Part shown: in pieces, positions 1 to 64,000 of the stretch
Layout: each line of letters starts with the position of its first letter
Numbering within the stretch: position 1 is the first letter of the stretch
Assembly (NCBI RefSeq): GCF_016433145.1
Contig: NC_058133.1
Coordinates: forward strand, 188,792,069-188,856,068
DNA length: 64,000 nt
Reading direction: 5' to 3'
Source: Gracilinanus agilis
Lineage: Eukaryota
Notes under the pieces: model-generated
The model's input: only the letters and a program-made list of their open reading frames with translations
Told to the model about the DNA's origin: nothing
Databases searched by the model: none
Position numbers and translations under genes: made by a program

Positions 1-543
1 CCAGGGGCAGGAGGCGCCTGCAGATTTGTGGGCGGATGGGTGGGGCTTATTAAAGAGCTTCTTTCTTTGGGGGGGGGTGCCTCGGGAGGGGGTGCCGATC
101 CCCTGTAGAAGTTTTTTTTGGGGGGGTGAGACCACTGGTTTGCGCCTTACACGGCTAAAGTGTCCTCTGGCAATCAAACGCATACATCCACGTGTGCATG
201 CAACAGCCCACCTCCGGGACCTGCGGGGTCTGGGGGTGGGGGCGAAGGAGGGCGGTGCTCAATTCTTTCTCGCTGGGGTTTCTGGAGTCTTAGAGAAAAG
301 AAGGGAATCCGTTTCCCAAAGCTGAAGGACGGGCTTTAAGGACCAGTGATTGACAGCAGCGGCGCCTGGAGGCACGAGGCGATGGCGGTGACATCACGGT
401 CAACTCCTTGGTCATGGGGAGGGGGCGGGAGGTGGGGTCACAGGGGAGCGTAGTGGTGACTGCACCGAGAGCCTGGGATGCCTTGGGGAGAGCTCCGGCA
501 CTCACTGCCTGCGAAGAGCTCAGTTGGAAATTTTTGGAGAGCG

Positions 544-557
544 GCGCCCTCTGGTGG
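544..557 (-). promoter_or_regulatory. CTCF core motif (CCACCAGAGGGCGC) in a CpG-containing segment at the window start
   Basis: Plus strand GCGCCCTCTGGTGG at 544-557 matches the established CTCF consensus closely. Binding is inferred. Confidence 0.6.
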
Positions 558-3299
558 TACATTTGAGAAGAGAGAGAGAGAGAAGGTGGAATTCTGTTTT
601 GGTGTAACATCTGGTGAATTCAGACCCACATCTGGCTAGGCTGGGAATCTTGTCTAGGCCTGATCAAGGCTTGAATATTGCCTATTAGTTACCCTACAGA
701 GGCATCCTGTAGCTCCGTGGCATAAAAGTGGTCTCAGAGTCAATAAAATCGAGATTTGGATCCAGGGTTTGCCCCTTACTGACGACTTTAAACAAGTCAT
801 TTTCCCCTTTCTTAGCCTTAGTATCCTTGTTTGTAAGGCAGAGGTGATAATACACGCCTTGGTAAAAGTGCCTCCCTTTTTGGGTTGTGAGGTCAGGAAA
901 TCCAAGTTCCCTAATGCTCTGTCACTCACTAGCTGTGGGATCTTGGACAGTCACTTAACCTCTCTGGGCCTCCATTTCCTCATTTGTAAAATATAGCTAT
1001 CCAAATCCAAATATAGGTATTCAAGTAGGTGATCTATCACTAGGGTTCCTTCTGGCACCAATGATTTTGCTTTGCTCGTTTTAATTATTTTACTTTTCAA
1101 AAACACTTTCAGATTCTATTTTCATCTACTGACAAAATAACCTTATGGAGCAGGTAGTAAACAAATTGCTTATTTTGTATTAAAGACACTCCCTTTTCAC
1201 CGTTTTATAATGTCTGGCTTCCTTCAGGGCCTAGTTGTCAGGGTACCCCTTACAGTGTCTCTCCCCAAATGACTTCATATATATATATCTTTTTTTTACT
1301 AATCTGTATACATGTTGCTTCTCTACAATAAAATATAAGCTGGTTGACAGCACAGACTGGTTTGTGTGTGTGTGTGTCTTTGTATCTGTTCTTATTTGTC
1401 CTTCCTTTTTAAAGAGAACCCCTGAGTGACTTGGATTTAAGAAGGCAGAGTTGCCAAAACCTGTCAACCTTGTTAGTGGATATAGTTTCATCTCAGTGTA
1501 GCAGTTGTTCTTGCTATAGTTTCTTGGAGTCACAGGTGAGAGTTGGGGGGCAGACAGACACCAAAGGTGGATGAGCTCTGCAAGCCCTCACATCAGAGGA
1601 GCCCGTCCTCTCCAAACACCCCACACAAGCTTGTTGAATTAACCAATGCCTGATAAATGAATCTCCATTTTTGAGACAAGAAAATCAAGGAATAACAGAT
1701 AGGAGGATGACTCATTTGTCTAAAATAAAACCCCCTAAATAATATTACCCTCATAATTTTTCTACTAGACCCCACTGAAATGTGCCTGGATTCTATCCTG
1801 GGGAAAAATCGGTCACATCTTTGCTGGGTTGGGGCCTCAGTGGGGGGAAGGTCTGAGTTCAGTTCTAGAGCCTGAGATTTTCTTTCTTCAGGATGTCCTT
1901 GGCAGGATTTGGCAAATCCTCTCAGGCCCCTAAATAGCCTAAAATTATGTATGTGATCATTAACAGGCTTTTAAGTCCCTTCAATTAAACCAAGCACTAT
2001 GCTAGGCACTATAGATACAAATGCCTAAATAAAAAAGTGACTGCCCTAGAGTTTAATTTGGGGCTGAAGAACAAATACTCAGTAAAGTAAATACAAAAAA
2101 TATATATTCTAATTACAAGGTAATTTGGAGGCAGGCACTAACACCTGATGGGATCAGAAAAGTCTGTGGTAGAAATTAAAATAGGGTCTTTTGAAGCCTG
2201 CAGTTCTTAATTTGGGGTCAAGGAACTTGTATTTTGTAATATATTTAGATAACTGCATTTTAATATACTTTGTAATCCATACTTATTTCATTTTATGCTT
2301 TTAAATATATTATTTTAATAAGAGCTCAACTGGTGTCACCAAACTGCCAAAGGGGTCTGTGACACAAGAAAGGTAAAGAATCAGGTGTTTTTTCTGAATA
2401 TATTTTTATTTATTTCATTAACTATTTCCCAATTACATGTAATTTTTAAAAAACACTTACTTGTCTTAGGGTCAATGCTATGTATTGGTTCTAAGGCAGA
2501 AGAGTGGTAAGGGCTGGGCAATGGAGGCTAAGTGACTTGCCCAGAGTCACACAGCTAAATGTCTGAGTTAAGATTTGAACCCAGGACTTCCTACCTCTTA
2601 GCCTGGCTCTCAGGCCATTGTGCCATCTAGCTGCTCTTACATGAAAAAAATGTTAATATTCAACTTAAAAAATGTTGAGATCCAAATTTAATTCTCTCTC
2701 ACTCCCTCCTGCCCCTGCCCCACTCCCAATCCTGGCTAAGGTAAGCAATATGATATCGAATATATGTGTAAAGTCATATATGTGACACATTTCCATATTA
2801 GCCATATTGCAAAAGAAAACACACACGAAGAAAATAAAGTGAAAAAATTAGGCTTCATTTTTCATCTTGGGACCCGAGCAATCGTCTTAGATCAGAGGAG
2901 CTAAGTCTTTCACAGTTGATCATCCTTCCCAAGAACCTCCGTTTTAAAGAAAAACTCTCAAGATGTATAAAAATGTAGGGAAAAGATTGCTTCATTCTTC
3001 CTATTTTTATCCCCAGAACAGGGCGTATAGCAGGCACCTAATAAATGCTTGGAGATTATATACTACATATGGATATATATATTTATTTTATACATACCTA
3101 TAAATGTTTGTATATATGTATACATATAGATGTATAATGTATATAAACTTTATATAATGAACGAATTAATGAAATGCATTTAATAAAAAAGATAAAAACA
3201 TAAATGCTTGGGGATAGATTTGTTACATTGTCGTCCGTGAGGGTTCTTCATTTGTTGTGACATTCCTAACCAAATAGATCCTCGTCTCTCCGCCCGCTG

Positions 3300-4100
3300 C
3301 CCTCCACTTCCCCGACAGACGCTAACAATGCCTCGCCTTCCGCTCTCACCAGAAATCTGCAGTAGAACGTTAGCGCCCTTAGAACGTAAGCGCTTCGAGG
3401 GCAGAGATCACTTGGTTCCCGCCCGCGCTGGGGCGCACACCAGCTAGAGCGGACTCAAATAGACTAGGGGCGAGCAGACTCCAAGCGTCCCTTTAACTCG
3501 GCCGCCGCCCGGACTCCGCCCCGCGCCGCGCGATTCTTCCCTCCTTCGGCCCCGCCCCGCGCCTCTCGCCTTGCTTTCCCCTGCGCCCGGAGCTCGCTCG
3601 CTCCTGGTAGCTGTGCACCCGGGACCCGGCGGCGAACGGACGGAGTTGGAGAGAGCCATGTCCGCAGAGGTGGAGACAGCGGAGGTGGCCATTGCAGCCG
3701 CGGCCACGGCCGGCGAGGGGGGCGATGCCCCTCAGCCGCCCTCCAAAGCCGAAGAGATCGTGTCTCCGCCAACGCCCCCGCCGTCGGAGGCGGCCAAGGA
3801 TGAGGTTCCCCCGGAGCGGCCCCCTTTGCGCTGCTTGGTGCTCACGGGCTTCGGAGGCTACGACAAAGTGAAGCTGCAGAACCGGCCAGCTTCCCCTCCA
3901 GCTCCGGGCCCTGGACAGCTGACCGTTCGGGTCCGAGCCTGCGGCCTCAACTTCGCTGACCTTTTGATTCGCCAGGGAGTGTACGACCGCCTGCCCCAAG
4001 TGCCCTTCACCCCCGGGATGGAGGGTGCGGGCGTTGTTATCGCGGTGGGAGAGGGAGTCAACGAGCGCAAGGTGAGTGAGCTGTTGGGGTCCGGGGGAGG
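3300..4100 (+). promoter_or_regulatory. VAT1: VAT1 CpG-island promoter and exon 1 region
   Basis: High GC and CpG density, several GC boxes (CCGCCC) at about 3500-3560, directly upstream of the ATG at 3658. Confidence 0.8.
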
Positions 4101-4912
4101 TGTGGAGCTTACAGGTATGATTGGGCCGGGGGTGTGGCACCAAGGGTAAAACTCCCCAGAGGTGGGGTGTGTGGGTGTGTTTGGGGAAGTGACTAGGGTA
4201 GAACCTGCCGAGGAGCTCTTCCTGTCTTGGGACTCCTCAGTAGCCCTTGCGGATAAGGAATTTGGGGGTGATTGTGGGGAGGGGGACTCCACCCCGTATG
4301 TCTGTCCAGCTGCAGCCGCCGCCCTTCGCCCGTGGCAGAAAAACAATAGGGTGGCCTTGCGCATGCGGAGAGTGCACTACACATCCAGCCCCCCCCCAAA
4401 AGGATTAGCACCCCATCTCCTTGAATACGCCCCCCTCCCTTTAAACAAACAGTCGGGCCTGGACTGCGCAAATCCTTAGGCTAGGTTTATTGAGCCCCCT
4501 TCTCCTAGAGGGCGAAGGGGTGCGGTGGGGATCTACGTTGGTGATAAACCAGTGGGTTTGGGGAGGGTTAGCGGGAGGAGGGGGGACGGGGGAGAGCCTA
4601 GGGCCAGAGTCACATGCACCCCCGTGGCTGGCGGGGGCGGAGGGAGGGGACTACCTCTCCCTAAGCTAGAGTTGAGGGACGGACACGCCCACCCCCTGGC
4701 GGAGGGAGGGTTAGAACTCTTACTCCACGCGTTGCCCCCTCCCCTCTTTTCAGGGGCGTTTTCTATCTGGTCAATTAGCTTAGGATTTGGGGGGGCAGGG
4801 GTCTTGGGAGGAAGCCACAAAAGGGGGAGGGGGCGTTCAGAAAGGCTCCTTCTAATGTGACCATCCTGCTATCTCTCCCCCCCCCCTGTGACTCACACTA
4901 CCGGCCTGGCTC

Positions 4913-4945
<33 letters not shown>

Positions 4946-7900
4946 TAGGCCTCGGGCAGAAACCTCCCCAGGGAGAAATCAGACAAAAGCCGCTGCTCCA
5001 CCCCCACACCGGGACCCCGGGGACCCCGGCTCTTCTTTTCAGAGCTTTGGAGGTGGGGTTGGCCCTAAGGAGCAGGTTGTCCCCACGCCGCCACCGCTCA
5101 CATCATCTTGTTTTAATTTATCTTTAAGCTCAGGCACAGCACTTGGGCTCCTTCAAGGAAACACAAATACTACTTTTAGAGAAATCCAGCTGCCTAGGGA
5201 TAGATTAACCGCGACTGTCCTAACGAGCCCATTTCCATTCGAGATCTTTTCCCCAGAGCCGGAGATTCTCCTTTAAGAACCATCCCTGAGCCTCTCCTTC
5301 TCCCCAACCTTCGGTTAACCCCAATTCGCTGCCAGACTCCTCTTCCTCCCAGCTGAAGAGGGGGAGGGAAGGGACGGGAGGATTCGGGGCTGCCCGGGGT
5401 GGGGACCAGCCACAAGGCCCTTCCTCCTATCTTCCCCAACCCATATACACAGGCCTTCCGACGGATATCCTGTCCAGGGGAAGAATCTGCGGTGAGGGTC
5501 AAGAATTGGGCTTTGAATGGACCACGCCCCTGAGATCCTGGGATCTGGGCCTTGCGGAACCATTAGACCTCGAACATCCAGGAAGGGCCTATAACATGGA
5601 TGGTCGGAGTGGGGGAAAGAAAGGAGGCTTGGGAGTCCCAAAGACCCGAATTCAAATCCTCCTTCAGAGAGCCGGTATCCTCCTCGTGTGACCATGGGCA
5701 GGTTACTTACAATAGCCTCCATTTCTTTATTTCTAAAATGTAAGGGAGTTGGCCTCTAAGGTCCCTTTCAGTTCATAGTCTATAATTCTATTGAATCAAT
5801 AACCGCCAGCCTTTTGAACCCAGGCTAGGATTTTGGGAGTCTCCTGTTTGACCCTGCTATGCTCTGGACTGTGAGAAGAAAGGGAAATACGTGTTTTAGA
5901 GTTAAGGGAATGGAGGCTTTGGGAAGGGAAGACTATGATGGAAAGGGGGTTATGTGTGGGAGTCTTTCCCCCTTCCCCCTTCTCAGCTCCCTGGTTGCTT
6001 CTCATTACCATGCGGGAGTCCCATCATTCCTGGCAGGGACTGAGACAGACCCTGATTGTCTAGGGATCTCACCCCCACCCACATCTCTGTATGGGGGGGC
6101 AATAAACCTTCCCCCCTCCCCCCCAAAGAGGAACTCCCCTCCCCCCCAAAAATGCTGTTTAGCAGGAGGAGAAGATCAAATAATCATCTGTTCTGCTTTC
6201 ACTCCAGTCCTTGTGTTTTCTGCGTTCTGGGTGTGGAAGGGTGGAAGGGGGAGTGTGTCTCCATCTTGGAGTGGGGAGATGGGGGAGAGCTGGTATGAGA
6301 CCTCCCTGAATAGCCAATAACTTCTCTGTGGTTACAGGGTATTCCCGAAGGCTTCTTGCATGTAGTTTAAAACTACGAGACAACTTTTGAGTACCTTGTG
6401 TTCTATCTTTAGGAACGGAAAGGCTTCCTTTTCCAGAAAAGCTGCCCCCAATTCTCACTTCCACCTCACCCTCAAGAGTTGGAACTCTACTTCTTTGAAT
6501 TCCTGTAGCACCGATCACATCGTGCCTCATATTCCAGATATTCTTATACGTTTTGTCCCCCCTGTTCCACTGTAAGCTTGGGAGAAGGGCCGGTTTTAAT
6601 TCATCTCCATATTCTGCCCCCTCCTCTGACAGGATGGGTAAACCTTGAATAATAGTTAAACAAGAGAACAAGACTTGAGACTTACAAAACCTTGGGCCTC
6701 CATGATACTAGCTGTGTGACCTTAGGTAAATCGCTTTCTTTTCTGAATCTTTTTTTGTTTGTTGCTATATAGAATTTGTAGTTTGTATCAGATCAGGGGT
6801 TCTTAACCTGGGATCATGAACTTGTTTTGGGCCTTAGTTTATATCTGTATAAAAGGAGTGGGTGGTACCAGATAGATTAGAGGTTCTTAACCTGGACTCG
6901 TTTATTTTTTAATTTTATTTAAAGTTTTTTCCCATGGTTACATGAATCATGTTGTCTCCCCTCTCCCAGAGCTGAGGAGCAATTCCACTGGGTTTTACGT
7001 GTCTTATCGCCCAAAATCTTTCTCCATGGTATTCATTTTTGTAATAGATTAATCTTTTAAAACCAAAACCCCAAATCATATACTCATATAAACAAGTGAT
7101 CAATCATAGGTTTTCTTCTGCATTTCTACTCCCACAGTTCTTTCTCTAGAGGTGGATAGCATTCTTTTTCGTAAGTCCATGGACTTGTTTTAAAAACTGT
7201 TTTGTGGGGCAGTTAGGTGGCATAGTAGATAGAGAGGCAGGCCTGAATTTGGGAGGCCCTGGGTTCAAATGTGGCAAGTCACTTAACCCCAATCGCCCTT
7301 TGCCTTTCATCTTAGAGTTGTTACTAAAACAGAAAATAAGGGTTAAAAAATTGTTTTAAACTGTTTTGATAACTATTTCAGTAGGATTTGTTTCCTTTGT
7401 AATCCTCTCTGTTTGATTTCCTGAAATTTAAAAAAACATTTTTCTGAGAAGGGGTCCTTAGACTTCACCAGGGATGGAGTGGTCCATGATGCAAGAAAAG
7501 GTGCCCCGGACCATCTAGATGCTCCGAGCCTGGCTTCTCTCCACTCCAATACCCTAGAATTCTGTCTGTCAAATGCAAAAGTCTTTTTTCTCTTTCCACC
7601 CCCCAAGGTAGGTGACCGGGTGATGGTGCTGGTGAGGGCTGGGATGTGGCAGGAGGAGGTGACCGTGCCAGCCATCCAGACGTTCCCAATGCCGGAAGCG
7701 ATGTCCTTTGAAGAGGCAGCTGCCTTGCCTGTCAATTACATCACTGCCTACATGGTCCTCTTCGATTGTGGCAATCTTCGGCCTGGCCACAGCGTCCTGG
7801 TGCACATGGCGGCCGGTAATGTCAGGCTCTCCCCCTCTGTCTGTCCCCTCCCCCTCCCCCAGCCACCAAGCTGGCTGTTGTCATGGCAACCCCAGGGAGA

Positions 7901-8735
7901 CCTTGGCCTGGACTGCCCAGGAGCCTCCCAGAAGCCCTGGCAGCGCTGTTGCCATGGCAACGCCCAGGCTCCAGGTTGGGCTTGGCAGTGTGGTTTCCAT
8001 GGCAACTCACCCCTGCCCCTTTTCCTATGGAAATCTGGCTGAGGGAGGTATGGGTGGACGTGGGGTTGGAGGTGAGGTTTTGTGACCGTCCCTCTTACAT
8101 CCCTTGGCTCTAGGAGGGGTAGGGATGGCAGCCATCCAGCTGTGCCAGACAGTGGAGAACGTGACGGTGTTTGGGACAGCCTCGGCCAGCAAGCACGATG
8201 TGCTGAAGGAGAAGGGGGTCAGCCACCCCATCGACTACCACACATCCAACTATGTGGATGAGGTCAAAAAGATCTCCCCCAAAGGTGAGGAGCCCATGGG
8301 CGTGGGTCAGAGGAGGGGGCTCCATTTCCCCATCTCCTCCCCACTGACCTCTTACACCCTTCCCTTCAGGGGTGGACATCGTCTTGGATCCCCTGGGTGG
8401 AGCAGATACCTACAAAGCTTACAACCTTCTGAAACCAATGGGTAAAGTCGTCACCTATGGTGAGTAGCTTTGGGGGGCCAGGAGGTGGGGAATCGCTGAG
8501 GGAGTCAGAATGCCTTGCCGTGCTGGCAGGTCCTAGGTGATTGTTTGGTCTCGCTGGCTCTATTTGCCTTCTTGGGGATTAACTGACGTACATTTTTATT
8601 GATTTGATTTGATTTGATTTTTCTTTCTTTTTTTTTTACTTATTGATTGATTTCTAAACACTTACCTTCCATCTTAGAATCAATAGTCTATATTGGGTCC
8701 AAGGTAGAAAAGTGGTAAGGGTTAGGCAATGGGGT

Positions 8736-8786
<51 letters not shown>

Positions 8787-11700
8787 GGATGGATGAAATA
8801 GTGACTCATCCGTGGTCACATAGCTAGGAAGTGTCTGAGGCCACATTTGAACCCAGGACCTCCCATCTCCAGGTCTGACTGTTCACTGAGCTAGCTGCCC
8901 CATTACTGATTAATTTTAAACTTGTTTTATTTAAATTTGATTTTTAGGAGAGCAACTAGGTGGCTCAGTGGATAGAGAGCCAGGTCTAGAGATAGGAGGT
9001 CCTGTGTTCAAATCTGGTCTCAGACACATCCCAGCTGTGGGACCCTGGACAAGTCATTTCACCCCCATTGCCCAGCCCTTATGACTCTCCTACCTTAGAA
9101 CCAATACACAGTATTGATTCTGAGATGGAAGGTAAGGGTTTTTTTTTTGTTGTTGTTTTTTAAATAAAAAATTAAATAAATTAAGTAAATTTGATTTTTA
9201 ACAAATGGATTAAGAAGAAAATGGCCAAGTAGGGTAAGAATCTGTAGATGAAGTGAGTAAGGGCGGGGGGGGGGGGGGGGAATTGGACAGATAATTCTTG
9301 AAATGCTAAGGAAAGGGAATTGGTCCCTTTTCCTCTCTTTCATAAGATCATAGGTTTTGAGATGGAAAGAACCTTAGTGGGGCAGGTAGATGGTCCAATG
9401 GATAGAGAGCCAGGCCTGGAGGCAGGAGGTCCTGGGTTCAAATGTGGCCTCAGACACCACCCAGCTATGTGAACTGCTCTAATGCCTTGGAAGCAATACC
9501 TAGTGTAAGAAAGAAAGATAAGGGTTTAAAAAAAAAAGAGAGAGAATCTCAAAGGTCAAGACCCAAATGTCTCATTTTGCAGGTGAAGAAATAGGCAAAG
9601 TGTCTTGCCTCGAATTACTGGTAAGAGGAGGAGAGACAAGGGGCTTTTGAAGCTCGCTTAAAAAAAAACATTTCCTCCAGAATCAAATGAGATATTTGTA
9701 AAGTGCTTATAACACAATGCCTGGCACATAAAAGAAAATACTTACCAAATGTTTATCTCCTTCCCCTCCATCCACCAGCATGCTCCCAGTGCTGCCTGGG
9801 GAATACAAACTCACCTTAATGCGATCCCTGAATCTCCTGTTGCCACCATTTTTCAGAGAAGGAGTCTGGTAATGTGTAACAAGAAGGATAAAAACAATCG
9901 CCCCTTGACCCACTTGCCGATTCCACTTTGATGACTGTCCCACGAAGAAATAACCCAGAGGGAATGATAGGTGTGTGGACTCTGCCCACACGGGGTCATG
10001 TGTTTGGGAGATTAGATAGAGCTGAAATTCTCCTGGAGGTGCCTTCTCTTGCCAGAAGGTGTTGTGCCTCCAAGTCTCCAACAAGCCCACTGGAGCTGGA
10101 AGGGAGGCAGCTGTCTCAGCCTAGCCATGGGTCTGTCTGCTGTTTAAGAACCAACCTTAAGGTAATAGAGTGCTTAGAGCAATGGACCTGGAGTCCAGGG
10201 CCTCAAACACGTCCTAGCTATGTGACCCTGAGCAAGTCATTTAACCCCAGTTGCCTAGCCCTTGTTAAACTTCACACTTCATTTATTTATTTATTTTTTA
10301 GAAAGAAAGCCCTTACCAGAATTCCATCTTGGAATCAATACTGAGTCAATAGGTCCAATTCTCCATCCACTGAGCCACTCAGCTGCCCCTTTCACATTAA
10401 AAAAAATTTAAAAATCCCTTACTGTCTTAGAATCGATACTAAGCAATGAGGGTTAAGTGTTGTTAGTAATTAGTTCAATAACTGAAAGTTTAGTTTATCA
10501 ATAAAGTTTATTATTAACCTTTACAGTGGTAAGTGCTCGGAGTCACATGGATCTAAAGCCAGATCTGAACCCAATATAAAATACTTTTTTTTTTAAAGCT
10601 TGTCCTTTCTTAATTGGTACTTAGTTCTGAGGCAGAAGGGAGAGAGTAAGGGCTTGGCATTTGGAGTTAAGTGACTTGTCCAGTCATACAGTTTGAACCC
10701 AGAACCTGGCTCTCTGTCTACTGTGCTACCTAGCTGTCCATCCTTGCCCGTCTTGTCTTAGCATTAATACTAAGAGGGTAGCTGAGTGGCTCAGTGCATT
10801 GAGAGTCAGGGCTCGAGATGAGAGGACCTGGATTCAAATATGGCCTCAGACATTTCCTGGCTGTGTGACCCTGGGCAAGTCATTTCACCTTCATTTTCTA
10901 GCCCTTACCGCTCTTCTGCCTTGGAACCCATACACAGTATTGACTCTTAAGATGGAGGGTAAGGGTTAAAAAATAAAAGAATTAAGACAGAAGGTAAGAG
11001 GTTTGTTGTTTTTTTTCCTTTAAAACCAACAGCCTAAGTGCAACAAAGAATGGTGCCTTTGCTTGTTGATTTTCCAGCCAAAGCAACTGTTAACGACCAT
11101 CTGCCAATTTGGCAGTCATGTCTACGGAGACAAAATCTGGGATTGCTTAAAGTATAAAATCCCCAAGATGACACAGTGCTGGCCCAAAAGGAGGCCTTTG
11201 AGATGGCTGCTTGTGAGGAATGTGGTAGGAGAGGATTCCTGTGCAGGTATGGGTGGGTCTAGACAGATTGTCAAAGGAGAAATTGACAAGTATCTGAAAG
11301 TGATCTGGTATCTGAGAGCCCACAGCCTGGAGAGGCCCCAAGCCGGCCTCACGCTCGCCGACCTCATGACCCTGGGTGAGGCCCTTAACCACTCTTGGCC
11401 TCAGTTTCCTCATCTGTCAAATGAGCCAAGAAGAAAGCCACCCCAGGACCTTTGCCAAGAAAAACCCCAAATGAGATCAGTCAGACATGATTAAATATAC
11501 TATAGAGAGCAGATTTTAAATGTCTTTAATAGACATAATAGATGATACAGACATTTATGAAGATAACTTGCATGTAAGCATACATATGTGCACATATATG
11601 TTTTGGGGTTCATGTTTGTATGAATATTTGCTTTTTTACACCCTTACCTTCTGCCTTAGATTCAATAGTAAGTGTTGGTTCTAAGGCAGAAGAGTAGTAA

Positions 11701-13006
11701 GGGCTAGGTAATGGGGTGAAGTGACTTGTCACACAGCTAGGAAGTGTCCGAGTTCGGATTTGAACCCAGGACCTCTCATCTCTAGGCAGGGTTTTCTCTC
11801 CACCAAGCCACCCAGCTGCCTCCCCTTTTTTTTTTAATCCTTTTCTTCCATCTTAGAATGGATACTAAATATTGGTTCCAAAACAGAAGAGCTGTAAGGG
11901 CTAGGCATCTTTTTTTTCCAGTGACTTGCCCAGGGTCACACAGTGGGTTATTTTTTGATGGATGTGTCCCATCTCTGCTTTTCTGCAGGGGTGTCCAACA
12001 TGCTAACCGGCCCAAAACGGAACCTGATGGCCATGGCCAAAACCTGGTGGAATCAGTTCAGCGTGTCTGCCTTGCAGCTGCTGCAGGCGAATCGTGGCAT
12101 CTGTGGCTTCAACCTTAGCTATCTGGAGAACGAGGTGGAGCTGGTGAGCAGGGTGGTGCTGCACCTGATGAGCCTTTATAGCCAGGGCCATATCAAGCCC
12201 CATATTGACTCCGTCTGGCCCTTTGAGAAGGTGAGTTGGGGACTGGCTGACTGAGAAGGCTTTACGGGGTGACAGCCAGCATCGCTTTGAGGGCGTGCCA
12301 TAGGTTTCTCCTGTTTTATAGACTTGGGACACCAAGGCTCAGAGGGACCTGCCTGTGCTCCAGGTCAGAGGCTAGGGTAGCTAGGTGGCCCAGCAGGTAG
12401 AGCACTGGACCTGGAGTCAGGAAGACCCAAGTTCAAATCTATCTCAGGCACTAGCTATTAAGTATGCTATAGGGAGACTTTGCCTCAATTTGACATGTAA
12501 ATTACCTCAAATTGAGATCATATTTGTAAAATTAAAAAGGTACACAGACCATACAAATACTCGTCCCCTTTATTCCCAAGTTTGGTACTCTTGCCATCAT
12601 AATATGCTTTATAGCTATGGCACTCGCCATAACTGTGCTGGAAGGGAAAGAACATATGGAGTGAGGAGAGGTGGGGTCTAGGTCTGGCTCTGCCAGTCAC
12701 TCCCTGTGACCATCCCAAGCTCTCTAAGGCTATTTTCCTCCTTTCTCAGAAGAAGCTGAGCTGGCCTCCAAGCCCCTTGGGGTTGGATTGCTGGGGTGAG
12801 GGGTGGTGGGGGGTTCTGGCAGGGGGATAGATGGACCAGAATGTAAGGGGACAAGAACTGGTGATTCTGTCTTCTCCACAATTAAGCTTCAGTAGATTTT
12901 TCCCACCTCCTTTCCCCTACAGGTGGCTGATGCCATGAAGCAAATCCAAGAGAAGAAGAATGTGGGCAAAGTCATCCTGGTGCCCAGCTCAGAGAAGAAC
13001 TACTAG
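3658..13006 (+). CDS. VAT1: Vesicle amine transport 1 (MDR/quinone-oxidoreductase-like protein), 402 aa; join(3658..4071,7608..7815,8114..8284,8370..8459,11989..12230,12923..13006)
   Basis: Translation MSAEVE...LRCLVLTGFGGYDKVKL...ACGLNFADL...PGMEGAGVV|VGDRVMVL...HMAAG|GVGMAA...KKISPKG|VDIVLDPLGG...|GVSNMLTGPKRN...WPFEK|VADAMKQ...EKNY*. All junctions are GT-AG, total 1209 nt. Internal exon sizes (208/171/90/242) match human VAT1 as I recall it. Confidence 0.97.
4917..4943 (+). repeat. (CTG)9 trinucleotide microsatellite in VAT1 intron 1
   Basis: Read directly from the sequence. Confidence 0.9.
7877..8006. promoter_or_regulatory. Three palindromic RFX X-box motifs in VAT1 intron 2
   Basis: GTTGTCATGGCAAC at 7877-7890, GTTGCCATGGCAAC at 7948-7961 and GTTTCCATGGCAAC at 7993-8006. 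Confidence 0.7.
8655..12470. mobile_element. Cluster of marsupial CORE-SINEs (MAR1/SINE1_Mdo-like) and MIRs in VAT1 introns 4-5
   Basis: Repeated GGGCAGCT(A/G)GGTGGC...GGTTCAAAT...TGTGTGACCCTGGGCAAGTCA...A-tail units. Approximate copies: 8655-8902(-), 8946-9150(+), 9379-9535(+), 10170-10400, 10590-10740(-), 10775-10975(+), 11640-11805(-), 11830-11945(-), 12375-12470(+). The copy near 11330-11490 has an RTE-like tail (TTTGCCAAGAAAAACCCCAAATG). Confidence 0.85.
8736..8783 (+). repeat. (GATA)12 microsatellite embedded in an antisense SINE
   Basis: Read directly; followed by GATG units; flanked on both sides by SINE sequence (about 8655-8902). Confidence 0.9.
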
Positions 13007-14691
13007 GGGGAAGGGTCCTGGCAGGGGGGGAAAAGATTGAGGGAGAGAGAAGGGTTTGGGGGACCTTGGGATGGAGAGGTCAGTAAGTCGTATTCTTTTG
13101 GGTTACTACTGATTATCTCTAACTTCTTCTTTCTTTGGCTCTCCCAAATACACTGTCCTTCCAAGGGTCAGGGATGGCGTGATGACCTTTCTCCAGGCTA
13201 GTTTATTTCCTCTTGGTCATGGCTGCCTCCCCTCCCTTCCTTTTCCCCCAGAAGGTTAGGAAGTGACCACTTGGATGTATGGGCCCAACCAGGGGCCCAG
13301 CTGCTTCTTTCCCTCCCCTTCTCTTGTTGCCCCGGGCTTTCTGCCCTGCTTGTGCCAAGTTAACTTCTACCCTGCTCCCACCCTGCCTGCCCTATTGTGT
13401 ATGAGTTGGTCTCTGCTTACTCTTCCCCAGTCCTACCCCTAGCTTCCCCCAAAGAAACTGAAAGGCCAGCTCAGGGTGGGGGTAAGGGAGGCAGTCCCCA
13501 TGAGTAGCATTTGTCCCATCTCAGCTGTGCTCCAGATTTCCACTCCATTCCATCAAGCCCCGAGCTGACTGCTCTCTGGAGTGATATACAGGGTGTCACA
13601 GAAGTCTCAGTGCCATTTTAAGGCTTAGCACCTTCAGGCAACACTGGGGATTTCTGGGATACCTTGTGTAAATAGAAGCTACCTTAGTGGTTAAGCCCCA
13701 TCAGTGTGCCCTCCTCATACTCCTGACTTTATAAGCACAAGTGAGCCTTTCCAAACACAGGGCTCTTCCGCAGTCTTAACCTAGTTTGTGTCTTACACCC
13801 TAGGAAGGGACTGGACTGTCCTCACCCCCTTAGGTACTGAGGGAGCCTGGCAGGAGTCCCTCTGACCTCCCCTCTTCCACTGAGTTCCTTAGATCTGTTC
13901 TCAGTGCCTTAACATCTGAAAGGTCTTGTGCTCATGGGGAGTATAACTGCTTCTTCACCCAGGTTCTCACCCCCAATACTCCCCAGTGCCTTGTTCTGAT
14001 GGAGCTGGGGTCTCCAGTCCCACTGTGCTGCCAAAAATCTGTGTCCAAGGGGGTGAGGATCCAGACAGCCCAAAGGCTCTGAGGCTCCTGAGAAAGAGAT
14101 GGCCCCACCCTTTTACCAGCCTATCTTTATCTGTCAGTTTCTGGTTGGGGAGATCCTTTTTTTCAGCCTTGCAGATAACTGTGGAATTTACTAGCCCAGG
14201 CTCTTTTAGAGACAATTGTGTCCATTTCCAAACTCTGGGACCAAAGGAAAATTTGAAGCACATTCCATCTTGAGTCCTTATAAGGCCCCAACTGACTTCC
14301 ACCCCTACAGTGGGAGGCAAGTTTCTTAGAGGTGGCCCTGGATTTCTTGTTTACATTGGGGATTGGTTGGGGAGGGGGGAGGGAAGAGAACGGGAGGCAG
14401 ATTTGGGCACCTGCCAGTGGGTTCCTGAACTGGAGGCCAAATGTCAGGATTTTGAAGCTGAGGACTGTTGCCCTTCTCTTCTCCCATCTCTAAATTTTGA
14501 ATTGGGGGATGAGAAGCTGGTGGCTCGCTGTCCTGGCCACTGCCAAATGACCAGTGTGGGGGAAAAGGGTAGACATATCCTATCTCTCCTTCATTTTCTA
14601 AGCAAGGCTTAAAGTGAAATGTGATTTTTGCTTGTGTGTTTGTCTCCCCCCCCTCCTTCCCCACTGCCGAAGCTGCCTTTGTGTTTGTGTC

Positions 14692-14697
14692 AATAAA
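14692..14697 (+). terminator. VAT1: VAT1 polyadenylation signal AATAAA (3'UTR about 1.7 kb)
   Basis: AATAAA lies after the stop at 13006 and is followed by a GT-rich downstream element (TTGTGTGGGTTTTGGG). Confidence 0.75.
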
Positions 14698-14874
14698 GCG
14701 CTGTCCCTATCACTGGGCTCCACTGCATCTTGTGTGGGTTTTGGGTGGAGGACGGAAGATAAATGACACTATGGAGAAAGCTTCAGATGGGTGCAAATAG
14801 GCCCAAGGTTTCTTGACCCCCTAGCCTAGCCCAGCCCTCCGTTTTTCTCCTACTCAATCATACAGTCAAAAGCA

Positions 14875-14880
14875 TTTATT
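14875..14880 (-). terminator. IFI35: Probable IFI35 polyadenylation signal AATAAA inside an L2 3'-end remnant
   Basis: Plus strand CATTTATTAAGCACCTGCTCTGTGCCAGG is the antisense of an L2/MIR-type 3' end, about 240 nt after the IFI35 stop. An alternative ATTAAA is at 14994-14999. Confidence 0.55.
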
Positions 14881-15121
14881 AAGCACCTGCTCTGTGCCAG
14901 GTATAAAATCCCTCTCTCTACTCCCCAGTCAGGTTGGAGTGAAATGCTATAAAAAAAATCCATGATAGTGATGGCAGTACATGCTTTCCTTGCTTTAATG
15001 TCTTAAAGGGGAGATGGCTAGAGAGAAGGGAATGAAACCTGCCTACCACCCTTTAAGTACAGATAACAAAATCTGGGACAATGATGCAAAGAGAAGCATC
15101 TAGGGAGGGTTGTGCAGCTGA

Positions 15122-18100
15122 TTAAGCTCTCTCCTGGGTGAAAAGGGCCAGACTCTGTTTCCTAGGGTCTACATATATCAACGATTCTACCTCACCCCCA
15201 CCTTCAGATGGCTTTTGGAAATGGATTTCAAGTACGTCCTGGAATTCTGGGCCATCGAGAATGTCTGGGATATTAGGTACCAGCACTGAGTTGGGGACTG
15301 GGCAGTGACTTATCTGGAAAATATGTACAACAGATAATTAGGAGTGGTTGGGGGTGACTGGGCACTGCCGCCCTCCCCCAGCACTAAAACAGAGAGATAG
15401 ATCCCTAGGCCACCCTCAAAAATGTCCCATTCTCTGGCCACCTGTCTCCACCATCTTACCTCCATTTCCTGGATCTTGCCATCAACATAGGGGAAAACTC
15501 TCAAAGAAACTTTTTTACTGCCCAGGGGCACCCTGAAGCAACGGGTCTGGATCAGGTTCTCAATCACTGGGTAGGGGGGCAAGCAACAGGTAATGTGAAG
15601 GGGAGGCTCCTTAGCTCCAAGATCCCCAAATCCATACTTCCCTAAGGTATACAGTGATGGCCCAGACCTCTCCTATTACCTTTGTCATCAACAAAGCCCA
15701 GAACAGCAGCCCCTGGAAGCAGCTCTCGAGTTGTCACCTCCCCACCTCCATTGGAGGGCTTGCCAAAGAAAAGTTCCAGCTTGTCCAATAGGATATCTTC
15801 ACTCAAATCGAGGTCAGTGGGCAGCCCAACCACCAGCACTTTCTGGTTGCATAACCAAGTGAGCACCTGGGAACAGGACAGCAGAGAATGGGGTCATTGA
15901 TCCTATTTGTGTCTTAGAACCCACCGACCCCAAGCTCTTAGAACCTTGATGGTAGGGCAGCTAGGTGGCACAGTGGGCCTTGGGTTCAAATCTGGCCTTA
16001 ACCTTGTGTGACCTGGGACAAGCCATTTAACCTAGCTCTTGCTCTTCTGTCAGAGTTGTTGCTAAGACAGAAAGTAAAGGTTTTAAAAAAAAAAAAAAAC
16101 CTTGATGGAGGTTGGAACGGGCAACTCCACAGGCTGGATGAGGACAGGAAGCCGGCAATCCTCCAAGAAGATAACATGTTCTTGGTCCTGGAGGAGATCA
16201 GCTGCCACTGAAGAGCAGTCAAAGAAGGACAGAATCAGAGCTTGTAAAATAACCCCCTGACCCTCACCAACCCAAGACCTCTCCTGTGTTCCTCATTTTC
16301 ACCTTTAGGGTCCTCAAAGCTGACCAAAGCTGAACTCCCAGGCAGCGGATAATGGACCTGGAGATCAGAAATCACGGTCTCATGCGCTTCCTCTCCCTCC
16401 TTGATCAGTCCTCGGAACACCAGGACTGCCTGAGGCACTGGAAAGGGAACCTGAAGATGAGAAGGGGGTAGAGACAGACACAAGGGAGTCTAGACCTGGC
16501 TACTTCGCCAGGCACCTCCAAGAGGCCTCATCCCAGGCAGCTGAAGTTCAAGAGTTCCAACTATGTATAAATCCCAGTGCAGCTTGGGTCCATGTTTTCC
16601 CAAAAGTTCCCCATTGTGGATCTACCCAGTGTAGACTTCCTTGCTTGCTCCTAACACCAGAGGGTACTGGTGGGGTACTACTGGTGGGGAATCATGGTGC
16701 CCCTCTTTTGTCACATAGCCATATCATCTTCTCTTCCTAGCACATATATGCTAGGAAGAGAATATATATATATATAAAAACCCTTTACCTTCCATCCACA
16801 TCAATACCGTATATTGGTTCTAAGGCAGAAGAGTGGTAAGGGCTAGGCAATGGGGGTTAAGTGACTTGCCCAGGGTCACACAGCTGGGAAATGTCTGAGG
16901 TCACATTTGAATCCAGGACATCTCTTCTTTAAGCCCAGCTCTATCCACTGTGTTACCTAGCTGCCCCCATCATATATGTATTGATGACTTCCTTTTCTCC
17001 TGTTCTTCAGAGCTCCCTACTTGTTCTGTTGCACCTACTCCCAAGGGCCTCTCCATCATGATGCTCACCTTTAGTTTTCTAGAAGCACTGGTGTGCTGTC
17101 TTATTGACACAGGGAAACACCAATAAGGTGTTAGTATTGAAAAGGCCTGAGGGGTAGCTAAGTGGCACAGTGGTTAGAGTATTAGGTCTTGGAACCTATA
17201 CATACTATTGATTCCAAGGTGGAAGGTAAGGGTTTAAACTCATATACATTATAATTATATTTTGGAGGGGAGGTGAGATACAGGAAGAAAGAAATATATC
17301 AATTTTGTATGTGTGTTTATATATATAATTTTTTTGAAGAAATGTTACCAAGGTCACAAAGCTAGTAAGTAAAACTCATACTTGATGGTCTGATTATAAG
17401 ACTTCCAGTCTACTGCATAAGGATGGAAGAGCTTCCACTGAGGCACAGAATTTCAGGGTCAGAAGGGCCCTCAGGAACCATTTAGACGAGCATTGGCAAA
17501 GATGTGGCATGTGTGCCCCGGCATGCCGGAGAGGGCTGCTCCTTTCCCCATCTCCACCACACCATTTTTCACATGCCCCATCCCTCTGCTCAGCAGCCCC
17601 TCTTCCCTTCCCCCTCCCAGAGCCAACAAGCAATTGCAAATGTTCACTTGATACCTATTTCCTTATTATTCAATAAATATTGATTCTAAGATAGAAGGTA
17701 ATGGTTTAGAGAGAGAGAGAGATGGAGGAGAGACAGAGACAGAGAGGGAAAAGGAGAGAGAACGAATGAGAGAAGAGACCACTCTAGAAATGACCAATGA
17801 AAAGACAAAGAGAAAAGTAGGATAATGTGGACCTGAACCTCTCAGTATCATGGAGCCCTTGGGTGGTTTAGTAAAGTCTAGAGACTTCTCAGAATAATAT
17901 TCCTAAATGCATAAAATAAAATACATAGAACTACAAAGGGTATCAATTAAGTTAAAATCCAGGGATTGAAATATAAAAAACTCATGAACCTCGGATTAAT
18001 GAACCCTCAATATAAGACTGATAAGTTGATCAGTTGGCTACAACATAGAGAAGGTGATATAGTGTGTTCTGTCAAGTAAAGCTAGAGCAGGAGGTTGGAT

Positions 18101-21100
18101 CCAGACTGTAGAAGGCCTTGAATGCCAGGAGATCATAGAACTAGTGTGGAGTCAGGCCTGAAAATGGGAGGTCCTTGGTTCAAATCTGGCCTTAGACACT
18201 TCCTAGCTGTGTGATCCCGACCGACCAAGTCGCTTAACCCCCATTGTCTAGACTTTACCCTTCTGTCTTAAAATTGATAGTTAGAGGGCAGCTGGGTGGC
18301 TCAGTGAATTGAGAGGCACGCCTAGAGACAGAAGGTCCTGAGTTCAAATCCAACCTCAGACATGTCCTAGCTGTATGACCCTGGACAAGTTACTTAACCC
18401 CCATTGCCTAGTCCTTACCACTCTTCTGCCTTAGAACCTATACTTAGTATCAATTCTAAGATGGAAGAAAGAAAGAAAGAAGGTGGATGAGAGATTTTAC
18501 AGACATAGACCCGACAAGCTTGGGCCCCTGACTGAATATGAGGGAGAGCAAAAAAGTCTCCTTCTCCCTCTCCCCCCCCCCCCCCACCTGCTGTCTGTTC
18601 CTGCCCTTACCTCCTCCTTATTTGGGACATTTTGTTCTGTCTGGAGTCGCTGTAGCTCTTCCTTTCTCAGTTTCAGTCTTTTCTGTTCTTCTTTCAGGTA
18701 GCAGAGCTTCTGTTCAGGTAGAGGGGGGAGGGGGAGAAGTAATGATGAAATAACTACTTGTTTCCCTTCCTCCCTCCCTCCTTTATTCCCTCCCTCTCTC
18801 CCTTCCTTTTTCCCCTTCTTCCCTTTTTTCTTTCTTCTTCCCATCTTCCCTCCAGCCTCTCTCAAACAAACAAAAGAAAAAAGCAAATAATACTTGTCTT
18901 TCCAAAGAATGTACCTATCCAAGGAAAGGAGACTCTCATTCTGGTTGGTCCCACCTGAAACACAATCTCCTCCATCTTCCTGGAGAGGGCCCTGCTTCTC
19001 ACTGTGACTTACGTGAAGCTTTTTTCTCCATAGTTCCTTCTCCTGTGGTCCAGGAATCTCTGCACTTGAAACATTCTCACATGTCAGTTGATCCTTGTCA
19101 ATCAAGAAACAAGTAGGTATTAAGAGCCTAAAACCACTAAACACCCCATAAGGTACTCTGTAGGACTTAGGCAATACATAAAGAATGGTCCTGGGGCAGC
19201 TGGGTAGCTAAGTAGAAAGCAATCCAGGTCTGAAGATTGGAGGTCCTGCATTCAAATGTGCTCAAGACACTTCCTAGCTATGTGACCACAGCTAGGCAAG
19301 TCATTTGACCCTAATTGCCTAGCTCTTACTGCTTTTCTGCCTTGGAATCTCTACTTACTATCAATTCTAAGACAGAAGTTATGGGTTTGTTTGTTTGTTT
19401 TTTTAAAAACCCTTACCTTCGGTCTTGAAGTCAATACTGTGTATTGGCTCTAAGGCAGAAGAGTGGTAAGGGTAGGCAATGGGGGTCAAGTGACTTGCCC
19501 AGGGTCACACAGCTGGGAAGTGTCTGAAGTCAGATTTGAACCTAGGACCTCCTGTCTCTAGGCCTGGCTCTCATCCACTGAGCTACCCAGCTGCCCCCTT
19601 AAGGGTTTTTTAAAAAATGATCCCTCGAGAAGTTTATGATCTGGTGATTTCATGCCATGTTAAAATTTACACAGAGATTTGTCACAGTCAGAGCTGGAAT
19701 GGACCTCCAAGATAGTGTGCCATAGTTGACAGATTACTGGGCATGGAATTCTGAAGACACAGGTTTGAATCCTGCCTGTGACCCTGGGAATGTCACTTAA
19801 GCTCTCTGAGACTCTTGATTTCTCATTTGTAAAATAAAGAGATTGGACCTGGCTTCCCAATGTCCCTTCCAGCCTTAAATCTATGAGCTTGTGATCTAGA
19901 CATCACCCCTCCATTTTGTAGATGAGGAAAATGAGGACCAAAGACGATAACTGTCTTGCCCCTTTACCCAAGTAGTAAGTTGGAAATAGTATTGGTTGAA
20001 TTGGTCCAACTATTTTGGCTTAGTGATATAAACTAGGTGCAAAAAATTATATAAACCATATCTACTTGTTGACCCAGGAATACTTCTGCCAGGTCTATGC
20101 CCTAAGGAGATGGGGAAAAAAAGGAGAAAAGACCTATGTATATGGGGGGGGGGGCATAGTCAGAGTAAACAGCTATATGTCAACTAAGGGTGAAGCTCTG
20201 AACCAAGGAAGCTCTTATCCACCAGAGCTTACTCGATTCCAGAACTTTGTGTGTCTTCATTTTCGCCTTATGTTATCTTTCCATTATTCCTTAACTCGTA
20301 ACTCTCAGTCCCTGGTTCCCCTTTCTGATTGTCCTACCCATGTAGAACCCCAAAGTTATGACATAGAAACTAAGCAACCACAAGAAACACAAGCTAGGGA
20401 CTCCCCGATCAGGATGGCTCCAGGAAACCTAAAGTTACTAACAGGTCAGGATGTCTTAGAGAAATCCATGGTCACTAACAATAGGGTGTTATTAGGCTCC
20501 CAAATGTAGCATAAAGACCCTACTTGCTTGGGGAGACAGCCAAAAACCACTAACTACAAAGGCTACTTCAAGAACTACAGGGCACCCCTGAGTCTGCCAA
20601 TACCCCCACCTTTCCCGCCACCCCAAATATATATAATCTTTACTCTGACTATGCCCCCCTCCCCCCCGAACTCCTTTGCTGAGCTCCCCTAGCATGCACT
20701 AGAAATAAAGACTTCCCTTTGCTTGGATTCCATTGTGTGCTCCTTGGGTGGCGATCCATTCGGACCCTAACACCCCCTAGGAATCTTTTGGAGCAGCTGA
20801 ACAGCTTCAATAATCATAGGAAAAAATGTTCTAAATCCCTCCTGATAAGAGAAATGCAAATCAAAACAACTCTGAAACACTAAAACAACCTCACACTTAT
20901 CAGATTGGCTAATATGACAGGAAAGGAAAATAATAAATGTGGGAGAGGATATGGCAAAATTGGGGACTGGGACATCCTTGGTGGATTTGTAAACGGATCC
21001 AACCATTGTGGAAGACAATTTGGAATTATGTCCAAAGGGCTAGAAAAGAATGCACACCTTTGAACCAGCAATACCACTACTAGGTCTGTATCCCGAAGAG

Positions 21101-23675
21101 ATTTAAAAAAAAAAAAAAGGGAAAGGACCTACTTTAACAAAAATATTTTAGCAGCTTTTTTTGTGGTGGCAAAGAATTGGAAATTGAGGGGATGTCCGTC
21201 GATTGGGGAATAGCTGAACAAATTGTGATACATGTTGATGACAGAATACTATTGTGCTGTACGGAATGATGAACAGAATGATTTCAGAAAGAACTGGAAA
21301 GACCTACATGAACTGATGCAGAGTGAAATAAGCAGAACCTGGAGAACATTGAACACAATTAACAGCAATATTGTGGAATGATCAACTATAATAGACTTAG
21401 CTACTATCAGCAACACAGGGATCCAGACCAATTCTGAGAGACTATAACAAATATTTTATTACATTTTGTTAAATATTTCCCAATTGCATTTTAACCTGGA
21501 TCAGGCTGAACTTTAGAGTTGTGAGCTTTCAGGCAGCTTGTTTGATACCTCTGTTTTAAACAAATATTTATCTAGCAGATACTTTCGAAATCATCTATAC
21601 TGCTCCTCATTTTGTCAGCTTATTTTAATTTTATTTTTACCAATTACATGTAATAACAAATTTCCAGACAAATTTTTCCAAGTTATATGGCTGTTTTCTC
21701 CCTCCCTCCTTTCCCTTTCCCTTCCCCATCCCGGTGTGGCAGGCAATTCATTCTGGGTTATATATATATGTTATCACGCAAAACACATTTCCATAGTGTT
21801 CATTTCTGTAAGAGGAAAACCTTTTAAAAACCAAAACTCCAAATCATAAACCCAAATAAACAAGCAAAAAATCATATAAGTCTGAGGGACAAAGAATGTT
21901 ATCCACCTCCAGAGTGGAAATGCAGAGCAAAGCATATGATTTTTTTTTTAATGGAGTTTTTATTTAGAGGTTTTGGTTTTATATGATTATTCTCTTACAA
22001 AAATGATCCATATGGAAATGTTTCACATGGTAATACATGGACACCTGTTTTACTCCTGCCCTTTGAGAAACCCCAATACCAGGCACACAAGTTTGGGGTT
22101 AGACTGTTAATTTAGAAAAAACACAGAACTATTAAATAGTCATAAAGCCACTCTTTAATCAAGGGAAAGGGGGAACAGGGCTACTTGACCTCTTTGGCAG
22201 AGCTGCGCCTGGTGCAGAGTCCAAGAATTGAACACTGCTTCACTCTGATCCCCAACCCCCCTGGGAGTGACACCCCGCTAGATGAAGACTCCAAGGAACA
22301 AAGGAAATTGGGGAACTTATATACTATTTGGGAAGATTCAGGGGCTGGGAGAGATGATCGACCTTATACTGACAGGATACAATCAAGCTAGAGAAAGGAA
22401 TCATAGCTAGAGGCCAGGGTGTAAGGGAAGGGGCTGCTTACTCAATGGATACTAAAGGATGGTCCCTGCCCAGGTGTGTCTTCCTGGGAAGGGTCTCAGA
22501 TACTATGGACAAGACTACCTAAGATAAAAGGAAAAGGGTATTTAGCATTTACCCTGGGGTCCATAATTCAGTCTGCAACTGCTAGCCCAAGATTCCCTTC
22601 AGGGTGGATTCTCAGGGGAACAGGGAACAAGCACAAGCTTTGGGGGTCTCCAACCTACAAGCTATTTCTAAACCTGGGGTTCATCATACCTCACTAAGCC
22701 ACAAGTTTGGGGTCTCTAGATTCCATGTACATATACAGAACTATAGACTTTAAACTGTTTGGGAGTCCTAGTGTGGGTTGCCTGCCTTTGTTTTGGAAGC
22801 TTCTCCCATAGTATTACAGTCCTCTCAGGAAGCCCAGCTCTTAGTTTGACCCTTTCCTTTGTAATTGTTATAGTTGACCCCTCCAAGGTGCCCTGGAGGC
22901 TGGCTGCAGACCTCTTTGCAGCCTGCAAGCAGTTTTGTCTATGTCTCCAGAGGGTATAAAAGACTCCCAAGTTCTGGCCCTCTTAGGAGGTGCCTTCTCC
23001 CAGGGATCGGTCCCCAGAGTCCCCAGGGTGTAGGCCCTGTGTGGTGGCCCAGTATCGGACCTGTCCCTATCCTGATTAAAGACTTGGTTTTTCTGACTAA
23101 TAGTTCGTGTTTTTTCCAAGTTAACAATGTATATGACTCTTGATCAAATGATTTACCAGCTCAGGAAGTGGGGAGGGAAGGAGGAGGACCATTTGGATCC
23201 TATCACTAAAGAAAACATGTGAAATTTTGTTATTACGACTAGTGGATAAAATATCTTACAAAAATGTTTTTAACCAGTTAGTTTTAGGAAAGAACAGCTG
23301 GGACAGGAGAATAGAACTCTATGTGGATTATCCTGAAATAGTCCTTGTCCTTGGATTCCCCACCTCAGCCCAGCCCCAGCCTACAGTGTGGGTAAGGCAG
23401 ACACCTTCAGAGTCTGAGAATGGGAGTGAGTGTTCCCCAGGCCAACTGCAAGAGCTTCATCTGTTTTCTCTTTCCTTTTGGAGGAAACCAAAGTGGGGTG
23501 ATGGTAGAAAACAGCAGCCCGGTTTCTGATCTCAGACACCACATGACCCCTTTCCACTCCCTCAACCCCTAATCCTGATAGGCTGGGGGTGGTGGGCGTC
23601 CCTGGGATGACAATCTCCCTCTCCACCACTTACCTGGCTCTGGTCGTCTACGGGAAAATTGAATTTCTCGGCCAT
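15122..23675 (-). CDS. IFI35: Interferon-induced protein 35 (NID-domain protein), predicted 320 aa; complement join(15122..15313,15460..15566,15680..15866,16101..16207,16303..16450,18611..18709,19013..19093,23634..23675)
   Basis: Exons translate to KLCYLKEEQKRLKLR, VPFPVPQAVLVFRG...SALVSFEDPK, LLDKLELFFGKPSNGGGEV, FRVPLG...LRVFPYVDGKIQ and NIPDILDGPEFQDVLEIHFQKPSEGGGEVE. Sizes 99/148/107/187/107/192 match human IFI35 as recalled. The two 5'-most exons (42 and 81 nt) are predicted from splice signals and frame only. Confidence 0.9.
15955..16099 (+). mobile_element. Shortened SINE inserted at an IFI35 exon/intron junction; TSD AACCTTGATGG
   Basis: SINE head GGGCAGCTAGGTGGC at 15955, A15 tail at 16085-16099, direct repeats at 15942-15952 and 16098-16108. 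Confidence 0.85.
19013..19093 (-). CDS. IFI35: Predicted extra 81-nt phase 0-0 IFI35 exon (DQLTCENVSSAEIPGPQEKELWRKKLH)
   Basis: Acceptor TTTCTTGATTGACAAG|GAT and donor CAC|GTAAGT; open and in frame with the 99-nt exon. Confidence 0.6.
20178..20772 (+). mobile_element. Probable solo ERV LTR in IFI35 intron 1
   Basis: TG...CA ends, CCAAT near 20597, TATATATAA at 20628-20636, AATAAA at 20704-20709. No TSD was resolved, so the 5' boundary is uncertain. Confidence 0.55.
20808..21430 (+). mobile_element. Decayed LINE-1 fragment (ORF2 C-terminus and start of 3'UTR)
   Basis: Encodes TFEPAIPLLGLYPEEI, resembling the L1 ORF2p PFDPAIPLLGIYP motif. Also contains the typical GAAATGCAAATCAAAACAAC segment. 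Confidence 0.85.
22046..23126 (+). mobile_element. Probable solo LTR (outer element) interrupted by a second LTR
   Basis: TATAAAA at 22955-22961, ATTAAA at 23075-23080, and the 3' end CTGACTAATAGTTCGTGTTTTTTCCAAGTTAACA shared with the neighbouring LTRs. The 5' boundary is tentative. Confidence 0.55.
22105..22731 (-). mobile_element. Solo LTR, same family as 25044-25681 in inverted orientation
   Basis: The reverse complement aligns along its length with 25044-25681 (e.g. GGAATCTAGAGACCCCAAACTTGTGGC, GCTAGCAGTTGCAGACTGAA, CCCAGGAAGACACACCTGGGCAGGGACCATCCTTTA). Flanks TAGAC/TATAC may be a 5-bp TSD. Confidence 0.8.
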
Positions 23676-23820
23676 GTCCTGACTTGGGGCAGTGCCAAGG
23701 CCCAGGGGCCCACCTGGAGGTGAGGATTCTGGGAAGGGGCTGCCCAGGATGACTCCCTGGATCACAATACTCTCAGAAAATGCTCTCTGCAGGATGCCGG
23801 CTTCTTCCCAAGGGTGCTTC

Positions 23821-23838
23821 CACTTTCGTTTCCCAGAA
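23821..23838 (-). promoter_or_regulatory. IFI35: Overlapping ISRE (GGAAACGAAAGTG) and GAS (TTCCCAGAA) in the IFI35 promoter
   Basis: ISRE at 23821-23833 and GAS at 23830-23838, about 150 nt upstream of the predicted ATG (23675). IFI35 is an established interferon-induced gene. Confidence 0.75.
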
Positions 23839-24429
23839 ATACCCGCCTCGACGTGGCCACGCCTCCCTCGGGGCTGGTTTCCCTGTCCTGGGAGGGGGCC
23901 GGTCCGGGCCCTGGCCCAGCCCCTGGAAGGAGCCAGATACCCCATGCCCTGGCACCTCAGAGCTGTGACTGTCTCCCCTTCCTTGGCTAGGAGACCCTGC
24001 CTCACCCAGGACTGGGAATCCCCTCTCCCACCATTGCAACTTCGCTCAATTCCATAAGAAATAAGAAGTGCCTCTTAAGCAGGCTGTCAACAAGCATTTC
24101 CTGAGGCAGCCTTGGAGACCCCAGGTCATGGGTTTAAATTTGACTTCAGACCAGCTGTGTGACTCTGAGCAAGTCACTTAACCCCTATTTCCTAGCCCTT
24201 ACTACTCTTCTGCCTTGGAACTGATATTTGTATCCATTTTAAGACAAAAGGTAAGGGTTTAAAAAATAAAACAAGCATTTGCTGAGTGTTTACACTGAAC
24301 AGGCCATTGTGCTAAGCACTGGGAATACAGAGAACAGCATGTTCTAACAGAGACACGATCCTTCTTTAAAAACAATTTTTTTAACCCTTACTTTTGTCTT
24401 CATATCAATTAAGACAGAAGAGTGGCAAG

Positions 24430-24823
24430 TGACATGGGCATTGTGCAGAGATGGCAGGGACCTTGTACTCCTAAACTCAGGCTGGCTGTGAACAGGGAAA
24501 TTCCCTTCCCCCTCCCCGTCCTGGTGACTCCCCAGGCAGACCCCCACCCACCCAGTGCCAAGAGTGCTAGAAGTCACATACACATGCTCATGGTTGTAAA
24601 GAATATCTAGGCAACTGCTAGAGTTGTTCCACTCATGCTGCCCTGCCGTGTCTTGGGAGCAAGCCCTGCCCCCTCAGGGTTACTCCACTCATGCTTGTCT
24701 TGCTGGCCATTGATCCTATCTTACTAATAAATCTTTCTTTTTACTTTTAAGCTAAGTTTGGAGTCCTCTCATTCTTGAGAAAGGTTTCCTTCCCGAACCC
24801 AGGGGCTCCCCATCTCCATAACA
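24430..24823 (+). mobile_element. 394-bp solo LTR inserted into an antisense SINE
   Basis: TG...CA ends, AATAAA at 24726-24731, 5-bp TSD GCAAG/GTAAG. The SINE halves (about 24380-24429 and 24824-24940) rejoin at AGAAGAGTGGTAAGGGCTAGGC. Confidence 0.75.
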
Positions 24824-25043
24824 GTAAGGGCTAGGCAATCAAGGTTAAATAAATGGCTTGCCCAGGGTCACACGGTGAGGCTAGATCTGAACCCAGGACC
24901 TCCAGTCTCCAGCTACAGAGCCACTTTGCTGCCCCTCAGGGGCTCTCTTATATCTTTCTACTGCCAGTACTTAGCACAGATCCTGGCACAGAAATGGTGA
25001 CTGATTACTGCTTTTTTAAAATTGTTCAGTTGTTTTTCAGGTG

Positions 25044-25681
25044 TGTTGACCTGGAATCTAGAGACCCCAAACTTGTGGCCTGGTGGGATCTGATGAACCC
25101 CAAGTTTTAGGAATAGCTTGTAAGTTGGAGACCTCAAAACTTGGACTCGTTCCCTGTTCCCCTAAGAATCCATCCAGAAGGGAATCTCTGGCTAGCAGTT
25201 GCAGACTGAATAATGGACCTTTGGGTAAATGCTAAATACCCTTTTGTCTTAGGTAGTCGTGCCCATAGTCAGAGACCCTTTCCCAGGAAGACACACCTGG
25301 GCAGGGACCATCCTTTAATATCCATGGTAAGTAGCCCTTCCTTTACACCCTAGCCTTTGGCTAGGATTCCTTTCCCAAGATTGATTGAATCCAGTCAGTA
25401 GGATGTAATCAATCACCTTTCCCTGCCCCAGGATCTTCCCAAAAGGTATATAGGTTCCCCAATTTCTTTTGTTCCCAGGATTCCTCATCTAGCTCAGTGG
25501 CACTCCCTTGGGGTCAGGACAAGAGCAAGCAGTGTTCAATCCTCAGACTCTGCATAGGGTGTGTGGCGTGTGGCATGTGTCTCCAGGCTCGGAGTGGAGG
25601 CCTAATCAGCCCTGTCCCCCTTTTCCTTAATTAAAGAGAGGCTTTCCTGACTAATAGTTCTGTGTTTTTTCAGAGTCAACA
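25044..25681 (+). mobile_element. Solo LTR upstream of IFI35
   Basis: TG...CA ends, TATATA at 25447-25452, ATTAAA at 25630-25635; homologous to 22105-22731. Confidence 0.8.
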
Positions 25682-25889
25682 CACAACCAATAATAATAAT
25701 AGCAGCTAATATTTACATAACAGTTTAAAGCCTTTTTGCATTTCTCCTTTCCTTTTATTGAAAAAATTCATTTAGAAAATGGCAGTTAATAAAGGACAGA
25801 GAAGAGAAATTAAAGAAATGGGAGAATTGGGGGAAGCCATAGAGAACATAAAAAGAACTAAATATGCTACTGACTGGTTTAATTGGTTA

Positions 25890-25945
25890 AGAACAAAAAA
25901 CCTGCTCTCCAGAAGCTTCCTTCTGGAGAGCAGGTTCTTTGTTCT
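25890..25945. repeat. 56-nt near-perfect inverted repeat (26-nt arms, 1 mismatch, 4-nt loop)
   Basis: AGAACAAA-A-AACCTGCTCTCCAGAAG-CTTC-CTTCTGGAGAGCAGGTT-C-TTTGTTCT. Confidence 0.9.
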
Positions 25946-28900
25946 CTCCTTCTCTGACTCTGTTTCAAACAAATTTAAAGTGATGGGTATTGTGTATTAT
26001 TACTTTTTTTCAGGAAGTGGCAGGGAGCTGCAGTATGACAAAAGCATGGCCAGGCAGAGTTTTGTGCAAAACTCCTTCCCAAGGTCCTAGATAAACCAAA
26101 GGTTTTTTAATCCAGTGAATCTCTAATGATGAGTCAGAGCAAGGCAGGCTCTAGTTGACTTCCAGCTGGGCACTGGCTCCTGGTTTTGCTTTAGGAAATC
26201 CTATTGATTCAGAAGGGAATAGAATTTGACAAAACATGAGACACTTGAAACATGCTTTGTTTACCCTTCCTGTTTTAGTTTCTGGCTTGTGAGGCATTTG
26301 TTTCTGTTGTTTATCTTGTGTGTGTAGGTGGTTTTGGGTCATAAAAATCAGGAGGCATAAATTATCTCAAATTAATGAGTTTATTGTCACAGGCAATAGC
26401 CAGAGTGCAGACATGTAGGCTGAAACATGCACACAAGTAGCTAGCCCCCAGAGAGGCTAGATTCTCCTAAATCACCCTGATTTTTGAACACTTGATCAAA
26501 CAACTCTGGCTTCTCTTTCCCAAACATTGTTCTCTTGTTGATATAATATTGACGCAAGTCCTTTTTCTTATGCTGAAATTATTCCATTTTCCAGAATGTC
26601 CAGATGTCTCCTTTACAAACAATCCTGACATTTATTAGAAATTCTATTGCCTCCTTTTTCTGTTTTGCAACCTTGTGATTCATCGCCAATTAACTCTTAT
26701 TAAAGCATTTTGTTAGTCATACACAAAAACCCTTGAGTGGCCTGCATGAGCCCAGAAGAAAAATAGCTGGCTGCTCCTAAAGGATTATTTCCTTTCATTT
26801 CTGTATTGATGCTGGCATGGAGTTTGGAGATCTCAGGCTCTTAGGCATCCCTGACCAGCATCCATCCAACAGTCGCTGACAAACTTAGCCATGGGGACAG
26901 TTAGGTAGCACAGTGGTTAGAGGGCCAGACCTGAAGTCAGGAGGTCCTGGGTTCAAGTCTGACCCCTGGCACTTCCTAGCTGGGTGACCTTGGGCAAGTC
27001 ACTTAATCCCAAATGTCTAGCCCTTACCATTCTTCCCTCTTATAATTGAAACTAAGACAGAAGTAAGGGTGTTTTTTTTTCCCTAAACCCTTACCTTCCA
27101 CCTTGGAATCAATACTGTGTATTGGTTCCAAGGAAGAAGACTGGTAAGAGCTAAGCAATGAGGGTTAAGTGACTTCCCCAGGGTCACACAGTTAGGAAGT
27201 GTCAGGTCAGATTTGATCTCAAGAAAATGAAACTTCCTGCCTTCAGTCCTAGCACTCTATCCACTGAGCCACCTTACTGTCATACAAGATCCATACAGGG
27301 TTAAATTAGAGGTAAACTTGGAGGGAAGGGACCAAAGCATGTGTGTAGGGTTGGGGGGGAGGGGAGTACAGTACAGGGCCCTGAGAATGGCCTGCTGCAC
27401 ACGATGGGATCTCAATTGTGTCTTGTAAGAAGTCAGTAGGTACAGGTGAGGAGGGAGAACATTTCAGGCATGTGGGACATCAGGTGAAAGAAAGACATTG
27501 GCCGAGTGGACAGTCTCCTGTGAGACCAAGATGACCGGTGTTGCTAGGTAGTAAGCTTGTTGACTGACAATAGAGTGTCATCTTCAAAACCAAATCCCCA
27601 CACCTGAGTGAGTACAAACCAGCTAGCTCAGAGGGAAAACAGTCTAAGAGTTGAGAGATTTATTAGGTGATAGAATTACATTAAAAATATTTAACTTGAT
27701 CAGGGTATAGAAGAGGTAGAAAAGAAAGGACATATTTTGATGAGAGATCCTTTCCAAATTGGGGTGGGGCACAGGAGTGTTGAGGTAGGGCTGAGGAGAG
27801 CATTAAAGACCTTAAAGAATGGGGCAAAAAAAGAGGCAAGTGGGCAAATCCATTAGGTTTGTGAGCTCCTCCAGGGCAGCAACTGCATCCACAATTTTTG
27901 GCCCATTAGGAGGAACATAGCAAGTATTTGATGTTTATTGACCCAATAAAAGTACTGGACATGGCCAAGAGCAATTAAGTTTGGGCCAGGCACCCAGGAT
28001 ATTATACAGAGAATAGTAAAAACCTGGAAAGGCAAAAGGGGCCAGGTTGGAGGAGGCCTAGAATAGCAGTTTATTCATTCAATTGATTTTTTGTTCCCAT
28101 TTGATTAAATAAATTTTATTAATGTATTTTTAAAAAAATCCTTATCTTCCATCTTAGAATTAATATTATATATTGGTTCCAAGGCAGAAAAGCAGTAAGG
28201 CCTAAGCAATGGGGGTTAAGTGACTTTCCTGGGGTCACACAGCTAGGAAGTATCTGAGGGCAAATTTGAATCCAGGTTCCCTGGCTGTAGGCCTGGTTCT
28301 CGATCCACTGAGCCATCTAGCTGCTACCCCCACCCATGATTTGTTTTTATGTTAGCAAGATTTACTCTCACATTCCTCCCGTAGCTATCCTTATAACAAG
28401 AAATTAAAAAAACAAAAGGAATAAAGAGAAAAAAATCACATATATCAACGAATACATAAAAAAAAAAATCTGACAGTTCTGCTTTGTCTGTTCCTAACCC
28501 ATTGACCACCCTACTCTCACCTTCACAAAGTACTGGGAGGAGAACTTGTGGGGCCAATCCTGATCTTTATAATTTCACCACATAGAGAGTATCTGTTTAA
28601 GAAGCCTGGACTTTATTCTGTACAGAAAACCCCTGCTGGTTTCTGAGCAGAGGAGTGCTTTACCTTAGAAACATTATATCCGTTCTTCATCCTTTTCTCA
28701 GTATTTTGCTTGGCCATCTGCTCTGGCTGTGTATGCTTTCCTGCCTTCTCACTTTTAACTCCTTGGTGCACCAGTAGAACTCGACACTATTTCTCCCTCT
28801 CCAGGCCCTTACCCCAGCACCACTCAAGCCTTGCCAAACCTAGAATTAGAACTATTATTTACCTCCTCTGCTCTTAACCGAATGTTGCTGATGGATGAAA

Positions 28901-29869
28901 TCTTTCAACTGGATTTGTGATTTCACTGGTCTAAGTAACTCTCTGGTAAGGAAACTCCTTCAACCAAATACAGGTTGGAACCTTACCTGAAACTTAAGGA
29001 TTTCCTAAAGAATCAAGAGGTCTGGCGATTTGAATTGGGATCACATGTCCAGTATATCTTAGAGGCCTGCTGGCCCTTTAACCAGGCTGTATAGATTTCT
29101 CTGCTGCTGCTGCTGAGATCCACTACAAATTCATGAACATCAATTGAAATCTCATTGAAGTCAGGCTCTCCTTCTACACCTACTTAGTTTTTTATTCTAT
29201 TCCCCAAAATTCTTCTCTCAAGGTCCCCTATGACCCTCTTAACTGAGGTCTTGCCTCATCCTTTACCAAAGAAACTGAGGCTATTTATCAAAAGTTCTCT
29301 TCCCTTCCTTTTCTCATAATCCTCTAGATATTATTGAACATTTCCTCCTTTCTCCTGGTTCCTGATGAAGAGAAGGGTCCTTCTTACCAAGGTAAGTAAA
29401 GATACTCCTTATCAAATACATCTTTCATCTACCATAGACTACTCTCACTATAATTCCCTTTATCAAATCTTTAACCCCATCTATAAAAACACCTTGGATC
29501 TTATTATGGCTGCTAACAAAGATCTAATCTCCCCTTTCTCATGCAGACTCTTTGAAAAAGTCAAATAGGGAGCAGCTAGGTGTTTCAGTAGGCTAGAGAC
29601 AGGAGGTCCTTTGTTCAAATCTGACCTTAAGACACTTTCTATCTGTGTGACCTTGGGCAAGTCACTTAACCCCCATTGCCTAGCCCTTACTGCTCTTCTG
29701 CCTTGACACCAATACAGTACTGTTAGGGTTTAAGAAAAAAAAAAGTCAAATAGATTTGGTGCAACCACTTATTCTCTTTCCTTAACCATGTACCCACCTC
29801 CCTGCCAACAATCAGGTTTCCTACCCCATTGCTACACAGAAATGGTTCTCTCCAAAGTTACTAATTTAA

Positions 29870-30720
29870 ATTTTTTTTTCTCAATTACATGTAAATAAAA
29901 AGTTGACACTAATTTTTTTAAAATTTTGTGTTCTAAATTATCTCCCTCTTTCCTTGAGAAGGTGAGCAATTTGATAAAAGATTATATATGCAGTCATGCA
30001 AGACATTTCCATATTTGCTGTTACAAACGAAAACACAAACCAAAAAAAAAATGTTTTAAGAATAAATTATGGGGGGCAGCTGGGTAGCTCAGTGGAGTGA
30101 GAGTCAGGCTTAGAGACAGGAGGTCCTAGGTTCAAACCCGGCCTCAGCCACTTCCCAGCTGTGTGACCCTGGGCAAGTCACTTGACCCCCATTGCCCACC
30201 CTTACCAATCTTCCACCTATGAGACAATACACTGAAGTACAAGGGTTTTAAAAAAAAAATAAATTATGCTTCACTCTGCATCCAAACTCCATCAGTTCTT
30301 TCTTTGGTGGTGGATAGTATTTTTTATCTAGAATTATCTTGGATCATTGTACTGCTGACAATAGCTAAGCCATTCACAGTTCATCATTACAATAATACCG
30401 TTGTGTACAATATTCTCCTAGTTTTGCTCCTTTTTACTTTTCATCAGTTCATGTAAATCTTAAAGAGGTTCTGAAATCATCCTGTTCATTATTTCTTATA
30501 CCTCAATAGGATTCCATTACAATCCTGTTCAGCCATTCCTCAACTGATGGGCATCCTTTCAATTTCCAATTCTTTGCCACCACAAAAAGAGCTGTTCTAC
30601 AGACCTAGCAGCGGTTTTGCTGGGTCAAAAGCCTTGCAGTTTTATAACGTTTTGGACAAGGTTCCAAATTGGTCTCCAGAATGATTGGATCAATTTGCAA
30701 TTCCATGACAGTGTATGTCC
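29870..30720 (-). mobile_element. Antisense LINE-1 3' fragment interrupted by a young SINE
   Basis: CCATTCCTCAACTGATGGGCATCC...TTCCAATTCTTTGCCACCACAAAAAGAGC is the reverse complement of the L1 segment seen at about 21150-21210. Confidence 0.7.
30071..30258 (+). mobile_element. Young full-length SINE (SINE1_Mdo-like); TSD AATAAATTATG
   Basis: Intact head and B box, A tail and flanking direct repeat; nearly identical to 54256-54446 and 56871-57066. Confidence 0.9.
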
Positions 30721-31724
30721 TTTCTTTTTCATATTCCCTCCCCCCACAAATTTTTTTGTTCTTTTCCTTATTAATGATCTCTTACTGACCAAATCTGTGA
30801 CTTATCCATCCTCATCTTCCTAAACTTCTCTGCAGCAGGTGACTTTCATGACTATGATTCTCCCTGTATAACCACTCATCAATATCACACTGATCGTACA
30901 CTTCCAAGGCTTTCCTAGACCCCTTTTCTTGGTGGCCTCATCAGTTTCATGAGTCCAATTACCTTTGATCAGATCTATACATCCTCCTGATATCCCTCTA
31001 GTCTTATATCCCCTACTGTCTCCTGGGCACTTTGAACTAGACTGCCAGCTACTGATGTCTGAAATGACTCATCTTTCCTCTTAATACCTTTCAAAGCTTT
31101 GAATGTATGGTTAAGATTATATCTCTAGTTTGTCAATGCTTGGATTTTTATTTCACTAATTAAGAAATGGAATAAAATAGCCTAATTCTGGTAGAATTTT
31201 GTGGGAAGAGTACCATCTTCCCCACTCTGTGAGTCAATTTTTAATCAATAATTTAAGTCATAGAATTAATGAGAATAAATGTTATGTGGGAGAACCCCTT
31301 CTGTGCATTTTCTTCTGTGCAGGGGACCCTCTTTTATCAGGAAATACCATATTTTTCTTGTTAAAAAAATACAATATCCATTTACATAGCTATTGTTCTG
31401 GTTCGGGTTCTCATAAAAGAGCCTATTTTTTAAACATCCAACCCATTCCAATCTATCCTCCACATAGCCACCAGTTATTTTTCTAAAAGTAAGTCTGATC
31501 ACAAACTCCTATTTGGTATTTAAATCTCTTTACAGGGTTCCAATGATTTTGGAACAAAACTACTTCTTTAAATGCAATTTTTGTCTAAAGTTAAAAGAAT
31601 TTTAAAATTTTTACCTTTTGGCTGAGTTATGTTAAATATTGGTTCCATAGCAAAAGGGTACCGAGTGCTAGATAATTGGCGTTGTGACTTACTCAAGGTC
31701 CTGCAGCTAAGGCCACATTTGAAT

Positions 31725-32580
31725 TGTGTAAATTAAATTAGCTTACCCTCATTCATTCTTTAGATTTTAGCCACCAGAAATGTCACCCCACCCAACTTAG
31801 AATTAAGTGGGGAGGTCTGTGACCCACATGTGATAGTGATAAATCAAAAACAAGGGACTGCCCAGGCGGGGCAGTCCAAAACAGTACTGAGTAGACTATT
31901 TGTCCAAGTGAAACTGGATGTGGACTCAGGAAGTGAAGAAAGATGCTTTTATTTAAATTAATTAATTTATTTAAGGCCCTAGCCTTCAGTCTTGGTAGTC
32001 AATACTGTGTATTGGCTCCAAGGCAGAAGAGTGGTAATCGTAGGCAATGGGGGTCAAGTGACTTGCCCAGTCACACAGCTGGGAAGTGTCTGAGGCCTGA
32101 TTTGAACCTAGGACCTCCCTTCTCTAGATGCTATCTTTTAAATATGATGGAAACTTCCTGTGTAGAGCCTGTTATCACTTTGAACTGGGAGTTGAAGGAG
32201 CTCTGGTGAGACCTCAGGCTGCTTCCCTTTGAATTGTCACGTGGGTAAGTTAAGCAACTTTCTCTTCCCTTGGTGTTTCTGAAGGCTCTAGCCTCAAGGA
32301 GGCCTCTCTTCTTAGAGGAGGCCTTGTGGCTAGAAGCCTTGTTTAATTAACTTCTGTACCCCTCTGCTGGGGCCTCTGAATCCCTACCTGGTTTGGGCGT
32401 CTTGTCCAGGCCAGAGTTTCTCAATTTCCTTACCTTCAACCTTCCTAATTGTAAATAAACCACCATAAAAATCATCCTGACTTGGGTTTCTTTTATTTCG
32501 AAATTGAGTTAATCGATTTCTGGTGACCAAACCTTAAATGTCTAGTCCAACCATAATAATTCCTATTCTCCCCTCTTAAG
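31725..32580 (+). mobile_element. Probable solo LTR, inserted in a SINE and itself interrupted by a SINE (about 31975-32125)
   Basis: TG start, AATAAA near 32454, and SINE halves on both sides (GGCCACATTTGAA...AACCTAGATTTCCTGTCTCCAAGCCTGG). Boundaries are approximate. Confidence 0.5.
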
Positions 32581-33603
32581 AACCTAGATTTCCTGTCTCC
32601 AAGCCTGGTAGTCACTTCTTATTTAAAAGTTTTTATCAGAGTCGACCAAGCTGGAAGTCACTCAACTCATAAAAAATGATTTTCAATTGTCATATATAAA
32701 TCAGCAAACAGAAAGCCCAGCAGCCCAATGCAAGCACTCCCTCTCTCCCTCCACTGTCTGAGGTAATGGGGGATAGAGGAGGGGAGTTAGGGCTTGCCTC
32801 AAAGGCAGCTTTAAGTTTCAGTTTGAGAACACATTCAGGGGGGCAGCTGGGTAAGATTAAGTCAGGCCTAGAGACAGGTCCTAGGTTCAAATCTGGCCTC
32901 AGACACTTCCCACTCTTCCACCTAGGAGCCAATACACAGAAGGGTTTTTTAAAAAAGTTCATTAAAGCTGGACTAAGGTGTTAAGTGATTCCTTTTTTTA
33001 CAGAGGCATTTTTTTAGGTACATGAGAAGAGAATGGGGTTCCTAAGGTAACAGGAAGCTCTAAAATAAATGTACCTCAAATTGGCTTCTACCCTATCTGT
33101 GAAGTCTTCTTATATATTATACCTTTACTGCCTCCTACAGTATGCACCACTAACCTACTTACTGTTGCCTACACTTAACACTACTTCCTTATACCTTCAT
33201 ATTGGCTGGAATGGGACAGCTACTAAGATTAGAGCACCCAGCCTAAATCAGGAAAACCTCAATTCAAATTCAGCTTCAAGGCACTTAATAGCAATGAGAT
33301 CCAAGGTAAGTCACTTAACCCGGTCTGCTTCAGTCTTCCCAACTGTAAAATTAGCCGAAGGAAATGGCAAACCACTCCAGTATCTTTGCCAAGAAAACCC
33401 CAAATGTGAAAAAGCAGCACATCTGGAATAAACTCCTACACTTCTTGGAATTCCCGATTTCCTTCAAAACTTAGCTAAATTACCTCCTTTACTAAGAGTT
33501 CTTCTTACTCTTTTATGGGTCATGGGTTCTTATGGTGAAACCTACAGAATCATTCTCAGAATGCTTTAAAATATAGGAGCCACAATTACAAAGGACACTA
33601 TGC

Positions 33604-33950
33604 ACAAGTATCCCTCCCACACTGAGGGGAATAGGGGCAGGCACCCCCTCAATCTAGAAAATCTTCAAAAAAAATTTTAGCCCTCTCTTGGGATCAAAGA
33701 AGGCTTAATTTTTTCCCTTTTCTTTTATGGGATGTTTACAATACCTTATTGTAAAATTTGGGTTTGGGTTTAAGTATTTGGTCAAAGGCTATATATGTAG
33801 GTTAATGTTAAGTAAAAATGAATTCCTAAACTTTTTGTGTCATCTGCAGCTTCCACAAAACTCCCCCAAATTCCGATTTTTTTTTAATGCCAACCTGTAT
33901 ATAACAAAATCATAACGGGGAAGAGTTGCCATGTGGATGGAATACCTGTA
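33604..33950. mobile_element. Probable Tc1/mariner (Tigger-like) MITE
   Basis: Imperfect terminal inverted repeats CACAAGTATCCCTCCCACA / TGTGGATGGAATACCTGTA around an AT-rich interior. Confidence 0.45.
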
Positions 33951-34358
33951 TACTGAAATGAAGTCATAAAAATATTTTAAATAACAAGTTCATATGGACT
34001 GCAAATTATGAACCTCTGGTTCTGCATGAAACCTTTCCCAGTCTCCTCAGCTACTAGTGTATTTCCTCCTCAGAACCACCTCTCTGTATATCTATGTCCA
34101 TGATTCCAATTGGAATGTAAGCCCCCTGAGAAGAGAGGTTTCAGTTTTCTGTACATGTGCAGGGATTAGCACAGCGACAGGTACAAAGCAAGTGTTCAAT
34201 AAAGGGCTACATGTGTATATGCACATACATGTCCTATCCCACTCTACTCCTCTCTGCTCCCTTTCTCACTTAATGAAACAAGTAATCAAATTCATTCTCT
34301 TCTATCTAGAAAAGATGATTTTGATCTCAATGTACTCTAAGAATGAGACGCAGAAATG

Positions 34359-34382
34359 TTTATTTTTAATAAACATTTTATT
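34359..34382 (-). terminator. RPL27: RPL27 tandem polyadenylation signals (AATAAA 34377-34382, ATTAAA 34365-34370, AATAAA 34359-34364)
   Basis: Located 20-45 nt after the TAG at 34404; short 3'UTR typical of ribosomal-protein mRNAs. Confidence 0.8.
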
Positions 34383-34403
34383 CACTGAGCAGGAAGAGTA
34401 GTT

Positions 34404-36575
<2,172 letters not shown>

Positions 36576-36777
36576 CTAAGCGCGGAGGAGGCCTTGGGCA
36601 CCGCCGGCCTCAAAACCAGCCCCTGCTCCTTCAGCTTCCCCTCGGGTCCACATCCCCCTCCCAGCCTGCAGGCCCGGAGGCCTCCGGGTTCTGGTTGAAG
36701 GGGCCTCCAGGGCCCCTGGCATCCTGTAGGGCGCGGATGGCATCGGATCCTACCGTAGTCAGGAGCCTGGCACTTAC

Positions 36778-36815
36778 CGACACGAAGCGGGTAGCTGCTG
36801 GAGCCAAAAGGAAGA
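36778..36815 (-). other. RPL27: RPL27 non-coding exon 1 with 5' terminal oligopyrimidine tract (TCTTCCTTTT)
   Basis: TOP tract at 36806-36815, donor TCG|GTAAGT at 36777, and an upstream ETS-type GCGGAAGTG at about 36854-36862 in a CpG island. Confidence 0.8.
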
Positions 36816-37419
36816 CTGCACGCTTCCGCTGACCTTTCACACCAGGTTAACGTCACTTCCGCCTTAGGCCACTCCTCCGAGCCTAGGCTTTCGAGTTGCG
36901 CCCGACGAATCCGACCGGTTGTGGGCGGAAGAAACTTTTTGGGTTGGTGGCGGGGCCTGGCGAGTTATCTGATCAAATTAGGCTTTATTAGCAGCCCAGT
37001 TCGCGGACAGGGACACGGAACTGCTACCCTGTCCCTGGGATTTGGAGTTAGGGCCGGATTCAGGATTTAGAGGCAATGAAGGGACATCCTCCCTTACCCA
37101 GGAGAACAGATAGGACTGGGGGAGTGTAGAATCTGAAGACCTCCATCCCTCCACTTGTTTTTTTCTTTATTGCAACTAGCCCCTTCACGGAGGTCAGGCA
37201 GTTAGTTAACAAACGCTTATTAAGTTCCTACTATGTGCCAGGGACTGTGCTAAACGTGTGGATGTGAAGAGAAGACAATCTATGGCCTCGAAGAAGAATG
37301 ACCAGAAGCGGGGTCCAGTCCCACCTTCCTCTGTTTTAGTCCTTCCCCAACTCCTGTCCATTCATCACTCTTCTGACATTGGTACAGGTTTGACCACGTG
37401 ACCGCCCCCCTTTTCTCCC

Positions 37420-37830
37420 TTTCCTAAATTCTTGTGGCCTCTGATCACTATCAGGATCAAATATAAAACCCCGTTTGGCTCTCAGAGCTCATCACCTGGC
37501 CCCTCCCGGCTGTAACTTGCACACGGCACTCCATCTCCACACTCCCACGTGTTTTCTCTGGCTGTCTCTTGCCTGGAAAGTCTTCCATCATCTCGGCCTC
37601 CTGGCTTCTTCCCTGTTTCCTTTTAGGTCTCAGCTAAGGTCTCGCCTTTGGACAGAAGCCTTTCCCATTGTTTCTCCTTTATCTTAAGTCCCTTCTGGGA
37701 TGATCCTCAAGTTATCCATTATAGACCTTTTCTGTACATAGCTATTTGCAAGTTGTCTCAGACTTTGTATTCCCAGCACTTGGCGTGGTGCCTGGCAACA
37801 AATGATTGTTCTAAAACTACTTCATTCAAT
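37420..37830 (+). mobile_element. Ancient LINE-2 3' fragment
   Basis: Typical L2 3' region (GCCTGGAAAG...CCCAGCACTTGGCGTGGTGCCTGGCA...). Similar L2 remnants occur at about 28560-29800, 36040-36400, 53400-53960(-) and 55440-56430. Confidence 0.6.
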
Positions 37831-37895
37831 GCTCTAAAGGAGTATCTATTATTTAAGGAGAAAACATTGTCTTCTGGGTGTCTCAGCATGTAGAC

Positions 37896-38087
37896 CAGTG
37901 ATTCCCAAAGTGGGTGCTACCGCCCCCTGGTGGGTGCTGCAGCGATATAGGGAGGCAGTGATGGCCACAGGTGCATTTATCTTTCCTATTAATTGCTATT
38001 AAAATTTTTAAAAATTAATTTCCAGGGGGCTAAGTAATATTTTTTCCGAAAAGGGGACAGTAGGCCAAAAAAGTTTGGGAACCACTG
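37896..38087. mobile_element. Non-autonomous hAT MITE (192 bp) with perfect 8-bp TSD ATGTAGAC, carrying a CTCF motif
   Basis: TIRs CAGTGATTCCCAAA / TTTGGGAACCACTG; TSD at 37888-37895 and 38088-38095; CGCCCCCTGGTGG at 37921-37933. Confidence 0.9.
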
Positions 38088-40417
38088 ATGTAGACTTTAG
38101 TTCAAATCTAGCCTCACATATATTAGTTGTGAGCCTGGTGAAGTCATTCAAAACCTCCCAATTTCCTCAATTACAAAATGGAAAAGGGGCAGCTGGGTGG
38201 CCCTGGGTTCAAATTTGGTCTCAGACACTTCCTAGCTGTGTGATCCTGGGCAACAAGTCATTTAACCCCCATTACCTAACTCTTACCACCCTTGGAACCA
38301 ATACATTGTCTGATTCTAGAATGGAAAATTAAGGGTTTAAAAATAAAATAAAATGGAGATACCTCTCAGGGCTGTTGTAAAGATCAAAGAAGATAATGTT
38401 TGTAAAGTGCCTAGTGCAGAGCTTAAGTACACAGCAAATGCTTAATGCTTGTTTTTAACTCCTGGCCCACCCCACCTCCTCTGTACCTTTCAGGAAGGCC
38501 ACATTATTGACAGAAAAGTACTGTGTCTGGTAATAAGTGGTTCTGAGAATGTGCCCTGGGAAGAGATCTAGGAAACAGGCAAACAATGCCTAATGCCTGG
38601 AACCTGTATTTTTCCACAGGTAGGAAGCAAAAACACCCGTCTGAAAATAGCAGCTATGGACTTAAGGAGGAGACAGAGATTTAATGTTTTACATGTTGCA
38701 AAGGACTACAAAGAAGGTAGAAAACCATAGTGGGTAAAGTAAAACAACCTTGGAGTCAGCAAGACATGCTTCAGTCCTGCCTTTGATGCATACTAGAAGA
38801 CAGATTGTAACAGTGTGCCAAGCTGCCTCTCTTGGGAGCTTCCATGCTGAGAATTCCTCTATATGGATGAAGTGATAGGTCTAACCAAAATAGTTTAAAG
38901 ATTGTAGTGTCAGTTCTTCTCAGAGCAATATAGCGACCTTTTGCTATGTGGGATGGGTACCTAGAACTGTGGTTAGCCCAATAAAATTCAGTGGTGTTCA
39001 TTTGTCTGAGATTGTGGGGAGGGTTGTGTGGCAAGCCTTAATTGAGACAGGGCAAATAAAACCAGTGGGTACAGCTGGTGGTGCTAAAGAATAAAATTAT
39101 AAAGAACTATAGTGGCTTTTGGGTGAAATTTAAGGTTTTTTTTGGCGGGGGAGGGAAATAAGCTGATCCAGAGTTGGAGGAGCTGGGGGTAAACAAAGGA
39201 AAGAGAAAGAACAAAGCTAAAAAACTCATCCTACAATGTTTTTGTTTAGATGAAGGCTCAGCTAAAAGGCTAATCAAAGGTAAGTAGGTAGAATCCAGAG
39301 AAAGCCAGCTATGTCAGGCCAAGTGGCTACTGCAAAAATTTTTTCCTGAAAGCAAAAAAAATGGATTTAGAGGACTGAAAGAGGGCTCAGCCCTTTGTAA
39401 GAAGCAACAGCTAAATGGCAACACTGATGAAAAAAGTCTAGAGGAGGGGACCTACACATTGGAAGTAATAACAGTAGAAGCTAAAACCAACAATGCTAAA
39501 TACTTTAAACCTATGCCTAGTTGAAGTTTATTATCATTTAATATATATACAAAGACAAGGCAGGGGCCTGCCCCTACTTTATCTGTACATGTTGTCCTGT
39601 GTCTGGGACAGTACATAACAAATGCTTAATGTTTGTTGAATGAATGCCTGTTAAATCCTCTCTATAGTTTTTGTACTCCAGATTTTTTTGGTGTGTCACC
39701 AAGAGCTGTGCATATCAGCTAAGAGTTGATACATACTACAGGGACTGGATTGTAGGAGAGGGAGAATGGTGGAAGAGGTCTTGCTAGAGAAGAATCTAAA
39801 TACCATGGTATCCTTCCTGGGCCACTGGGGAAATCTGTCCCCTATTTCCTGATGATAGCAGTAAAAAATTAACTTGGGCAGCAAGTGGTAGACTCCCCTT
39901 AAGAGAGCCTATTGTTTGGGGGCCCTACTATGGAGTAGAAACACAATTTGTTATTTAGTTTTTCTTAAACCCCTTACTGTTTTAATAACAACTCTAAGAT
40001 AGAAGGGGGCAAGGGCTAGGCAATAGGAGTTAAATGACTTGACCAGGGTTACAAAGCTAATGAAGTATATGACTCCACATGTGAACCCATGATCTTATGT
40101 CTCTAGGCCTGGTGCTTTCTCCACTATGCCACCTAGATGCCACAAGCACAATTTATTTCTAATCAACATTACTCCAGTATACAACATGGCCCTACTTATC
40201 TGGACATTCTATCTACAAAAGGCAGAGCTTACCGAAGGATGAAGCTGCTTGCTGCAGGGATTAGAATGCCTAATTCTTGTCAAAAATGAGACTTTTTCAA
40301 ATCTGAAATGGAAACGCTAGCTTTCAAGGCCACACTTTCCACTAAAGACTTTGTGAAAGTTTTCACAAAACACTATGATTTTGTTAACAACAAAAGGTTT
40401 CATCCACAACATTTACA

Positions 40418-40423
40418 TTTATT
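40418..40423 (-). terminator. RUNDC1: Probable RUNDC1 polyadenylation signal (3'UTR about 2.1 kb)
   Basis: AATAAA on the minus strand followed by a U/GU-rich element (TTTTGTTGTT). A second AATAAA is at 40152-40157. Confidence 0.5.
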
Positions 40424-40596
40424 GTCACACACACTGGATAAATTAGGATAAAAATCAACATAATTTTAAATAAGAGACATTTGCTGAAAAAATTAAGTTA
40501 AAACACACTGTCTATCTATCCCAGCAGACACAAGATCATCCCACAATTGAACACATGTAAATGAAGACAAAAGCTTTTTTAAACCTCAGAGGCTTG

Positions 40597-40811
40597 GGGG
40601 CAGCTGGGTAGCTCAGTGAATTGAGAGCCAGATCTAGAGATGGGAGGTCCTAGGTTCAAATCTGGCTTCAGACACTTCCCAGCTGTGTGACCCTGGGCAA
40701 GTCACTTGACCCCCATTGCCTAGCCCTCACCACTCTTCTGCCTTGGAGCCAATACACAGTATTGACTCCAAGAGGGAAGGTAAAGGTTTAAAAAAAAAAA
40801 AACAAAAAAAA
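40597..40811 (+). mobile_element. Full-length SINE with TSD AAACCTCAGAGGCTT inside the predicted RUNDC1 3'UTR
   Basis: Complete head-to-A-tail copy with flanking direct repeats. Confidence 0.88.
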
Positions 40812-42484
40812 ACCTCAGAGGCTTGTCCAGAAAGTTGTACATTCACAGCTTTAGGTTATATACTGGCATTTACCACAAGCCAACTTTAAAAAAAAAAAGT
40901 GAAATAAAAAGACTTAAAGATACCAAAGCTTAAATAGGAATATTCTAGAATTAAGATATTCAGCTCCTTCTATTTCACTCTTAGGAACAATCAGCAGATG
41001 AACATCAACACCTCTGACTTACTGCTTTCAGTCAACCTAAAGCTTTCCCTGGAGGGAGACTAGGCTAGTGTCAGTTCTGACTGTTTCTCCTTCATTCCAC
41101 AAGACAGGCTGTATCAAAGTAGCTCCTGAATTAAGGAAAAGTTGATATTGATTATGAATGTTGTATTTTCATATGTATGAGTCTGCCCTGGCATGGGGGC
41201 TTCTGACAGAATAGATCAGTAACAGCACTGCCTCTGCAATACTGGGTTCAAATCCCTAAGGATAAAAGAGTCTTGCTGAAAGGAAGGCAAGTAGGTAGAA
41301 GAAAACACACAGGGCTGGAAAATATTTGTTATGGCACACACTAGCAAAATGTTTGCCCACCAAAATTTAGGCTCTGATCTCTGCAAGAAAAGATGCTTTC
41401 AAACTTTCATTTAAAATAAAAACAAAGAAATGAGACATATGGCTAACTCCCTTACAGCCCTGCCTGGGTTTCTGCCAAAGGGTTCCAGATAATGCAATTT
41501 TTCTTAATTTTTCACTGACTTAGAACACAGGAAAAGTACAGAAACCTCTGGCACAAAGAGCATCTTTAGGTACAAAGTAGAAATGATGGTTGTAAGATGA
41601 CCTGGCCCTGGATCACTCAAACCTGCTTTAAGAACACCACCACCCCCAATGATAAAATGACCAACATTTATATAGTGATTTAGTCTGACAAAGCCCTTAA
41701 CAATCTCTCATTGGACCCTCACAATAACCACCTCCAGGGAGGTAGGTGCTGTTATCCCCATTTTTATAGAAGAGGAAACTGAGGCAGAGAGAGGTTAAGG
41801 TACTAGCTCAGAATCACAGAATGTAAATGGAAAGTTTTGAGTTCAAGTCTTCTTGACTTCTAATCTAGTATTATATGTATTTCCTAGCTGCCTTTGGCCT
41901 CAAAAAGAAAGAAAAGATTAAATGTAAAAGCAAGCTATAACATAGTGATCTAGGAATTCATGTACAATTCTTTATTCTGTTCTATTATGTATGTGGGAAG
42001 TGTTCATCTTATTGCTGATTGGTCAAATCTAAAATTTAAAAAAAGGAGGAGCTTCTCATTTAAGCAACAAAATGTTGGGCTTCTCCCCACCTGAGAGGAA
42101 AGACATCTTTATCAACCCATATTTTCATTACCACTGGACTAACATACACCTAGACTTGCTAAGTTTTTGAAAAGCCCCTATGGGTCAATAGAGCAATTGG
42201 GAAGGTAAAGAGGCCTCTGGAAGAAAGCCCATGCACATCCACATGTGCACACAGGCAGTCACACAACAGGGCAGGACATTTTTAGCCAGGGGTTTTCCAG
42301 TGTGAATTTCTAAGGTGCTAAATGTGGGTAACAGACTTTAGAGGCACTAGGACTGGCCACCTGTGCAAGGCCTAGGGATAACCTGTAACCCAGAAGCTTC
42401 TTCCTCCAACCCCCTCAGCCTCACATGGTAAAGTGGTAACTCATCCCTATGGAGAGGCACTAGTCGGGGGCAAAAGCCTGGTCA

Positions 42485-51300
<8,816 letters not shown>

Positions 51301-52075
51301 TACTTCACACTAAAACCTTCTTTTACTACCCACTCTGGCCTTTTAGAAGAGGTCCTAAAGACATTCCATCTACCGCCTCTGAGCCTTTGTATACAGACTT
51401 CCCAAAACGTGGAATGTACATCCTCTTAGAATCCTTTGCTTCCTTCCTTTAAGGCTCAGTTTTGTGGGATTCTCATAGTTATGTGTTCTTCTAGCCCTTA
51501 ATCTATGCTAAGAGCCTCGAGTTACCAGAAATAGAATTTTTTTCTTGTTCCATTCGTAGTCCTAGATATAAAGACCCGAAAGGCAGATTTTTCCTTTTCT
51601 TCTTTCTTTCTTTTCTCTGTTTCCTTTTTCTGGAGTGCGCATAGTAGGCGCTTAAAGAAAAAAAAAATAAGAACACCTCACACCCCTCCCACATTCTTTG
51701 CAGTAGGAGTGTTCATGGGTGTATATAATGCAAGTGCACATGCCGTTAAATTTTTTTGATAAATTGATTAATTTGCGGAACCTTCCCCCCCTTCTTTTTA
51801 AAAATCATTATTAGGACTCACTCTGTTGGAAAAGGGGAGGGAGTAATACTGTGGGAAATGTAGGTGATGTTAAAACAAAATATGCCAATAAAAATTTGTA
51901 TCTTAGAAAATCAGTGCTTGGTGATTCAGGAAGGCGTGGTAGGGGATAGGAGAGAGCACTCCTGCTCCGCAGATGGCAGTGGGGAGACATTACCTTTCTC
52001 CTCAATATCTAAAACCCTTACCCCTAGGTGGCTGGACGCTAAAGTCCTTTGCTTCCTTGCCTGCTCTTCCCAGGG

Positions 52076-52158
52076 CCATATAAGGAGCAGCAGCTGTTGG
52101 GGGCGGCACCTGGCTCTAAAGATAGCTGGGGAGAGGGGGAAGGGGCTGCATTCAGCTG
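52076..52158 (+). promoter_or_regulatory. PTGES3L: Muscle-type promoter module of PTGES3L (CArG, E-boxes, GC box, MEF2-like site)
   Basis: CCATATAAGG at 52076-52085, CAGCTG at 52091-52096 and 52153-52158, GGGGCGG near 52100, CACCTG at 52107-52112, CTAAAGATAG at 52116-52125. Confidence 0.7.
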
Positions 52159-52186
52159 CACAAAACACGCGGCGACCAGAAGCGCC

Positions 52187-58714
<6,528 letters not shown>

Positions 58715-60589
58715 TATTTCTACTCCCAGGGAGCCCCTTCTCTTAGGCCTTCCACCAGGGATGTGATTTTGGATAGTGTTTCTAAACAGGATGGTAAAGA
58801 GACTGCTGAGGGCCTTTGGTGACTTTTATTATCAGCTTTTAAATTTCTGGATTTTGGCCAATCATTAAGAGTTCTTATATATGTGTAAATGGCAAGGGAA
58901 AAGGCAAAGAGCCAGGTATATTTCACTAAAATTTTTGTAACTTTTTTTTTTATTAGGAACTTAAGCAACATTACAGAAGAGAATGAACATGCAATTTTCA
59001 TCCCTCCATATTTCCTTCCCACCTTTGTAAATCCATGTACATTTTTGAAGAGTTGTAATCATTGTATATTTTGTTTTTGTCTGTTTCTTAACTTAACATG
59101 ATTTCACATATACTATTTGCGTGTTTCAATATACTGTACATAGTTCATAATCATCATATAGTGGAATGAACATTGGATTTAAAGCCAAAAAATTGTGAAG
59201 TCCCACATCTGACATTTACCAACAGTATGACCACTCAATATATCTAAACCTGTTTCATCATCTGCAAAATGGAGTAACAGTAAACTTCCTTTGTCACTAA
59301 GCTGTGAAAAAAGTGCTCTGTAAAGTGCTATCTAAATACAAACTACTGGTATATTAGTTTCCACAGTTTATTGAGCCATTCCCCTATTCTTGCTTATTGG
59401 GGCTGTTTCCAATTTTATAAACAGTGCTATAACCACTTTTGTAAAACAACTATTTTTTCCAGTTATTTCCTTGGAATATATTCTCTTTTGTGGAATCACT
59501 TGATCACAAGATATGTGCAATTTTATAGCTTTTGCTTTTAACAATCCATTTCTCCTTTAGGCCTAAATTTAGGTTCTGAACCTGCAGTGACTTCTCTCCC
59601 AAGTTGAGGGAGGAGGAGACAAAATTTCTAAGGTTACATACCACAGAATAACTTTCCTTGTTGCCTTTGGGCACATGATGAAACACACTCCACCCTCAAG
59701 CTGGAAACCAGCCTTCCACTTAACAGCTTCATGTCTTTTGGTTTATATCTGTAATGACAATGTGCTCTGGGATATCTCAGTTCCTCCAATATTATCAGTT
59801 GGCAAACAAAGATTGCAGACCTAAACAACAGTTAAATTGTCTAGACAGTCAAAGAACTGATTCTTAAAAGTTTCCCTTTCCTACCATTCTGTCACCATAA
59901 CCAAGGAAGTTATGTCTGCTGCCCAGGGCAGAGGGTCATTTTATAAACTTAGGATGATCTTCTTTTGTACTTAGCTGGGCTGGTCCTTAGACAGCAGGTA
60001 TAATTTATCTCTGAGGACATATTTGAAGCCTTTCCAGGTTGGAAGGACTGCCAGAATGTATGTTTATTTGCCCTTAAAAACAAAAACTATAACAACCAAA
60101 AAAACAAGGGTTGGGCAGCCAAGTGGCCTAGAGTTGGGAGGTCTTGGGTTCAAATCTATCCTCAGATACTTCCTAGCTGGATGACCATGGGCAGTCATTT
60201 AACCTCAGTTGCCTAGGCCTTACTACTCTTCTGCCTTGGAATCAAGACAGAAGAGGTAAAAAAACAAAAACAACAACAAAAACCCCCAAACAAACAAGGA
60301 TCATCTCCATACCACCACAAAGCATTTCTCTCAAAACTGGGCTGCTATAATTTTGTATTAATTTTACTCTACCCAGAACATGATGTGGTTATCTGTGAAA
60401 AATGCTATTTGAAGACATTCATTTGGATGAGGTTCATGACTGGCATTAGCCAGATAGTGATCTAGTTCTGAGAAGAGGAATGCTTATTTTTTCAAATAAG
60501 CAAAAAAAAATGAAATACTTATTTTTCAAAGGAAACAACATTTCGGGGAGCATCAATAATGTCAAGAATTCTGCTGGAAGCTGATTCCT

Positions 60590-60870
60590 CCATGGCACCA
60601 CAGTTTAGGAAGGGTATTGATAAGCAGGAGATCTTCCAAAGAGCAAGCATGTCGGTGAAGGGTCTTGAGTCTATGTCATATGAGGATAATTGAAGGAACT
60701 GGAGATGTTTAGCCTGGAAAAGAGAAGAAAGGGGAGAGAAATGGAGAGAGAATGGTACATGATAGCCAAGTTCAAATGTTGGAAGAATATCACTTGAAAG
60801 ACAGATTAGCATTTTCTGTTTATACCCAGGGGCCAGAACCAGGAGCAATGGGTAGAAGTTATAGAGTGGG
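60590..60870 (+). mobile_element. CR1/L3 LINE 3' fragment
   Basis: GAAGGAACTGGAGATGTTTAGCCTGGAAAAGAGAAG ... CAGAACCAGGAGCAATGGG matches the CR1 RT C-terminal region as recalled. Confidence 0.65.
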
Positions 60871-61869
60871 AATGGGGGAAGGGAGCGTCTGGAAGAAGAG
60901 GCTGGACAGGGGCCTAGGTAGAACAGTGGATAGAATGCCAGGCCTGGAACCAGAGGACCTACATTCAAATCTGGCTCAGACACTTCCTAGCTGTGTGACC
61001 CTGGGCCAATCACTTCAACCTAATTACATAGCCTTTACTGTTCTTGTGCTTTAGTATCAATTCTAAGACAGAAAATAAGGTCTCAAAAAAAAATAGAGGC
61101 TGGAAAATCACATTTGTTACTTTTTAATGTGGAGAATCCTTTTTGGAAGTAGGTTGGACTATCTGGCCACTGAGGTCCCCTTCAAGTCAGGCCCCTAGAT
61201 GTTGCATATAAATAAAATCCTGCCTCAGATACTTAGCTGTGACCCCAAGGAAGTCAATTAACCCTAGTCAGTCTCATCTATAAAATGGGAATAATAGTAC
61301 CCAGGTTATAGTGCTAGGAGGATCAAATGAGACAATATACATAAAGGGCTGTGCAAACTTAAAAAGCTACACAAATGCTAATCACTATTTTAATTATGAT
61401 TAGTATTTCAATTCTGACACAGATTCTGTGAAGTTGGTAGAATCAGGAATTTTCCCCATGCTTGGGAATTAATATTCTTAGGCAGTCCTATGTTGGCTCA
61501 GACAGTAATTGGGTTCAGTTGTAATTAATCTATTTACTATCTGCGATTTACTACTCTGGGCCAGTCTGCATCTAAAAATTGAAAAGAATATACCAGACTA
61601 TTTCTAAAGTCTTTTCCTGCTCTAAATTCTAAAATACTGTGAACCAGTGCTAAGAATAGTTCTTTGAAGAACACTCGGTACAAAGGGCTTAAGAGGTCCA
61701 CTTAAGTACTGAAAGTGTTTCCCTCATTTTCATCTTAATTTATATTTTCTAACTTCACTCTACAACAAAAAAAATTTTGATCCTTCTAAAGAAAATTCAA
61801 GTTTAATTTCCCCCGAAGAATGCTGTTGCCATAGCACCTCTCCTTCATTACTATTATTTTTTAAAGAAC

Positions 61870-62060
61870 TAGCTGTAGCCACGTAGTATAGTAGAGAGGG
61901 TTTTGGTCCTGGAGTCAGCAAAGCCTGGGTTCAAATCCAGTCTCAGACATTTGCTAGCTCTCTTACCTGGGCAAATCACTTAACCTCTGACTCAATTTTC
62001 CCACCTGTAAAACCCGAATAATAATAGCACCTGCCTCCTAGGGTTATGGTGAGGAAACAT
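61870..62060 (+). mobile_element. MIR SINE immediately 3' of the TAF9-like gene
   Basis: GGAGTCAG...CCTGGGTTCAAATCC...GGGCAAATCACTTAACCTCTGACTCAATTTTCCCACCTGTAAAA MIR core. Confidence 0.75.
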
Positions 62061-62375
62061 TTTGCAGCCAGCTACTGTGATTTATAATATATGATATTCT
62101 TAAAGTCCTAGTGAAATTTTAGGCTTTAGTTGCTGACTTGCCCAGGAATATTATTGTTGCCTGTATAGCACGAGACTTCTATCTTTATCAATTTAAACCT
62201 GCACCAAGACTTTTAGGTCACCCTATGACGCCTGGGACGCTCCTGCATTATTTAGTACCTTCTAGCTATAGTAAGACTTTTGGGACACCTGCCACAGCCA
62301 GAGTGTCGGAAAGCCGGCACTCCAGTCTAATCTTACATCTTACCTTTGACAAGACACCAGGTCGGCTTCTGTCCT

Positions 62376-63200
62376 TTACAAATTGTCATAGTCGTCATCA
62401 TCTTCGTGTTTCCTTTTCAATGAATTCGAGGACTCAGCAGGGGTGCTCTGCGACGATGAGGAGGAGGAGGACGACGACGACGAAGAAGACGACGACGAAG
62501 ATGACACCATGTTGGTGGTGATGAGGATATTCTTGGACCCGATGAGGGAGGGGTTGATCAGAACATTCTGCACCGAGGGCGCCGCGGGCATCGCGGCCTT
62601 GACCGCGGGGCTCTGGGAGGCCGGGATCTGCACGGTGAACCTCTGCCCGGCCAGGGACAGCGGGGTCGCGACATCAGCGGCCACGGCCACTGCAGGCGCT
62701 GAAGAGGGCGCGCCTAGGGTCGGGGTGCCGGGTCTGCTGCTGACGGCGCCCACGCTGAGTCGGGGCACGGTGATTCTGCCCGCCGCGGAGGGCACTTTTT
62801 TGGGCAGGGACTTCAGCCGGTAGTTGGGTGCCGTTAAGCAGTAGCGGTCTGGCGGGAGTCGAGGGCCCGAGTAGGGCTTGATCAGCGGCAGTGGGGTCTG
62901 GTTCTTCTGCCGGGCTATGTCTAACAGGAAGTCCCTCGGCGGTGGCGCCGTGAACGACTGGTCGGCCCGGCATTGGATGGCCAGCCGCACATCATCAGCA
63001 TCCACGGCTGGTTTCTTGGCGTGGCTCGAATAAATCTTGGCATCGTCCAAAATCGTGGTGACGTAACGGAAGGCGAACTCCAGCATTTGGTTGATGACCC
63101 TTGGTTCGTACTCTGTGATCCCCATATCCTTCAAGATTTGGGCCATCACCTGTGCGTCTTTTGGTGTGCTCTTGGGGGACGCCATCTTGCCCGGCTCCAT
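62376..63200 (-). CDS. TAF9: Intronless TAF9-family protein (TFIID subunit 9, histone-fold), 274 aa, probable retrogene with an 18-Ser insertion
   Basis: [63 protein letters not shown]...[15 protein letters not shown]...[10 protein letters not shown]...[21 protein letters not shown](S18)Q...[14 protein letters not shown]. Single uninterrupted 825-nt ORF. TAF9 versus TAF9B orthology is unresolved. Confidence 0.93.
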
Positions 63201-63443
63201 GATTTCCGGTGTTCGCACTTCACTTCCGATCTCTGAAAGCTTCGCCAAAGGTTATTAAACGACCGGGAAGGAAGAGTCCCCGATTTCCGTTTTCGCTAAT
63301 TTGGCCCACGCCGCCTACCGTCCCTAATCTCTTTTAGGATAGTTTGCCGCCGCAGAGGAAACGCAGGTCTTGCCTAGGGCTTGAGCTCCGCCCTTGCCAG
63401 GTCCTTCTGTTTAGCATTCCGCGCGGCCAGAGAGCCAGCAACC
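63201..63443. promoter_or_regulatory. Compact bidirectional promoter between the TAF9-like gene (-) and AARSD1 (+)
   Basis: 243 nt between divergent ATGs; ETS-type CGGAA(G/A) cores at about 63204, 63223 and 63284; CpG island; no TATA box seen. Confidence 0.75.
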
Positions 63444-63755
63444 ATGGCGTTCCGGTGCCAGCGGGACAGCTATGCTCGAGAGGTGAGACCAGCGGCAGGG
63501 AAGGAAGGCTGGGGTGGGGGTGGGGGTGGGGCTCGAGATAGAGGGGGCAGGGGCGGGGGTGGAGCGTGCAGGCTCGGCCAGCAAGCCCCTCCTTACGGCC
63601 CTCCTTCTGTTCCGCAGTTCAGCACCACGGTGCTTTCTTGCCGCCCTGCGGAGCTGCTGATCGATGGTTCGAGCAACCACAAGAACAAGGAAAAGCTAAG
63701 CGGTTACCTCGTGGTCTTGGAAGATACATTACTTTTCCCCGAGGGCGGGGGCCAG
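63444..63755 (+). CDS. AARSD1: Alanyl-tRNA editing protein Aarsd1 (AlaX), first two coding exons join(63444..63482,63618..63755); continues beyond the window
   Basis: MAFRCQRDSYARE|FSTTVLSCRPAEL...LSGYLVVLEDTLLFPEGGGQ, containing the AlaX/AlaRS FPEGGGQ motif. Kozak ACCATGG; GT-AG junctions. Confidence 0.95.
63511..63531 (+). other. Canonical G-quadruplex motif G4-T-G5-T-G5-T-G4 in AARSD1 intron 1
   Basis: GGGGTGGGGGTGGGGGTGGGG, read directly. Confidence 0.7.
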
Positions 63756-64000
63756 GTGCGAAAGCCCCGCTCCTAGTTTAGACCACGCCTTTGCGCTCTA
63801 GCCACTCTCCCGCAGTTCTTCGCCCAGACCACGCCCCTGCAATAGCCCCGCCCTCAGAGTCACACTTCTTTCCCAGCTCCTCCCTTTGTGTCCCAATATT
63901 GTCTTCAAGCTCATTCTCCACTTCTTTGGGATTATCTCCTGGAGGGCAGGAGAGAAGGCTCCTGCTGAATGGGACATTAGAGATCACTTCTTTTTACTGA

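What the first reader, a model, noticed from the sequence alone, without database searches (positions are those of the whole stretch)
62376..63200. Intact intronless TAF9-family gene at a locus where I know of none in eutherians
Seen: an uninterrupted 274-aa ORF with an almost invariant histone fold, GC- and CpG-rich codons, and no residual poly(A) tail or TSD (old insertion). It mixes residues I recall as TAF9-type ([33 protein letters not shown]) and TAF9B-type ([29 protein letters not shown]). Known: human TAF9 has a single-exon CDS at the AK6 locus, TAF9B is intron-containing and X-linked, and human PTGES3L-AARSD1 has no TAF gene between them. Inference: an independent marsupial retrogene (possibly an out-of-X backup for meiotic sex-chromosome inactivation) or the relocated marsupial TAF9, kept by purifying selection.
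Basis: partly seen in the sequence, partly recalled or inferred. Interest (0 to 1): 0.85.

Follow-up and report, generated by a model that had tools for sequence, protein, structure and literature searches.

The report
Conserved marsupial TAF9 retrogene beside AARSD1
An intron-free copy of the X-linked transcription-factor gene TAF9B sits back-to-back with AARSD1 in an opossum and has stayed almost unchanged in a wombat too, so marsupials gained an autosomal TAF9 much as placental mammals did, at a different place in the genome.

Summary
Window 62376-63200 (minus strand) is an uninterrupted 274-codon ORF. It matches Pfam TFIID-31kDa end to end (1.5e-52) and human TAF9 and TAF9B chains over its full length.

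The genome is assembly GCA_016433145.1, which also encodes a protein labelled Gracilinanus agilis TAF9B. That parent is multi-exon and lies on an 82-Mb contig, probably the X. The intronless copy lies on a 523-Mb contig. It sits between a p23-family gene (PTGES3L-like) and AARSD1, 244 bp head-to-head with the AARSD1 start codon, inside one CpG island.

A wombat protein is 97.3% identical to it. The parent TAF9B is only about 92% identical between opossum and wombat. So the copy predates crown marsupials and is under strong purifying selection.

The four therian lineages (marsupial retrogene, marsupial TAF9B, eutherian TAF9, eutherian TAF9B) form a near-polytomy. An origin independent of eutherian TAF9 is favoured by the different insertion site. 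It is neither shown nor rejected by sequence (AU p = 0.18).

Transcription, tissue pattern and any role in compensating for meiotic X silencing remain untested.

Verdict: a real, functional retrogene and a new member of a known kind. No paper on it was found. This scan has not noted it on other DNA.

The parts
62376..63200 (-). Intronless TAF9-family coding sequence: 274 codons plus stop. Histone fold at about residues 10-130, a Ser/Pro/Ala-rich linker, the conserved C-terminal block [23 protein letters not shown], and an acidic tail.
   Evidence: Alignments.
62446..62499 (-). In-frame run of 18 serine codons, a mix of TCA, TCT, TCG and TCC. The wombat orthologue has 4 serines here.
63201..63444 (.). 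244-bp spacer between the TAF9-copy ATG (63200, minus) and the AARSD1 ATG (63445, plus). It is the presumed shared bidirectional CpG-island promoter. The stretch just 5' of the ATG stays in frame without a stop up to 63248, and it resembles the N-terminal extension of the wombat gene model.
   Evidence: Promoter activity was not tested.
62400..63800 (.). CpG island (CpG observed/expected 0.6-1.2, GC 0.53-0.72). It covers the whole retrogene CDS, the spacer and AARSD1 exons 1-2.
63445..63483 (+). AARSD1 exon 1 coding part (MAFRCQRDSYARE, then a gt splice donor). Exon 2 lies at about 63617-63757.
   Evidence: In one search the public annotation has a 527-aa gene with a tRNA_SAD domain on the opposite strand, spanning the retrogene.
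61800..62375 (-). Presumed 3' UTR. There is no canonical AATAAA in the first 350 nt. An ATTAAA lies near 61807-61812. A MIR-like SINE is embedded at about 61900-62040. No poly(A) remnant.
   Evidence: The 3' end is not mapped.
52525..58035 (+). Upstream neighbour: exons of a p23-family (PTGES3L-like) gene at 52525-52638, 52901-53005 and 57946-58035.
   Evidence: motifs. E = 2e-8 to human PTGES3, residues 2-38.

Best explanation
This is a functional retrogene. A spliced TAF9B mRNA was reverse-transcribed and inserted between PTGES3L and AARSD1, antisense to both, very early in or just before the marsupial lineage. The multi-exon parent is probably X-linked. The insertion left the ATG 244 bp from the AARSD1 start codon, inside the AARSD1 CpG island. 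The most likely way it is expressed is divergent transcription from that bidirectional, housekeeping-type promoter (inferred).

The product keeps the complete TAF9 histone fold, which pairs with TAF6 or TAF6L, and the conserved C-terminal block. It should therefore serve as the TAF9-type subunit of TFIID and SAGA (inferred from homology).

Since the opossum-wombat split it has evolved about three times more slowly than the parent TAF9B. I read it as the marsupial counterpart of eutherian TAF9: a broadly used autosomal TAF9 that also keeps supply going when the X is silenced in male meiosis. It was most likely made by a separate retroposition from the one that put eutherian TAF9 into AK6.

Shown: the intact ORF, family membership, the intronless copy against an intron-bearing parent on another chromosome, presence in two marsupial superorders, strong constraint, and the CpG island with head-to-head layout.

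Inferred: promoter sharing, breadth of expression, complex incorporation, the MSCI rationale, and independence from eutherian TAF9.
For: - ORF and family. Human TAF9 scores 3.4e-125 and human TAF9B 4.6e-114, both over the full length.
- Same assembly for copy and parent: the copy is on a 523,219,341-bp contig and the parent, labelled G. agilis TAF9B, spans 6.3 kb on an 82,251,158-bp contig.
- Wombat and Petaurus TAF9B span 13.5 kb for 256 codons.
- Marsupial TAF9B lies on 60-103-Mb chromosomes in eight other species.
- Wombat orthologue P0001 differs at 7 of 258 aligned residues (97.3% identity). TAF9B differs at 20 of 238 between Monodelphis and wombat.
- The two retrogene proteins form a clade at 100/99.
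- Under neutrality the ORF would stay open in 0.4-4% of simulations at 0.15-0.3 substitutions per site, per lineage and ignoring indels.
- CpG observed/expected is about 1 across the CDS, against 0.2-0.3 in the flank, which implies long-term germline hypomethylation.
- Mouse Taf9 is a retrocopy hosted in Ak6, and recruitment of a neighbour's bidirectional promoter is a documented route to retrocopy expression (PMC4772013).
- More than 20 guessed-RNA runs from 8 studies of a related organism hold 32% of the sampled words of the stretch.
Against: - Transcription is not demonstrated. The only laid contigs are 170-185 nt, low depth and unstranded. The same runs hold a supposedly silent intergenic control completely. 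So coverage could come from PTGES3L-AARSD1 read-through on the other strand.
- The wombat gene's genomic position could not be fetched, so shared synteny is inferred from sequence orthology only.
- The ML tree joins the two TAF9B lineages (94/89), with five shared derived residues. Read at face value, that puts the copy's origin before the marsupial-eutherian split.
- No other marsupial orthologues appeared in the protein searches. This may be an effect of masking or clustering of the window's own protein.
Confidence: 0.7

Rival explanations
1. Single origin. One TAF9B retrocopy arose in the therian stem, after monotremes split off, and it is the ancestor of both eutherian TAF9 and this gene. 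One lineage then replaced the original insertion by a secondary retrocopy or a rearrangement, which explains the different loci (AK6 against PTGES3L-AARSD1).
For: - The ML tree groups marsupial and eutherian TAF9B at 94/89 and leaves the two retrogene lineages together at 39/68.
- Five derived residues are shared only by the two TAF9B lineages: Q17L, V136G, L183V, S202P and S222P. Both retrogenes keep the ancestral state at these positions.
- All four lineages share therian-only states Y44F, E52D and T206A, so the origin follows the monotreme split.
Against: - The insertion sites differ. Mouse Taf9 sits in Ak6, while this copy lies between p23-family and AARSD1 exons.
- PMC2276528 found no X-derived retrogene on the therian stem and dated the core-transcription retrogenes to the eutherian ancestor.
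- Three derived residues are shared only by this copy and marsupial TAF9B: Q133P, S172A and T207A. Other conflicting pairs reach the same count or fewer, and only one residue is shared by the two retrogenes alone.
- The species-wise topology is not rejected (AU p = 0.18).
- This reading needs an extra retroposition plus a loss.
Confidence: 0.17
2. Testis-restricted back-up. The gene is expressed mainly in meiotic and post-meiotic male germ cells, like PGK2-type out-of-X retrogenes. TAF9B remains the somatic TAF9 of marsupials.
For: - The parent lies on a chromosome of X-like size.
- X-derived retrogenes are typically expressed in meiotic and post-meiotic spermatogenic cells (PMC2276528).
Against: - The copy shares a CpG island with the housekeeping-type AARSD1 promoter.
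- It is more constrained than the parent, the pattern expected of the principal copy.
- Guessed-RNA runs from eight different studies of a relative all hold the same share of the stretch, which fits broad expression better than testis-only expression. Tissues are not known, however.
Confidence: 0.1
3. Processed pseudogene or annotation artefact. The ORF is open by chance and makes no protein.
For: There is no direct transcript or protein evidence here. No paper describes the gene.
Against: - The copy is intact in two lineages that belong to different marsupial superorders and is 97.3% identical between them.
- The chance of the ORF surviving neutrally is 0.4-4% per lineage from substitutions alone.
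- Every conserved TAF9 block is retained.
Confidence: 0.02

Closest known systems
Eutherian TAF9, the retrocopy of X-linked TAF9B hosted in the AK6 gene
   Same: Same parent gene family. The CDS is intronless and the full histone fold and C-terminal block are kept. It is 83.7% identical to macaque TAF9. It is autosomal, it evolves more slowly than TAF9B, and it keeps ancestral residues that both TAF9B lineages have changed.
   Different: The insertion site and the way a promoter was obtained differ. Eutherian TAF9 borrows AK6 exons and start sites as chimeric transcripts (PMC4772013). This copy lies head-to-head with AARSD1 in a shared CpG island. It lacks the long poly-Asp tail of eutherian TAF9 and has a poly-Ser run instead. 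Orthology is unresolved.
Marsupial TAF9B, the multi-exon parent on a chromosome of X-like size
   Same: 79-83% identical. It shares the marsupial-only states LPKK and PAAP and has the same domain layout.
   Different: The parent has introns, with a 6-13.5 kb span, and lies on another chromosome. It carries 10 derived residues of its own, including E30D, R34K and P113L. It has diverged about three times more between opossum and wombat.
Parallel out-of-X retrogenes of housekeeping genes: PGK1 to PGK2 and marsupial PGK copies, and CETN2 to CETN1 and a marsupial copy (PMC2276528)
   Same: An X-linked housekeeping parent gave rise to old autosomal intronless copies fixed early in both therian lineages.
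   Different: Those examples are testis-specific. Here the promoter context and the level of constraint suggest a broadly used copy. Expression was not measured.
Retrocopies expressed from a neighbour's bidirectional CpG promoter (PMC4772013, its figure panels E and F, e.g. HTR7P1 with HEBP1)
   Same: The copy inserted just upstream of, and divergent from, a CpG-island gene start.
   Different: Promoter sharing here is inferred from the layout only. There are no CAGE or RNA data.

Membership tests
TAF9/TAF9B (Pfam PF02291, TFIID 31-kDa subunit) | Full-length match to the family profile above the curated cut-off | tested here: met
   177.3 bits against a cut-off of 29, residues 10-130 on profile positions 2-122 of 122.
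TAF9/TAF9B (Pfam PF02291, TFIID 31-kDa subunit) | End-to-end similarity to TAF9 and TAF9B chains seen in solved TFIID and SAGA structures | tested here: met
   human TAF9 3.4e-125 (query residues 1-272); human TAF9B in 7ktr 4.6e-114.
TAF9/TAF9B (Pfam PF02291, TFIID 31-kDa subunit) | Conserved C-terminal block ([20 protein letters not shown]) and acidic tail | tested here: met
   the block is identical to the vertebrate consensus.
TAF9/TAF9B (Pfam PF02291, TFIID 31-kDa subunit) | Pairs with TAF6 or TAF6L and is incorporated into TFIID and SAGA | not testable with these tools
   Needs co-immunoprecipitation or mass spectrometry.
Functional retrogene (processed copy under selection) | Intronless CDS where the parent has introns, at an unlinked site | tested here: met
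   Searches show a continuous ORF. Searches show parents spanning 6.3-13.5 kb. Searches place copy and parent on different contigs of one assembly.
Functional retrogene (processed copy under selection) | Poly(A) remnant and target-site duplication | tested here: not met
   Searches found none. This is expected for an insertion tens of millions of years old, so it does not argue against retroposition.
Functional retrogene (processed copy under selection) | ORF kept intact and constrained in distant species | tested here: met
   97.3% identity between didelphid and wombat; neutral ORF survival 0.4-4%. dN/dS was not computed because no orthologue DNA was available.
Functional retrogene (processed copy under selection) | Transcribed from its own strand | tested here: inconclusive
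   runs hold the sequence, but the contigs are unstranded and short, and the control stretch is held as well.
Out-of-X retrogene compensating for meiotic sex-chromosome inactivation | Parent is X-linked in the same species | tested here: inconclusive
   the parent is on an 82-Mb contig, and on 60-103-Mb chromosomes in other marsupials. The chromosome name is not given by the tools.
Out-of-X retrogene compensating for meiotic sex-chromosome inactivation | Expressed in meiotic and post-meiotic male germ cells while the parent is silent | not tested
   No tissue-labelled reads were available.
Orthologue of eutherian TAF9 | Same insertion site (within AK6) | tested here: not met
   the flanks are a p23-family gene and AARSD1; mouse Taf9 lies in Ak6.
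Orthologue of eutherian TAF9 | Forms a clade with eutherian TAF9 that excludes both TAF9B lineages | tested here: inconclusive
   present in the best tree at only 39/68; the alternative topology is not rejected (p = 0.18).

The most novel reading that the evidence does not exclude
The marsupial gene and eutherian TAF9 descend from one retrocopy exported from the proto-X in the therian stem, before marsupials and eutherians split. One lineage later re-housed it. That would make TAF9 the first out-of-X retrogene older than the split. It would place the selective pressure for export (MSCI, or early X differentiation) before the split rather than after it. A milder variant is two independent exports, followed by five identical parallel substitutions in the two relieved TAF9B parents.
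Probability: 0.17. Interest if true: 0.65.

Novelty: new member of a known kind. Interest (0 to 1): 0.4.

Why it matters
TAF9 is a core subunit of TFIID and SAGA. Placental mammals are known to rely on an autosomal retrocopy (TAF9) while the X-linked original (TAF9B) became specialised. This finding shows that marsupials hold an equally old and equally constrained autosomal copy at a different locus, obtained by a different promoter-capture route.

That adds a core-transcription example to the short list of X-linked housekeeping genes exported in parallel in both therian lineages (PGK1, CETN2). The four lineages diverge so close to the therian split that the gene is a useful test case for dating the onset of meiotic X silencing.

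It also flags an annotation problem. In the wombat, database names for TAF9 and TAF9B are swapped between the retrogene and the parent.

Tried and rejected
- The second lay gave only two short contigs. No strand, splice or 3'-end information was obtained.
- The 'silent' control stretch 59000-60450 turned out to be fully held by the same runs, so it could not separate RNA from DNA.
- No mammalian locus could be fetched as DNA because the files are too large. The wombat retrogene protein, with or without its N-terminal extension, is not on record as a gene call. So there is no dN/dS, no synteny check in wombat, and no nucleotide tree.
- Unnamed Logan and ENA hits that might have been marsupial orthologues proved to be eutherian TAF9 or chimeras.
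- The Monodelphis 'TAF9-like' protein P0155 was rejected as an orthologue. It carries the didelphid TAF9B-specific insertion and lies on a 760.8-Mb contig with no AARSD1 neighbour among the called genes.
- Supplements of PMC2276528, PMC2657826 and PMC4772013 held no TAF9 entry, or were not held as text.
- The bacterial promoter and terminator scan and NCBIfam are not applicable to this gene and returned nothing.
- Pfam did not recognise the short flanking exons. A PDB sequence search recognised the p23-family exon but not AARSD1 exon 2.

Full report
**1. Observation**

The minus strand of window 62376-63200 carries an uninterrupted ORF of 274 codons that begins [11 protein letters not shown] and ends DDDDYDNL. 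It matches Pfam PF02291 (TFIID 31-kDa subunit) over the entire profile, at 177 bits against a cut-off of 29. It aligns end to end with human TAF9 from TFIID structures (3.4e-125) and with human TAF9B from the SAGA structure 7ktr (4.6e-114).

GC3 is 0.77. CpG observed/expected is 0.8-1.2 across the ORF, the 244-bp spacer and AARSD1 exons 1-2, against 0.2-0.3 in the 3' flank. No poly(A) remnant or credible target-site duplication is present.

**2. Where it is**

Exact look-up places the protein on a 523-Mb contig of assembly GCA_016433145.1. The same assembly encodes P0176, which NCBI labels 'TAF9B [Gracilinanus agilis]'. That gene spans 6.3 kb on an 82-Mb contig. So the window is from a didelphid opossum, and the intron-bearing parent survives on a different chromosome of X-like size.

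In eight other marsupials TAF9B lies on chromosomes of 60-103 Mb. The bilby differs, with TAF9B on a 705-Mb chromosome. In wombat and Petaurus the gene spans 13.5 kb for 256 codons.

On the plus strand upstream of the ORF there are p23-family exons at 52.5-58.0 kb. One of them matches human PTGES3 residues 2-38 at 2e-8. Immediately on the other side is AARSD1 exon 1, with its ATG at 63445. The public annotation has a 527-aa gene with a tRNA_SAD domain that spans the retrogene on the opposite strand.

The copy is thus antisense between PTGES3L and AARSD1, head-to-head with AARSD1.

**3. Relatives and age**

The best hit is a wombat protein, P0001 (UniRef A0A4X2LVS9). Apart from a 15-residue N-terminal extension in that gene model and a shorter serine run, it differs at 7 of 258 aligned positions, which is 97.3% identity. 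The two proteins form a 100/99 clade. Opossum and wombat belong to the two deepest marsupial branches, so the copy predates crown marsupials.

TAF9B itself is only 91.6% identical between Monodelphis and wombat. The retrogene has therefore been the more constrained paralogue.

Simulated neutral evolution leaves the ORF open in 4% of trials at 0.15 substitutions per site and in 0.4% at 0.3, for one lineage and without indels. Neutral drift could not keep 97% protein identity either. Purifying selection is the only reasonable reading. A formal dN/dS could not be computed because no orthologue DNA could be fetched.

No other marsupial orthologue appeared in the protein searches. The window's own protein is also missing from that collection, so its 90% cluster may be masked. 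The blank is therefore not evidence of absence.

**4. Relation to eutherian TAF9**

Mouse Taf9 is itself a retrocopy hosted in Ak6 (PMC4772013). I built a tree from 51 vertebrate proteins under a site-heterogeneous model. Four rows were left out: platypus P0239, Bos P0202, Elephas P0181 and Tenrec P0237. The first three have aberrant or truncated stretches in the alignment; the Tenrec row (263 aa against about 250 for the other eutherian TAF9B) was set aside without inspection.

- The tree gives a therian clade at 99/99 with four well-supported groups.
- Marsupial and eutherian TAF9B join at 94/89.
- The marsupial retrogene and eutherian TAF9 are left together at only 39/68.
- Forcing the species-wise topology (marsupial copy with marsupial TAF9B, eutherian TAF9 with eutherian TAF9B) costs 4.8 lnL, and the AU p is 0.17-0.18.

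Counting derived states against non-therian tetrapods:

| Lineages sharing the state | Count |
|---|---|
| All four therian lineages | 3 |
| The two TAF9B lineages | 5 |
| Retrogene and marsupial TAF9B | 3 |
| Marsupial TAF9B and eutherian TAF9 | 3 |
| Retrogene and eutherian TAF9B | 2 |
| The two retrogenes | 1 |
| Private to each lineage | 10-18 |

The signal is conflicting and close to a hard polytomy. All four lineages separated near the marsupial-eutherian split and after monotremes branched off.

Different insertion sites favour two retropositions. So does the published finding that X-derived retrogenes appear only after the split, in parallel in both lineages (PMC2276528). A single therian-stem export followed by re-housing is not excluded, and I give it about 0.17.

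**5. How it most likely works**

The protein keeps every conserved block of TAF9: the histone fold that pairs with TAF6 or TAF6L, the C-terminal [21 protein letters not shown] block, and the acidic tail. It should therefore be a working TFIID and SAGA subunit.

Its ATG is 244 bp from the AARSD1 ATG, within one CpG island. The absence of CpG decay over the whole CDS implies long-standing germline hypomethylation. Recruiting a neighbour's bidirectional CpG promoter is a documented route for retrocopy expression (PMC4772013).

I therefore propose divergent transcription from the AARSD1 promoter, broad expression, and a role equivalent to eutherian TAF9, including cover for the parent during meiotic X silencing. 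These steps are inferred.

Direct evidence for transcription is weak:
- More than 20 runs guessed to be RNA, from eight studies of a related organism, hold 32% of the sampled words.
- Three small runs of the window's own organism hold 60-89%.
- Only two short unstranded contigs could be laid.
- The same three runs also hold an intergenic control stretch completely. The signal could therefore come from read-through transcription on the other strand.

**6. Novelty**

The gene exists in automatic annotation, as a wombat Ensembl model and as an NCBI gene call in this assembly. Five full-text searches found no paper describing a marsupial TAF9 retrogene or its AARSD1 location. It may be one of the unnamed opossum entries in the supplementary table of PMC2276528, which is not held as text.

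It is a new member of a known kind: a parallel out-of-X retrogene expressed by bidirectional promoter capture. It has one open point of wider interest, which is its timing relative to the therian split. Interest is moderate.

Noticed in passing
P0001 and P0126 (wombat proteins): Database names look swapped in the wombat. The intronless copy is named 'TAF9b' in UniRef/Ensembl. The multi-exon gene carries the UniRef name 'TAF9', while NCBI calls it TAF9B. Automatic orthology seems confused by the near-polytomy.
   Followed up: partly
P0155 (Monodelphis, 760.8-Mb contig): This is a 176-aa 'TAF9-like' gene model spanning 8.2 kb. Its C-terminal 145 residues derive from didelphid TAF9B and share the didelphid-specific insertion. 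It has an unrelated N-terminus and no histone fold. It looks like a younger partial or chimeric copy, not the orthologue of the window's gene.
   Followed up: partly
P0139 and P0176 against australidelphian TAF9B: Didelphid TAF9B carries an insertion of about 8-10 residues (AVAKPGNETG) and many linker changes that australidelphian TAF9B lacks. The parent evolves fast in opossums.
   Followed up: no
window 59000-60450: This AT-rich stretch between the p23-family gene and the retrogene is held at 0.99-1.00 by the three small runs of the window's organism. If those runs are RNA, the stretch is transcribed, for example as a long PTGES3L 3' UTR or read-through. About 16% of its words also occur in RNA and DNA runs of a third organism, which suggests a shared repeat.
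   Followed up: no
window 58228-63755: The public annotation has a 527-aa model with a tRNA_SAD domain that spans the whole retrogene on the opposite strand. This fits a PTGES3L-AARSD1 read-through that would be antisense to the TAF9 copy.
   Followed up: partly
P0166, P0168 and P0180 (ENA contigs): These are proteins from short contigs of unknown origin. Their N-terminal half is a degenerate eutherian TAF9B and their C-terminal half is TAF9-type. They are either chimeric assemblies or a chimeric retrocopy.
   Followed up: no
window 62446-62499: The serine run has 18 residues here and 4 in the wombat. It is encoded by mixed TCA, TCT, TCG and TCC codons, so it is not a pure microsatellite.
   Followed up: partly
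P0124 (Macrotis lagotis TAF9B): In the bilby, TAF9B lies on a 704.7-Mb chromosome instead of the 60-103 Mb seen in other marsupials. This would fit an X-autosome fusion in that species.
   Followed up: no
window 63511-63531: There is a perfect (GGGGTG)x3.5 tandem repeat in AARSD1 intron 1, inside the CpG island.
   Followed up: no
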